A DNA stretch of 64,000 nucleotides from Octopus vulgaris. Its lineage: Eukaryota. The notes under the pieces were generated by a model. It had not been told where the DNA came from and did no database searches. It was given only the letters and a program-made list of their open reading frames with translations. This document shows, one piece after another, positions 1-64,000 of the stretch. The position numbers and the translations under genes are program-made. The stretch lies in NCBI GenBank assembly GCA_951406725.2, contig OX597823.1, forward strand, positions 80,662,001-80,726,000, written 5' to 3'. Positions within the stretch are counted from its first letter, which is position 1. Each line of letters starts with the position of its first letter.

Positions 1-225
1 AGTTTCCACGACATACAACTGACCGGGATCACATCATTGTCTCTGAACAGGACACCAATCTGTCACATGGTTACTCATTTACAGTTGCCACAGTCTGGAG
101 CCAGGTAAAATGAAGTGTTTTGTTCCAGAACAAAAATGCAATGCCTGGTCCAGGAATTTGAAACTATGGTCTTGTGATTGTAAATGCAACACCCTAACCA
201 CTAAGCCACTAAGCCATGCACCTTC
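1..225 (-). mobile_element. tRNA-derived SINE, family C, CpG-decayed copy
   Basis: Reverse complement matches the heads at 31974 and 32228 (GGCTTAGTGGTTAGGG...TTCTTGAGCAAAACAC). Confidence 0.7.
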
Positions 226-348
226 ATCTTTGACTAGTAATTTTATCTTTAAAATAAGTCCTATTGTTATTTTCCTCTAGTCCTATTTATTCACCCAATT
301 TATAGATTTAATCTTATAATCTATAACATATAATATATAAAATATGAC

Positions 349-514
349 CACAGGCATGGCTGTGTGGTAATAAGTTTGCTTTCCATCCACATGGTTCTGG
401 ATTCGCTCCTGGGCTAGTGTCTTCTATTATAGTCCTTGGTCGACCAAAGGCTTGTGAGTGAATTTGGTAGACAGACACTGAAAGAAGTGTGCTGTATCAG
501 TGTGTGTGTATATG

Positions 515-555
<41 letters not shown>

Positions 556-1180
556 AACAAAGTTATTTTATTCCACATGGGTAGAAATATAGGACAAACA
601 GAAGTTGAAAATGCACTGAGAATAGTTAAAATATTTGTTATTAATACATTTAAAGCTTTAACCAGTTTCACAGTTGACATTGATTTTCAAAAAGTTCAAA
701 GAGAAAGCCGTGGCTTATGTTGCAGCTGTCTTGCTTCTGTCTAGTGTTTAAAGCTTGCCCTATTTTTATGGGGAATTCATGGCTCAAGTTAATATATTAT
801 TTTGAATAGGTTTCGATTACCGATCAAATTCTATCCAAAACGTACTAGTTTGAACTTTTTGAAAATCAATGTAAATTGTGAAACCGATTAAATCTTTAAA
901 TATGATAATAAAAAATATTTTAACTATTCTCAGTGCATTTTCAACTTCTATTTCTCCTATATATATATATATATGTGTGTATGTGTCTTTGTGTCTGTGT
1001 TTGTCAGTTTGTCATGTACCATTGCTTGACAACCAGTATTGGTGTGGCTATGTTCATGTAACTTAGTAGTTCAGCAAAAGAAACCAACAGACCTAAAATA
1101 AAAATAAATGCTGAGGTTGATTCATTTAATTAAATTCAAGGTGGTACTCCAGTATGGCTGTAGCCCAATGACTGAAAAAG
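349..1180 (+). mobile_element. tRNA-derived SINE, family A, interrupted in its internal microsatellite by an inverted-repeat insert
   Basis: Head GGCTGTGTGGTAA...GTGAGTGAATTTGGTAGAC, and tail GCTTGACAACC...AATGACTGAAA resuming at about 975, as in the copy at 29473-29882. Confidence 0.75.
590..960. repeat. Insert in (TA)n with ~110-bp inverted ends
   Basis: 590-700 (AGAAGTTGAAAATGCACTGAGAATAGTTAAAATA...AAAAAGTTCAAA) is the imperfect reverse complement of 849-960. Confidence 0.75.
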
Positions 1181-1284
1181 ATAATAAACTCAGCCAGTTA
1201 TCTATTTTATGAAGAATAATAACACACAAATTGAAAAGTAAGTTGAATTGCTTATCCTTTAATTATAATAAACTGCAATTTCAG

Positions 1285-1452
1285 GTGGACCAAAATTTGA
1301 AAAAAGAAGCCAGAAGGCAACGTGCTGTTTTCAAACTTGCTAACAGGTTGTTGCAGACTGCCAGGAACTCTCAACTTGATAACGAAAGTCTTTGTGTCTA
1401 CCTTGGAAGTCTTAAGAGTCAGTATGATGCAGATTTACAAGATGAAGAATGA
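1285..1452 (+). CDS. Probable terminal coding exon of an unidentified host gene whose upstream exons lie outside the window ([24 protein letters not shown]...DLQDEE*)
   Basis: Acceptor TTTCAG at 1279-1284, then an open non-repetitive frame with helical-looking composition to TGA at 1450-1452. A U-rich tail follows, with AATAAA near 2196 and 2263. Confidence 0.65.
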
Positions 1453-1703
1453 AACGTGAACTTTTTAATTGTATTTTTTATTGTTTTCTTCAGTTTCATT
1501 TTGAATTTTCTGTGATATTTTAAGATTATTTACATTACTTTTTAAAAAAGATTTCTATTTCTCTCTCTCTCCACACACACTCACACACACACACACATAT
1601 ATATATAAACATATCAAAGGGAAATGGAAATTAATTAAAATTTTCAATTCCAGTAGCCTAACATGTAAAAATTTAGTTCAAAAAGACTATGTATTAATCA
1701 TTA

Positions 1704-1966
1704 ATATACAGTGTACATTTAAACACATAAGGAATTCACTCATGGGATTCAACGTGCTAGAAAGAACAGCTAGATTCTATAACCACAAAAATTAGGGAAA
1801 AATTCGACAGGAACGAAATGAAAAATAAAAACATTTTACCTTATTTTTCATTTCGTTCCTGTCGAATTTTATCCCTAATTTTTGTGGTTATAGAACCTAG
1901 CTGTTCTTTCTAGCGTGTTGAATCCCACAAGTGGATTCCTTATGTGTTTAAATGTACACTGTATAT
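1704..1966. repeat. Long fold-back palindrome, ~125-bp arms and ~12-nt loop
   Basis: ATACAGTGTACATTTAAACACATAAGGAA...GAAAAATAA pairs with TTATTTTTC...TTCCTTATGTGTTTAAATGTACACTGTAT. Confidence 0.9.
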
Positions 1967-2470
1967 ATATATATATAGTATAAACAAAAAACACAAAAAA
2001 CACAACAACCGAGGACGTAACTAATATATATTGGAGTTCTCTTGGGTCATTTATATTGTATTATATATATATATTAGAGGTGTATGTGTGTGTTGTTCTT
2101 CTGTTTGAATATACAAGCATGAAAGTAAATGTTTGCAGCATTTTATGCTATAAATTTAAATGTTTATAAAAAAAAGTCTTTACTAGAACATTGCAAATAA
2201 AGATTTCCAAAACTATAAATAATTCTTTATTTTCTATTACTCATTGTTAACATTGGAAATGTAATAAATGTAATATCTACTTTCAACACACCTCTTACAT
2301 TCTGGATTCTCACCCACACCAAAGGGAAATTTACTTTTTATTTTTTTTTATGGGAGTTGGTAAAAGAAATACCAGATATTTACTACAGTTACTTCAACCA
2401 TAAATACCTTTCCTTTACAGGTTTTATGAGCTTATACCAGTGGAAGAAATCGATATTTCACTAAACATCA

Positions 2471-2850
2471 AGGTGAGGAGCTAGCAGAATCATTAGCACG
2501 CTGGGCAAAATGCCTAGCGGTATTTTGTCTGCCGCTACATTCTGAGTTCAAATTCCGCCAAGGTTGACTTTGCCTTTCATCTTTTCGGGGTCGATTAAAT
2601 AAGTACTAGTTACGCACTTGGGTCGATATAATCAACTTAATCCATTTGTCTGTCCTTGTTTATCCCCTCTGTGTTTAGCCCCCTGTGGGTAGTAAAGAAA
2701 TAGGTATTTCATCCATTTTTATGTTTTGAGTTCAAATTCCTCCAAGATCATCTTTGCCCTTTCTCCTTTCAGGGTTGATAAAATAAGTACCAGTCGATGT
2801 AATTGGCTTGCACCTCCCCTGAACTTGCTGGCGTTGTGCTAAAATTTGAA
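2471..2850 (+). mobile_element. SINE family B (GAGCTGGCAGAA...GAGTTCAAATTCCGCCGAGGTCGACTTTGCC), followed by a partial second copy
   Basis: A/B-box-like head and conserved CCTTTCGGGGTCGAT core. Other copies at about 4000-4200(-), 19630-19802(-), 20055-20200(-), 24352-24530(+), 28490-28670(-), 48125-48300(+), 49950-50065(+), 50333-50542(+), 62141-62320(+). Confidence 0.8.
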
Positions 2851-4842
2851 AACAATATTTCCCAAAATATCTGAATTATTACCTACTTTAATGACAAGGT
2901 TTACAACTCACCTTAAATTTGTGTGAATTCCCAAAATTGGGTGAACAGAGCTTGCTGTGTTAAAATGTTAAAAAAAAAACAAGAAGGTATCAGGTTCTAT
3001 TTTTAACTTTTGTTGTACTAAGATAAAGATTTTAGGAAAATATTTATTTACTACTCCTGCGTTCAAAAATCAAACGTGCTTTATTCAATGCAAATATTGA
3101 AAAGGAGACAGATTAACCTAGATTTTCCCTTTGCTCGTTTCAGATTGGTGTCACAATCCAATGCAATGTGATCTTCTCAAAGTGATTTCAAAAGAATTAT
3201 TTTGCTGTTCATGGGAAATTGCTAAAGGTAAAGATAAAACAGACTTAAATTAAAACAGCAGGTTAGTGAAAATTAGCTTCCAATGATTGCTTAGATTAAG
3301 AACTTCTGTAAACTCTCTTTGCTGTCTTGTATAAATGAGATTGAGAAAGTCATGCCAATCTACATCTGTAAATATTACTCTGAACTTTAGAGGTTACAGT
3401 TTTTGTAATCTGTTTTATTCTATTTATTCATTTAATTTATTTTTCTCCCTTTTGATTTATAATTTTTATTGGAATACTCCTAAAATGAAAAGCAATTTGC
3501 CAAACAAAATTACTTCCGAGTAATCAAAATTAATCATTGCTTGTATGGATCTCAAACGTTCAAACGATCTGTGCTTTTATTTTATTTTATTTCAATGGCT
3601 TAGTCATAGGGGTAAGGATGGTATCTCTGAACTTTCTTGAGGCTTCTTAAGACAGGTAGAAGGAAGATTCGGTTTGAATGTTTGTAACACAAGAGAAGCC
3701 ACCCTCTCCCAAAAAACAAAAAGGCGATTGTAAAGTCACCTTGGCAGTACTTGTACTTAGAGGGACATAACTAAACACCACAAGGTATTTTATTCAACAC
3801 TACCATAATGGTGGGATATAAATGACTATATCAACTGCTGTGTTGATTAAAAACTATTTTTTTTATCGATACCAGAAGAGGAAAAGCAAAGTCAGTGATT
3901 TGAACTCAGAATGTAAAAAAACGTAGCGAGTAAATACTGCAGGCATCTGATACTGTAACATTTCTACCAAGCTACCAATTTTTTTATATAGGTTTCATAC
4001 TTTGGCACAAGGCCAGCAAGTTCAGGCGAGGCAGGGAAAGTCGATTATGTTGGCCCCAGTGTTCAACTGATACTTATTTTATTGAGCTCGAAAGGATAAA
4101 AGGCATAGTTGACTTTGGCTGAATTTGAACCCAGAATGCAAGGACAAATGAAATACAACTAAACATTTTGCCTTACATATTAACAATTCTGCCAACTCTC
4201 CACTGATCCTTTCTTATCAAAACACAACATTTGTGATTCACAATCTTCATGATTCACAAACCAATTTATATAAAGGTGCAGGTGAATGACCAGATACTCT
4301 AATCTTGACTCACATTTTATCAATGATAATAGCTTGTCATGATTAATTTTTTTTTAAAATTTTCACTACAAAAAAAATAGTATTAATTGTTTACATGAAC
4401 TGAGTAATTTTTTTTTTTTGTAATTTAACAGAATTTTGGGAGTGGGATGGTAATTTTACTTATATTGCCTGTTCACATGACTTTTTCTATGACCAGCATT
4501 TCACATGACTTTTTCCATGTAGATTTATTAAAATTTCAAAACTTCTCACAACTTACACATTGTGGTAATATATTGCTTTCGTTATCATCGTAATGTTGTG
4601 CCAGACAGCTAAAATGCCAGCTTCCAAATTCTGTTTTCTGATAGGGTAAAAATGATCAAACTTTGAACCTCAGTAACATTTCTCTAAAAGTTTTCTTGAA
4701 TAAGAAAATAACAACATTAGATTCAGCATGAAAAATTACATCAGTATACCAAATTTGAAAATTTTCACTTGATTCTAAAATTTCAAAGATTGTGATGGCA
4801 GCAGAAAATATCTATTTTTACTATTATAGACACAAGGTCTGA

Positions 4843-5408
4843 AAGCTTGCGTTGGACGTTTAGGATTTCTTTTTCTTTTTGTACAAAACCAAATAAAAAG
4901 AATCGTTTTAACATGGAAAATTTATTGGCCACCGTGGTGCAGTTATAACAACAGCAGTTGCTGCAACAGCAACAACAGACGTTCAAGAATTAGGGCCTGG
5001 AGATCTCCATTTCCAGCGACTTCGAGGGCCACCTGCCAGTGGTGTCGGGCGTCAACGAAGAGCTCTCGACTACAACAAGACGACCAAAGTTTTTTTTTTC
5101 CAAGGTCTGGGGTCTCTCGCTCCTAAGCCCTAGACCATCACCTAATCACCCTTACCCGTCTTGTTGCTTAACAACAACAGCAACAAAACCAACAGTTTGT
5201 GAAATTAATACTGAAGAAGTCTGAAAATACTTCAGGGTCGTACTCGCCAGACAGCATAACAAACTTATATGAAGATTTCAGTTACATAAGAAGGAATTAC
5301 TTTTTCTGCATATTTCGAAGATACGAAGAAATTTTCAAAGAAGAACGTAAAAATTGGTCTGACGAAAAAAAAAGTACGGCTACTTTTAAGAACGTTACTC
5401 CCTGCTAA
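4843..5408 (+). mobile_element. Second copy of the Gypsy leader and gag N-terminus, with a ~190-bp insert in the CAA tract
   Basis: Near-identical to 7540-7900 (AAGCTTGCGTTGGACGTTTAGGA...TTAAGAACGTTAC) apart from about 4979-5168. Confidence 0.8.
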
Positions 5409-6076
5409 ACCCTAGTGCTCAACTGGTACTTATTCTACTGACTTCGACAGGAATGAAAAGCAAAGTCAACCTCAGCGGAATTCAAACGTAAAGAACAGAA
5501 GCCCGACCGATCTCTAGGTGAATATAAACTAAAAACAAATACACAATGAATTACAGTAATATCAATTATCAATTCTCTGCATCAAAACACGTGTCCTAGT
5601 AAATAACAAAACCTATAAACAAGACTGTGTAGCTCTCGTGCAGTTACCAGTAAATGTCCATAATGTGGTGTTGAGTTGTTAATCTTGAGCAGGGGTTTCC
5701 AAAATGTGTTCTGGAGAACTCCCAGGGTTGCCTGAAAGTTATCAGAGGTTCCACGTTTTAAAAAATAATGTTGAAGGATTCCGCGGCAAAAAAAGTTTGG
5801 GTACCATTGATCTAGTGATTAACTAAATGTTTTTAGGCTTACTCAAGTCATGCCTCTGTACGAATTCATACAGTAGTGTTTGCTGTTGTTCACCGATAGT
5901 ATTGTCTGTGAAACACGTTTCTCACCATGTATACAGACGATTGTGTGACGCATGTGTCTTTTGTATTTGGAGATGAGGAAAATGTAAAGGTTGCATGGGA
6001 ATCATTGATCTAGTAATTAATTTAATGTTTTTAGGCTTATCAAAGTCATGCCTTTGTACGAATTCAGACATTAGCG

Positions 6077-7067
6077 TGTAGGAAATACGACCGTATGTGG
6101 AGGTTGGCGACGTAGGTAAGTCACACGGTCGCATCCCTAACGAAATAAGATAAGCCATAAATACAATTTATACAATGCAGTGCCAACAGAATATAGATGA
6201 ATTGACGACAAGCCGTTCCACTGTTTGAGAGATAGATAAGATTTTATTTACAAGGTGTTAAGGTTAGAAGTTTGCGAGTGCTAGCAAGTGTTGTGTATGT
6301 GTGCATGCAACACGTGTTTGTGTGGATGACAGATACAATAAGGGTGAATGCGTGTGACACAGAAAGTACAGAGCATAGAGTCAATGATGGAAATTGGTTT
6401 ACAATTCATAAGGTACACGGTATGTAAGAGTTCAATATCAAGATGTGTCTCGGGGGGAGACCGGTTGGGCGAATATGTCGAGCCGCGGTTGTGGTCTCAA
6501 TCGCCGAGCTGGTTCTCTTAATATAGAATTCTTCAGATGGACTGTTTCTACTTGGTGAAGGGATTCACTCTAACAGCGTGGATCTGTGAAGTTGGTGCGT
6601 ACATGTCTGAAGTGGACGATGGTGATGGCGACGATGGTAGAGACGACTTGAAGTTGGTGCAATGGTGGTGACGACGGCGGCGGAGATAGAAGGCATTCTG
6701 TTGCGGGTGTACATTAGCGTCGTCGTGGCTGATCGTCTGTTGCTGTGACTGGAACATGTTGAGTAGCTCTGTGGTCAGAGGTTAGTCCTTAGAAGGACTA
6801 GAATCAAAGACCCAAGTATACTGAGAACACTCCTTTATGTACAAGTAAGGTGGCTCAACAGAGCCTAGGAAAAGGGACCTTAACCAAAGGCCGTGATTGG
6901 TTGGCTTTGGCCAGTGGCGCGGAATAAGTAGAGACAAATCGCGCCACAAGTCAACCAATCAGGTCAGTGGTCACAACAGGAACAACTCGGCCAAAGATGG
7001 CTGTAATCTCAAACGAGATCATTCCTCCCGAGTCTCTCAAACAGTGAAGATATCAGAGACCGCTACA
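6077..7067 (-). mobile_element. Probable solo LTR, ~990 bp
   Basis: TGTAG...CTACA termini, near 4-bp TSD AGCG/AGCT and minus-strand AATAAA near 6243. It interrupts the second unit of a ~200-bp tandem duplication (5809-5960 vs 6007-6076 plus 7068-7140), which supports the boundaries. Confidence 0.65.
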
Positions 7068-7404
7068 AGCTCTTGTCAATCTTCGCCAGTCTGTGAAACA
7101 CGTTTCTCACCATATAAACAACGAGTGTATAACATGTGTGTTTATTGCGCTTCAATGTGTATGCAGGCTTCCAACATATTCTGTGCAAACATTTTAGTAA
7201 TGGTAATGGAGCACCCATCAACAGATGTATAGTGCTGGCTATTAAAAGGTGGTTTACTATAAGCACAGAGCATTCCACCTATAGAGCAGGCTACTGTAAG
7301 GTAACCACGCAATTTTGTAATAATGTTATTTCTACGTACAGGATAACACGGTACCTTGGCCCACAAATGTTGTCCTGGTGTTCGTGAAAGAGTAGGATTG
7401 AATT

Positions 7405-7498
7405 TTATACGGGGTCTAAGGAAAATCCTCAATTTTTGGCCAAAAATAGAGGGTCGACTTTCACAAGAGATCAACGACTACTTGAGTATATACGGTAT
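7405..7498. mobile_element. pogo/Tigger-like MITE terminus
   Basis: Ends ...GAGTATATACGGTA, resembling TACCGTATATACTCGAG-type TIRs with a TA target. Confidence 0.45.
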
Positions 7499-7608
7499 TT
7501 ACCCAACAACAGGATACGAAAGTGACAACAAGATGTTCGAAGCTTGCGTTGGACGTTTAGGATCTCTTTTTTTTTTTGTACGAAACCAAATAAAAAAAAT
7601 CGTTTTAA

Positions 7609-8977
7609 CATGGAAAATTTATTGGCCACCGTGGTGCAGTTACAACAACAGCAGTTGCTGCAACAACAACAACAAAACCAACAGTTTGTGGAATTAATAA
7701 TGAAGAAGTCTGAAAATACTTCAGGGTCGTACTCGCCAGACAGCATAGCAAACTTAATTGAAGATTTCAGTTATAATCCATAAGAAGGGATTACTTTTTT
7801 CTGCATATTTTCGAAGATACGAAGAAATTTTCAAAGAAGAACGTAAAAATTGGTCTGACGAGAAAAAAGTACGACTACTTTTAAGAACGTTACCCCTTGC
7901 TAAGAACAAAATATATAGTAACTATATTCTGTCGAAGAAACCAGGTGAGATTTGTTTCGATGCAATAATTAATTTTTTGTCGAAAATTTTCAAGTTCTTT
8001 GTTCAATACTCGCTGGCAATGTTTAAATTTGGTCAAAAAAGTTGTTGAAGATTTCGTCACCTATGCCGAGGTTGTTAACAGAGAGTGTGAAATATTAAAA
8101 TTTAATGAATTAACTCCAGACATATTCAAATGTTTAATTTTTGTTCAAGGGCTAACTGCAAGCAAAGACGCAGATATACATTCCCGGATATCAACAAAAT
8201 TAGAACCGGACCAAAAATTAACTCTACAGACAGTAGCAGAAGAATGCCGAAGATTATAAATCTAAGACATAACTCAGATAAAATTGAAGAAAAAAGATTG
8301 CTCTCATATTCATGCGTGTCGACCGGAAACATAACAAAAGAGAAAATACGTCAAGAGCGAATCCGTGTCATGGGTGCGCTGGTCTACATTTTAATAGAAA
8401 CTTTAAGTGCGGTAAGGTCATAAAAAACCACACTGTAAAACAAAACATAAAAATGGTTTAACTGAAAAAATCGCATAAATAGGTTATCGATAAGAGATGC
8501 GAACGAACCTCAAAGGAAATTTGTGTATGTAAAAATTAATAACACAAACGTAAAGTTACAATTGGAAACGGGCAGCGATATCTCAATTATTAACACAAAT
8601 ACATAGAAAAAAATCGGGAGGCCTAAATTAAAAGAAACTTCGAAAATTGCACGTGGTGTTTCAGGAAAAAAGATTACATTTTAAGGGCGAAATGGTGACG
8701 TTACATTTCATGGAAAAACCTTAAAAGCTAAAGTTTTTGCGTCAAATTTATTCGGAACAGACTGGATGGAATTATTTAACTTATGGGACCCATAAATCTT
8801 TTCTGTAAAAATGTGAATGGTTTTTCCGGCAGTACAAATAAGTCGTCAGACGAATTAAAAAATAAATTAAAAGAGATTTCTCCTGAAGTTCTCTCTGATG
8901 AATTAGGTCTGTGCACCAAAACAAAGGCGAAGTTTTAAGTGAAAGAAAATGCTGGTATCTAAACCAAAAAGAACTAT
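7609..8977 (+). pseudogene. Decayed Ty3/Gypsy gag, protease and start of RT
   Basis: MENLLATVVQLQQQ...FSYNP, AYFRRYEEIF, DIFKCLIFVQGL; protease-like VKLQLETGSDISIIN at about 8550-8595; ELGLCTKTKAK RT-proximal motif; many stops and frameshifts. Confidence 0.8.
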
Positions 8978-9031
8978 CCATATATTGCAGAAAAATTCGT
9001 TACCGGTAGCGAATTTTTCTGCAATATATGG
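8978..9031. repeat. Hairpin at the start of an AT-rich repeat that truncates the Gypsy copy
   Basis: CCATATATTGCAGAAAAATTCGTTAC-CG-GTAGCGAATTTTTCTGCAATATATGG. The sequence after it matches 60017-60090. Confidence 0.7.
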
Positions 9032-9259
9032 ATGGTTTATCCTATTCATGCTATTGTATTAGCATTATCTTGCATTTGAGAATAAATTATTTTCTGTATC
9101 ATTCAATACATCTCAACGCTTCTAAAGCAAACTTTGTTTACTTTCAGCGTAAGATGAATATATTTCTGTGTTTTGTATGATTAAGAATAAAAAGATTTTT
9201 ATTCATGTCCTTGCCAGAAACATATCGTATTTGCAACTGAATGGAAACTTAAATGCGTT

Positions 9260-9535
9260 TGTAGCGTAGCTAGGTGATATCCTCACTGTTTGAGAGATAT
9301 ATTAGAAATGATCTCGTGTTAGATAGCAACCATCTTTCGGCTATTTGGACCCTGTTGTATTCATTGCTCTGATTGGTTGGCATTGGCGCAGTTTGTCTCT
9401 TGACTTATTTCGCGCCAATGCCAACCAATCAGAGCAGTGGACACAACAGGGTCCAAATAACCGAAGGTGGTTGCTATCTAACACGAGATCATTTCTAATG
9501 TATCTCTAAAACAGTGAGGATGCCACCTAGCTACA
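9260..9535. repeat. Palindromic element related to an LTR end, ~125-bp arms
   Basis: GTAGCTAGGTG...CATTGGCGC pairs with GCGCCAATG...CACCTAGCTAC. The right arm is a diverged homologue of 6940-7067. Confidence 0.85.
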
Positions 9536-11109
9536 CGAAACGTTTAAAAAATGCTTTCGAAAACAATAAGATTTTTAAAAAATCCCTTAATTTTCTTTTA
9601 AAGTGAATTTGTTATTGGTTATCAAAATTTTAATTTTCATATTTAACATAAACATGTATATCTTTTAGAACATTGTCATTTTATAAGACTTTGCTGGCAC
9701 ATTTTAAAATTCACATTAACATCTATTATCTAAATAAAATTTCCGGAGAACTTTCATTGAGTTCTTCCAAATCTTCCTGTTAAAACTGTATTGAAACCAT
9801 TTCTGGGGAATTTTTTTTTTTATCACAGCAAATGGTCGCACACCATAGGGTTTAACGGAACCTACTGAAGCATATTAACCTCAAAATCGGTCGGAACAAA
9901 TAAACTACGTCCAGAAAAAAATGTTCTTTAATTATTTTTGTATTTTTTTATTTGCGTATTCGTGTCTTCTTAAATCTTGACTGGAAGAACCAGATGAATT
10001 TGTATATAAAATTGCTGCCAACACCCGCGCAAAATACACAGCGTTGACGTAGATGTTAATTGAACGTGTATTTACCCTTAAAAATATTACAGTGGCCATT
10101 CTTGTTTGTATTTGACAGCTTTTGTTTTTAGGATATTTTTTACGATTTTTGTGTTTTGTTAACTTCTAGGCTGTCATATATATATATATACATATATATG
10201 CTGTAGGGGAAAAGAAGTTATGTAGATATTGACATAGCTATAGAAAGGAAGGAGAGAGAGAGAGAGGTGGAGAGAAAAAACATACGACAGCTTTTAGTCT
10301 GGCATGTTGAATGAAATAAACATACAATAAAATATGTCGAAAAGACACACACAAAGAATAAAATAAAAACTAGGAAAATCACGAATGTTTGTGCAACAAA
10401 ATATATGTTACAAGTGAAGATAAACTCAGCTGTAGCGAGAAGCTTGTAATAGTAATGATATCAACAAATTGTAAAATTGTCAGATCAAATAAATGGATGA
10501 TATACGTTACGAGACGAAGGATTATTTAATGCAGCTGTACAAGGCTTCGCTCATTGATATTAGAATCATTATTATTTTATGGTCAGCACAAATAAAATAT
10601 AACTTCTAGTGAAAGATATAAAAAATATAATGAATGATTCTTCTGTGAATTTCGATAAATCACAGCTGTATTCTGAGATCAGATCATATATATGTGGCTA
10701 TCTTTTTTTTCCTAAACAGAAAGTTATCTCATCTTACTTTAACTGTTAGAGGCAATTATTATGAATGATACTTATTTTGATATTTATTGCTTCTCTTTCA
10801 AGTGAAAATATCGTTCAGTAAAAAAAGAATAATATATAACTAGACATACGAGAATGAGAACTGATTCCGTCACAATCACACTGATTACCTTGAAGTAATT
10901 GAGTAGGCGTGGTCCCAGGAATTTTTTGAAGGGAATACAATTCCAGGAGAAAAGGGCGTAATAACATTATTTAGAAGGAAGCACTTCTTTTCTTGAGGGG
11001 GCCACGTGCTCCCGTCTTGGGTCCACCCCTGTTGAACTCCCACCAAGGTTTTTTTTATACTTAGGAATTACTTATCAGTTCCTAAACTATTGTATTTTCT
11101 GAGAGTTAG

Positions 11110-11960
11110 TTCCTCTTATTGATTCTTGTCATCCCTCCAGAACTTTGACTTCCTAATCTTCAGGAAACTCGAATGCTTGGTCAATGTCAAACTCTCCCTA
11201 GAGTCCTGCGACTCTCGGTCTACGCAACTGCTCGTCTCTATCGCTTCCTTGTTTACTTTTCCTCTTTCACGCTTGCTCCTCTTTGCTAACATCCTTTCCT
11301 CTCCAACATAGACTATTTCCAACCGACAGATGGGTGAAGCTCTATCACAGTGGAAAGAGCTGGGTTTGTGAGTTCCTATTACAGTTGAGGATAGACGGAA
11401 ACAGAGGGTATGCGACAATCTGCGGTCAGATGCCACTTTCAACACTCTCCTTGATCAATCTGATCAATTTTCAAGGTGTCGTTCTTCTTTCAAATAGTGC
11501 AAAATTCTCGAGAGAGTGGATTAATGCCTTTCCTGTGGTCAACATTGGAAGTCTACTCAGTCTTGAACACCGCATTTCCATCGCACTCTGAGTGGAAGCT
11601 GGCGTCTGTAGAGGGCTGATATGCCGCTGTGATAAACCTATCGACCCCACAGGTCTTCACGGTCTGTCTTGCCGCCTAAATGCTGGTCGCTTCGCTCGTC
11701 ACACCGAGCTAAACCTTATCATTAAGTGGGCCCTGGCTCGGATTAATATCCCCTCAGTTCTGGAGCCGTCGGGATTATCCAGAAAGAGACCAGATGGTTT
11801 TACTTTCTGTCCTTGGATAGAGGTGGGTGCCTCATTTGGGATGTCACAGTCTGCAACTCTTTTGCTCCCAACGCCTTAGCCTTGTCATCGCCCGTGCTTA
11901 TAATGCAAACGTGCTGGCTTGCTTCAGTTGGTTCCGTAGAACCTTGTGGTGTGCGACCAG
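11110..11960 (+). pseudogene. 3' fragment of a CRE-like non-LTR retrotransposon (zinc knuckle plus restriction-like endonuclease)
   Basis: REWINAFP...RISIAL*; CRCDKPIDPTGLHGLSC; ARHTELN; LEPSGLSRKRPDG; frameshifted LIWDVTV. This is the motif order of PD-(D/E)XK RLE domains. Confidence 0.75.
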
Positions 11961-12634
11961 TTGAAGCGCTTGGTGCTGCACTGTTGGGTTTCGTTTTTTC
12001 CTTTTTTTAAAAAGATAAATGTGTTCAACAGAAAGGATACACTAATGAGTTGGAGCTTCAGAATAAGTTTTACTGGTTATATTTTACTTTTAGGATCATT
12101 AAGTAAAGATGTATCTGTGATGAAAACAATTCTCCACAAATGATTTCAATTCATATAATAAATCTCTGAACGAGGCGATGTTCTCCTGGGGCTACAAGCT
12201 AAAGTAACACCCACCCTTAGTGGTTAACCATATTGAGATGGCAAATATACCTCACATTGTCGTGCAGTTACTGTTTATACCTCGTTCAGAGATTTATTAT
12301 TGCTTGCATACAGTTTTTCGAGATCAGTGACGAAAAGTTACTGGAAAAATGATATAAGTATTTGCATTGGGACCCCTTTCATCGAAAACCGGTGTTTTGA
12401 CTCGTCTAGGGACCCCTCTTTCATCTGCGTATTGAGAAGTTAGCTGCCTATTTTGTTGAGTGAGTTCGTTTTTTGTTCGTCGTTGTTTGTGTTTGCTCGT
12501 GAATTGAACAGTTGTCCGTTGTGTGACAGTAATTTTCGCCCTACGGGGCTGAAAATTCTGTGTATAAACATTGTTATTACCTTCGGGGTGATTTTTTTTT
12601 TTTTTTTGAAAAATTGGTTCTCATAATTTGAGAA

Positions 12635-14040
12635 ATGGAGTTCGACTTGGCGTCGAGGAGCGACTTTCCCGTGATGGGAAAAGGCGAACAGAAGGATATC
12701 GAGGTTAGAAAACAGTCTTTTTCGGCCGCAGTGGACGGAACCGTAACGGAAGTGGAATTCAAAATAGAACAGTTGTTCGAATACCGGAACTTGGTCAAAA
12801 AGGAAGGCAACGAAATAAAACTGGTACCGCTGCAAGCGATATTACAGGAAATAAAGGCCAAGACAGTCGTGTACAAGGTTTACAGTAACAAAGAGAAAAA
12901 AATAATGGACGTGAAGAACGAAATAGTAGAGAAGTGCTTGTCCCCGGTGTGGAGCAAAATTCGCTACGTCGGTCGAGGTGCCCGCAGCGCTACCGTTGAA
13001 GCACATTTCGACTCGGCTGATGTGGCAAGAGAGATTTCATCGATGACCTTAAAAAGTGAGGACATCATGTTACTACCTACCTATATGGGCAAAAGAACTG
13101 CGAAACTATATGTGGAAGACATACCAAGAGGATATGATATAATGTGGGTAGCAGCGGCGGTTCTGCACGACGTAGAGCAGAAAGTCTCAATTCTGCAGAT
13201 GAAAAGGAAAGAAGAGGTAAACTGGAAGGGATAAGCGCTCGAACTCCTCGTTCAAGCAGAAAATAATGTGCTAGAAAACTTACCCGATAGGGTATTTATT
13301 GAGGAGGGAATTACAATGAGAGTGTCAGTGGAGGGGCACAGACCTAGGTGTTTCAAATGTGGCGAAAAGGGTCACGTCCGCTCGAACTGCATAAAAAAAA
13401 GAAAAACAGCGAAGCCCCTCCTCAAAGTGCTTCAAACACAGAAAAAGAAAAGGCGGAAAAAGACCCCAAGACTGCGACAAGGAAGGGAATCGAAACGGAA
13501 GATAAAAATGAACAAATGGAATTTACACAGGTGACACACAAAAGAAAAAAGAAAATACCCTGGACTCCCCTCCCCAAACAAAGAAAAAATCAGCAAACAC
13601 CGCAGAGATACATACAAAACAAATTCCCCAGCCCTACCCCCACGGCACTGTATTCATTGAAACACAGTTCGCCAAGCCCCTCCCCATAAAACAAGATTGG
13701 AAAAAATTGATTAAAAAAATGAAAAGATTGTAGCATTCGACGAGAGGAATGATAGAGTGTTTAAGTATTTAAAATTTTCAAAACTGAAATTATTCAGTAA
13801 GTCTGCAGACACTAAGTCGACCACTCGTTTTGCAAAAATAAAGGAAGACGAGTGGAAGGAAAAAACACTCCAAGAACATTTTTAAAATAACCTTATCAGA
13901 GACGTAACTAACGAAATACTGGAGGGCAAACTTACTATAACCCCGGCAACCACACCTACCCAGAGCCCGATGGCAACGCCGGTTAAGAGCCCTGCAGCTA
14001 CGACCACAAGGGAGGAAGAAGGTGAAGCATGCAGATTTAA
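12635..14040 (+). pseudogene. LINE ORF1 (gag-like, zinc knuckle), disrupted; 3' end approximate
   Basis: 199-aa ORF, in-frame TAA at 13232-13234, same frame continuing to CFKCGEKGHVRSNC, then frameshifts in A-runs. Confidence 0.8.
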
Positions 14041-14091
14041 ACTGTCATGCTCCCTGTCCCAACCGTAAGTTTTTTTTCTCTCTCTCCGACA

Positions 14092-17000
14092 ATGGCAAAG
14101 CTGGGTTGTGTGAATGTGCGTGGAATGGGGTCGAAATGGAAACAAATTTGTCTCCTGAACGACCTCACGACACACGGAGTGGACGTAGCTATTGTAACCG
14201 AGTCCAAGATGAACGGGGCCCAAGCGTTCTCGCCTCTTCTAAATGGTTTCGAGAAATTTATTTCTCCTAGCCGAGGAAGAGCTTGGACTTGCAGGTAAGT
14301 ACTGTCTTTCTGGACCCAGAAGGCAGGCTGGTCGTTCTGGATGTGACCCACGTAAGTAAACAGTCCTTCAGGTTGGTAGCTGTCTACGCTCCGAATGAGT
14401 GTAGGCAGTCGGGTTTTTTTCGGAATCTGGAGCACTTTTTAGTGACCTCGAAAACGGTAGTCTTAGTAGGGGACTTTAACACTGTCCTCGAAGCGCGGGT
14501 CGACAGTGTTGGCTCAACCAATAGGAAGGGGAACCCTAGCCTCAAGGGTCTACTAGAGAGCTTTAATCTAGTAGACCGTTATCGACTGGATGAGCCGAGC
14601 GTTCCACAGCGGACGTGGAGTAACAACGACGGCTCACGCAGATCGTATATAGATAGGATATTCGTTAGAAAAAGAGATAAGGATACGTTTAGTTGTCCAC
14701 AGTTTCACATTGTGCCTTACACGGATCACAAATTTGTGACTTGTAGGGTGCAATTAGATAAGTGCCATAGACAGGGACCCGGGTACTGGAAGCTGAACAA
14801 GTCTATTTTGAATTGTGAAGACTTCCGTACCCGGATTAAGGTGTTAGTACAGAGGGCATTATGTGGCACCATCATTAACAATAGATGGTGGCACTCCCTC
14901 AAAAGAGCCATTCGTTCAGAGTCCATTAGATTTAGCAATCAGCTAAGGTTAGATAGGTCTAGGATAGAGGACGATTTAGTTAAGAATCTAAACGAGGCAA
15001 TGGAATCTGGCTCTGCATCCGGAGTGATGGCGGCAGGGACTGTATTGTACCGTCACCTTAACTCCAAACACGAAGGTTGCAGAATTAGAGCTAAGCTACG
15101 CGCAGGGAAACGAGAAGGTATTAACGTTGCCGGATGGGCCCGTCGAGTGGAGAGTCAGATAGGTAACAAAGCTTCAATCAAGTCTTTAACTGACGAACAG
15201 GGACACAAGATCTATGGACAGGAGGAGATGCAAAAGTTTCTTCACCAGCATTTCGCCCGCGCGTTCGGGGTGGGTGGGTCGCTGGAGCGGAGGAAGGCCT
15301 TAAAGGACTTCCTAGCCGGCGGACCGCGGCTCTCGGGGCGTGAGGTGGAGTGCTGTGAAGGAGCGATTACTCCCGCGGAGATAGAGGGGGTGCTGGCCGG
15401 ATACTCCGGGGAGAAGTCGCCGTGGTTGGATGGTCTGCCCTACGAGTTTTATCAAAGTATGCCGGACTTGTTCGGGGGAATACTGGCAGTCGTCTACGCG
15501 AACTGGCAGCAGAACGGGAGAATTCCCAGTTCTGTAAGCCGGGGAGTGGTGACGCTAATCCAGAAAGACCCGAGCAAGGGGGATAACATTAGTAATTACA
15601 GGCCCATAACTCTACTTAATGTAGAGTTAAAGATTTTGGCCAAGGTGTTGGCAAAAAGGTTGACGACTGTCGTAGAGAAACTTGTAGAGAAAGCACAGAC
15701 ATGTGCAATTCCAGGCAGGTCGATCCAGGACAATCTTCACCTTATACGCTACACCTTAGATAGGGTGGGTAAATTAACCGGCAAGGGCGGAGTAATGGTC
15801 CATTTAGACCAAAGTAAAGCGTTCGATAGGGTAGACCATAAGTACCTGGCGATGGTCCTCGAAGCGGCTGGACTGGGGCCTGAATTTCGCGGGTGGATCT
15901 CCGCTATGTATAGCGGCATCAAGTCCACCGTCCAGATAAACGGTTACCTAACGGAACCGTTTTCGATCGAATGTTCAGTTCGTCAAGGGTGCCCCTTGTC
16001 ACCACTTTTGTACGTGTTGGCTCTCGAGCCATTGCTGCGAAAGTTGGAGAGGCTGGGAAGTAACCCGGATGAGATCGGAGGCGGGAGGACGGTTTCTGCT
16101 TATGCGGATGACGTCACCCTCATCGTGTCCAATGAGGCTCAGCTACCTTGTGTAGAAGATGCTATCAGAGGATACGAGGCGGTGGCAGGAGCAAAAGTTA
16201 ACAAGGACAAGTCGATTGGCTTACGCCTCGGCACCTGGAGGAGCAAGTCGATATCGTCCAGTGCCGTGGGACACTGGACAGATGGTCCTGTTAAGTTGCT
16301 AGGCGTTTGGTTTGGGCCAGACTCCCAAACGGAGAGGAATTGGAGTGAGGTGACGGGCAAGGTGGAGGCCATAGTACGGACCTGGTCCGGAAGGTTTCTG
16401 TCCTTGAAAGGAAGGGCGGAGGTGGTACAGATGTTCATTGCATCTGTAATCACTTACCGCCTGACCGTTGTCCCTTGCCCCGATTCATGGCTTAGCAAGT
16501 TGGAGCGAATCCTTTTCCGCTTTTTGTGGAAGGGAGGAAAGCCACTTGTGAGGCGCTCCGTTTGCTGCCAGGAACCGTTAAAGAGTGGGTTAGGAATGCC
16601 TTGGTTGATGATGCGCAGACATGCGTTGAGGCTGAAGCATCTCTAGCACCACCTGGAGGGTGATAAGGTGTGGAGTCCGCTGGCAGGGGAATTTTTCCCG
16701 AGACCGGCTTCCTTAGTGAATTTTAAACCCGGTTGCATCAAAAGACGGAATCTGACTTTATGGCAAAAGGAGTGCCGACAGGCACTCACGCTGATCCACA
16801 AGGCGGGCAAGGCCGGCAAGGCCGGCTGCGGAAATACCACCTCGGTATTTTATAGCAGGCTGGTAGAGGCAAAGAACGACGACGTCCTAGGAGGGGCTCT
16901 GGGGTTCGACGAAGACCAGCTTACCAACCTGTTTAAAAAGACTTTCAGGACGGGGTATTTGGATAATTTCCAAAGATCCCTGGTCTGGCAGTGTTATAGG

Positions 17001-17459
17001 AATGCTTTACCTGTTCGCGAGAAGTTATCGCGGAACGGAATTTCAGTGCCACCGACATGTCCAAGATGCCGGTTGGACGATGAAACCGTCCAGCACGCTT
17101 TTGTACACTGTCGGCAGTTGTTAGACTTGATAAGTTACGCAGAACACGTGTTATTGCATCTGGGACGAGTACAGCTGTCGGCTGAGTCTATGATTAAGAT
17201 GATACCGCCAACTGGACTCTCGAAGGAAAGTGAGGCATGTTTTCACTGCACGGTTGCAGTAGTAAAAGAATGCATGTGGCGTACAAGAATGGAAGGAGTC
17301 GCAATAGGATCCTTTGTCTCAGGCCCCGGCTTGCTCACTTACTTCAGATATCATCTGAAGAGCAAAATGGGGCTGGAAAAGAAGACCTTACCACGAGGTG
17401 TGTATGAAAAAATATGGAAGGAAGTGGCGAAAAAGGTGGGTGTCAGAAACCCAGTTTAA
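14092..17459 (+). pseudogene. LINE ORF2: AP endonuclease, reverse transcriptase and C-terminal zinc finger; one frameshift (~14280) and one stop (16644-16646)
   Basis: CVNVRG, VTESK, VYAP, GDFN, SYIDRIF, TDH (APE); DGLPYEFY, NYRPITLLN, LDQSKAFDRV, VRQGCPLSP, YADD (RT); CPRC...ETVQHAFVHC. Confidence 0.95.
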
Positions 17460-17721
17460 CTATGGATGGAGAAGAGGAAAGGAAAGCTGCGGGGCCTTAT
17501 AGGTTGCCGGGGTTGAAAATATATCGGTAAGATTTCAATCTAATGTAATGTTATATTAGTCAATGCAAAGGACAATTTAAATACAGTTTTTTGTATAATG
17601 AATGATCCATATATTGTGGAAATTTTTAAACGAACCACTTAACTGTTTTTTTTATGTATGTCCTGTATTGTTCTTCTATGTGCTGATTTTATAATCGTAA
17701 TAAAGAATTAATCGAAAACCG

Positions 17722-17780
17722 GTGATTGTCGTACGCTGATGACCGGTCAATACCTAGAAACTGCAGTCCGTGCGTATCAC
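17722..17780 (+). ncRNA. Type I minimal hammerhead ribozyme, predicted cleavage after C17768
   Basis: Stem I GTGAT..CGTACG / CGTGCG.ATCAC; CTGATGA at 17736-17742; stem II GGT-CAAT-ACC with a mismatched base; GAAA at 17757-17760; palindromic CTGCAG helix III; GTC triplet. Confidence 0.75.
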
Positions 17781-18239
17781 TTAGGTCGACGAGGGAAGGA
17801 TGACCTCCCTTTGCAAATAGCCAACTGGAGGCGATGTTCTCCTGGGGCTACAAGCTACAGTAACACTCACCCTTAGTGGTTAGCCATATTGAGATGGCAA
17901 ATATACCTCACATTGATTTCAATTCAGTTTTAGCAGAAAAATTTGGAAGAATTAGAATAAAGCTCTCCGGTAATTTTCTTTCATGTAAATAAATGCTAAT
18001 GTTCCTTTAAGAATTTGCCAGCAAAACCTTATAAAATAACAATGCTTTTATATGTTATATATGAAAATAAAGATCACACTGACGTCTGTAAATTTGTCGA
18101 CACAGTAATACAATACTCAAATACGAAAGTTTCTTCATAACTGTCCCTCTATTTTTTCCGAATCCTCGAATCAAATTTACTAGTCAATACATACATACAT
18201 ACATACATACATACATACATACAGACAGAATTATGTATG

Positions 18240-18430
18240 TATTTATGCGTGTATGTACGTACGTACACAACAACTTCTTTCAGTTTCCGTCTACCAAATC
18301 CACTCACAAGGCTTTTTTTCGGCCCAAAGCAATAGTAGAAGACACTTGTCCAAGGTCCCATGCAGTGGGACTGAACTCGGAATCATGTAGTTGGGAAGTA
18401 AACTTCTTACCACACAGTCACACTTGCACC
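18240..18430 (-). mobile_element. SINE family A, 5' half
   Basis: CTTCTTTCAGTTTCCGTCTACCAAATCCACTCACAAGGC...CTTACCACACAG. Further partial copies at about 20455-20670(-), 30440-30800(+), 31083-31231(+), 44325-44650(+), 55369-55655(+). Confidence 0.8.
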
Positions 18431-19344
18431 TATATTTTAAAACGGACACCATAAAACCAAAAACTCCAGAAATCCGCGCCACTTCTGGTCCCAATACTGC
18501 AAGGTATTTGGTCCGGTACAGTAATTTAGACAAGATAAGAACGACAATTCTGTGACCGGTTTTACGAAGTATTTTCTTCCACGACAGATGAAAGTGTATA
18601 CGTCATATAATTCATTGAATAATAACACCTGAGCTTAACTCCTCTTTTATACGGTCTCAGGATTGTCTGATAGCCTCATTTGAAATGATAATAACCAGGC
18701 GCGTATGGAAGTGGGGAGTGAATCAACCAATACTGAATGAGAGAAAGAGGATCTATAGTACTTGACTTGAAATTCTTTTTATCGAAAAAGCAAAGTTGAC
18801 CTCAATGGAATTTGAACCCGGAACGAGATATATGGACTGCCTTATACACAATAGGATAAAATTGGCAAAAAAAAGCAAAAACAAAATGAAAAAAAAGGCT
18901 TCGGAAAGGCGATGCATACTCTGTGCGAGCACAAGGATAAAATAGAATTCAATTTAATAATCTCAGACGAATTCATATTTCAACAAAATGGCATCAAGAA
19001 TTATTTCCCCTGCTTATCGTTTATGCATATGTAACAAAGAAAAAAACATTTTGATTCACCAAACCAAAATTTAATGAGTTCGAGCCAATCACCCAAAGAA
19101 TATTTCTGCCAAATTTGGTGAAAATCCGTTCAGCCGTTTTCCCGTTATTTTGCAAACACACAGACGAAAAGACGAAGACTAGCGACTACAATACTCTGCT
19201 TTCGTTTACGCTCCCAGAGTAACATGAAAAGCAATATTTGCAGTGTTTCAGCAGTACATCCGGAAAATTTCTAAAAATGATGAAATATAAAAAACTGATA
19301 CTCCGTCGGTTACGACGGCGAGTGTTCCGTTTGGTCCAATTAAC

Positions 19345-19605
19345 TGAACATTTTGCTCGTGAAATCGTGAGCACTTCACAAGATACGCATATCCATAGTG
19401 TAGTTCTCTGGAAGGTTTAACATGATACAGAATGTGACAAGGCTGGCTCCTTTAATTACAAATTCAACTATTTTTTGCCAGCTGAGTGAACTGAAGCAAC
19501 GTAAAATAAAGTGTCTCGCTCAAGGACACAATGCGCCGCTAGGAATCGAACTCACAACCTTACGATTGCAAGCCGAATACCCTAACAACTAAGCCACGCG
19601 CCTAC
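19345..19605 (-). mobile_element. SINE family C variant
   Basis: Reverse-complement head GGCGCGTGGCTTAGTTGTTAGGGTATTCGG...TCCTTGAGCGAGACAC. Relatives at 28110-28365(+) and 54830-55145(-). Confidence 0.7.
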
Positions 19606-20209
19606 ACTTTATAAGGAATAAATTCAGAATATTCTTTTCTACTCTAGGCACAAGGCCCGAAATTTTGGGGGAGAAGGCCAGTCGATTGGATCGACTCCAG
19701 TACGCAACTGGTACTAAATTTATCGACCCTGAAAGGATGAAAGGCAAAGTCGACCTCGGTGGAATTTGAACTCAGAAATAAAAGACAGACGAAATACCGC
19801 TAAATTCAGAATATTGCGTCAATTTTAATGTTTATAACACACAAGCGCACTCATATTCATTTTCCCTATATTCTATTTTCATTCCTGTATTCGTTAAGGT
19901 TATCTCCGTAAATTATCAAACTATGTAATTATTTTGTTCACAGATCTACGCTTTTTAAAATACTATTGTATTTATATTTATGTTTTCTACGATGAATCAT
20001 CGTAAATTTGAAGATTATACTCATTGTTTAGCTATATTTATAATAGTTTCAAGATTTGGTACCAGGCTGGTAATTGTGTGGGAGGGTGCAGGTCGATTAC
20101 ATCGACCCCAGTGCTCAACTGGTACTTATTTTTATCGATCCAGAAAAGAAAAAAGGTAAAGTCGACTTCGGCAGTGTATGAACTTGGAACGTAAAGCCGG
20201 AAGCAATAC

Positions 20210-20441
20210 CTATTTCTTTACTACCCACAAGGGGACAAACACAGAGAGGACAAACAAGGACGGACAAACGAATTAAGTCGATTATATCGATCCCAGTGCA
20301 TAACTGGTACTTGATTTATCGACCCCGAAAGGATGAAAGGCAAAGTCGACCTCGGCAGAATTTGAACTCATAACGCAACGGCAGACGAAATATGGTTACG
20401 TATTTCGCCCGGCGTGCTAACGTTTCTGCCAGCTCGCCGCT
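20210..20441 (-). mobile_element. SINE family B, full length
   Basis: TATTTCTTTACTACCCACAAGGGG...TTCTGCCAGCTCGCCGC, near-identical to 28716-28935 and 35184-35415. Confidence 0.85.
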
Positions 20442-20671
20442 TGGTAACTGTTTTTTCACTTGTTTCAGTCATTTGACTGCATCTATGCTGGGGTACCGCC
20501 TTTTAGGGTTTTAGTCGAACAAATCGACTCCAGGACTTTTTTTGTTAAAGCCAAGTACTTATTCTATTGGTCTCGTTGCCAAACCGCTAAGTTACAGGGA
20601 TACAAGCACACCAACTCCGGTTGTCAAGCGGTGGTAGGGGACAAACACAGACACAAAGACACACACACATA

Positions 20672-22445
20672 CTCAGCTTGTTCAAATGGACTAAGGGAAG
20701 AGTAAGAGAGCAATGCCGTTTGCAATACCTATGATATGGAGAGAGCCAAAGGATCATTTTATGGACTGTTATTTCTTCAACGTTAATGTATGTGGGTTTT
20801 CTGTAAAGATCAAGCATAAGATTGTGTATCCAACTTGGAATAAGCAAAAAGACCTGTACCCAACAAGGATGCTGATCTTCCTATTCCAATACAACCAGAA
20901 AATGGCCTTCAGATGTCTGACGAAGATGTATTTCCTGAAGAAAATACTACTGCTGTGAAAGACACCGAAGTGGATGCAGATTTCCTGATTGAAAATGAAG
21001 ATGTACCACAGAAATTTTCTCAAGGAGAGTTAAATGATTTAATTAGAGAGTTGTCATTGTCGAAGGATAAAGCTGAACTATTCTCGCCTACAAGAAAAGG
21101 GTCTGCTTAAGAAGGATGTTTGTATTACTCATTTCAGGAAGACAAATAGGGATCTGACTTCATGCTTCTCTGTTGATGGACCACTTTGTTTCAGTAATAA
21201 CACTGATGAGTTATTTCGCTGTTTGTTCCAAGAGCATGTCCCAGTTGAATGGCGCTTATTCATTGATTCATCTAAGAGAAGCCTCAAGGCAGTACTACTA
21301 CACAATAGCAATAAGAAACCATCCATTCCCTTAGAACATTCAGTGCACATGAAAGAGTGTTATGAAAACATGCAAGTACTCCTCAATGCCATAAAATATA
21401 CAAACTACAGCTGGAAAATATGTGGAGACTTGAAGGTGATTGGAATGTTGATAGGAATGCAATCTGGGTTCACGAAATATTGTTGCTTTTTAAACCTATG
21501 GGACAGTCGTACAACTAACAAGCACTATGTGCAATCAGAGTGGCCCTTGCGAAAATCATATGAGCCGGGAGTTTCTAGCGTCCAGAGTAAGCTACTTTTA
21601 AACCGAGAAAATGTTCTTCTTCCTCCTCTTCACATAAAGCTTGGCCTCATGAAACAATTTGTGAAGACACTTGCCAGGAAAAGCTCAAAAGGTTTTGAAT
21701 ATGTGAAGGCCAAATTTCCAAAAATCACCGAGGCAAAACTGAAGGAGGACGTATTCATAGGTCCGCAGATAAAAGAACTGAAGGACAACCACTTCATCAC
21801 AGCACTGGATGAGATTGAGCTTAAAGCCTGGGAATCCTTCAAATGACTCTGTGAAAATTTCCTAGTCAACAAGAGATCTCTAGAGTTTAGAAATGGAGTG
21901 AAATGTCTTCTAGACTCCTACGCTGCAACGGGCTGTCGGATGTCACTAAAAGTCCATTTCCTTGATTCATATCTGAACTTTTTTGCAGAGAACCTTGGAG
22001 CAGTGTCTGATGAGCAATGGGAATGCTTTCATCAAGACATTGCATCAATGGAACAACAATATCAAGGATTTTGAAATGCAGGAATGTTAGCTGGCTACTG
22101 TTGGATGGTATACAGGGATGAACCTGAGACAAAACACCATAGAAAGTCCAAATCCCAAAGATTTTAAGTTGTTATGCATTTGAGTGTATTCTAGCTTATT
22201 TGTACACAATAATTTTAATTTTGTACAATAAAAAGCCATGAAATTATCGTATCTTGTATTCAATATACTTTATATAGACATTCTTTACGTATCATATAAG
22301 TTAAAACAGCAGGCATCATTTACATGAAAATGTGACCTGATAGAGGAAATCGGACTTCAGATTCGTAATCAGCATCAAACTTTAACCCAGAAAAGTCAAC
22401 CAGCAACTCTGGTGATTAAAAAAAGTTTCATTTTGTTGACCAGTG
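20672..22445 (+). mobile_element. 5'-truncated Chapaev3-like (CMC) DNA transposon with a decayed transposase
   Basis: MIWREPKDH..DCYF, FSQGELNDLIREL, EWRLFIDSSKRSLKAVLLHN, ICGDLKV, LPPLHIKLGLMKQFVK, MSLKVHFL, AVSDEQ..FHQDI. Right end ...TTTTGTTGACCAGTG followed by TAA. Confidence 0.75.
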
Positions 22446-22584
22446 TAATTATTACGTCGAGTTCTTAGTATAAAAATTTGAAAATGTACAAAATATGATC
22501 TTTAACTTCGAATAAGTAAATTCATTATAACACTCTTCATACCAAAGTATATAATTTCACACTGCATGCAAATTACAATGATAA

Positions 22585-22798
22585 TCTTTTCTGCTCTATG
22601 TACAAGATCCGAAATTTTGGGGGAGGGGGCCAGAAGATTAGATCGACTCCAGCACGCAACTGGTATATATTTATCAACCCTGAAAGGATAAAAGGCAAAG
22701 TCGACCTCGGCGGAATTTGAACTCAGAACGTAGCGGCAGACAAAATACCGCAAAGCATTTCGCCCGGGGGTGCTAACGTTTCTGCCAGCTCGCCGCCT
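22585..22798 (-). mobile_element. SINE family B with alternative tail
   Basis: AAAGGCAAAGTCGACCTCGGCGGAATTTGAACTCAGAAC...GCCAGCTCGCCGCCT. Confidence 0.85.
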
Positions 22799-22947
22799 TT
22801 CATAGATTGAATTATTGCGTAAAGATGACATTAGTATTTGTTCACAATTATTTTATTAAAATTAATTATACGATAATTTAACTTGATTAATGTTTAACTT
22901 AATAGAATTTCGATGAACTAAACAAATTTCTTGTGATAAAAGGATGC

Positions 22948-23356
22948 GGATCTTTTCGGTTAGAACGGCAGTTTTTAAAAATAACTTCCACGTAACTAAA
23001 CACTTAAACTTCGTATACTGGTAGAATGTGTTTATAAAACATCTTTTTCTCTTGGCTTTATTGAGAAAATTCTATAGTTTGTAAGATATTTGTTGTTTTT
23101 TTCTTCTTCAATTTCTGCAATTTCAACCAATCAGTGACGTCTATTGAGGTGAAAACATTCTGTGCCGTATGAATATGTCCCTCGTTTAAGAAACAGATTG
23201 GGTTTATTTACATTTCTGAAGAAAAAGATACCCTTCCACCCACCCATAACCCTAAAACAGATTGAAATGTAATAGATCGATACTGCGGTCATAATTATGG
23301 GTGACAATTTCATATGACACCGCTAGAAAAAACTGCCGTTCAAACCGAAAAGATCC
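22948..23356 (+). mobile_element. MITE family M1 (GGATCTTTTCGG TIR, 8-bp TSD)
   Basis: TIRs GGATCTTTTCGGTT(T)GAACGGCAG / CTGCCGTTCAAACCGAAAAGATCC; TSD AAGGATGC. Confidence 0.9.
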
Positions 23357-23515
23357 AAGGATGCTACAGAATGTACAACATATAATGAATCCAGTATTGT
23401 TGAGCAGCAATGCTAGTCTCATACTTTTTAAGGTTTATTATGACATTCTGTAACTCTTTTGAGCGTGCGTGTTTTTCAATTCTAGTTTCGTACTTTTTAA
23501 AGGCAACGCTTGTAA

Positions 23516-23908
23516 TCTTTATATATAAAACTGTAGATGTGTGAGTGTCTGTCCCCTTCGATTTAGATTCCTAACTACTCCCACATTTTGCGGTGCAGTT
23601 TAACCAAAAACGGGTATCTTATAGTCGTGATTCATATCGAGCCCTTCTGGGTATTAGCGCGCGTCTACGATGAGTCTACGATTTTTAAAATAATTTACCA
23701 TCATTTTTTTCCATTTTCATGCATATTTTTTTAAAGGGAAGTAACTCACTAAAAATGTCTACGATGAGTCAACGATTTAAAAAAAAATTTACCATCATAT
23801 TTTTTCCATTTTTAATGCATTTTTTGCTATTTTTTGGCTATAACTCTCTAAAAATGCTGTATAGTTATTTCCCTTACAAACCCGAGCAACGCCGGGCGAT
23901 ACTGCTAG
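23516..23908 (+). mobile_element. Non-autonomous Helitron-like element with an internal duplication
   Basis: A|TCTTTATATATAAAA start, subterminal hairpin CCCGAGCAACGCCGGG, CTAG|T end, no TSD. Confidence 0.8.
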
Positions 23909-25230
23909 TATTTTATATATGTACAGTATTTCTCCTAATGGTGTTGTAGCCTCTAATAAACTGACACCCAAGCGCCGACCAGTTGAAATGTACGATAAAA
24001 TCGATAATAATTGTCGTATTTGTTTATTGTCATGCGGAGAGATACTGAACAGCAGCTAGTATATTATAGCTGTACTATAAAGAAATGTATTTAAAAAAAT
24101 ATTGATAATATTAATTTTTAGAAAATCATTAGCAAAATCTAAAACGATATACTCTACAACGAAGAGAAGGCGAAAATGAGTAAGATAAAATTCTCGAAGG
24201 TAACTGCATGCCAAACTATCGCTCATTGGTTGATTGAATTGAAAGTTAACCAATAAAACGCGAGCACCACGCAAAAGCGGCCACGGCCCCCTTACACTTT
24301 CATTCGTAACTTAGGTATGTATTGTCAGACACACAGTAGACTCGACTATAATTTCGTCTGCCGTTACGTTCTGAGTTCAAATTCCGCCGAGGTCGACTTT
24401 GCCTTTCATCCTTTCGGGGTCGATTAAATAAGTACCAATTACGCACTGGGGTCGATATAATCAACTTAATCTGTTTGTCTGTCCTTGTTTGTCCTCTCTG
24501 TGTTTAGCCCCTTGTGGGTAATAAAGAAACATATAATATTTTGTTGTCGGTCACTGCGTGCCTGACAGATACATCCAGCGAAGAGTAACTTTTCTTCCTA
24601 ATAGCAATCATGATTTTTCTCATTGGCAAAAAGGCTATACAAATTTACCGGTGGCGAATAAAGGCTGGAGGAAGGGACTTTACTCCACCAGCACTTATGA
24701 AAGATCATAATATAATACAGAGTAAAACTATTCTATGTCCCGTGACTAGGTCTAATGTGCTGAATGGATTAGAGAACGATCATAAGGTAATACTGACATA
24801 GAGGCAAACAATTTGATCATTAGTAATGTTTAATTAAATATGCGATTGAAGCCGTCCATATTTACATTCAATTTGTATTACAAATACTTTTGGGAAAGGA
24901 AATGAATAGCTAATTAGTTTGTCTTACAAATTGCTAATTTTTGTCATAGGCGGGGAGCTGAAAGAATCGCTTGAGCGTCAGGGTGACGGGGCGGAATGCT
25001 TTGAGGTATATCTTCTAGTTCTTAGAGATCTGGGTTCGAGTAACAACGAACACGATTTCGTCTCTCAGCCCTCAGAGCTCGATAAAACAAAATACCAATC
25101 TAGTACTGAAGTCGATGAGACAGATCGACACGATTGCCTAAATCAAAAAACGTGTTAATAGGAATCACTACATATTTTAGTTTATTGTTTCTGGCTCGTG
25201 TTATTTCTTTACTAGATAAAAAAAATATCG

Positions 25231-25670
25231 GGATCTTTTCGGTTTGAACGGCAGTATTTTAAAAATAACTTCCACGTAACTAAACACTTTTAAACTTCGT
25301 ATACTGGTAGAATGTGTTTATAAAACATCTTCTTCTCTTGGCTTTATTGAGAAAATTCTATAGTTTGTAAGATAATTGTTGTTTTTTTTTCTTCAATTTC
25401 TGCAATTTCAACCAATCAATGACGTCTATTGGAGGTGAAAACATTCTGTGCTGTATGAATATGTCCCTCGTTTAAGAAACAGATTGGGTTTATTTACATT
25501 TTGTGAAGAAAAAAAAGATACCCTTCCCCCCACCTCTAACCTAACTAATCCTAAATAACCCTAACCCTAAAACATATTGAAATGCAATTGATCGATATTA
25601 GGGTCATAATTATGGGTGACAATTTCATATGACACCGCTAGAAAAAACTGCCGTTCAAACCGAAAAGATC
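25231..25670 (+). mobile_element. MITE family M1
   Basis: Same TIRs and body as 22948-23356; TSD degenerate. Confidence 0.85.
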
Positions 25671-25785
25671 GAAAATGTCTTCTTAGTCTAAAATAGCTTC
25701 CATGTTTAATTGATAGCAAGGTAATATATTACATGTTTTGTTATTTTCTATGAATGTTAGCGCGCTGCTTTTGAACTGGCAGATA

Positions 25786-26070
25786 TCTTTATATATAAAA
25801 GTGAAGTTGTGTGTCTGTCTCCTACGATTTAGATTCCTAACTACTCCCACATTTTGCGGTGCAGTTTAACCAAAAGCGGGTATCTTATAGTCGTGATTCA
25901 TATCGAGCCCTTCTGGGTATTAGCGCGCGTCTACGATGAGTCAACGATTTAAAAAAAAATTTACCATAATTTTTTTTCCATTTTTAATGCATTTATTTGC
26001 TATTTTTTGGCTATAACTCTCTAAAAATGCTTATATAGTTTTTTCCCTTACAAACCCGAGCAACGGCTAG
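25786..26070 (+). mobile_element. Non-autonomous Helitron-like element, second copy
   Basis: Near-identical to 23516-23908; TC start and CTAG end; 3' hairpin partly deleted. Confidence 0.8.
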
Positions 26071-28715
26071 TAATTCCTAAATGTAACAATGCTACAGAAT
26101 TACTGAATAAAGTAACAATAAAAAAACAACAAAAATATGCGAATAAATTGTACATGCTTTGTAAAATCTATTCGCTCTTCTTTTGTTGAAATGAAGTAAG
26201 CACGCAATGTTGAAAAATCATGAACTTGTATAACCTACTTCGATTGAGTGAGAAAGACGATAACGATTTTAAGGGTTCGTTTAACACATACGATATAAAT
26301 AGCAAGTTTTGTTTTTCTAAATTTTGATCTCATTGTGAGAGATTTATTTGATGAATTAAATAGTTCACAATTTTTATTGATGAATATACTGATGCATTCA
26401 TCAATGAACAACTTACTTTATGCAATCGTTCGAGTCGACAAGTGCTTAGTGGCCCAGATTTTTTTATTGCTTGCTAGCCACATGATCTTCCTCGATATTT
26501 TCAGATACAGATGTGTTCATAAGTGTGCAAATGTAGAGGAGTGGAGTAGGTTTTCATTAAGCAGGCAACATGCTCGAGGGAAAAATAAACTGAAGTGGCT
26601 AAGCGTTTGGGAGAACTTTAAACCGAAGATTTTAGCCACCCATTGGCAAACACATTCTTCAAGTTTGAACATGAAATGAACTACGATGCAATGCTAGACA
26701 GTGTCTGACGTGATGAGAAACAATACGGAGTTTGTTACTCTGATCGAGCATTCACCAACAAAATAGAAAGTATTTGCTGACTTAGACATGATAACAGTAA
26801 CATCGAAGCTGATGTTTGATGGTATCTTAACTCCGAAGGCAACCAAATGGATTGTACGTGATGTTTACTTTCAATGAATTTTCTTGATTATGATTTAGAC
26901 ATATTCGAATGCTCTTAAGAACCTGTACTGCCACAATAGGATAATAGACTCAGATAAAAGCGCGGCATTTAATTTCTTCTTTAGACTACATCCTGGCTCC
27001 TAGCTTGAGGTATAGCGAAGATTTTGATCGCCTTTTGCAGTAGCCAAACCGGACGCCCACTTTCTTAAATGTAACATACGTTCGGCTATAGCAAACACGG
27101 TCGGCACACTTCACATGCTCCACGTCACGCCACTGTCGACCATCGTTTGTGCTCAAAATACAAAGGATTTACCAAAGTCATTGTAATCAGCCCATTCTAT
27201 AACATGGTCAGAAGATGGCTCAAGTTATAAAGCAAGATCTGGAAGATGTAAGGAATAAAGATGCAGTTGGCACCTTCAATGATAATATTATGCAGAATAC
27301 GGGGACATACGATCGTTTCGTCTCAGAAACTTATATTATCACAAAAGCAAAAGGGTCTTACAAGTATTGAAATGGGGATTGGAGAACAGTCATATTTGTT
27401 GCCAGTACAAGCAACAACAAACTAAAACCAAATATCACAACGGAATGGGAAATTTTCGAAGAACTATAAAGAAAAGGATATATAAAATTTACTGTTGGAA
27501 ACGCCTACGACTAACTGGAAGGATGGAGCGTCTGTCTTAAAGACTTAAAGAATTAAAGTAAGTGATCTTTCTAATTTTCCCCACTTTCATACACCATCAT
27601 TTTTACCCATGACGAGCAGTAGAAATGCACATAAGCTGGAATCGTCTTGGAAGCAAAGGATCACTAGATATAGGTGTGGTGGTTGTCAACAAGACAAGAA
27701 TTTCCGAGACACGACCTTTCGCATCCCTATTGGATGGCTACCAAACATGGGTGTTTTAAAGCCAGCGATTTAACAATTTCTTCTGTCGGCCAACGTTGTG
27801 ACTAGATAAGGTGTTGCAAATAAAAATAGTCAGCTTCCATAACTAAATAACCGGACTAAATAAATAAAAATACATAAATGATTAAATAAATAAAACTCTT
27901 CTGATCAAACTATTAAGATAGAATTTTTATTTTCGTGCAGTTGGTCTCTAGATAAACTCCACTCAAAATTCGGTCACTAACGACGCTTAAAATAACATGT
28001 TTGTTATTTGAGAGTTAAATCGAGTAAGTTCTTGAATTCAATGGAGAAAATAGTCAAAATAGCCAAGCATATATAATTATTTAATTAGCATGAATTATTT
28101 TAGTGAACGTGGTTAGAGCATCGGATCGCGGGTTCGAATCTCAGACCGGGCGATGTGTGTGTTTATGAGCAAAACACCTAAGGTTCACGCGGCTCCGGCA
28201 GAAGGTAATGGCGAACTTCTGCTGACTGTTTCGCCAGAACTTTCTCTCACTCTTTCCTCCTGCATCTTGCAGCTCACCGGCGTCCCGTCCAGTTGGGGAA
28301 CCTATACGCCAAGGAAACCGGCAAACCGGCCCTTATGAGCCAGGCGCGCCTCGAGAAGGGTCAAACAACTTTTAGTGAACACTACACCAGTATTCTCAAG
28401 CTGGCATCTACAAATTATTCTTACAATCTCAATTATGTTTGAAACTGTCCATGCTTTTATTATGATAATTATCATCATTATCGTTAATCTTTCTACTATG
28501 GGCACTAGGGCTGAAATTTTAAGGGATGGGGCTAATCGATTACATCGACTTCAGTGCTCAACTGGTACTCATTTCATCCCCAAAAGGATGAACAGCAAAA
28601 TCGACATCGGTAGGATTTCAACTCAGGGCATAAAGAGCTGGAAGAAATACTACTGAGCATTTCGTCCGGTTGCAGAATCGTTAACGTGAGAATATAGCAA
28701 AGAAAGAATATTACC

Positions 28716-28935
28716 TATTTCTTTACTACCCACAAGAGAGGACAAACAAGGACAGACAAACGAATTAAGTCGATTATATCAACCCCAGTGTTTCACTGGT
28801 ACATAATTTATCGACCCCGAAAGGATGAAAGGCAAAGTCGACCTCGGCGGAATTTGAACTCAGAACGTAACGGCAGACGAAATACGGCTACGCATTTCGC
28901 CCGGCGTGCTAACGTTTCTGCCAGCTCGCCACCTT
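28716..28935 (-). mobile_element. SINE family B
   Basis: Same consensus as 20210-20441. Confidence 0.85.
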
Positions 28936-29105
28936 AGGAAAGAACATTACCTTAACAGCGATTGCTTTAACTTCATTATATAACACAAGATACTCGAGCG
29001 TAGAAAGTAAGCAAAATCTACATGCTCACACATGCGTACAAATTTACATGGACACACACACGCGCGCGCGGGGGCATACACACAATCTCCCAATTACACA
29101 TAAAA

Positions 29106-29143
<38 letters not shown>

Positions 29144-29472
29144 ACACACACACACATACACACACAAGCTCTCTCTCTCTCAGTCTATTCCTCGCACATG
29201 TTCACACATACACGCACATGTTGTGTCACATAATGTTAAGGTTGTTCCCATGGTAACAGGCAGTTATGACTTTTGGTACGTCGACCATGGACGTTACAGA
29301 TTGACTAAAGTTATATTTTTATTATTAATTTCTAGAAAAATAAAAATATAAATGTGATTTTCGTTATCAGCATAGAAAATTATGTCATCAGTGTAGAAAA
29401 TTTGAGAAAATCCTGAAGGTTACAAAGAATTGAAAACGACTGTTCCTTTTTACAGCGTGCAAGAATAGAAAA

Positions 29473-29882
29473 AGGCGCAGCAGTGGCTGTGTGGTAAGTA
29501 GCTTGCTTACCAACCACATGGTTCCGGGTTCAGTCCCATTGCGTGGCACCTTGGGCAGGTGTCTTCTAATATAGCCTCAGGCCGACCAAAGCCTTGTGAG
29601 TGGATTTGGTTGACGGAAACTGAAAGAAGCCCGTCGTATATATGTATATGTATATATATGTGTGTATATGTTTGTGTGTCTGTGTTTGTCCCCCCAACAT
29701 CACTTGACAACCGATGCTGGTGTGTTTACATTCCCGTAACTTAGCGGTTCGGCAAAATAGATCGATAGAATAAGTACTAGGCTTACAAAGAATAAGTCCA
29801 GGTGTCGATTTGCTGGACTAAAGGCGGTGCTCCAGCATGGCCACAGTCAAATGACTGAAACAAGTAAAAAAGTAAAAGAGAG
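29473..29882 (+). mobile_element. SINE family A, full length
   Basis: tRNA-like head AGGCGCAGCAGTGGCTGTGTGGTAAG...GGGTTCAGTCCC, internal TA/TG microsatellite, tail (GTAAAAGA)n. Confidence 0.9.
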
Positions 29883-30115
29883 GGAATCCTACGCTGTATC
29901 TTCTTGTACTGTCCTCTGTTATTATTATTATTTTTTTTTGAGGGTTAGAATAGTTAGAGCGTTCTTCCAACTCTTCGCGTTCCGAGTTCAAATTCCGCCG
30001 GAGACAACTTTATCTTCATCCCTCCTCGTTCGATAAACTAAACAGTTCTGGAGTCAATTGTTTCGATTAATCTGCACCCCATCAATATTCCTGGTCTTTT
30101 GCTAAAATTACAAAC

Positions 30116-30117
<2 letters not shown>

Positions 30118-30182
<65 letters not shown>

Positions 30183-30202
30183 TTTATCATTATCATCATT
30201 AT
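30118..30202 (+). repeat. (TTA)n microsatellite
   Basis: About 21 perfect TTA units followed by degenerate TCA/TTA units. Confidence 0.95.
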
Positions 30203-30203
30203 T

Positions 30204-30436
30204 TAGGCGGCGAGCTGGCAGAATCGTTAGCACCCCGGGCGAAATGCGTAGCCATATTTCGTCTGTCGTTACGTTCCGAGTTCAAATTCCGCCGACTTCG
30301 ACTTTGCCTTTCATCCTTTCGGAGTCGATAAATTAAGTACCAGTTACGCACTGGAGTTAATGTAATCGACTTAATCCGTTTGTCTGTCCTTGTTTGTCTC
30401 CTCAGTGTATAGCCCCTTGTGGGTAATAAAGAAATA
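30204..30436 (+). mobile_element. SINE family B abutting a 5'-truncated family A copy
   Basis: AGGCGGCGAGCTGGCAGAATCGTTAGC...GGGTAATAAAGAAATA. Confidence 0.85.
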
Positions 30437-31230
30437 AGAAGCTTGCTTCCCAACCACATGGTTCTGGGTTCAGTCCCACTGCGTAGCAAGTGTCTTCTAC
30501 TACAGCTTCGGGCCGACCGAAGCCTTGTGAGTGGATTTGATAGACGGAAACTGAAAGAAGCCCATATATATATATATATGTTTGTGTGTGTGTATGTATT
30601 TGTGTGTTTGTGTTTGTTCCCCATCATCGCTTGACAACCGATGTTAGTGTGTTTACGTCCCCATAACTTAGCAGTTCGGCAAAAGACTATTATAGAATAA
30701 GTACTAGGCTTACAAAGAATAAGTCCTGGGGGTCGATTTGTTCGACTAAAGGCAGTGCTCCAGCATGGCCGCAGTCAAATAACTGAAATATGTAAAAAAA
30801 ATAAATAAATAAATACGAATAAAACATGTTTTGTTTGAATCTAAACATGCAGCACGGTCACATCTGGATTGAGAGGAAATTAACGCTAAATTGTGCGTCG
30901 ATCAGCTCAGCTCGAACCCTTGCCGACGGAACTGACGAAGTGCCAGTTATCACAATCATCTCCTTCAATCTAGAGTAACAAAAGTTGGCAGGTCATTTTA
31001 TTAGACGTGTAGTAATGATATACCAAAATTACAATAAACTAGCACAGTTATAACTGCCTCTCTTTAAAAGAAGTCTCAAACCGGCGCAGGAGTGGCTGTG
31101 TGGTAAGTAGCTTGCTTACTAGCCACATGGTTCCGGATTCAGTCCCACTGCATGGCACCTTGGGCAAATGTCCTATACTATAGCCTCGGGCCGACTAAAG
31201 TCTTGTGAGTGGATTTGGTAAACGGAAACT

Positions 31231-32609
31231 GCGGATAGATTTTTCACAAAAACTTTAGTAATAAAAGAATTATTAAACCAAAATCTTGGTTTTGTACCTT
31301 ATTTATATACAAAATACTACAATTAGCCGTCATTTTTGAAGGCACGAGTCCCAGCTAGTGTATCTATAAAGACAATAAACACACAGATTGGAATCAGTGT
31401 GGCAACTGTACGCGTAATTATTCACGAAGATCTGAACACGCGCAAAATTTGTGCAAATGTTTGTTCCCATGGCACGCAATGACAAACAATAGCAGCAGCC
31501 TGGCTCCCTCCTATCCAAGAAGGCCAGGCAAAGCAAGTCTACCGGAAAGTTCATTATGATCCCCTTTTCTGACAGCAAGGGAATAATCTACATCCACTAG
31601 GGTCCTTTTGGCCGGACGGTCAACAAAGAGAACTTTGTGGAGGTTTTGAGAGAGTTCTGGAAGGGATTTTGTCACAAAAGGTCTTGGTTCTTGTACTCGG
31701 GTTGGTGGCATCTACACAATACAATTCATCAGTACACAATTCCATCCTGGTAACCAACCACTTGAGAGAGATGGGCATTAAAACTATCCCTCACTCTACA
31801 ATCTACTTCTTGCTCCTCCTGACCTTTGGTTGTTCCCTAAGCAGAAGGAGAAACTCAGGAGCAATCGTTTTGAACACACTGAGAAGATGAGGGAATCTAT
31901 GGCAAGAATTCTGGGCACCTTCACTTTGGAGGACTTCTATGGGGCCATCACAAAATGGTTGGAGTACAATAAGTGTGGAGGCGCGTGGCTTAGTGATCAG
32001 GGTGTTAGCATCATGATCATAAGATTGTGGTTTCGATTCCCGGGCCGGGCGACGCGTTGTGTTCTTGAGCAAAACACTTCATTTCACGTCGCTCCAGTCC
32101 ACTCAGCTGGCAAAAATGAGTAACGCTGCGATGGACTGGTGTCCCGTCCAGCTGGGGAACACATACGCCATTGAAACCGGGAAACCGGGCTCGTGAGCTT
32201 GGCTAGGCTTTAAAAGAGCGCATTTAAGTGGAGGCGCGTGGCTTAGTGGTTAGGGTATCAGCATCATGATCGTAAGATTGTGGTTTCGATTCTTGGGCTG
32301 GGCGACGCGTTGTGTTCTTGAGCAAAACAATTCATTTCACGTTGCTCCACTCCACTCAGCTGGCAAAAATGAGTAGCGCTGCGATGGACTGGCGTCCCGT
32401 CCAGCTGGGGAACGTACACCACTGGAACCGGGAAACCGGGCCCATGAGCCTGGCTAGGCTTTAAAAGGACGCAAACAAAAAACAAAACAATAACAAGTGC
32501 ATTGCAGTCAGAGGTTCCTACATTGAAGGAGTTTAGGGTTTTATACTTCTTTGAAATTAATAAATATCTGTTCTGAAAAAGTTTTAAAAATTGTGGAACG
32601 CATCTTGTA
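31231..32609 (+). mobile_element. Decayed mariner transposon interrupted by two tandem SINEs
   Basis: DSKGIIYIH, TVNKENFVEVL, HNSILVTNHL..MGIKTIPH, LAPPDLWLFPKQKEKL, KWLEYN | KCIAVRGSYIEG (resumes at about 32496); ends ...CATCTTGTA. Confidence 0.8.
31974..32490 (+). mobile_element. Head-to-tail dimer of SINE family C (31974-32225 and 32228-32490)
   Basis: Two ~250-bp units, each starting GTGGAGGCGCGTGGCTTAGTG and ending GGCTAGGCTTTAAAAG; flanked by ACAATAAGTG / ATAACAAGTG. Confidence 0.9.
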
Positions 32610-33412
32610 ATTATTATCTAACTTTTATTGCTTTTCGCTAATTACACTGTTGATAGATTAATTTTACCATTTTAATTATTGAGAATCCCTTCAATCAAAA
32701 CCCTGGCTATGCCTTTAAATGTGCTTGATAGCCCTCATGTCTTCCGTTTGAGAGAAAGAGCAAGAAGCTAATGTTGGCCTCAAACTAGCTGGATATACAG
32801 TATGACTGAAGTTTATATTTCGAGGAACCACACAAAGATAATAGCGTTGAGAGAATACCAAAATATGATTTCTTAATGTAGGCATAGGCTAGTAATTCTG
32901 AGGGGAGAGAGAGTTAGTCGGTAGGTATTTTATTATATGGATCCAGGAATAATGAAGGGTAAAGTTGATCATGGTCCAGAAATTTTGGCGGAGGAAAAAC
33001 GGTCGTGTATTTCGACATAAGTACTTGACTTGTATTTATTTTATCAGTGGTAGATGGAGGAAAGTAGGGATTTTAACTCAAATTTTAAATAATTGTACTT
33101 AGGTTATCATGCTACACATTTAAGAGAGAGTAAATGACAGTGAATGTTGTTCAAGCTATTCATTTTCTTCTGAAGGTCATAAACGTGAATGGAGTATAAT
33201 GGTTCTTAATTAAGATAGTAGAGTTAATACGTCGCCCAGTTTATCATCACAATCACCTGGACCTTGGAAATCTACTCTATTGCAAATATTCGGTTCAGGT
33301 ACCTAGTCAGGGGGCAAATTTCTCCTTTCTTTCTTCTTGTCTCAGGGCCCCTGAAAAAAACATGTATGCTGCCTTTCCTCATCTGACTAAACGATATGCT
33401 TTCCTATCTGCA

Positions 33413-33528
33413 ACCTACCTACCTACCTACCTACCTACATACATACATACATACATACATACATACATACATACATACCTGCCTACCTACCAACCTATCT
33501 ATCTATCTATATACACATATTCATATAC

Positions 33529-33574
<46 letters not shown>

Positions 33575-33600
33575 GCACGCACGCACAGACAGACACACAC
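33413..33600. repeat. Compound microsatellite (CCTA)n(CATA)n(TA)n
   Basis: Directly visible; explains the spurious YLPT/YIHT ORFs. Confidence 0.95.
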
Positions 33601-33860
33601 GTGTTTAATTTACAAGGAAAGATCCATAGAAACAGCTACCAGAGTAGCCAAATGCCACATAAGTGCCCCAGAAATTAGTGACCACGCTTGCATGGGTGAT
33701 AATTCCGAGGAGAAGCGAGACGTATTTTGGAGAACATAAGAGTAATGGAAACTGGAGACAAACGCATATTTCGTTTTTCAGTGTCAACGACCATTGAAAA
33801 GGTTGCAAAGGCGCAACGGAAATATTTTTGAAAAAGTAAATAAGTAAATAAGTGGAAATC

Positions 33861-33895
<35 letters not shown>

Positions 33896-35183
33896 AAGAA
33901 TCGAATACCAGTTTTCAGGATCTTCTGGCAGAGAAGTTATCGTTTGACTTGGTATAAGGAAGCTGGAAATGAAATATCGTGACATTCATACATTTACTGA
34001 GAACAATAGAAGATTAAATGAGGTGAAATAGCGCCGACCTAACTATAATCTAGTCTTTCTGAGAACTTGTTCCTGTTACAGTTCAAGTATTGACATAAAA
34101 AAGTGGCATCAAAGTCGATTCCGATTGAAGAATTCGGGAATTATTTACTTCGGCGCCTTACCCTATAATAGAAAGCAAGGTTTACGGTATCGGAAGAATA
34201 TCGCCTTCTTCCATCTTCTTTTTTGTTCTTCATGTAGTTCAGGCTTTCAGCAGGCGAAGAGAGAAGACTTCAAGTACAAATGCTATTTACAACTGGTTTA
34301 TTTACAGGATTCACAGGATAGATGTAGTGTGCTGCTCTCAGCTACCATCTTAAGCTGTGTGCGTTGTGTAGTAGCTCCGTTAGTGCGGACACATTGCCTC
34401 TGGAGATACATGTGCAGAAAGCTTCTGCCAGTGGTGGTGTTCACAAAGTAGCGCCAAAAAGAGAGAGATTTGAATCTGGTTTTTCCTTTATATAGTTTTC
34501 CATCGCGAGCCTTGTTGTGATCTCGTGCATGGCAAATGGATGCAGGTGAGGTCTCGCTGCAATCTCGGAGATGGCAATAGCTGCCGCAAGATCTCATCCA
34601 ATATGGCGCTGGCTTCTTGTGACGCTACAACACCTATGAACTTTGTTAAGACAATATTTTGTTTTCTTCTGGACGCGCTATATTTTACGAATGAAAAAAA
34701 AATCAAGGAAGTAAAGGTAAATAGCATCTCTTGAACTGAGAAGTGAAACCGTATCACCGTCGTCTCAGATTACTCAACAATACTCACCGATGTTACTCAT
34801 TTCTAAATGTTCAACATTGCAACAATACGATATTCTTTGTGCTGCAATGCTACCAGAAGTAAGCTTCGGCAAAACAGGACTAAGACACCGTTTCAATTCC
34901 CAATTGCTAATAATATATCGTAGTAAATGCAGAATATATATACCCGACTGAATAAAGTTACTGGTACTTTATTTAGTCTGGAAGCGATGGAAGGCAAAAG
35001 TTAAGACTGGTGAGATACAAAATTCGAAATCAAGACGGACAACTTATTTAATAACCAGTGATACTGAACTCTGTCCAACTTCTTTCGTTTCGCCTAAAAA
35101 TCAACCCTAAAAGCTGGCTAGATTCTGAAAATGACCAAAGAGCAACTCTATGGCGACCTCATCCCACTTGACTAACAAAATAT

Positions 35184-35415
35184 ATTTCTTTACTACCCAC
35201 AAGGGGCTAAACACAGAGGGGACACACAAGGACAGACAAAGGGATTAAGTTGATTATATCGACCCCAGTGTTTCACTGGTACTTAATTTATCGACCCCGA
35301 AAGGATGAAAAGCAAAGTCGACCTCGGCGGAATTTGAACTCAGAACGTAGCGGCAGACGAAATACTGCTAAGCATTTCGCCCGGCGTGCTAACGTTTCTG
35401 CCAGCTCGCCGCCTT
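35184..35415 (-). mobile_element. SINE family B, full length
   Basis: Same consensus as 20210-20441. Confidence 0.85.
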
Positions 35416-36348
35416 AGCAGAGAAACGATTGCAAATTACTGGGTAGTCTACGACACCTTTAGTTATCGGCCAGCCTAGTCATCACATAGGCACCGACTCC
35501 TGGGAGAATGAAGGCGCTCAATACTACGGATCCTGATGGAGGACAATAGTGGCACGACAGCTGATAAACTGAGGACAGCGATGATGAAACAGAATGTGCG
35601 ACACATCATGCCTAACACAAGTGCAAGATCTTGTTGGAAAACGAAGATGGTGATATGATCAGGGCCAGATTTATGGGGGTGCCAAAGGTGTAATTGCCCC
35701 GGGCCCCCATCGACAATGGGTCCCCCCTTAAATTGAGAGCTCCTTTCTACGAGGGATATGGTGCACTTGATACAGGGGGCCCCCTTCACTTCCCAGCAAT
35801 CTTGCATGAAGAGGCTATCTTCCAAAGATCTAGATTCTCTTTAATGATAAATAACCAAAGATTTTCTCCACTTTAGCGACAACAGTTTATAAAGTAAAAA
35901 AAAAAAAAGCTAAAGAAAAGCAAATCTTTCTACTTTAGCGACACCAGTCCCTAAAAATATGTGTGTGTTGTGTGTGTGAAGCTCATCTTTAAAAAAACAA
36001 TGTACACGATAACATTTCCAATCAGTTAAGATCAGAAGCCATGAGAGCCAGTGTCTGGCACCGCATTGCTTGTGGGGAAAAATAAGTTTTATTGTCTCTA
36101 GTTCAATTCCTGTGTTATTGTCTCCAGTTCAATGCGACTGACCAATGATGATCTCAAACTGACCGTTTCCAAATAAAGGGGTGCACACGCACATATTTAT
36201 TCATTGCTAGATAAACAAAGAGACCCCAGCGCATAACGGGTACTTATTTTAATCGTATGAATTCCCCCGTGTAGAACACTAATTGGATTTTTCTGTTTGG
36301 CTGCCAAGATTCCCAAAATTAAGTTTATTGAAAATTTTTTAATTTGGT

Positions 36349-36766
36349 GGATCTTTTCGGTTTGAACGGCAGTTTTTTAAAATAATTTCCACGTAACTAC
36401 ACTTTTAAGCTTCGCATACTGGTAGAATGTGTTTATAAAACATCTTTTTCTCTTGGCTTTATTGAGAAAATTCTATAGTTTATAAGATATTTGTTGTTTT
36501 TTCTTCAATTTCTGCAATTTCAACCAATCAATGACGTCTATTGAGGTGAAAACATTCTGTGCCGTATGAATATGTCCCTCGTTTAAGAAACAGATTGGGT
36601 TTATTTACATTTGTGAAGAAAAAAAGATACCCTTCCCCCACTCCTAACGCTAACCCTAACCCTAAAACAGATTGAAATGCAATAGATCGATACTAGGGTC
36701 ATAATTATGGGTGACAATTTCATATGACACCGCTAGAAAAAACTGCCGTTCAAACAGAAAAGATCC
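36349..36766 (+). mobile_element. MITE family M1
   Basis: GGATC...GATCC termini; TSD AATTTGGT. Confidence 0.9.
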
Positions 36767-37077
36767 AATTTGGTGAATCAATGTAGATTTCCGACCTGAA
36801 TTGCTGAAGTTATTTCACTTTTTTCCAAAAAAAAAAAAAAAAAAAAAAAAATAGTTATAGAAGGTTAAATTGTGATCATTTTCAGCCAGTCAGGAAACAG
36901 GCTTTGGAATCTGTCACTTTGTGTGCGTGACTGCACATTTTGTCAACATCATGAAAATAGCACTCGTGTTTTTATATGAAACCATAAACAAATGAATTAC
37001 GCACGACATATAAACCCCTCTCAATTAAGTAAAAAAAAATTTTGAAGTTTTGAGAAAAATTATTCTACACGTGGGTC

Positions 37078-37501
37078 GGCGATCTTTCGTCTCTAGTAGA
37101 CCTTTCCGTCGATTTCCGTAAAAAAATTTTTTTTTTTTACATATGGGCTTGCGGGAACTTTTGAAGTAATATACATACATATACACATACACCGAGTAAA
37201 AAATTTCAGTTATCTCTTTCTTTCACACATTAGTCTGTCTCTTCACACACACTAACAGAAGCACTTCACTTACACAACATACTGTCTGTCTCCCACACCC
37301 CATCAAACAAACACACACACATGTACATCAATGCTTCCCCTGGACGGTAACTTCAAAAGAACTTCCCTCGTCATACAATCGCTTTCTCTTAGTCTCTTTC
37401 GCTCTCATTACTTCAAAAGTTCCCGCAAGCCCATATGTAAAAAAAAAAAAAAATTTTTTACGGAAATCGACGGAAAGGTCTACTAGAGACGAAAGATTGC
37501 C
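37078..37501. mobile_element. MITE with ~93-bp TIRs and an 8-bp TSD
   Basis: GGCGATCTTTCGTCTCTAGTAGACC...TTGAAGTAAT / ATTACTTCAA...GAAAGATTGCC; TSD CGTGGGTC. Confidence 0.9.
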
Positions 37502-37934
37502 CGTGGGTCTTTATACGATTATGCAAAAAAAAAAAAAAAAAGAAGAAAATAGTTGGGGTGCGCGATTTAAAGTCTATTTATCTGTTATTTTTAGCACACT
37601 TCACAACCACCTCAATGACAAAAAATCGAGTAAAGAACATGTATTTTGTAGTTTTAAGCATTCAGTATGCATTTAATGCGATAAACAGCACATTACAAAT
37701 TAAATATTTCTCAAAAGAAACTTATAGCACAAAGTTAACAGATTTATCCAAAAACCAAAATAGCACATTACAAATTACATATTTTAAAAAATCAAACACC
37801 GGATAACGGAGCAAGTCCTCTGCACAAGTGTAGGACAAATCTCTACCTAGAACAAAACCTCCTCGGACAAAACCCCCATAGTTAAAGGATGAAAGCGGAC
37901 AAAACCCCCTCGGTTATATTTTTCGTTTTTTCCC

Positions 37935-38270
37935 CCCCTTTTACTTGTTTCAGTCATTAGTCTGTGGCCATGCTGGGGTACCGCCTTGAAGATTTTTAGT
38001 TGAACGTATCGCCCCCAGAATTTTTGTGTCCCTTTTACTTGTTGCCGTTATTAGACTGTGGCCATGCTGGGGCACCATCTTGAAGAATTTTTAGACGACT
38101 GTATGGAACCCAGAACTTATTTTAAGCCAGGTCAAAATCACCTCTATGATATATTTCGTTTTTTGTTTGTTTTTTTTCCTTTATACCTGTTAAATCATTA
38201 GACTGCAGTAATGCTGGGGCACCGCTTTGAAGAATTTCTAGTCGAATGTATCAACCCCAGAATTTTTGTT
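37935..38270 (-). repeat. Three tandem copies of the SINE A 3' tail
   Basis: CTTTTACTTGTT...CATGCTGGGG(T/C)ACC..TTGAAGA...CCCAGAA units at about 37938, 38032 and 38178. Confidence 0.75.
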
Positions 38271-38400
38271 AGGTGATTTTCGACCAGCGCTTCAAGTTAA
38301 GTCTAGAAGGTCTCTCCACATGCTAGAAATAACAGTCAAATCTCTTGAATTTTTTTTTACAATTTCACATAAACGAAAATAAAACAAAAACAAAATTTTG

Positions 38401-38816
38401 GGATCTTTTCGGTTTGAACGGCAGTTTTTTCTAGCCGTGTCATATGAAATTGTCACCCATAATTATGACCCTAGAATCGATCTATTGCATTTCAACCTCT
38501 TTTAGGGTTAGGGTTAGGGGTGGGGGAAGGGTATCTTTTTTCTTCACAAATGTAAATGAACCCAATCTGTTTCTTAAACGAGGGACATATTCATACGGCA
38601 CAGAATGCTTTTTAACTCAATAGACGTCATTGATTGGCTGAAATAGCAGAAATTGAAGAAAAAAAAACAGCAAATATCTTACAAACCATAGAATTTTCTC
38701 AATAAAGCCAAGAGAAAAAGATGTTTTATAAACACATTCTACCAGTATACGAAGTTTAAAATGTTTTAGTTACCTAGAAATTATGTTAAAAACTGCCGTT
38801 CAAACCGAAAAGATCT
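38401..38816 (-). mobile_element. MITE family M1, reverse orientation
   Basis: Same TIRs; TSD AAATTTTG; internal TTAGGG repeats. Confidence 0.9.
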
Positions 38817-39102
38817 AAATTTTGTGAGCGGTACGATATAACGAGTAAAGTAGAGAGATTTTTTATTTTTTTAATGCGACTTCAATGTATTTCAGAATGT
38901 GGAGTACAATAAAATAACGAAGCGTCAGACAGCTATTCCGTCCCAGAAAAATACTTCTTCAATATTTGGCAGAGTTCTGATCGAAGTCCACCATTTAACC
39001 CTAAACTACCATTTAATTAGTCATAACTTTTATTATTTTTTGGTATTTTCGCAAATTTTTTGCAAATTTGTATTCTACACACTGTAGAATCTTGCATGAT
39101 TA

Positions 39103-39507
39103 CTCTTTTACTCTTTTACTTGTTTCAGTCATTTGACTGTGGCCATGCTAGAGCACCGCATTTAGTCGAGCAAATCGACCCCAGGACTTATTTTCTGGAA
39201 GCCTATTATTTAATCTATCGGTCTCTTTTGCCGAACCGCTAAGTTACGGGGACGTAAACACACCACCATCGGTTGTCAAGCGATATTGTGAGGGACAAAC
39301 ACAGACACATAAACACATACACACATGCATATATATACTTATATACGACGGGCTTCTTTCAGTTTCCCTCTACCAAATCCACTCACAAGGCTTTGGTCGG
39401 CCCGAGGCTATAGTAGAAGACACTTGCTCAAGGTGCCACTCAGTGGTAATGAACCCGGAACCATGTGGTTGGTAAGCAAGCTATTTACCACACAGCCACT
39501 CCTGCAC
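39103..39507 (-). mobile_element. SINE family A, full length
   Basis: Reverse complement of the 29473-29882 consensus. Confidence 0.9.
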
Positions 39508-41147
39508 CTGATTGTGCAAAAATATTTAAAACATGTTTTTCATCCCTTCCTCAAATCCTAAAATTTTTCGGGAAAGAGTTGTTTGGTTGGTGAGAGGGGG
39601 TTCTACAATGAAGATATGTTATGAAGAGTTCGTTTTGATTTAGGGGCATGTTAGAGAAACGGCGTCTGTAGTAGTAATAACTGATGTTTCACTGCCACTG
39701 GATTCAATAAATTGAAACCAACAGCAATGGGGAATGTACAAAAACTAACTGGATTATCTTGATTTATACTGTCTTATTTTCTTCCAATTCTACTTTAATA
39801 AGTTAACAAAATGATGCCATTGAAAAAATGATATGTAAACTAGCTTAAGGTAACCTGCTCTACGCGCGGGTGAGGGTGTGGTTGTTACTTTCTGTTGATT
39901 CCTTTCTGTTTCTTATCGCCTCTCCTTTCTCTCTCACTTTCCCACTCTCTTACTCTTCCTTTCTCTCGGACTCTCCCTCGCTTTCTCTTACTCTCTATAT
40001 TTCTCTATCTCTCTCTCTCCCATTTATAAAAAAACAAAAGATCTTGATTAAGTTGAGAAAGAAAATATTTTGAAAGATCAGACAGTAACAACGGAAAGCA
40101 CACTTGCCTTTTGTACGTGCCACTATTTGAGCGATTAAAAATAAGGAAAAAAAGGGTTTCTTTGTTAAATTTAGTACTTATTTTGGGAATTTTTCGACGA
40201 TTGGCCATGCAAACGAAAGCTCTAAACACAGGCTACATGCAGCTGTAAATTTTTTTCAGAAAAAATGGAAACTATAAACAATCAAAAATAAAGGGCAAAA
40301 ATACGTAAAAATGAGAAATTTTTTCAACTTCAAAAATCTTGCCTTAATTTTCAAAATTTCGAACCCATTTTCCGCACTTAAATTACAAATCCGCTTCCAC
40401 TTTACCATGTTGAAAATTTGATTGAAATCGGGCAAAAGGTGTCCAATCTAGACCCCCTAGTGTCCCCAAAAATCAATAAAATCCCTGTTTTCACAGCAAA
40501 GCAATCACTGTAGCACCCCAAAAGTCTCCCAATCAATTTCTCAGCTCAAGTTACCCCCTCCTGTAAATTCTAATCCTCTTCCAGCCCCTTTTAGATCCCT
40601 TTTTACATAAAAAATCCAATTTGTATCAACGTTCGCCTTCTTCATTCTATAGATTAGAAAAAGAAATCTATAATAATATCCTACTTCTTTACATTAACCT
40701 TTTCGTTTTGGTCATTCAGGGAAGTCAAGTTCCTTTTATGCCATTCACCATTTTTGTTGGTTTCATTTTCATTTATATTTTACCCAATATGACGGCAAAA
40801 CAAAAGATCGCCTTAATTTTTTGAATATAATCTATGATTTTGTTTTCTATTAATATATTTCGATTTTTAAAAAATATTTCAAAATATCTCTGTCTTTAAT
40901 TTTTTGATGTACTACAGTTTGTTATTACTGTTATTTTCGTGTTGTTTTTTTAAAAAAGGAAGTATAGTTTTATCTGATTTTGCTTACCATATCATTTCCA
41001 CTTTTGCAAAACTTCCACAGATAACCGTGGTTTAGAACCTGTCACTGTTGCTAGAGCTATCCTGAGACTTTCTCTTCTAGTTTTGCTAATTGTTCTTTCA
41101 GATTGTTTATGCCCACCAATTTTTAACTATCTCTGCCAAACATTAGT

Positions 41148-41500
41148 TATAATAATAATAATAATGAAATTATTGTATACAGTGCTCAGGTGCCCACAAC
41201 TTGTCAGAAAGTGCATATAAAGTACATGCAGTAATGTAGAAATGTCTGGAAAGCGAACAATGTATGAGTCAGATACATGCTTGTGTGTGTATGGAGGGGA
41301 GAAGATCAGGTGTAGTGTTGGCGAATCTCAGGAAGCATGGAAGTTTTGAAGGATGCAGTGCTCCGACAACTAACAACTGATGCCGGCAGTTTGTTCCATG
41401 CTTCAGCAACTCTCAGCGTGAAAAAATGTTTCCTGAAGTCATGGGAGCTGTGCTGTTTTCTTACTTTGTAAATATGTCCACGGGTGTTAGATGGGTGGAG
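41148..41500 (-). mobile_element. 3' end of a CR1-like LINE
   Basis: NTRGHIYK...RKHFFTLRVAEAWNKLPASVV...SFK (CR1 ORF2 C-terminal pattern), then a 3' UTR and (TTA)n tail. Confidence 0.8.
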
Positions 41501-41595
41501 CTGTCTACTACCATAAGTACCTGACCATAAATAGATGAATGTATAAAAAAATGAAAAAAAAAATTGAAATAAATAAATAAGCTCAAGGGTCATAA

Positions 41596-42099
41596 GGTAC
41601 TATTTAAGAAGAGTGGTCCCGGTGCGCGCACTCGCGTACTCGCGCATCCGCGTTAGCTAGTCGTGACTAGTCGATCCTACAACAACTACCTATCCTATAA
41701 CAAATGTTCATACAAATTCGGTTGGAAGTTATTAGAACGTAAAACGACGTTTTAAGACTATGAGGAGGGGTGCCAAAACCAGGTAGTGTGTTATTTTTAT
41801 TTAATTTGTTTAAAAAATTTTTATTTACGTTGTTTAGAAAAAAAAATTTATTTACTTTGTTTAAAAAAAATTATTTTCTTTGTGCAAAAAATTATTTTTG
41901 TTTAAAAAAAAACCCCATCTAAGTTATGATGGGGGTACCAAACGTTTATCTAATAACTTCTAATAACTTTAAACCGAATTTGTATGAACATTTGTTATAG
42001 GATAGGTAGTCGTTGTAGGATCGACTAGTCACGACTAGCTAGCGCAGAGGCGCGAGTACGCGAGTGTGCGCACCGGGACCACTCTTCTTAAATAGTACC
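41596..42099. mobile_element. MITE with ~127-bp TIRs
   Basis: GGTACTATTTAAGAAGAGTGGTCCCGGTGCGC...AAATTCGGTT mirrored at 41972-42099; imperfect TSD GGGTCATAA/GGACCATAA. Confidence 0.85.
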
Positions 42100-42415
42100 G
42101 GACCATAACTAACAGCAAGTCATCTTAATTGCAATCCAAGATACAGTCCTTCGAGGAAGAGTACCACCTTCAAACCATGTGCCTTTCCTCACCGACACAG
42201 ACTCCATGCATTTTCGGCTTGAGCATCGTCAGTCCATAGTTTTCTTTTCAGTTTGTCAACACGTACTTTCCCGCAGATAAAGGTGTTCTCGGTTGCTTGT
42301 TACTTATGTAAACAGGCATGAATGCGTCTGTGACTTACGATTGGCTAAAATTACCAAAATTTTCAAACTTTAATTGCTAATAACTCTTGTATGTACGTAT
42401 GTATGTACATGATTT

Positions 42416-42857
42416 GGATCTTTTCGGTTTGAACGGCATTTTTTAACATAATTTCTAGGTAACTAAAAAATTTTAAACTTCGTATACTGGTAGAATGTGT
42501 TTATAAAACATCTTTTTCTCTTGGCTTTATTGAGAAAATTCTATAGTTTGTAAGATATTTGCTGTTTTTTTTCTTCAATTTCTGCAATTTCAACCAATCA
42601 TATACGTCCATTGAGTTAAAAAAAAACATTCTGTGCCGTATGAATATGTCCCTCGTTTAAGAAACAGATTGGGTTTATTTACATTTGTGAATAAAAAAAG
42701 ATACCCTTCTCCCCACCCGTAACCCTAACCCTAACCCTAACCCTAACTCTAACCCTAAAACATGGAAATACAAAAGATCGATAATAGGGTAATAATTATG
42801 GGTGACAATTTCATATGACACCGCTAGAAAAAACTGCCGTTCAAACCGAAAAGATCC
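42416..42857 (+). mobile_element. MITE family M1
   Basis: TSD CATGATTT; longest internal (CCCTAA)n tract of the family at about 42720-42758. Confidence 0.9.
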
Positions 42858-45222
42858 CATGATTTACAGGGAAAATGATTTTCACATCATTCATTAGCCA
42901 ATAAAAGTGTATCATTACACTGAATATGAAATTAATTCGAACAGAATTGATGCTGGCAGCCAAATCGACTAGATCCATGACAGCTAAATCTCCCTCAAAT
43001 CATACACCGCCTTCCTAGAAAAAGTACAACGGTTAATGCGATCCTATTTGCACTATAATTCTGATATAAAAATAAATAAATAAAACGAGACAGGATTGCT
43101 ACAGCTGGAATGCTTTTGATCGTCTGTCTACTCGGCCAGGACTGAACTGGCTCTAAACAATAAGATTAATGATTAAAAATAACACAGTTTCATCCATTTT
43201 CTTTCCCCCACCTTCCATCCTTTTTCCTATTTGCTCAGTTTCTCTCTTCTCTTTCTCTCTATCTCATTCCTACTTCCTTTCTTTGTCTTCTTTCCTTTTG
43301 GTCTGTTTTTCTTTACTTCTGTAAACAAATGTTGGTGGCAGAAAGTGAGAGAGAGAGAGAGAGGGGGTAGATAAGGCTAATAAGACAAGGAAGGAGAGAT
43401 TCTGTGTGTGTATGTGTGTGAGAGAGTGAGTTTGTGAATGCAGAAGTATGAGTGAGTCAGTGTGACAACAAACAGAAACGAAAGTAAACATTAACATTAA
43501 CAAAACAAGAATGACAGGGAGTGGACAAACCTTTCCTCTCGTTTTTAGCAGTATCGTACTTAAAAACGATTTAGCTTCAAGTAAAACGCCTAAGCAGCGT
43601 ACGTTCTTTACACAAAGAAAACGATTTGTATTAATCGTTCTGAGTCTTTGGCAACCATTGAGTGAACCAAGTTCCGTTGACGAGGTCCAATAAGTGTAAA
43701 CATGGCTGGAGTCGTTGCCCATGTAGCCAAAGCTCAAGTACACTTCCTACCATATGAATATCTCTATTTGATTTTATGGAGGGTGGGGTAACACATCCCA
43801 GCCGAGCTGCAGCAATTTTTGTTTGGTTCCCAAAGCATCAAGTGCCGAAAATGAACTTCCATTTTAAAGGGTTACAGAATTAACACAGGTTATAGGAACA
43901 TAAAAATTCTTCCACGAAAAGATAGCTTAAACTATGATCTAAATGGAGGTGTAGTCAAATCCTATTTTATGGACTCAACCACGTTCTAAAATAAGTCGAA
44001 AGGTAAGCTACTATAAATCGGCACGAACTTTCCGGGCAACCCAATATTAATTTGTTATATGATATCAAAATTTTCGTTGATCGAAAACTACGGCCAAGAC
44101 GAAAAAGTTTGACACTATTACAAATAAATATTTAAGGTGACAACCTTTGTGTTTCTGAATGGCTATCTTATGTCTTCTATGCTGCAGCCGATTTACTTTG
44201 TAATTATTCACTTAATGCATTATTCCAGTCAATACGTTCTGATACTCTTTCCGAAAGTAACTCTCCATATCTTAATCGTTTTTGTTTTTTTTTACTTTGG
44301 GCCTTCGACTTTTATCTGAAACACAGACATGGCTGTGTGGTTAACAAGTTTGCTTTACATGTACCAGAATTCGGGTTCTATCTCACTGCGCGGTCTTAGG
44401 CAAGTGTATTCTACAAAAACTACGGGCTGACCAATGCCTTGTGAGTAAACTTGGTAGATGGAAACTGAATGAATCTGAACGGAAGCCCGTCATATATGCG
44501 TGTGTACAATTTGGCAGCCGGTGTAAGTTTACTTACGTCCTCATATCTTACCGTTTCAGCAAAAGAAACTGATGAAATAGGTACAAGACTTAAAGCAAAC
44601 AAACAAATACTAAATCCTTCAAGACGATGCCCCAGTATGGTCGCAGTCCATACTGACCTGGGGCTAGATAACAGCCCCAACAATAATCATATAAATAGAA
44701 ACATTATTATTTCTAAACCTCTCAAAAAGAGATATTCAGCAACAGTACATTAAAGTAAAGGCTATTTGCCAACACAATGTGGCAGTCGTGAATGGGACGA
44801 ATGTTATTGTTGTTTAGTCCTAGGAAACGTCGTTTCCAGCTGGCTATACGACACAATATCTGTGTCCTTATATTTTCAAACAGGGGAGCTCAGCACCCCC
44901 ATCCAGAACAAAGCAACATATCATTTATTTTCTAATTATCCTCTTTGTAATACACTAATTCATTCTACAGATTCCGATGCTATTTCCAAAGGTAATTTTC
45001 CATATCTTAATCGCAATCTGTTTTCTACCTTTGGATTTTATTATACTTTGTATAGTTAACAAAAGACACACGAATTAAATCGTGTTTTTAATCAATTATA
45101 GATTTACATCTAGAGCAGATGGCTTTGTATGAATTTAGGTGCTTTTGAAAAACACATGCTTCATTTTAGACACCAGTAGTTTTCAAAATTTGCCCAAAGA
45201 AGAGGAACAAGAAGCAAAGTGG

Positions 45223-45314
<92 letters not shown>

Positions 45315-45600
45315 CTTTAATCTTTTACCTGTTTCAGTCATTAGATTGCGGCTATGCTGGGGTACCACCTTGAAGAATTTATAGTCGAATGTAACAACCC
45401 CGGTACATTTTGTAAGCTTGGTACTTATTCTAGCGATCGCCTTTGTCGAACCGCTTGGTTATAGGGACATAAACATACCAAAACCGGTTGTCAAGTGGCG
45501 AAGGGGGGGGGCAAATATATACATACATACATACATACATACATACACACATGCATACATACACACATGCATACACGCATACATACATACATACATACAT

Positions 45601-45633
<33 letters not shown>

Positions 45634-45854
45634 TACATACATACACACACACATACACACATACACATACATACATACTTACATACATACATATGACGGG
45701 ATTCTTTCAGTTTCCGTCTACCAAATCCACTTACGTGGCTTTGGTCGGCCCGAGGCTATAGTAGAAGACATTTGCTCAAGGTGCCATGCAGTGAGACTGA
45801 ACCCGGAACCATGTGGTTGGGAAGCAAGCTGCTTACTACATAGCCACACATGCG

Positions 45855-45858
<4 letters not shown>
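45315..45858 (-). mobile_element. SINE family A with an expanded internal (TACA)n
   Basis: Tail at 45315-45510, microsatellite at 45518-45692, head at 45693-45858. Confidence 0.85.
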
Positions 45859-45913
<55 letters not shown>

Positions 45914-46499
45914 GCCAGCTAAACTTGTACTGTTATTAGTCGTAAGACACCTGCTGTTTTTGTCCTGTTTTTACCATTATTGTTTTTTTGTATTTCATTA
46001 TTATTTTTGTATTTTATATTCGTGTGGCATCGTCCGTTTTTCTGTCCCTGTTTCGTATACATTCGATCCTTCTTCCAAGAAATCTAATGCTCGTAGCTTA
46101 GGTTTTCTAATGCTCGTAGCTTAGTTTTTCCTTGGGTCTGGCCGGATCGGAGCGATCTCAAGATTAATCAGCCGAAATTGCTACGATGATCTGGTTCTTG
46201 ACTGAAGATTGAGGGCTTCGAATGTCCCGTCCGTGTTTTTTGTATCGTCTTCTAAGTGTTTTACGTTCTTGTCCCAGTTTGTATTTTTCTACATATAATA
46301 TATATATATATATACTATATATATACTCATGTACACAGTAGAACCTTGCAGTACGAATGCACCATTGTACGAGCCGAGTCTCATGCGAATTTTTGTCTTG
46401 AAGTACGCGCGGAAATCCGCAGTACGAGCTCACAAATCGTCCCCTCGTTAAGGTAATTCAGTTAATAAAACCAGTTTACATATTTCTTTTGCATTCTCT

Positions 46500-47430
46500 T
46501 CTTTATAATTGTCATTTTACTTGTAACTACATAACTACACCTTTTCTGTTTAAAAACCCATATAAAATTATTTTTGAGTGGTTTTGTCTTGGTGATTATA
46601 TTAAAGTTTCTGAGAATTGGACGGTAGATAGGTACAGATGGTGGATAACAAAGACGCTTCTCATCTTACTTTCAGAATCTGTGTCTGCATCTTCTCTGGC
46701 AAGTAATTTGCACAGACATATCCAATAACTGATATACGGTTGAGGCACAAAAATAGCACAAGAATTGTCAGCGGTAAAAACACTCAATGAAGCATGAATA
46801 CGAACTACCACTTCATTGGATCTGGTAAATATGTGGCCAGGGACTGTTGCACTCATTTTTTTTCTTGGCTGAAATGTTTATCCCCTTCTCTGTTAGATGT
46901 AATGTCTGGGCACTTCATATTAGAAGTTTCGGACAGACGCATCAGGATCTCACATTTTAAAGAATGTCGTTTATTTGGTTCTAGGTGGAAACTGTATTCG
47001 CTGTAGCGTTGTTTCTCTAAAGAAAACTCTTTAGCCACTCCCCAAACGGACCTCCAGATGCATAGCACTAGTTCTGAATCTCCCACATAACCTCATTGTT
47101 GCTGATGTAACGACCTCTCTGAAAGCTGACTACCTCATCATGTCTAATTTCTTCACTCCTCAGCCTAAATATTCCCAGGTCACTACTTTTGTTGATATAC
47201 TTCTAGACATACTTGATAGATCTGACTGAGTAGTCTTCAAAGTCGAGGCGAGCTTGGGAAATGCGTAAAAGGAAACGTTTTAATGGTTTTACACTCTGGT
47301 CGTCATGATAATTTCTTGTTGCACAGTGCAATGAGAGTGACAGTGTAAGCCTTCATTCCTCGGGTTTATACTCCTTTACAAAGAATACCCATCCTCATCT
47401 GTAGGAATTTCTTGAAGAAGAGACTTGGGA
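46500..47430 (-). pseudogene. Possible highly decayed non-LTR retrotransposon remnant
   Basis: Only weak motifs (IWRSVWG, NSPWP) in broken frames; clade not assignable. Confidence 0.25.
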
Positions 47431-47550
47431 TATCATATATGGGCATCTTCCTACTTTCATGCAAGGAATGTTAAGGTAATAAAATGGGCTATTTTACGCA
47501 TGTACATCTCTCTCGTTCTCCTCACTTTCTATATATGGTATAGTTTGTTG

Positions 47551-47937
47551 TGTGGAGGCGCAATGGCCCAGTGGTTAGGGCAGCGGACTCGCGGTCATAG
47601 GATCGCGGTTTCGATTCCCAGACCGGGCGTTGTGAGTGTTTATTGAGCGAAAACACCTAGAAGTTCCACGAGGCTCCGACAGGGGATGGTGGTGATCCCT
47701 GCTGTACTCTTTCACCACAACTTTCTTTCACTCTTACTTCCTGTTTCTGTTATACCTGTATTTCAAAGGGCCGGCCTTGTCACTCTCTGTGTCACGCTGA
47801 ATATCCCCGAGAACTACGTTAAGGGTACACGTGTCTGTGGAGTGCTCAGCCACTTACACGTTAATTTCACGAGCAGGCTGTTCCGTTGATTCGGATCAAC
47901 CGGAACCCTCGTCGTCGTAACCGACGGAGTGCTTCCA
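47551..47937 (+). mobile_element. tRNA-derived SINE with a long TSD
   Basis: Head GTGGAGGCGCAATGGCCCAGTGGTTAGGGCAGCGGACTC...GGTTTCGATTCC; flanked by ATAGTTTGTTGT on both sides. Confidence 0.85.
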
Positions 47938-48082
47938 TAGTTTGTTGTATAGCATATATATATATCTATACATAAACATATATATATGTACATTCATGAA
48001 TGCTTGCGTTTATGCATATACGCATGTATCTATCTACATATATTTGTAGTTGTTAGTACAGATGTATGCAGATGTATGCGTG

Positions 48083-48125
<43 letters not shown>

Positions 48126-48464
48126 CGGTGAGCTGACAAAATGCTTAGCGGGCATTTCTTCTAGCTCATCGCGTTTTGAGTTCAAATCCCGCTAAGGTCA
48201 ACTTTGCCTTTGACCCCTTCAGGATCGATAAAATAAGTTACTCGTGTGGGGGGGGGGTCAGTGTAAGTGACTTGACCCACCCCCCATTAAATTACTGGCC
48301 GTAAAGCCTTCAACTGAACGAAATGCTTTTATTTCGGTCACTCATACGTCATGAAAATAGAATAACTGGCCTTATTAATCATTGGGCTCGAGAACAAATG
48401 AAAATATATACTTCCATGTTCCATACACGCGCGTGTGCCTGTATACACGTGTGTGTGTATGTAT

Positions 48465-48596
<132 letters not shown>

Positions 48597-48683
48597 CCGA
48601 GTAAGCACATAAATGCGAAATAAGGTGGAAAAAATAGTACTCGAATACCAGAGGTAGAGTAATATGCTTTATTAAAAAGCAGT

Positions 48684-48717
48684 CCGACGAACGGGAACGT
48701 GAAACTCTGAGTAACAG
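48684..48717 (+). ncRNA. Degenerate minimal hammerhead within an inverted-end repeat
   Basis: CCGACGA-ACG-GGAA-CGT-GAAAC-TCTGA-GTA, flanked by inverted repeats at 48660-48682 and 48735-48757. Confidence 0.45.
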
Positions 48718-48777
48718 TTTTTGCGATACTTTTGCTGCTTTTTAATAAAGTATATTATATATATATATATATATCAT

Positions 48778-49180
48778 AGGCGTAGGAGTGGCTGAGTGGT
48801 AAGTAGCTTGCTTATGAACCACACGGTTCCGGGTTCAGTCCCTTTGCGTGGCACCTTGGGCAAGTGTCTTCTACTATAGCCTCGTGAGTGGATTTGGTAG
48901 ACGGAAACTGAAAGAAGCCCGTCGTATTTATGTATATATATATATATATGTGTATGTGTGTGTGTATGTGTTTGTGTGTCTCTGTTTGCCCCCTCAACAT
49001 CGCTTGATAACCGATGCTGGTGTGTTTACGTCCCCGTAACTTAGCGGTTCGGCAAAACTGACCGATAGAATAAGTACTAGGCCTACAAAGAATAAGTCCT
49101 GGGATCGATTTGCTCGATCGACTAAAGGCGGTGCTCCAGCATGGCCACAGTCAAATGACTGAAACAAGTAAAAGAGCAAA
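48778..49180 (+). mobile_element. SINE family A
   Basis: Same consensus as 29473-29882. Confidence 0.9.
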
Positions 49181-49189
49181 GAGCATATA

Positions 49190-49229
<40 letters not shown>

Positions 49230-51335
49230 CGAGGGCAAAGAATACGCACACCCGGTGTTTAGGGTTAAGGGTTAGGGTTAGGGCTACGCCGATAACGGGT
49301 GGTTTGCCTTACCTCCGCCACACACACACGCACAAACACACGCACACATATGTATGTATTATATGTATGTATTATATGTATACACGCACACGCACGCATT
49401 TAACTCATACACGTACATTCACGCTTTATCCTATGGGAAACACACACAGACATTCCGGTCTGGTGACTGCTGACTGCCAGGTAAGCACGATTCATTGCGG
49501 TCGGAGTAGCTAACCTATTTACTCGGGCGCATATTTTGACACATGAAATACGGATCACAGTCGCCGCTTGCGTTTTCTCACTAAATCTGTTTCGTTGACA
49601 TTCTCACCTAGCAATTTCTTCCGTTTCAATCGCTCGCTTCTTCGTTGGAAATCACAATGTGATAAATAATGTCCTACCGAACGAAATATAATGTGACTAA
49701 TATCTAGAGGTAAGCCTTGGTTGTTTATATTTACGTATTGTTATGCATGGGCTTTGACAAAGATTTGGCTGCTATTTCTACCGTGTTTAAAGCATCATAC
49801 CGCGGTCTTAAAAAGTTTTACTTTAATTTTTGATATATCTATTGTACATTTACGTTCTATCTTATGTATCTTATAATAATATTATAAAGTATTCATGTTC
49901 TACACTCCGTTGTTAAATAAAATAAATATTATTATTTTTGTTTGGATCAAGGCGACGAGCTGTAGAATCGCTAGCACGTCGGATACAATGCTAAGCGGCA
50001 TTTCGTCCGTCTTTGTGTTTTGAGTTCGAAATCCGCTGAGGTCGACTTTGCCTTTCATCCTTTCGGAACATACCCTCGCTAAGAGGGTCCACTGGACGGT
50101 ACTAACTCCTCACTATCCAAATGGTGGGCCCCCCAGATTTAGAAAATACGGTTTACAAAAATACATTTTACAAAAATTAGTGCTCCCGCAGAATATTCTG
50201 AGGCACCGCCAGGTACCAAAGCTGGAGACGGGCCTGTTTCGGGCTCGATGAAATAAGTACCAAGAGATTACTAGGATCGACGTAATTGTCTAGTCCCTAT
50301 AGTAAAAGGATTATTTTCGCTTGGATTTAGTCGGTGAGCTGGCTGAATCGTTAGCATAACGGACAAATTGCTTGGCAGTATTTCCTCCGACTCATAACGT
50401 TCTGAGTTCAATTTCCGCCGCGGTCGACTTTGCCTTTCATCTTTTTCGGGGTCGATGAAATAAATACCAATTTTTCACTGGGATCGATGTAATCGACTGG
50501 CCCCTTCGCCCAAATTTCGGGCTTTGTAACTACGGTAGAAAAGATGAATTTTGCTGCGATGATTTTTGGAAAATTTCTTTTGCGGCGTTGAACTCCCTTG
50601 TTGACCAAGTGGCAGGTATCGGAGGTGGTTTCACATACTAGTGTAGCACATTTAACGGTGGTGCCCCAGCATGGCCGCAGCTTTCGGGTTAAAACATTTT
50701 TAAGGATTTAAGGATTAGGTATAGAAATTTTAATTTGGAATTTGTTTTTTAATTATTTTATTCGTGCTTTCTTGAGAAACTAATCTATTGGGAGATAAAC
50801 TATTCTGCTGTGGATTCCAGAAATATCTAATTACTATTTTCGATTAAGAACATTATCATATTTCCTTTTCAGATTTAGTTTACTAGATTCTTGATGTGAA
50901 CTTGAGAGTTGAAACAGATTTGTTTTGTATCTAGGAGGTTCATTGCTGAGGTCGTGATTGGCGACGAAAGGATTTTGACAAACCATGCTGATTGATTGAT
51001 TGACTACACGATTAATCATATAATCGATTACTTAATTGCTTAAATGGTTAATCAATTGCCGAATAAAGAAGTGGAATAGAACCAGTGCATGTATTTATTA
51101 TTGGCATAATGACCTTCCCAAGATGCAACAAAACATTGTAATATTTAATGAGTGATGCATTTAGTCAAGGAATGCTTTCGTAGTTTTCAAATCGAATTGG
51201 CATCTTGAACGATCAAACGGGGCAGTTCACTTACTGGAGTATCTTATTTGAAGTTTGTAAATAGGCGCAGGCAGAGCCGTGTGCTTACTTGTTATATATA
51301 TGTTTCTTTATTACCCACAAGGGGCTATAACTTGG

Positions 51336-51339
51336 TATA

Positions 51340-51429
<90 letters not shown>

Positions 51430-51627
51430 GTATGTATATATATATATGTATATATTATATATATACATATATATATATATAAACATATATACATATAAAC
51501 ATATATACATATATATATATAAACACATATACATATATATATAAACAAATATACATATATATACACACACACATACACACACATACGTATATATATATAT
51601 ACATATATATACATACATATATATACA

Positions 51628-51677
<50 letters not shown>

Positions 51678-51780
51678 TAAATAAATGGCACAACGAAGCA
51701 CCGATATTTACTGGAAAATAGCGAACGTAATAAATACGACGCTAATGTATAGCTTCACTGCGTATGTACTAGTAAAGATG

Positions 51781-51854
<74 letters not shown>

Positions 51855-51884
51855 TTAGTATATATGTATATGTGTGTGTGTGTG
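51336..51884. repeat. (TA)n-rich compound microsatellite field
   Basis: Directly visible; source of the YIYI ORFs. Confidence 0.95.
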
Positions 51885-52345
51885 TACCGCGTGCGGTACA
51901 TCATTTGCACGATGGGGAGAATATACCGCCACTATTGCCCAAATGACCTGAACATTAGTTTCAAGGTTCATCCAAGGCTGGGACCACGGGCCATATGTCC
52001 GCTGCCCAATTCAGGATCACAACATATAGGTACACTGCGACATAATTTCTTTTCCTTAACAGGCCCTGCCCTGTTTGACATTGTCCCAAAACTGATCAAA
52101 GAGGAAAAGGATCCCATCACCTTTAAACATGTACCGATAGTGATAAAAATCAAACATCCAGTCAACGTCATGGTTTTTGGAGTAATTACTAGTGATGGCG
52201 ACGTTATACCCCCATCCATTTTCCCGCACGACCTCAAGCTCTGCCCCGGGTCAAGAACGTAGCTGCTGGAAGGTCCTATGTCTAGCAACAGGACTCTGCA
52301 CCATGTCACACAAGCAGGGGAACCCAGTCATGGCTATCAGACAAT
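51885..52345 (+). mobile_element. Chimera of a LINE 3' fragment (51885-52126) and a maT-like fragment (52127-52345)
   Basis: First part is an inverted copy of 52580-52822; second part is a direct copy of 54160-54377. Confidence 0.8.
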
Positions 52346-52439
52346 ATATATATATACATAGATATATACATACATATATATATAAAACGTAGATAAAACT
52401 TAGATATGTTTCGACCAAAGATTGGTCCAAACCATGTCT

Positions 52440-52819
52440 AACTTAATAGCACCACGTGATAGGATTATCTAAATTTTGTGGTATTATGGTCAATTCAAGT
52501 AGTGAGTTCTTGTTGAGTGAGTTGTAGCCAGGTATGGGTGGCTTATCTGGTATTCCTTGTAGAAATTTGTCCAGACCCCGTTTAAAGGTGATGGGATCCT
52601 TTTCCTCTTTGATCAGTTTTGGGACAATGTCAAACAGGACAGGGCCTGTTGAAGAAAAGAAATTATGTCGCAGTGTACCTATATGATGTGATCCTGAATT
52701 GGGCAGCGGACATATGGCCCGTGGTCCCAGCCTTGGCTGAACCTTGAAACTGATGTTCAGGTCCTTAGGGCAATAGTGGCGGTATATTCTCCCCATCGTG
52801 CAAATGATGTACCGCAGCG

Positions 52820-52822
<3 letters not shown>
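52440..52822 (-). mobile_element. 3' end of a CR1/Crack-like LINE ORF2
   Basis: RYIICT...HNFFSSTGPVLFDIVPK...FKRGLDKFLQGIPDKP...NSLL. Confidence 0.75.
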
Positions 52823-52877
<55 letters not shown>

Positions 52878-52970
52878 TAAATATATATACATACATGCAT
52901 ATATATATGTGTGTATATATATATATAGATATACATACATATATACATATACCTAAATCCATACATATAT

Positions 52971-53009
<39 letters not shown>

Positions 53010-53010
53010 T

Positions 53011-53400
53011 AACTAATTTCGAGACGAACCACCACTCCACCATTCAGTCAATGAATAACCCATCCAAAACCATGCTGTGAGGCATATAGCATGCAAAATA
53101 CTAATCTAAAATTTTAATAATATATAATATTGAACAGTAAGATTATTACAATCATATAATATATGAGAGCAAATACATTAAAATCATAGCGAATACCATA
53201 CAAAGAAACATTCATCATAAAATTATTAATCTAAAATCAAATAACGTATAAACTGAACAATAAAAATGAATACAATAATATAATGTATAAAACTAAATAC
53301 TTGTACATCGACTACGCGCGTTTCATGTTTGAATTAGGACTATATAAAATCATATACGAAAACCATATCCAAGGTCATTAGTTCGTCTCTAAATTAGTTA
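53011..53400 (-). mobile_element. Penelope-like fragment with inverted ends and a degenerate hammerhead (53308-53385)
   Basis: TAACTAATTTCGAGACGAAC / GTTCGTCTCTAAATTAGTTA; minus strand CTAATGA...GAAAC-GCGC-GTA-GTCG. Confidence 0.5.
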
Positions 53401-53555
53401 TATACATATATTATATATTATATATATATTATATATTATATATATATATTATATAAACATATATTATATATTCGGTCTAATATTAGTATACTGAATTTTA
53501 CCTATAAGGTTAGAATAATAATTTATTCCCTCACACACACACACACACACACACA

Positions 53556-53637
<82 letters not shown>

Positions 53638-53811
53638 GGTTATAAAATGAGATAGGGGTTGAGAATTCAACCCACCATGGGATAATATATATCCAATATA
53701 CTGCCAGATAGGTACCCAACAAGACTAATACATAGATGTTAAAAATTGTCAAACAATCAGTTCATCTATTGTATTATATGGGTAAAGGTAATAATATTAC
53801 CGTAAATTAAT

Positions 53812-53881
53812 ACTACAAAATTAGAGAATGGAGAAACATGCTTAAATCTAAGCATGTTTCTCCATTCTCTAATTTTGTAGT
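53812..53881. repeat. Perfect hairpin, 33-bp arms and 4-nt loop
   Basis: ACTACAAAATTAGAGAATGGAGAAACATGCTTA-AATC-TAAGCATGTTTCTCCATTCTCTAATTTTGTAGT. Confidence 0.9.
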
Positions 53882-53917
53882 TATATATATATATATATAT
53901 ACACATATACATATACA

Positions 53918-54735
53918 TAGGGTGTGATGGGTAAATTGTCAACATCTTATATTTATAATTTCGCGCATGTACATTGTTTGTTTTTGATTTTGTCGGCTAC
54001 ACAGTATATTAGGGTCAGCTGGGCACCGTCTGTGAGAAAAACAGCACCATGACGCAATTCACTCTGCCAGTAATTTTGAAACGACATACTGTACTGCTTG
54101 GCATTTGCGTCGGAAGCTCCAATACGAACATTTCACAGTGTTTGGGTGTCAATCTGAGGACATGTACCGATAGTGATAAAAATCAAACATCCAGTCAACG
54201 TCATGGTGTTTGGAGTAATTACTAGTGATGGTGACGTTATACCTCCATCCATTTTCCCGCACGACCTCAAGCTCTGCCCCGGGTCAAGAACGTAGCTGCT
54301 GGAAGATCCGATGTCTGGCAACAGGACTCTGCACCATGTCACACAAGCAGGGGAACCCAGTCATGGCTATCAGACAATTTCTGCGACCACATCACCCCTA
54401 ACATCTGGCTACCTAACTCCCCAGACTACAACCCCCTTGATTATTATGTGTAGAGTGCAGTTGAGCGAGAGATCAACAAAACACCTTGTAACACCAAAGA
54501 TGAACTGAAGGCAAGGATTATGACAGTATTCACAAACTTAAACAAGGAAACCGTCCAGAACAATTGCAGGTGATTCCGAAGTCGTCTGGAGGCTGTGGTA
54601 AAGCCAATGGCGATTTTATTGAATAAATTTACTCTTTAGCATTTCAAGATATTTTTATGTAATTTTGGTAAATATATCTGTTAAAATGAGATGTCAGTGT
54701 TATTTTCATTTTTGCATAATTTAGACGACAGTTTG
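53918..54735 (+). mobile_element. Internally deleted Tc1/mariner-superfamily (maT/DD37D-like) transposon
   Basis: KHPVNVMVFGVITSDG; QQDSAPCHTS; WLPNSPDYNPLDYYV; FRSRLEAVV; inserted in a TA-rich microsatellite. Confidence 0.8.
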
Positions 54736-55730
54736 TGTGTATGTGTGTGTGTGTGTGTGTGTGTTTGTGTGTGTTTGTGTGTGTATGTGTGTTTGTGTGT
54801 GTGTGTGTGTGTGTGTTTGTGTGTGTGTACAACTGACACTCCGTCAATTACGGAAACCTGTGTTCCACATGATCCAATCAACAGAAAAGCCTGCTCTTGA
54901 AGTTAACGTTCAAGTGGTTGAATACTCCACAGAAACGCATACCCTTAATGTAGTTCCCAGGGAGATTCAGGATGACACAGTATGTGACAAACTGTCTCAG
55001 ATAGTACTCACTTTTGCCAGTAGAGTGGACTGGAGCAAGGTTAAATAAAGTGTCTTGCTCAAGGAAACAACGAGCCGCTGGGAATCGAACGTATGACCTT
55101 ACAATCGTGAGCAGAATACTCTAACCACTAAGCCACGTGCCTTCATATATACCATGTGTGTGTGCCTTTGTATTTGTCCCGCCCACTACCACAACTAACC
55201 CCTTTAAGGTGGTGCCCCAGCATGGCTGCAGTCCACGACTGAAGCAAGAAGAAGATAAAAAATATATCTAGCTAATTATTATTTAATATCTTCTGTTAAT
55301 TGACGTAAATGGTAATATAGAAAGCAAGGGCCCTCTACCCACACAAAAACACACATGGCTGTGTGGTATAGGCGCAAGAGTGGCTGTGTGGTAAGTAGCT
55401 TGCTTACCAACCACATGGCACTTTGGGCAAGTCTCTTCTATTATAGCCGCGGGCCGACCAAAGCCTTGTGAGTGGATTTGGTAGACGGAAACTGAAAGCC
55501 CGTCGTATATATGCATATATATGTGTATGTGAGTGTATATGTTTGTGTGTCTGTGTTTGTCCCTCCAATATCGCTTGACAACCGATGCTGGTATGTTTAC
55601 GTCCTCGTAACTTAGCGGTTCGGCAAAAGTGACCGATAGAATAAGTACTAGGCTTCCACTGCTACCATCCACAACGGGTCACTTTCAGGGCACTTGACTA
55701 TTTAACATACTACTGTCATGGCACTCCCGC

Positions 55731-55973
55731 ATTCTTCTTCTTCTTCTTCTTCTTCTTCTTCTTCTTCTTCTTCTTCTTCTACTTCTTCTTCTTTTTCTTT
55801 TTCTTCTTCTTCTTCTTCTTCTTCTTCTTCTTCTTCTTCTTCTTCTTCTTTTTCTTTTTCTTTTTTTCTTTTTCTTTTTCTTCTTCTTCTTCTTCTTTTT
55901 CTTTTTCTTTTTCTTCTTCTTCTTCTTCTTCTTTTTCTTTTTCTTTTTCTTTTTCTTTTTCTTCTTCTTCTTC
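55731..55973. repeat. (CTT)n/(CTTTTT)n polypyrimidine tract
   Basis: About 240 bp of almost pure pyrimidine; source of the poly-K/R/S ORFs. Confidence 0.95.
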
Positions 55974-56136
55974 CCTACCAAGAATTCGCAACGACCTCGA
56001 ACCCACAAGAGTAAACAAGAGAGACAGAAACAGGCAGAAACAAGGAAAATGCCACTTGTATTTGAACACTATGCAAATATTCTTTTAAAAAACTTTTCTT
56101 TTAATTTTTCCAAAATTTTATTATTTTCCATACTTA

Positions 56137-56172
56137 CAGTTGAAAAAGTCTCAATGATTGAAACCGGTACTG
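56137..56172 (+). ncRNA. Degenerate minimal hammerhead
   Basis: CAG-TTGAAAA-AGTC-TCAAT-GATT-GAAAC-CG-GTA-CTG. Stems intact, two core substitutions. Confidence 0.45.
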
Positions 56173-56266
56173 AAATGTTTTTTTATAAAATTATTTTAGC
56201 ATTTTCTACCTTGACTTTTTTTTGGCATATATATATATATATATATATGCGGTGGTGGTGGTGGTC

Positions 56267-56318
<52 letters not shown>

Positions 56319-56445
56319 ATTATAAACATAATTATGAAATTTTTGTGTAAGTTTACCGATAATGGTTCTTTTAACAAACCGAACTATTTGGTAAGGTTAT
56401 TAATTATAAATTGATTAATTAATTTTACCCTTTATCATTATTGAT

Positions 56446-56484
<39 letters not shown>

Positions 56485-57156
56485 ATATATATGAGTATAT
56501 ACACGCACATGCGCGCACCCGCACACACACAAGCACACACATACACACACAAACACACACACACACACAAAGACACACACATATCCAACTGTACACATTA
56601 GCTAGGGTCGACGATCGCTTAGAGCACCGAAATATGGGGACACAAATTTTGAGTAACGAATAGGAAATTTCATAATTCAACTAAAACAAAATCCTTTGTT
56701 AAAAAAATTAAGAAAAGAAGAAAGGAGGTCGGAGTCACTCCCAAAACAGGCGGGGATAACGGATAGAGGTAATGTAGGCGTGGAGGAAACGAGAGAGGCG
56801 TTTTGTTATGACGTCAAACATTTCAAATTTTGTCAGACAATAGACTTATTCAGTGGTGATATGCAGACTCATAAAACTATAGACATCTTGTTCATAAGTT
56901 AATTGTAAGTTTTTCGACTGCATTTTTTAGTTGGTGTAAAGAGGGTGGTGAGTAGATGAAGTAGTAGAAAAAATTGCCGAAGGAGATGCGCGTTGTTGAG
57001 TTCGCTTAAGTCAACGAATACTCTGGCACCAGCCTGGTACATATACTGGCAAATACATACACACACATGTGTGTGTGCGTATGTGTTATGTTTGTGTGTG
57101 TGCGTATGTGTGTGTGGAGGCGGGTGTGTATTTAATAACGGGTTGACTCAGATGCA

Positions 57157-57700
57157 CATTACTTACAGTTCCGTACGTACAAAACCCGTTCTCATCAGAT
57201 GTTCAGAGCTAGAATGAAAAGAATTTAAAAGAAATTTATGTTAACTTCTGAGTGAGAGGTTTTCTGTTCCATCGGTTGCTTCTAGTCACGTGAGTATTTT
57301 ATCAATCTTAGTGGTCTCAGTTATTTCATTGCATGTTCCATGTGGTACGGTACACAGGATTTTGGCATGAGTTGGTCGACATTCTGTAGAGTCTGACATT
57401 TAAACATTAGTTCTCTCATTGCGTGCTCCGCGTGGTCGAGCATAGAGAATGATGGCGTCAGTTAGTCGGCCAGCTGGATTATTATACACCCTGCCATTTG
57501 TGTGGCACAGCTAGGTCAAGGGTGATATTTCTGGAATTTCAGTGGCCAATGGTTTGAAGTTCATTAACGGAACATGTCTCTGGTAACAACAACGGAATAA
57601 GTCGGTTTTCCTATTGATTTACATTGCCGGCTGTTGGAGTATGTGAATTTTGTTAACGAAGCAGAGTTAGCTGTTATTATTTATCGACCTTTGACGCGAT
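57157..57700 (-). mobile_element. Possible decayed Penelope-like 3' end with a hammerhead-like motif at 57157-57201
   Basis: Minus strand CAT-CTGATGA-GAACG...CGTAC-GGAAC-TGTAA-GTA-ATG. Upstream frames only faintly resemble GIY-YIG. Confidence 0.3.
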
Positions 57701-57719
57701 CCCATTGTCTGTAATTTGA

Positions 57720-58236
57720 TAGTCGATGTAGAAGTTAGGGGTAGATGAATGGCTTGTGAGGGATATACAAGCCATGTACAGAGATTCAGACAGCAAGATG
57801 AGACTTATTAATGAGAATAGCGATTAATTTAGCGTGAAGTTTGTGATCCACCAAGGCTCACTTCGCAGTTCCCTTCTATCTATCATAGTTCCTTAGAACA
57901 TAGCTGAGACGTTAAAGACTGGTTATGCATGGGAAGACCTATATGCAAATGATTTAATTCTTAGAGGTAATTTTGTAGTAGAATTTAAGAAAAAATTCCA
58001 GACGTGGAAACAAGAGGTTTCAAAACAAATTTATTAAACACCAAGTAGGAAAGTAAACATATAGGCGCAGGAGTGGCTGTGTGTTAAGCAGATTGCTTAC
58101 CAACCGCATGGTTCTGGGTTCAGTCCCACTTCGTAGCACCTTGGGCAAGTGTCTTCTACTATAGCCTCGGGCCGACCAAAGCCTTGTGAGTGGATTTGGT
58201 AGACGGAAACTGAAAAGAAGCTGTCGTATATAATTG

Positions 58237-58267
<31 letters not shown>

Positions 58268-59240
58268 TGTGTATGTGTGTGTGTGTGTATGTATGTATGT
58301 GTGTGTGTGTTTATGTTTGTGTGTCTGTGTCCCTCCCCCAGCATCGCTTGACAACCGATGCTGGTGTGTTTACGTCCCCGTAACTTAGCGGTTCGACAAA
58401 ATAAGTACTAGAATAAGTACTAGGCTTACAAAGAATAAGTCCTGGGGTCGATTTGCTCGACTAAAGGCGGTGCTCCAGCATGGCCGCAGTCAAATAATAA
58501 AAGACTTAAAGAGAGTAAAGAGTATGATCCTGACACCGCCAGGAAACGGCCGTGCCTGATATGCAGAAAGGAATTAGACTGAAATTCCATCCAGTACTCC
58601 CTGCGTAAGCTATGGACGTACAAGAAGTGTAGTAGTATCAAAGGTATGCTAATGAGCAGGCTAGACTTTATATGCAGAAGATGTTCAGGAATTGTAAGCA
58701 CTGAGAGTATATCCGAAAAAGATTCACCCAATTGCTTTGGAAGTTCTTTGAGAGTAGTTGATAAACAACTGTCGGGGAGGGTGCAGTATATTAGCCAGAA
58801 TAAGTACTGGCTGGAAGAAATTTAGAGCTATTACCTTCGCTAGTAACAAGGGAGTTCTCTCTCAAAGTGCTGGTGGGGACGGGATGATGCCTGTGTACGA
58901 AATAAGATGTGAGTGAAGCGTAAGCTCTGAATGTAGAGGATTTGCAAAAACTAGAAAGAAATGAAGCAAGCATTGGATGTTAAAGTTTAAAGTAATGTGA
59001 ATGATAAAGTACAAATCAGCTGAGAGAAAGGTTGTGTTTGACAGGAATCAGTTGTAGTATTCAAGAGAAAAGGCTGCGCTAATATGGGTATATGAAGAGT
59101 AAGGGAGGATAACAACTGTATTTAAAAAGTGTAGGGCATTTAAAGTGGATGGAACCTGAAGAAGAGACTGTGAAAGACACGAGAATAGTGGTGAAGACTG
59201 ATCTCAAGATACTGAGCCTTATAGAGGAGGTAACATGAGG
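57720..59240 (+). pseudogene. Decayed RTE-like LINE (RT region to 3' end), interrupted by a SINE
   Basis: LGVDEWLVR.IQAMY, IHQGS, LYANDLIL (decayed YADD), Cys-rich PCLICRK...KKCS, TGWKKFR. Confidence 0.7.
58062..58525 (+). mobile_element. SINE family A
   Basis: Same consensus; internal (TG)n. Confidence 0.9.
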
Positions 59241-59343
59241 TCGCAGTGATTAACGAAATGTAGTGGTGAATAGGACCAATCCAACCATACAAATATGGTG
59301 AAACGAACGTCGAAATTGTGCTTTGACTGGACGTTGAATAATT

Positions 59344-59826
59344 TGTAGGGCTGAATTAGGCTGCGTGCTGTTTCCCCGTATAAAACCAAATCCATTTTAG
59401 GTTTTTGATAAGACAATTTATTTATACACTACAATGATTACAAAGTTACTTGCAACAGGCTGTATGACTGATTACCGGTAGAGAGTCTTGTATGTATGTT
59501 GTATCTGGCTAAGAATTAGATAACAAAATTCGTGCAGCAACAGGCAGGAAAATTCGATATTCATTGTAAACAAACGATTCCTTTAATCCCGAGTCAAGCA
59601 GCGACCAAGAAACCTGTCTTCTAAGAAAATCCCGAAACCTCTGCAATGGCTGTCCACGCTTCTCTTTTTATAGCCATGTTTTGGCGGAAAAGCATGGAAA
59701 ATTCTATCGATCGTTGGATTACTGCCAAAATACCACTGGTTAAAATTCAGGCCTAGTCGCTTGATGTTGTGGCCTATTTCTCCTTACTGACCTAATGCGA
59801 TTTCAAGTCTCGTCACCTCATGTACA
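59344..59826 (-). mobile_element. Possible solo LTR, ~480 bp
   Basis: TGTA...TACA ends, near-TSD AATT/AATA, minus-strand TATAAAA (~59666) upstream of AATAAA (~59418). Confidence 0.45.
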
Positions 59827-60233
59827 AATATAATAATGATTAATATTATTATACCTGTGTTTATTTTGATAGTAAGATAAAAGAAAAATCGACATTGTTT
59901 GTAAAAGAATTTAGATTTACACACCCTAGGTAAATTTCGTTCGCGCATTTATTTCAGAAAAGAACTCAAAAAGTGTAAGTGTAAGGTATGATAGTTTATG
60001 GCTGGCCGTCAACACTTTTTTCTGCAAAATAGGGGTAGTTTATCCTATTCATGCTATATTATTAGCATTATCCTGCGTTTGAGAATAAACAAAAAATGAC
60101 TTCTTTAACTTAATATAAATAGTTTATACAAGTTATTCAAGAGTTTCAATAGCTCAATGTTTTCTCAGAGGTGAGAAAATGGTGAGTCATTGAAAGACTT
60201 CTAACAATTGTAGGGAACTTATTTATATAAATC

Positions 60234-60272
<39 letters not shown>

Positions 60273-60333
60273 TTCGAAGTTGTGCAACAAAAGAAAGAAC
60301 AAAAGACTGAAACAGGTGAAGGAACTTCAATCT

Positions 60334-60411
60334 ATGTATGTATGTATGTATGTATGTATGTATGTATGTATGTATGTATGCATATATATATACATATATA
60401 TATACATATAC

Positions 60412-60463
<52 letters not shown>

Positions 60464-60670
60464 CGGGAAGCTTTATGAAAATAGACAAAAGACGAAGGCA
60501 GGTTTACGGAAAAAACAAAAGACGAAGGCAGGTGGAATACAAACAAACAATTGTATTAGTATGGCGCTCAGGAATGTGTGTGTATGTATATATATGTATG
60601 TATGTATGTATGTATATATATGTATGTATGTATGTATATATATGTATGTATATATGTATATATATGTATT

Positions 60671-60703
<33 letters not shown>

Positions 60704-60732
60704 GTATATATATATATGTATATATATATATG

Positions 60733-60781
<49 letters not shown>

Positions 60782-60786
60782 GTATG

Positions 60787-60819
<33 letters not shown>

Positions 60820-60832
60820 GTATATATATATG

Positions 60833-60894
<62 letters not shown>

Positions 60895-60930
60895 TATACA
60901 TACATACATACATATATATATATATATATG
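60334..60930. repeat. (TATG)n/(TA)n microsatellite field
   Basis: Directly visible; source of the 217-aa and 219-aa ORFs. Confidence 0.95.
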
Positions 60931-61416
60931 TAAGAGGATAATTTTATAACTTCGTTAAACCAAAAAGCAATTTCGTTAAACTTAAGAACAAAAATAAAGA
61001 TAGAACTGCAGCTGGAAGTGCTCATGTGACACCGAGGAGAAAGGTGAGATAAATTGAAAGTTGTAATGAATAAACACTCCAATTAATCAAAACAACCTTA
61101 TATCATTCCCAAAACGACCAAAAATCGAATATAGATATATATTAAAATAATAGGGTACCCAATGGTAAAACCCAATAGTATGAAATACACACGCATACAC
61201 CAATAAAACGTGATAAAAGCTAAAAGGGTAATACGAGTGAAGTCGAATGAGGAAAACTACATGGAATAAATTCTTGCATAATAAAGGCGGCTAAAAATTT
61301 AAGGCAATGGAGCTCTAAATAATATAAATATAAATATAAATATATATAAAAATACAAGGGTATAAATATACAAAAATAAAGTGTAAGGAAACCAGAACAG
61401 AGTCCATTCAAGCCCA

Positions 61417-61506
61417 TCTCTACGATCGTTTCAAAGGATGCTGCTTTACATCGTTTATGTGCAATCCATTAAGGAAATCCAACGGCAGGACCTTTTCATC
61501 AGGAGA
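61417..61506 (-). ncRNA. Type I hammerhead ribozyme with intact core and long stem II
   Basis: Minus strand TCTC-CTGATGA-AAAGG(tc)CTGC...GCAG(cat)CCTTT-GAAAC-GATC-GTA-GAGA; palindromic helix III. Confidence 0.75.
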
Positions 61507-61524
61507 AAACTTCCCATTTCTGGT

Positions 61525-61607
<83 letters not shown>

Positions 61608-61892
61608 CATATATATATCTACATCTATATATATACATATATATATATATGTATACATGTATATACACTCACATATATGCATATATATATATATATATAC
61701 GCACGCACACACATTTATAAGTGTATTCCAAGCAGCTGAGGTTATAGATCTCCACTGAAACAATACATTTAACCCCAGCTGCCTGAAATGTGTGAACTGA
61801 TACAACGATACATATAAACACGTGCCCGCGTGTGTATCGTTGGCGATTTTCTTTCTCCGTCTTCCTTTCCTCGGGCTTTTCCTTTTTCTATA

Positions 61893-61926
61893 TTTCTGAC
61901 AAAGAGCTCCGCTCGAAACGTTTAAT
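61893..61926 (+). ncRNA. Degenerate minimal hammerhead
   Basis: CTGACAA-AGAGC-TCC-GCTC-GAAAC-GTT; core G replaced by A, possibly by CpG decay. Confidence 0.45.
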
Positions 61927-62570
61927 TCTCCTTCTTTCTTTACTTTACTGAGCGTCCATTAACACTATACTTGTTCCACGTCCTCGCGTTGTTGTGTTTT
62001 CTCTTTGTCCATGTTTGGATTATCTATTTTAGTTTCTGGTTTTTTCTTTCTTTTGTCTTTTTAGTTTTTGTTTTTCGTATAGAGAAGACAAAAGAAGCGA
62101 ACAACCTGACACTTGTTTCGATTTTATTCGGAGCATTGAAGCGGCGAGCTGGCAGAACCGTTAGCACGCCGGAAAAAAATGCTTAGCGGCATTTCGTCTA
62201 CCTTTACGTTCTGCGTTCCAGTTCTGCAGGGGTTAACTTTGCTTTTCATCCTTTCTAAGTCGATAAAATAAGTAACAACTAAGTACAGAGGTCGATGTAA
62301 CTGATTTCTCCACACTTCAAAAATGCCAAAATAAGAATGATTTATATTTTGAGTCTTCTTCAGAAGCCGTCTCCGTCAGCTTCTGTCCGCAGAGAAATAC
62401 AATGGCTTTATTAGACTACCTGTGACCCGTTTGGTCACCAGGAAAGTCTGAGATTCCCAGGAACAGAGTTTTGTTTCATGATTTTTTTGTCTTTTCCAGG
62501 TTATTTCGCATGCTTTCAGCGAATGTCATATCGAAATCGCGCTTAAACGGCTTCTTTCCCCAGAAAAGGT

Positions 62571-62688
62571 AAGATTTGGCTGCTATTTCTAGCACGCCCT
62601 GCTACCACGTAACAGGTATTTCGGATCCTTTATCGCAAATAGCTATTACGTGGTAGCAGGGCGTGCTAGAAATAGCAAACAAATCTTT
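62571..62688. repeat. Small fold-back element, ~42-bp arms
   Basis: AAGATTTGGCTGCTATTTCTAGCACGCCCTGCTACCACGTAA / TTACGTGGTAGCAGGGCGTGCTAGAAATAGCAAACAAATCTT. The same end motif occurs near 38322 and 49760. Confidence 0.8.
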
Positions 62689-63322
62689 GGAGGTGCGATA
62701 CGTTGAATGCATTCGAAAAAAAAACTATGGAAAAAAATTATTTCACACAGAGGTTACGAACTGGTCTTTTACGAAATATTTACCGTATTTTAAAGTCATT
62801 TTTACTTTAAAATGTTTTTTAAATATGCCAAAAGAAATTTTTTGTAAAGGTATTCACTTGAAAATAATTGTTAAAAAACATTAAAATATTGTTTAAAGAA
62901 ATTAAAATATAAATTCTTACTGTACAAACAACTTACATTTTTGAAATCACATTCACTTAAAGGATATTTCTAAATGATTAAAATATTGTGTGCTCAAAAG
63001 TGTCCAAAAAATACTATATAAGATGGGAATCGCAATTCGTAACAAATGGACACATTTTTATGCATTCTAACTTTGTTGTAGCAGATCATATGCATATGAA
63101 ACAGTAATGCTGTGAAACTGCTGGAAATAAACCGTGGTCCCGATTCTTTCGGTGTCGGCTGGGCTAGAAAGGGTGTTGCCCTGGCAACTAGGGCAACACC
63201 CCTACATCCGCCACTGGCATAAGCGTTGCTTTTTTTTTTTGCCGCACCGCTACGTTGAGGAAACGAAAATGAAGAGAGGATGCGCAGTTTTTGTATTGTG
63301 TGAAGGATTGAGCAGATAGGGA

Positions 63323-63457
63323 CACTAGCGTAGATAAACGGGGGTGGTCCGCCCCGGGCAGCACTTTTATTGGGGCAGGACCACTTTTAGGTCTGCTGTA
63401 GGCAATATGTACTTTTGAGGGGCCCCGCGGGCGGCGCACACTCTAGCTACGCTAGTG
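63323..63457. mobile_element. hAT-like MITE
   Basis: TIR CACTAGCGTAG / CTACGCTAGTG; 8-bp TSD GATAGGGA/GATAAGGA. Confidence 0.75.
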
Positions 63458-64000
63458 GATAAGGATGTGTACATGTGTGTGCGTTTTATATTTTCTCTGG
63501 GAGGAAACTGGTAGCTTTTGTTGTGAATATATTTGTGTGTGAGTGTATGTAATTATTTAGACAAAGGTTCGTGTGACAAGAATATTTTGCGTGTTAATGC
63601 GAATGTGTGCAAGTATGCGCGCGTATCGTGTTAATACGTATGTGTACTTTTGAAGGATATTTTTTTTTGTATGTATTAATGGAATGGGATGGAAACTGAA
63701 TAGGAAATGTAGAAAGCTTGTTTGTTTTGGTTGTGGATGTGGGTTTGAAGGGTACGGGTAGGGATACGTGTGTATATTTAAGTATTGTTATATATAGTAA
63801 TGTTTTATATATACGTGTGTGTGTTTGTAGATTGTGTGTCTCAGTGTACGCGTTTCTTTTGTGTGGATTTGTCAGCGAGTAAACTTCGCGGTATTTACAC
63901 TATTTTGTGGTTGTGTGAATGTGGGAATATATTGTGTACGTAGCTTTTATATGTGAGAGTTCGGCTCGGTGTATTTGTTGTGTTGGCGCATACAAATTTC

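Follow-up and report, generated by a model that had tools for sequence, protein, structure and literature searches.

LINEs of the L1/Tx1 type in Octopus vulgaris insert at one position in hammerhead-ribozyme repeats, at what is likely the repeats' transcription start, and probably borrow their host's snRNA-type promoter. This represents a new target class for site-specific retrotransposons: a ribozyme retroelement, struck at its apparent first transcribed base. A sister family appears to have been caught in the course of a target switch, from the repeat to position +1 of U2 snRNA genes, with copies about 99% alike and the donor leader still at the junction. Direct evidence of this kind, on how a change of specificity comes about and a 5' junction forms, is rare. 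The arrangement also hints at an snRNA-type promoter for an invertebrate retrozyme.

The window element and its host repeat

The element lies in a window of 64,000 nt, the whole stretch of DNA analysed (contig OX597823.1, positions 80,662,001-80,726,000, assembly GCA_951406725.2). Coordinates are window positions.

12141..12153, +: left-hand copy of the 13-bp target duplication that belongs to the host repeat, identical to 17914-17926
12155..12175, -: short inverted repeat piece, reverse complement of 12280-12300 (self-BLAST 21/21)
12172..12380, +: upstream part of the ~354-bp hammerhead repeat; 88 nt are 96.6% identical to 17828-17915
12323..12329, +: ATCAGTG, 58 bp upstream of the target; candidate proximal element of an snRNA-type promoter (likeness to the U1/U2 motif; putative function)
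12353..12360, +: AT-rich, TATA-like stretch 28 bp upstream of the target (from sequence)
12381..12394, +: left target-site duplication (from sequence), putative +1 to +14 of the host transcript
12395..17710, +: L1/Tx1-group LINE, family 1 subfamily A, full length (5316 bp), ORFs broken
12635..13531, +: first part of ORF1, with CCHC zinc knuckle; stop at 13235-13237, frameshifted further on
14092..17459, +: ORF2, coding for APE endonuclease, RT and zf-RVT; frameshifted once near 14270-14300, with a single stop at 16644-16646
17699..17704, +: AATAAA, 6 nt before the LINE end, followed by GAATTA and no poly(A)
17711..17724, +: right target-site duplication, whose final 3 nt base-pair within stem I of the hammerhead
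17722..17781, +: type I hammerhead motif with 2-bp stem III and palindromic loop; predicted cut after 17768
17782..17913, +: remaining downstream part of the host repeat
17914..17926, +: right-hand copy of the host repeat's 13-bp duplication, identical to 12141-12153

The duplicated 14-mer, ATCGAAAACCGGTG, has two exact copies in the window (12381-12394 and 17711-17724) and none on the window's minus strand. The initial annotation had described this layout correctly: a 14-bp duplication overlapping the distal 5' strand of stem I, a LINE ending AATAAA-GAATTA without poly(A), and a predicted cleavage 58 nt beyond the LINE end. Its outer limits, 12141 and 17926, mark the 13-bp duplication that belongs to the host repeat. 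The upstream part of the repeat contains no hammerhead. Inverted upstream pieces like that at 12155-12175 are common at other repeat copies too.

The CCHC zinc knuckle in ORF1 is a feature of the Tx1 clade. The window copy has one (zf-CCHC, 23 bits; cut-off 20.8), yet the knuckle is common to other clades and so is not diagnostic of Tx1. Exo_endo_phos, RVT_1 and zf-RVT all score above cut-off, and the nearest solved structure to ORF2 in the PDB is human L1 ORF2p (E 2e-57; R2, E 1e-23). Two ORFs, of which the second encodes an APE endonuclease, an RT and a C-terminal zinc finger, give the element the organization of the L1 group. So do its target-site duplications and the existence of 5'-truncated copies whose 3' ends are fixed. 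No Tx1 name appears among at least 120 homologues listed, or in 20 clusters; an Atlas search returned generic RT clusters only, NCBIfam was uninformative on clade, and a metagenome scan found no related locus. Its domains place the LINE in the L1 group (L1/Tx1), within which the Tx1 clade is a putative assignment.

The hammerhead core of the window copy comprises CTGATGA (17736-17742) and GAAA (17757-17760); a C·A mismatch at the base of stem II and one private mismatch leave three pairs. In single-strand folding of a 75-nt piece the hammerhead fold has -9.5 kcal/mol, against -16.9 kcal/mol for the minimum-energy fold. Rfam detects no hammerhead in the window at any threshold, and none at gathering score in 11 loci. 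The structure is better seen in comparison: among 24 copies (related sequences, aligned to a structure drawn from the window copy), 93.1% of cells are paired and 9 of 21 pairs have changed on both sides; U3-A8 stands in place of C3-G8 in 6 of the 24. None of 500 shuffles equalled this paired-cell share, and slid controls reached at most 50.4%.

By this covariation the repeat carries the type I hammerhead of non-LTR retrozymes. Natural dimers lie 354 and 375 nt apart with 39% GC, which fits a retrozyme unit (150-450 bp, tandem, <50% GC), and most copies are partial. No ORF with RT and GIY-YIG, such as a Penelope pLTR would flank, was seen by eye in frames of at least 130 aa within 1.5 kb around 29 empty sites.

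A fixed target in hammerhead repeats

Exact matches to the LINE 3' end adjoin the target in 51 of 51 cases genome-wide; 48 continue into the hammerhead repeat, and the other three into the target 14-mer and another LINE. By comparison, the excerpted text of PMC4494074 sets the mark for Tx1-clade target specificity at more than 20% of flanks of one type. The earlier proposal that the family may target a small self-cleaving RNA repeat is thereby supported, and tabulating the flanks revealed neither unrelated sequence nor poly(A) tails among these family-1 matches. The site and the target habit had been recognized correctly; the U2 insertions had been missed, as had the promoter-like motif and the existence of other families.

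Those other families are a sister family (family 2) and a 1.6-kb partner that codes for ORF1 alone, 31% identical to family-1 ORF1; both insert at the family-1 site. Off-target copies number 2 of 30 for family 2 and 6 of 30 for the ORF1-only partner. Several of the off-target sites start with AT-like sequence and have no upstream motif.

The LINE and its downstream ribozyme could in principle be one thing: either the hammerhead is the LINE's own 3' end, or a single LINE-repeat composite has been copied as a unit. The eight near-full-length copies of subfamily B, which form one clade and lie only in repeat subfamily D, would fit such a composite, as would a few truncated copies without upstream repeat sequence. 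The junctions indicate otherwise. At empty sites the upstream repeat part runs uninterrupted into the 14-mer, so that the flanks of an insertion are continuous empty-site sequence, split at that point. Among 57 junction pairs, 33 have identical 14-mers (ten different sequences), 20 differ and four were mis-parsed; ten alleles that agree from left to right mean true duplications and independent insertions. Flank identity ranges from 50 to 98% and does not follow LINE identity (rho 0.03, 30 copies), and 5'-truncated copies carry their own duplications at the same site. These observations refute the composite for subfamily A and make it highly improbable overall.

Independent insertions occur in several repeat subfamilies, and mixed tandem arrays are present. 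Five target types are dispersed over the star-like tree of subfamily A (16 changes; minimum 4, shuffled mean 18.3). Duplications measure 14-17 bp, the position and orientation of insertion are constant, and every insertion leaves a whole hammerhead, in sense orientation, behind the LINE. A general directional conversion of the left duplication is unsupported, with 11 pairs towards the common type and 8 away; about six pairs resemble allele swaps by eye.

Promoter-like motif and U2 insertions

The motif ATCAGT stands about 58-59 bp before the window target site, before all ten U1 loci listed (distance measured for two), and before eight of the nine LINE-free U2 genes of one cluster as well as in a second U2 cluster. 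In the diverged repeat family E it lies 55-58 bp upstream. In repeat family F it is absent from that place (0 of 5 listed), and a partly similar motif is found instead. From one repeat family to the next the +1 sequence changes, while the distance to the motif keeps within 55-59 bp. An snRNA-type promoter should have a proximal element some 60 bp upstream of the start, common to U1 and U2; the repeats carry one, except that family F gives no match. The insertion site is likely the transcription start of the host repeat. (There is a precedent in the newt hammerhead satellite 2, whose Pol II promoter is reported to be of the snRNA type, according to a citation in PMC2220036.) ATCAGT in the repeats is half of a small palindrome, and could be retained as an RNA hairpin.

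A U6-type promoter was rejected: the motif is absent from eight U6 candidates, and runs of T open both LINE families. A search by motif did not pick out the tandem U6 genes within their sequence stretch.

ATCAGT is kept at 44 of 51 occupied loci and at 125 of 213 empty sites (p=1.6e-4), an excess that an extended endonuclease footprint or differences in repeat age could also produce. The specificity might reflect a plain endonuclease preference (pyrimidines, ATCG, and GG at +11/+12), the LINE using its own internal promoter from the initiator-like ATCG, with motif and ribozyme as bystanders. Repeat and U2 targets do have ATCG and the later GG in common; the off-target sites of AT-like start also fit, as does the lack of a LINE end upstream of any of the ten U1 loci examined despite their common motif, and the excerpts of PMC4494074 give specificity set by the endonuclease as the usual explanation for Tx1. 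Such a preference leaves unexplained the enrichment of ATCAGT at occupied sites and its constant spacing while the +1 sequence varies, and it needs the extra assumption that an internal promoter happens to start exactly at the position predicted as the host's +1. We consider it quite unlikely.

Five family-2 copies, on two chromosomes, lie at U2 nucleotide 1. At all four 5' junctions seen, the order is U2 14-mer, repeat-type 14-mer, LINE. The extra repeat-type 14-mer begins at ATCG (+1), though family 2's duplication starts at -3; its appendage may stem from a single founding event. The U2 copies nest among young copies resident in repeats and are 98.6-99.4% alike between clusters, and no ribozyme accompanies them. 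On this sequence evidence the family came to U2 recently and from the repeats, U2 being a secondary target.

These features make promoter borrowing probable, by the following steps. RNA polymerase II would start at the A of ATCG, 58-59 bp below the U1/U2-like element, so that LINE RNA opens with 14 nt of target. AATAAA, which is retained in every related family seen despite otherwise diverged 3' ends, would end the RNA by ordinary cleavage and polyadenylation shortly into the target, before the ribozyme core. The APE endonuclease would make its bottom-strand nick at +1 to -3 and its top-strand nick at +14, with promoter-bearing copies favoured. The 5' junction would then close as the copied 14-nt leader pairs with the overhanging top strand; a leader unable to pair would be appended whole. 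Five of 51 census copies that have no upstream target count against this reading, as do the off-target copies, family F without ATCAGT and the lack of an overall direction among mismatched duplications. In four runs compared, all of contigs, no piece listed covers 31 letters to either side of the junction, which speaks neither for nor against the model.

The initial annotation gave the host hammerhead a part at the 3' end, which could be played alone or on top of promoter borrowing: read-through LINE RNA would be cut at +58, leaving a target-matching 3' tail that aids priming. A whole, sense ribozyme behind every insertion and the lack of poly(A) in any copy suit this proposal, as does a hammerhead that covaries, U3-A8 included; the excerpts of PMC7229834 also report efficient cleavage for most hammerheads of invertebrate retrozymes. 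One locus, L209 (among 106 distinct motif matches examined), breaks precisely at the cut site, where it is joined to a 5'-truncated ORF1-only element. This suggests that the ribozyme does cleave, but the piece is equally consistent with the repeat's own 5' cleavage product.

Several observations speak against trimming. A hammerhead with 2-bp stem III and palindromic loop is reported as dimer-dependent (PMC4209133, in excerpt), and a second same-strand hammerhead lies upstream at only 8 of 58 occupied sites. (Only at these eight sites could two hammerheads release the LINE between them as a giant retrozyme, and this reading was rejected.) The conserved AATAAA would direct cleavage ahead of the ribozyme core, and the U2-resident copies do without a ribozyme. 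No examined locus consists of the LINE, +1 to +58, and an unrelated flank. The proposed help in priming is likewise unsupported: in five family-1 copies the downstream duplication begins 2-3 nt early while GAATTA stays intact, whereas in-register annealing to a read-through tail predicts otherwise. Trimming is possible but unlikely, and the ribozyme most likely is a bystander that marks the host repeat.

A bolder version of promoter borrowing makes the LINE group a hyperparasite of the ribozyme retroelement's whole expression cassette: snRNA-promoter factors would steer it to the start, the promoter would serve the 5' end and the host hammerhead the 3' end, ORF1-only elements would ride as passengers, and the common promoter would permit the switch to snRNA genes. 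Such a combination seems distinctly doubtful.

Comparison with known systems

Ty3 and TRE5-A insert at or near Pol III transcription starts. Their position is tied to a small-RNA promoter, as here, but they belong to other element classes or hosts and use Pol III genes.

Target-specific Tx1-clade LINEs are described in excerpts of PMC4494074: Tx1L in Tx1D, Tx1-Mar in Mariner-N4_AMi, and Kibi and Koshi in microsatellites. These too are APE-RT LINEs with a fixed site in a multicopy target, often a transposon, with duplications of about 14-17 bp and tandem copies around the duplication; here, by contrast, insertion is into a hammerhead repeat, at the point where its transcription likely begins. 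A literature search found no LINE that targets a hammerhead repeat, the excerpted PMC4494074 included. Keno and Utopia also insert in U2 genes, sometimes in tandem inside U2 arrays, but the U2 sequence downstream of them starts from nucleotide 39 (PMC4640811, in excerpt). Family 2 has U2 from nucleotide 1, with the promoter directly upstream, and the main target is the repeat.

R2 and R1, in the excerpted accounts of PMC4494074 and PMC5035012, are co-transcribed with rRNA genes and depend on a host promoter, as proposed here. Flanking target sequence on their RNA can help integration, an effect reported for R1Bm read-through RNA. R2 frees its 5' end with its own HDV-like ribozyme; here the ribozyme is the host's and on the 3' side, and the 5' end would need no processing if the insertion is at +1.

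The host repeat resembles the hammerheads of non-LTR retrozymes and Penelope pLTRs in being type I, with a ~354-375 bp unit, 39% GC, a palindromic loop 3 and U3-A8, but occurs mostly as dispersed copies of 1-1.5 units and inverted copies (PMC7229834, PMC4209133 and bioRxiv 10.64898/2026.07.22.740005, all in excerpt). The same excerpts report no LINE that targets a retrozyme. The 1.6-kb partner recalls HAL1, the ORF1-only L1 derivatives of PMC5753468 (in excerpt), but is target-specific. Finally, family 2 includes copies with uninterrupted ORF2, which makes promoter use, ribozyme use and endonuclease specificity accessible to assay.

Target specificity of the LINE

In the window, an L1/Tx1-type LINE interrupts a roughly 430-bp hammerhead repeat, which carries in addition a 13-bp duplication of its own and a short inverted piece:

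12395-17710: LINE, flanked on both sides by ATCGAAAACCGGTG

Domain searches identify an ORF1 zinc knuckle and an ORF2 with APE, RT, and zf-RVT domains, whose nearest solved structure is human L1 ORF2p. Both ORFs are broken, and the terminus, AATAAA-GAATTA, has no poly(A). A homologue (48%) is present in Argonauta. Other features of the window are:

1786-1884 and 62581-62677: two long hairpins, MITE-like
11500-12000: by eye, the 3' portion of a putative CRE-type LINE with a restriction-like endonuclease
21043-21846 (+): open frame of 267 codons
35569-35610: second candidate CTGANGA...GAAAC motif
51892-52816: 237-nt inverted repeat, 97%, MITE-like

The initial annotation proposed that this family targets a small ribozyme-type repeat, and searches of the genome (2.8 Gb, 227 contigs) bear this out. 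Because the ranking bias of searches was to be avoided, the census counted the exact 24-mer of the LINE 3' end, leaving out copies that lack it; there were 51 matches (reversed control, 0). All 51 copies adjoin the repeat (48: types A-C, 34; type D, 12; diverged family E, 2) or sit in tandem (3). Flanks tabulated from similarity searches agree. The 3'-end search gave 236 candidates, of which 40 were scored; among the best 30 loci the downstream flank is the hammerhead repeat at 29, and the target 14-mer followed by another LINE at one. Upstream of the 5' end (30 loci of 189 candidates) lies the repeat's upstream part at 28 and a LINE end plus 14-mer at two, again tandems. The repeat itself is abundant (2103 candidates for one subfamily); the LINE is absent from 29/29 other top repeat matches, most of which show a continuous empty site. 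The LINE is real and site-specific, and the hammerhead repeat is a new target class. The open literature, as the scope of our search, yielded no LINE targeting hammerhead repeats; the family may already be named in Repbase reports or subscription papers. A 2026 octopus repeat annotation describes 13 recently active L1-Tx1 families (PMC13282606), and the main text of that paper contains neither "ribozyme" nor "hammerhead".

The insertions arose independently of one another. The 57 junction pairs of this family (family 1) and its sister, family 2, comprise 33 with identical 14-mers, representing 10 different sequences, 20 with differing 14-mers, and 4 mis-parsed. Flank identity is not tracked by LINE identity (rho 0.03). 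A tree built from 43 near-full-length copies has a median end branch of 0.014, and the eight type-D copies form a single group (82/99); on the subfamily A tree the five target types need 16 changes, versus 18.3 on average after shuffling. ORF2 is interrupted in all 43 copies, the longest frame being 1037 codons. Three loci (L105, L119, L164) look like products of recombination between families, subfamilies, or target types. At L168 (G000:C2:109083790-109085000) a LINE 3' end together with the repeat is duplicated in inverted orientation, tail to tail against a full-length copy.

Family 2 is about 82% identical to family 1 over ORF2. Its 30 loci adjoin the hammerhead repeat (20), a tandem LINE (3), or U2 sequence (5), or are off-target (2). 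Among seven fetched loci of more distant relatives, four adjoin family E, one lies in a tandem array, and two are off-target. The same sites also hold an element of 1.6 kb that has a single ORF1-like frame (436 aa) and lacks RT; classed by eye, 24 of 30 loci lie at these sites in hammerhead repeats or arrays, and the other 6 are off-target. HAL1-like copies with the 436-aa frame intact occupy L245 7020-5386 (minus), L289, and L299-L328. These families also occur stacked in mixed tandems.

Probable start site and candidate promoter

The LINE's life cycle likely involves promoter borrowing. Full U2 genes lie directly behind four family-2 ends (Rfam). Genome-wide there are six AATAAAG-to-U2(+1) junctions: C3 has four, and C23 and C7 have one each, the C7 junction belonging to a relative in the ORF1-only group. 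At all four family-2 5' junctions seen in U2, U2 nt 1-14 is followed by ATCGCTACGTGGTG and then the LINE. ATCGCTACGTGGTG is one base off a common repeat allele (216 matches, both forms together) and starts at +1, the A of ATCG in the target, whereas family 2's duplication starts at -3. The U2-resident copies nest among young repeat-resident copies, so transfer ran from repeat to U2; this nesting, together with the +1 start of the appended 14-mer, indicates that the donor RNA likely began at ATCG. The appended 14-mers may reflect one founding event. Keno and Utopia differ in their U2 position, nt 39 (PMC4640811), as against nt 1 for family 2.

Upstream of U1, U2, and the repeat site, the candidate snRNA-type promoter motif ATCAGT occurs at a distance of 58-59 bp; for family E sites the distance is 55-58 bp (background, about 2.4e-4 per position). 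In vertebrates, the proximal elements of snRNA genes are found some 60 bp upstream (PMC4494074). Family F, another hammerhead repeat family, lacks a match (0/5 shown). ATCAGT is present at 44/51 census loci, with five loci lacking an upstream target scored as misses, versus 125/213 empty type-A sites and 17/29 in a separate empty-site sample, in a comparison whose searched windows are slightly unlike and whose occupied set spans several target types. For occupied sites of exact type A alone, the count is 14/14 (p=0.001). In all repeat families, but not in U1 or U2, the candidate motif makes up the left arm of a short, imperfect palindrome (window 12325-12343).

Formation of the 3' end

All families seen retain AATAAA just before the element end. 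Cleavage normally falls 10-30 nt downstream of this signal; with the ribozyme core at +26, such cleavage would place the 3' end inside the target, before the core. The proposal that the host ribozyme trims read-through RNA fares poorly against this order and three further findings: a same-strand hammerhead lies upstream at only 8/58 occupied sites, three of the first 30 loci carry deletions in the hammerhead, and U2-resident copies have none. In favour of a role for the ribozyme, insertions always leave it whole. Neither model accounts for an exact reverse-transcription start at the LINE end with no poly(A) copied.

At one locus (L209/L250; G000:C16:20780165 region, minus), a +1 to +58 repeat piece stops precisely at the predicted cut site and abuts an ORF1-only element truncated at its 5' end, the sole real break among 106 motif matches. 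The junction resembles RtcB-made U6/L1 chimeras (PMC6789731), and suggests ribozyme cleavage in vivo, not trimming of LINE RNA.

The predicted hammerhead

Judged from its sequence, the host repeat's motif is a predicted hammerhead with dimer-type features. The fold covaries over 24 copies, including a C3-G8 to U3-A8 change and varying loop 3 palindromes, both described for dimer-requiring metazoan hammerheads (PMC4209133). Pair 10.1-11.1 is non-standard in 11/24 copies, the window copy among them. The units seen in natural dimers, 354 and 375 nt long with 39% GC, fit non-LTR retrozymes (PMC7229834; bioRxiv 10.64898/2026.07.22.740005).

Family F repeats (L304, L306, L312, L315, L321, L324-L328, L247) have a U3-A8 core and a different upstream motif, and are targeted by relatives, in part within tandem arrays. 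At another locus, L077, a 145-aa frame located some 1 kb before the repeat resembles, by eye, a Penelope GIY-YIG fragment.

What the first reader, a model, noticed from the sequence alone, without database searches (positions are those of the whole stretch)
12369..12425. LINE 5' UTR carries a near-copy of its upstream target sequence
Seen: GGGACCCCTTTCATC (12369-12383, running into the TSD) recurs 40 bp later inside the element as GGGACCCCTCTTTCATC (12409-12425). Inference: a 15-nt match with one 2-nt indel at this distance is unlikely by chance. It may be a relic of repeated insertion into the same target, a replacement for a host promoter or structure element that the insertion separates, or homology used for second-strand priming or site recognition. 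It supports a long association between this LINE and this target.
Basis: partly seen in the sequence, partly recalled or inferred. Interest (0 to 1): 0.75.

Follow-up and report, generated by a model that had tools for sequence, protein, structure and literature searches.

The report
LINE head holds captured target scraps
The first 33 bases of this jumping gene resemble the ribozyme-carrying repeat it lands in and are shared by its whole family; they are likely leftovers copied from old landing sites rather than a targeting device, because a sister family without them hits the same spot.

Summary
Observation confirmed. The 17-nt motif is no local duplication: it is in 38 of 40 family-A copies and 18 of 18 sister-C copies. 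It does not track the target: only 2 of 39 A junctions carry the matching 15-mer, C sits in targets without it, family B (RT about 85% identical) lacks it in 40 of 40 copies yet uses the same site and TSD, and no junction uses the homology (0 genome-wide). The resemblance is modestly above chance (p 0.002-0.1, by test). The element is an L1/Tx1-type LINE inserting with a 14-17-bp TSD just 5' of a covarying type I hammerhead in a ~355-nt retrozyme-type repeat. Best reading: a fixed 'insertion site rearrangement', as known for Drosophila R1: target pieces (-12..+3, and +15..+24 in the first 10 nt) were captured once and inherited. Capture is seen directly in four B copies at U2 genes, which carry a 14-nt retrozyme TSD copy as extra head. 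The scan had found the retrozyme-targeting system before on other DNA; the layered head capture was not among the notes returned. New variant of a known kind.

The parts
12173..12394 (+). Upstream half of the target: a hammerhead-bearing ~355-nt repeat (retrozyme / Penelope pLTR type)
   Evidence: same repeat directly upstream of 38 of 40 A copies; 2253 candidates in the genome; tandem units 352-383 nt, GC 41-44%
12323..12329 (+). ATCAGTG, 58 nt before the TSD start; predicted snRNA-type promoter element (the label PSE is recalled; lead from earlier scan notes)
   Evidence: 57-60 nt before the TSD start in 61 of 66 sites scored, and 59 nt before the U2 start at 3 of 3 U2 loci checked
12369..12383 (+). 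Target segment -12..+3 (counting the TSD start as +1), the source-like sequence of the motif; belongs to one target variant
   Evidence: exact in 2 of 39 A junctions; 47 sites genome-wide
12381..12394 (+). 5' target-site duplication (14 bp)
   Evidence: both TSD copies identical in 20 of 29 A copies with both ends read
12395..12404 (+). First 10 nt of the LINE; shortened form of the head TTGTCACTCG, which matches target +15..+24 of the C-type target at 9 of 10 positions (second likely capture layer)
   Evidence: long head in 11 of 38 A copies, 9 of them exact; 9/10 match, 315 of 200000 random trials
12409..12425 (+). The finding: family-fixed 17-nt near-copy of target -12..+3 in the LINE 5' UTR
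   Evidence: 38 of 40 A (29 exact), 18 of 18 C (up to 4 mismatches), 0 of 40 B; D copies begin inside it
12395..12634 (+). LINE 5' UTR; from the shared TGCTGC / GTGAGTTCG stretch and the hairpin near 12530 on it is recognisably homologous in A, B, C and D
12635..14068 (+). ORF1, broken in this copy (stop at 13232-13234 and frameshifts); one CCHC zinc knuckle read by eye
   Evidence: no Pfam hit for the first 199 aa
14092..17459 (+). ORF2: APE endonuclease, RT, C-terminal zf-RVT; broken by a frameshift near 14280 and a stop at 16644-16646
   Evidence: Pfam PF03372, PF00078, PF13966 above cut-off; best PDB match human L1 ORF2p E=2e-57, R2 only 1e-23
17711..17724 (+). 3' target-site duplication; no poly(A) tail before it
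17730..17774 (+). Minimal type I hammerhead ribozyme motif of the target (core 17736-17742 and 17757-17761, palindromic loop 3, predicted cleavage after 17768); stem II of this copy has two mismatched pairs
   Evidence: not detected by Rfam
17725..17915 (+). Downstream half of the target repeat, repeating the stretch 12173-12260 at 17829-17915

Best explanation
The motif is a family-fixed piece of the LINE's 5' UTR that likely arose by one-time capture of target sequence at an ancestral 5' junction and is likely a relic with no present role in choosing the site. Shown: the LINE inserts at one base of a hammerhead-bearing repeat with a 14-17-bp TSD; the motif is inherited in subfamilies A and C, cut away in D and absent from B, which uses the same site; target DNA does get written into heads of this lineage (14 extra nt at U2 insertions). 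Inferred steps: (1) an ancestor of A/C/D sat at a junction that ended at target +3; (2) an RNA running in from upstream target was copied into a C-type target whose top strand was cut near +24, with a few untemplated bases, giving TSD + target(+15..+24) + TCTA + target(-12..+3) + element, the layout of an R1 'insertion site rearrangement'; (3) this copy became the master, likely transcribed from the repeat's predicted snRNA-type start at the TSD, so later insertions with the standard cut carry the scraps as their 5' end. Site choice likely rests on the endonuclease, as for other APE-type site-specific LINEs.
For: Fixed in 38 of 40 A and 18 of 18 C, 0 of 40 B. RT tree B | (A,(C,D)), C+D 100/99, D 100/99; ORF1-region tree nests D in C: one gain after the B split, one loss in D. 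B heads at the same repeat site in 20 of 40 copies, at a related repeat in 8, behind another LINE's 3' end in 8, at U2 in 4. No enrichment for matching targets (2 of 39; 47 against 382 sites). 0 junctions use the homology. In A the motif decays like the UTR next to it (10 changes in 646 nt against 37 in 2405); in C its GGGACCCC half carries 13 changes. A second, position-registered target match in the first 10 nt (9/10; 315 of 200000). Four B copies at U2 genes (Rfam U2) on two chromosomes read U2 TSD + 14-nt copy of a retrozyme TSD + normal B head. Precedent: R1 ISR junctions, TSD followed by 16-27 nt of upstream 28S (PMC2718515); SINEU-2B 5' extensions similar to their Mariner target (PMC4494074).
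Against: The match is only modestly above chance once target variants are counted (13-57 of 600). No target site carries the exact 17-mer (the 1 hit is a mutated LINE copy), so the donor is not found. The -12..-1 part lies upstream of the predicted start site, so capture needs a read-through RNA or a template jump, neither shown. Off-target C and D insertions (L174, L184, L185) carry no donor TSD, so read-in is not the rule. The 3' half of the motif shows 0 changes in 18 C copies and survives in D, which fits some constraint. The four U2 copies may stem from one event.
Confidence: 0.6

Rival explanations
1. Chance: the A/C head is unrelated to the target and resembles one of many pyrimidine-rich target variants; this window happens to sit on the best one.
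For: Best of 62 variants reached by 13 or 57 of 600 shuffles; whole UTR against whole unit 99 of 3000; no exact donor; only 47 sites carry the 15-mer.
Against: Median over variants also high (3 and 6 of 600) while the B head is not; independent 9/10 match of the first 10 nt; capture of target DNA seen at U2 sites.
Confidence: 0.17
2. Captured and then kept for use: the 3' half (CTTTCATC) copies the target's predicted start-site context and acts as an internal initiator, letting copies be transcribed away from the repeat's promoter.
For: D copies, which use other targets, begin at or just before the internal ATC (6 at CTTTCATC, 1 at TCATC, 1 at ATC, of 8); 0 changes in the 3' half against 13 in the 5' half in 18 C copies.
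Against: Full-length A and C copies begin 23-33 nt upstream of it; B thrives without it; changes in C are inherited, so few independent events; one otherwise full-length A copy with a 17-bp TSD lacks it (L069).
Confidence: 0.15
3. Structural stand-in: in a read-through RNA the motif pairs with the repeat's downstream arm in place of the strand that the insertion moved 5.3 kb away, helping the hammerhead fold and cut the LINE RNA's 3' end.
For: In the empty repeat the -12..+3 strand is predicted to pair with the arm behind the ribozyme; the motif pairs well with one subfamily's arm (9 of 500 shuffles).
Against: Not better than shuffles for 6 of 7 arms, this locus included (222 of 500); no covariation with the targets of C; B lacks it.
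Confidence: 0.05
4. Active homology for second-strand priming or RNA-guided site recognition.
For: R1A of the melanogaster group uses upstream 28S sequence in its RNA this way (PMC2718515 section 15).
Against: That mechanism predicts junctions with a target deletion; 0 found, while standard TSD junctions are the rule; no preference for matching targets; B lacks the motif.
Confidence: 0.03

Closest known systems
Insertion site rearrangements (ISR) of Drosophila melanogaster-group R1A (Stage and Eickbush 2009, PMC2718515; passages and section 15 read)
   Same: APE-type site-specific LINE, 14-bp TSD, then variable bases, then a 16-27-nt copy of upstream target, then the element; flanking target sequence also carried to off-target insertions.
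   Different: In R1A the ISR is a minority junction type and 75% of full-length copies use the homology to give a 9-bp target deletion; here the layout is frozen into the family's 5' end and no junction uses the homology.
Target-specific Tx1-clade LINEs: Tx1L in Tx1D, Keno in U2, Tx1-Mar in Mariner-N4_AMi; SINEU-2B 5' extensions (Kojima 2015, PMC4494074; passages read)
   Same: APE-RT LINE that targets another repeat; tandem copies sandwiching a TSD; target-like 5' extensions in mobilised SINEs; U2 genes used as a target.
   Different: The target here is a hammerhead retrozyme-type repeat, not named among Tx1 targets in the passages read; the U2 insertions here duplicate the first 14 nt of the gene.
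Metazoan non-LTR retrozymes and Penelope pLTRs (PMC7229834 passages; bioRxiv 10.64898/2026.07.22.740005 abstract and term look-up; PMC8557442 passages)
   Same: The target: ~355-nt, GC under 45%, type I hammerhead with short helix III and palindromic loop, tandem and inverted partial copies, 3' tail.
   Different: Mostly dispersed partial units; a common subfamily has a C-A mismatch at the base of stem II; cleavage and circular RNA not shown; none of these texts, as far as read, mentions octopus retrozymes or a LINE targeting them.

Membership tests
R1-type insertion site rearrangement | Normal TSD followed by a duplicated piece of upstream target before the element body | tested here: met
   chance tests
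R1-type insertion site rearrangement | Variation or untemplated bases between TSD and the duplicated piece | tested here: inconclusive
   three inherited head forms in A and a 4-nt spacer of no known source; not copy-by-copy variation
R1-type insertion site rearrangement | Companion junctions in which the same RNA homology gives a precise target deletion | tested here: not met
   0 hits; 1 hit that is a normal C head; no joint in 4 runs. It works like a frozen ISR but is not an active R1A-type system
Tx1 clade LINE | ORF2 with APE endonuclease, RT and C-terminal zinc-binding region, of L1-group affinity | tested here: met
Tx1 clade LINE | Sequence-specific insertion into a multicopy target with a TSD | tested here: met
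Tx1 clade LINE | RT groups with reference Tx1 families in a phylogeny (RTclass1) | not testable with these tools
   no named Tx1 reference held; homolog search gave 14 unnamed or generically named proteins at 25-34% identity. The label Tx1 is by architecture and recall
Type I hammerhead ribozyme (target) | Core YUGANRA...GAAA...UH with three helices supported by covariation | tested here: met
   97 distinct motifs; 30 aligned: 95% of cells paired, 6 of 13 pairs with compensatory change, 0 of 500 shuffles; 3-8 pair C-G 17, U-G 6, U-A 5. Rows were picked by a core pattern and are related, so the shuffle count is no probability
Type I hammerhead ribozyme (target) | Match to an Rfam hammerhead model | tested here: not met
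   no hammerhead family at E up to 5 or 10
Type I hammerhead ribozyme (target) | Self-cleavage | not testable with these tools
   needs in vitro transcription
Non-LTR retrozyme (target) | Non-coding 150-450-nt tandem unit with type I hammerhead and low GC | tested here: met
   3 ribozyme-to-ribozyme units of 354, 357 and 383 nt and one 352-nt spacing, GC 41-44%
Non-LTR retrozyme (target) | Expressed as linear and circular RNA; mobilised by a Penelope-like partner | not tested
   no autonomous partner was searched for; no raw RNA reads were available

The most novel reading that the evidence does not exclude
This LINE lineage starts its RNA at the start site of the small-RNA-type promoter it lands behind, so it keeps writing pieces of its landing site into its own 5' end; the heads form a layered record of target switches (retrozyme subfamilies, U2 genes, other repeats), and a freshly captured head can itself bias joining to, or retarget, the next site.
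Probability: 0.2. Interest if true: 0.7.

Novelty: new variant of a known kind. Interest (0 to 1): 0.45.

Why it matters
The motif itself is probably a fossil, and the junction type is known from R1. The value lies in the natural experiment: four near-identical LINE subfamilies (RT 95-98% alike for A, C and D) with different heads and different targets, and a capture seen at U2 genes, make it testable whether the endonuclease alone or also the RNA ends set and switch target specificity. That question bears on how site-specific retrotransposons evolve and on their use for targeted gene insertion. A hammerhead retrozyme-type repeat as a LINE target was not found in the papers searched.

Tried and rejected
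Local junction duplication: rejected. A ribozyme or stable fold in the LINE head: folds no better than shuffles (197 and 200 of 200 fold as well); no Rfam family. Target as a known small-RNA gene: no Rfam match except U2 at the four B insertions. Junctions through the motif: none (contigs drop rare variants, so one search is weak). Exact donor target: none. RNA-templated 5' TSDs: 9 of 29 A copies have unequal TSDs and 3 of the 9 shift to the commoner allele; too few to separate from mutation. L195 has flanks of two target subfamilies over more than 100 nt; recombination is as likely as transduction. Expression: no RNA holder listed as RNA on record; contigs cannot show starts. Cross-species covariation could not be tested: runs under three organism labels hold the element, and contigs over the motif show no listed substitutions in it, but their relatedness is unknown. 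A first hammerhead pattern was too strict and a first head count had a pattern error (counts 0); both were redone. In the ORF1-region tree three B rows are long branches; the RT tree left out 3 of 39 chosen loci with no RT hit. Look-ups of earlier scan notes by sequence and by words returned nothing.

Full report
Observation. Both strings are at the stated coordinates and GGGACCCC occurs only there in the window. They flank the 5' junction of a 5316-bp LINE (12395-17710) with a 14-bp TSD at 12381-12394 and 17711-17724 and no poly(A) tail. ORF2 has APE, RT and zf-RVT domains and is closest to human L1 ORF2p among solved structures; both ORFs are broken in this copy. I call it Tx1-type from architecture and site specificity; the clade was not tested against named references.

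Is the motif fixed? A genome search with the 5' UTR scored 40 of 189 candidates. The motif is present in 38 of these 40 family-A copies (29 exact, 8 with one change, 1 with two); L062 starts behind it and L069 lacks element nt 13-31. The upstream side, however, varies: the same repeat lies directly upstream of 38 of 40 copies (2 follow another LINE's 3' end), but the exact 15-mer precedes only 2 of 39 intact junctions, this window and L059 (L067 read by eye). Genome-wide the 15-mer-plus-TSD occurs 47 times against 382 sites of the commonest TSD type alone, so A shows no preference for matching targets.

Chance. Against this one target the match beats 5000 of 5000 or 4981 of 5000 shuffles near the junction, and 2901 of 3000 when the whole UTR and the whole repeat unit are compared. 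With the best of 62 sampled target variants allowed, 13 or 57 of 600 shuffles reach it; the median over variants is reached by 3 or 6 of 600; the head of family B is not significant. Homology is likely but not certain.

The target. It is a repeat with at least 2253 candidates, in partial tandem and inverted arrangements with a 3' tail, unit 352-383 nt and GC 41-44%. Just behind the 3' TSD lies a minimal type I hammerhead motif. Ninety-seven distinct motifs were collected from the fetched loci; in 30 equal-length ones 95% of cells pair, 6 of 13 pairs show compensatory change and the 3-8 core pair switches between C-G and U-A (the role of this pair is recalled). Rfam does not detect it. Eight earlier scan notes describe this targeting on other DNA and propose that the TSD start is an snRNA-type transcription start. 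I took that lead and checked spacing: ATCAG(T/C)G lies 57-60 nt before the TSD start in 61 of 66 sites and ATCAGT 59 nt before the U2 start at 3 of 3 U2 loci. The start itself is untested. On this count the motif copies target -12..+3.

Sister families. C (RT 96-97% identical to A) keeps the motif in 18 of 18 copies, with 13 changes in the GGGACCCC half and none in the other, although its targets read differently upstream. D begins inside the motif (8 copies) and uses other targets. B (RT 84-86%) has no near-match in 40 of 40 heads (best 8 mismatches of 17), yet 20 of 40 copies sit at the same repeat site with the same TSD, 8 at a related repeat, 8 behind another LINE's 3' end and 4 at U2. The RT tree gives B | (A,(C,D)) and the ORF1-region tree nests D in C: the simplest history is one gain after the split from B and one loss in D. 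Target use is older than the motif and does not need it.

Is the homology used? Priming or recombination through it would join target +3 to element nt 32. Two genome-wide patterns found none (0; 1 hit, a normal C head), nor did contigs of four DNA or unlabelled runs (weak). In A the motif decays at the rate of the adjoining UTR (1.5% each). Pairing with the repeat's downstream arm is not better than shuffles for 6 of 7 arms.

How it could arise. Stage and Eickbush describe R1 junctions made of a TSD, variable bases and 16-27 nt of upstream 28S, caused by RNA that carries upstream target (PMC2718515, passages and section 15); SINEU-2B has 5' extensions similar to its Mariner target (PMC4494074, passages). 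Two observations here point the same way. First, four B copies at the start of U2 genes on two chromosomes read U2 TSD, then ATCGCTACGTGGTG, then the normal B head; this 14-mer differs by one base from the retrozyme TSD beside L119, a B copy with the same diagnostic head variant. Second, the longer A head TTGTCACTCG (9 exact and 2 near among 38 copies) matches at 9 of 10 the bases that follow the TSD in C-type targets; random 14-mers do so in 315 of 200000 trials (the test was chosen after seeing the match). The head thus reads target(+15..+24), four unexplained bases, target(-12..+3), element. Against this: no exact donor exists, three off-target C and D insertions carry no donor sequence, and the U2 copies may be one event.

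Verdict. A real, family-fixed near-copy of the target, most likely a frozen capture with no present part in targeting (0.6); chance 0.17; reuse as an initiator 0.15; structural stand-in 0.05; active priming homology 0.03. The junction type is known. A retrozyme-type repeat as LINE target did not turn up in six searches; a recent repeat annotation of an octopus genome lists L1-Tx1 families with no occurrence of 'target' or 'ribozyme' (PMC13282606, term look-up). Repbase and Kojima and Fujiwara 2004 could not be searched or were not read, so prior description there is not excluded.

Noticed in passing
L222-L225 (G000 C3:20.81-20.83 Mb, C23:43.31 Mb): Family-B LINEs at the first bases of U2 snRNA genes, duplicating U2 nt 1-14 and carrying a 14-nt retrozyme TSD copy as extra head; one tandem pair.
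   Followed up: yes
L204 (minus strand, about 6085) and L210 (minus strand, about 6090): A further LINE family follows a B copy: in L210 directly after the TSD, in L204 directly after the hammerhead's predicted cleavage triplet.
   Followed up: no
L154, L159, L171, L175, L177, L184, L198-L201: Family D and one C copy target a different repeat, clustered on contig C27; L174/L176 hold a tandem D array beside a CT microsatellite.
   Followed up: partly
L037, L043, L056, L104, L108, L116, L123-L130, L188: Mixed tandem arrays of A, B, C and other LINE 3' ends sandwiching one TSD: repeated insertion at the regenerated site.
   Followed up: partly
L195: Upstream and downstream flanks belong to different target subfamilies; recombination between copies or long 5' transduction.
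   Followed up: partly
L034, L047, L064, L056/L070: The 5' TSD differs from the 3' TSD toward the commonest target allele, as if overwritten by donor sequence.
   Followed up: partly
window 17743-17756 and many target copies: The commonest hammerhead subfamily sampled keeps a C-A mismatch at the base of stem II (45 of 97 motifs) while the next pair covaries.
   Followed up: partly
window 12530-12562 and runs X1, X7, X8, X17: The 5' UTR hairpin is conserved across all four families; contigs join position 12555-12561 to 12632-12709 with other letters between, likely further related families.
   Followed up: no
window 9345-9456: Long near-perfect hairpin scoring 48.5 bits on a miRNA model, below its cut-off; possibly a MITE or a miRNA precursor.
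   Followed up: no
window 11500-11960: GC-rich stretch upstream of the target that reads like a fragment of another non-LTR element with a restriction-like endonuclease (by eye and recall).
   Followed up: no
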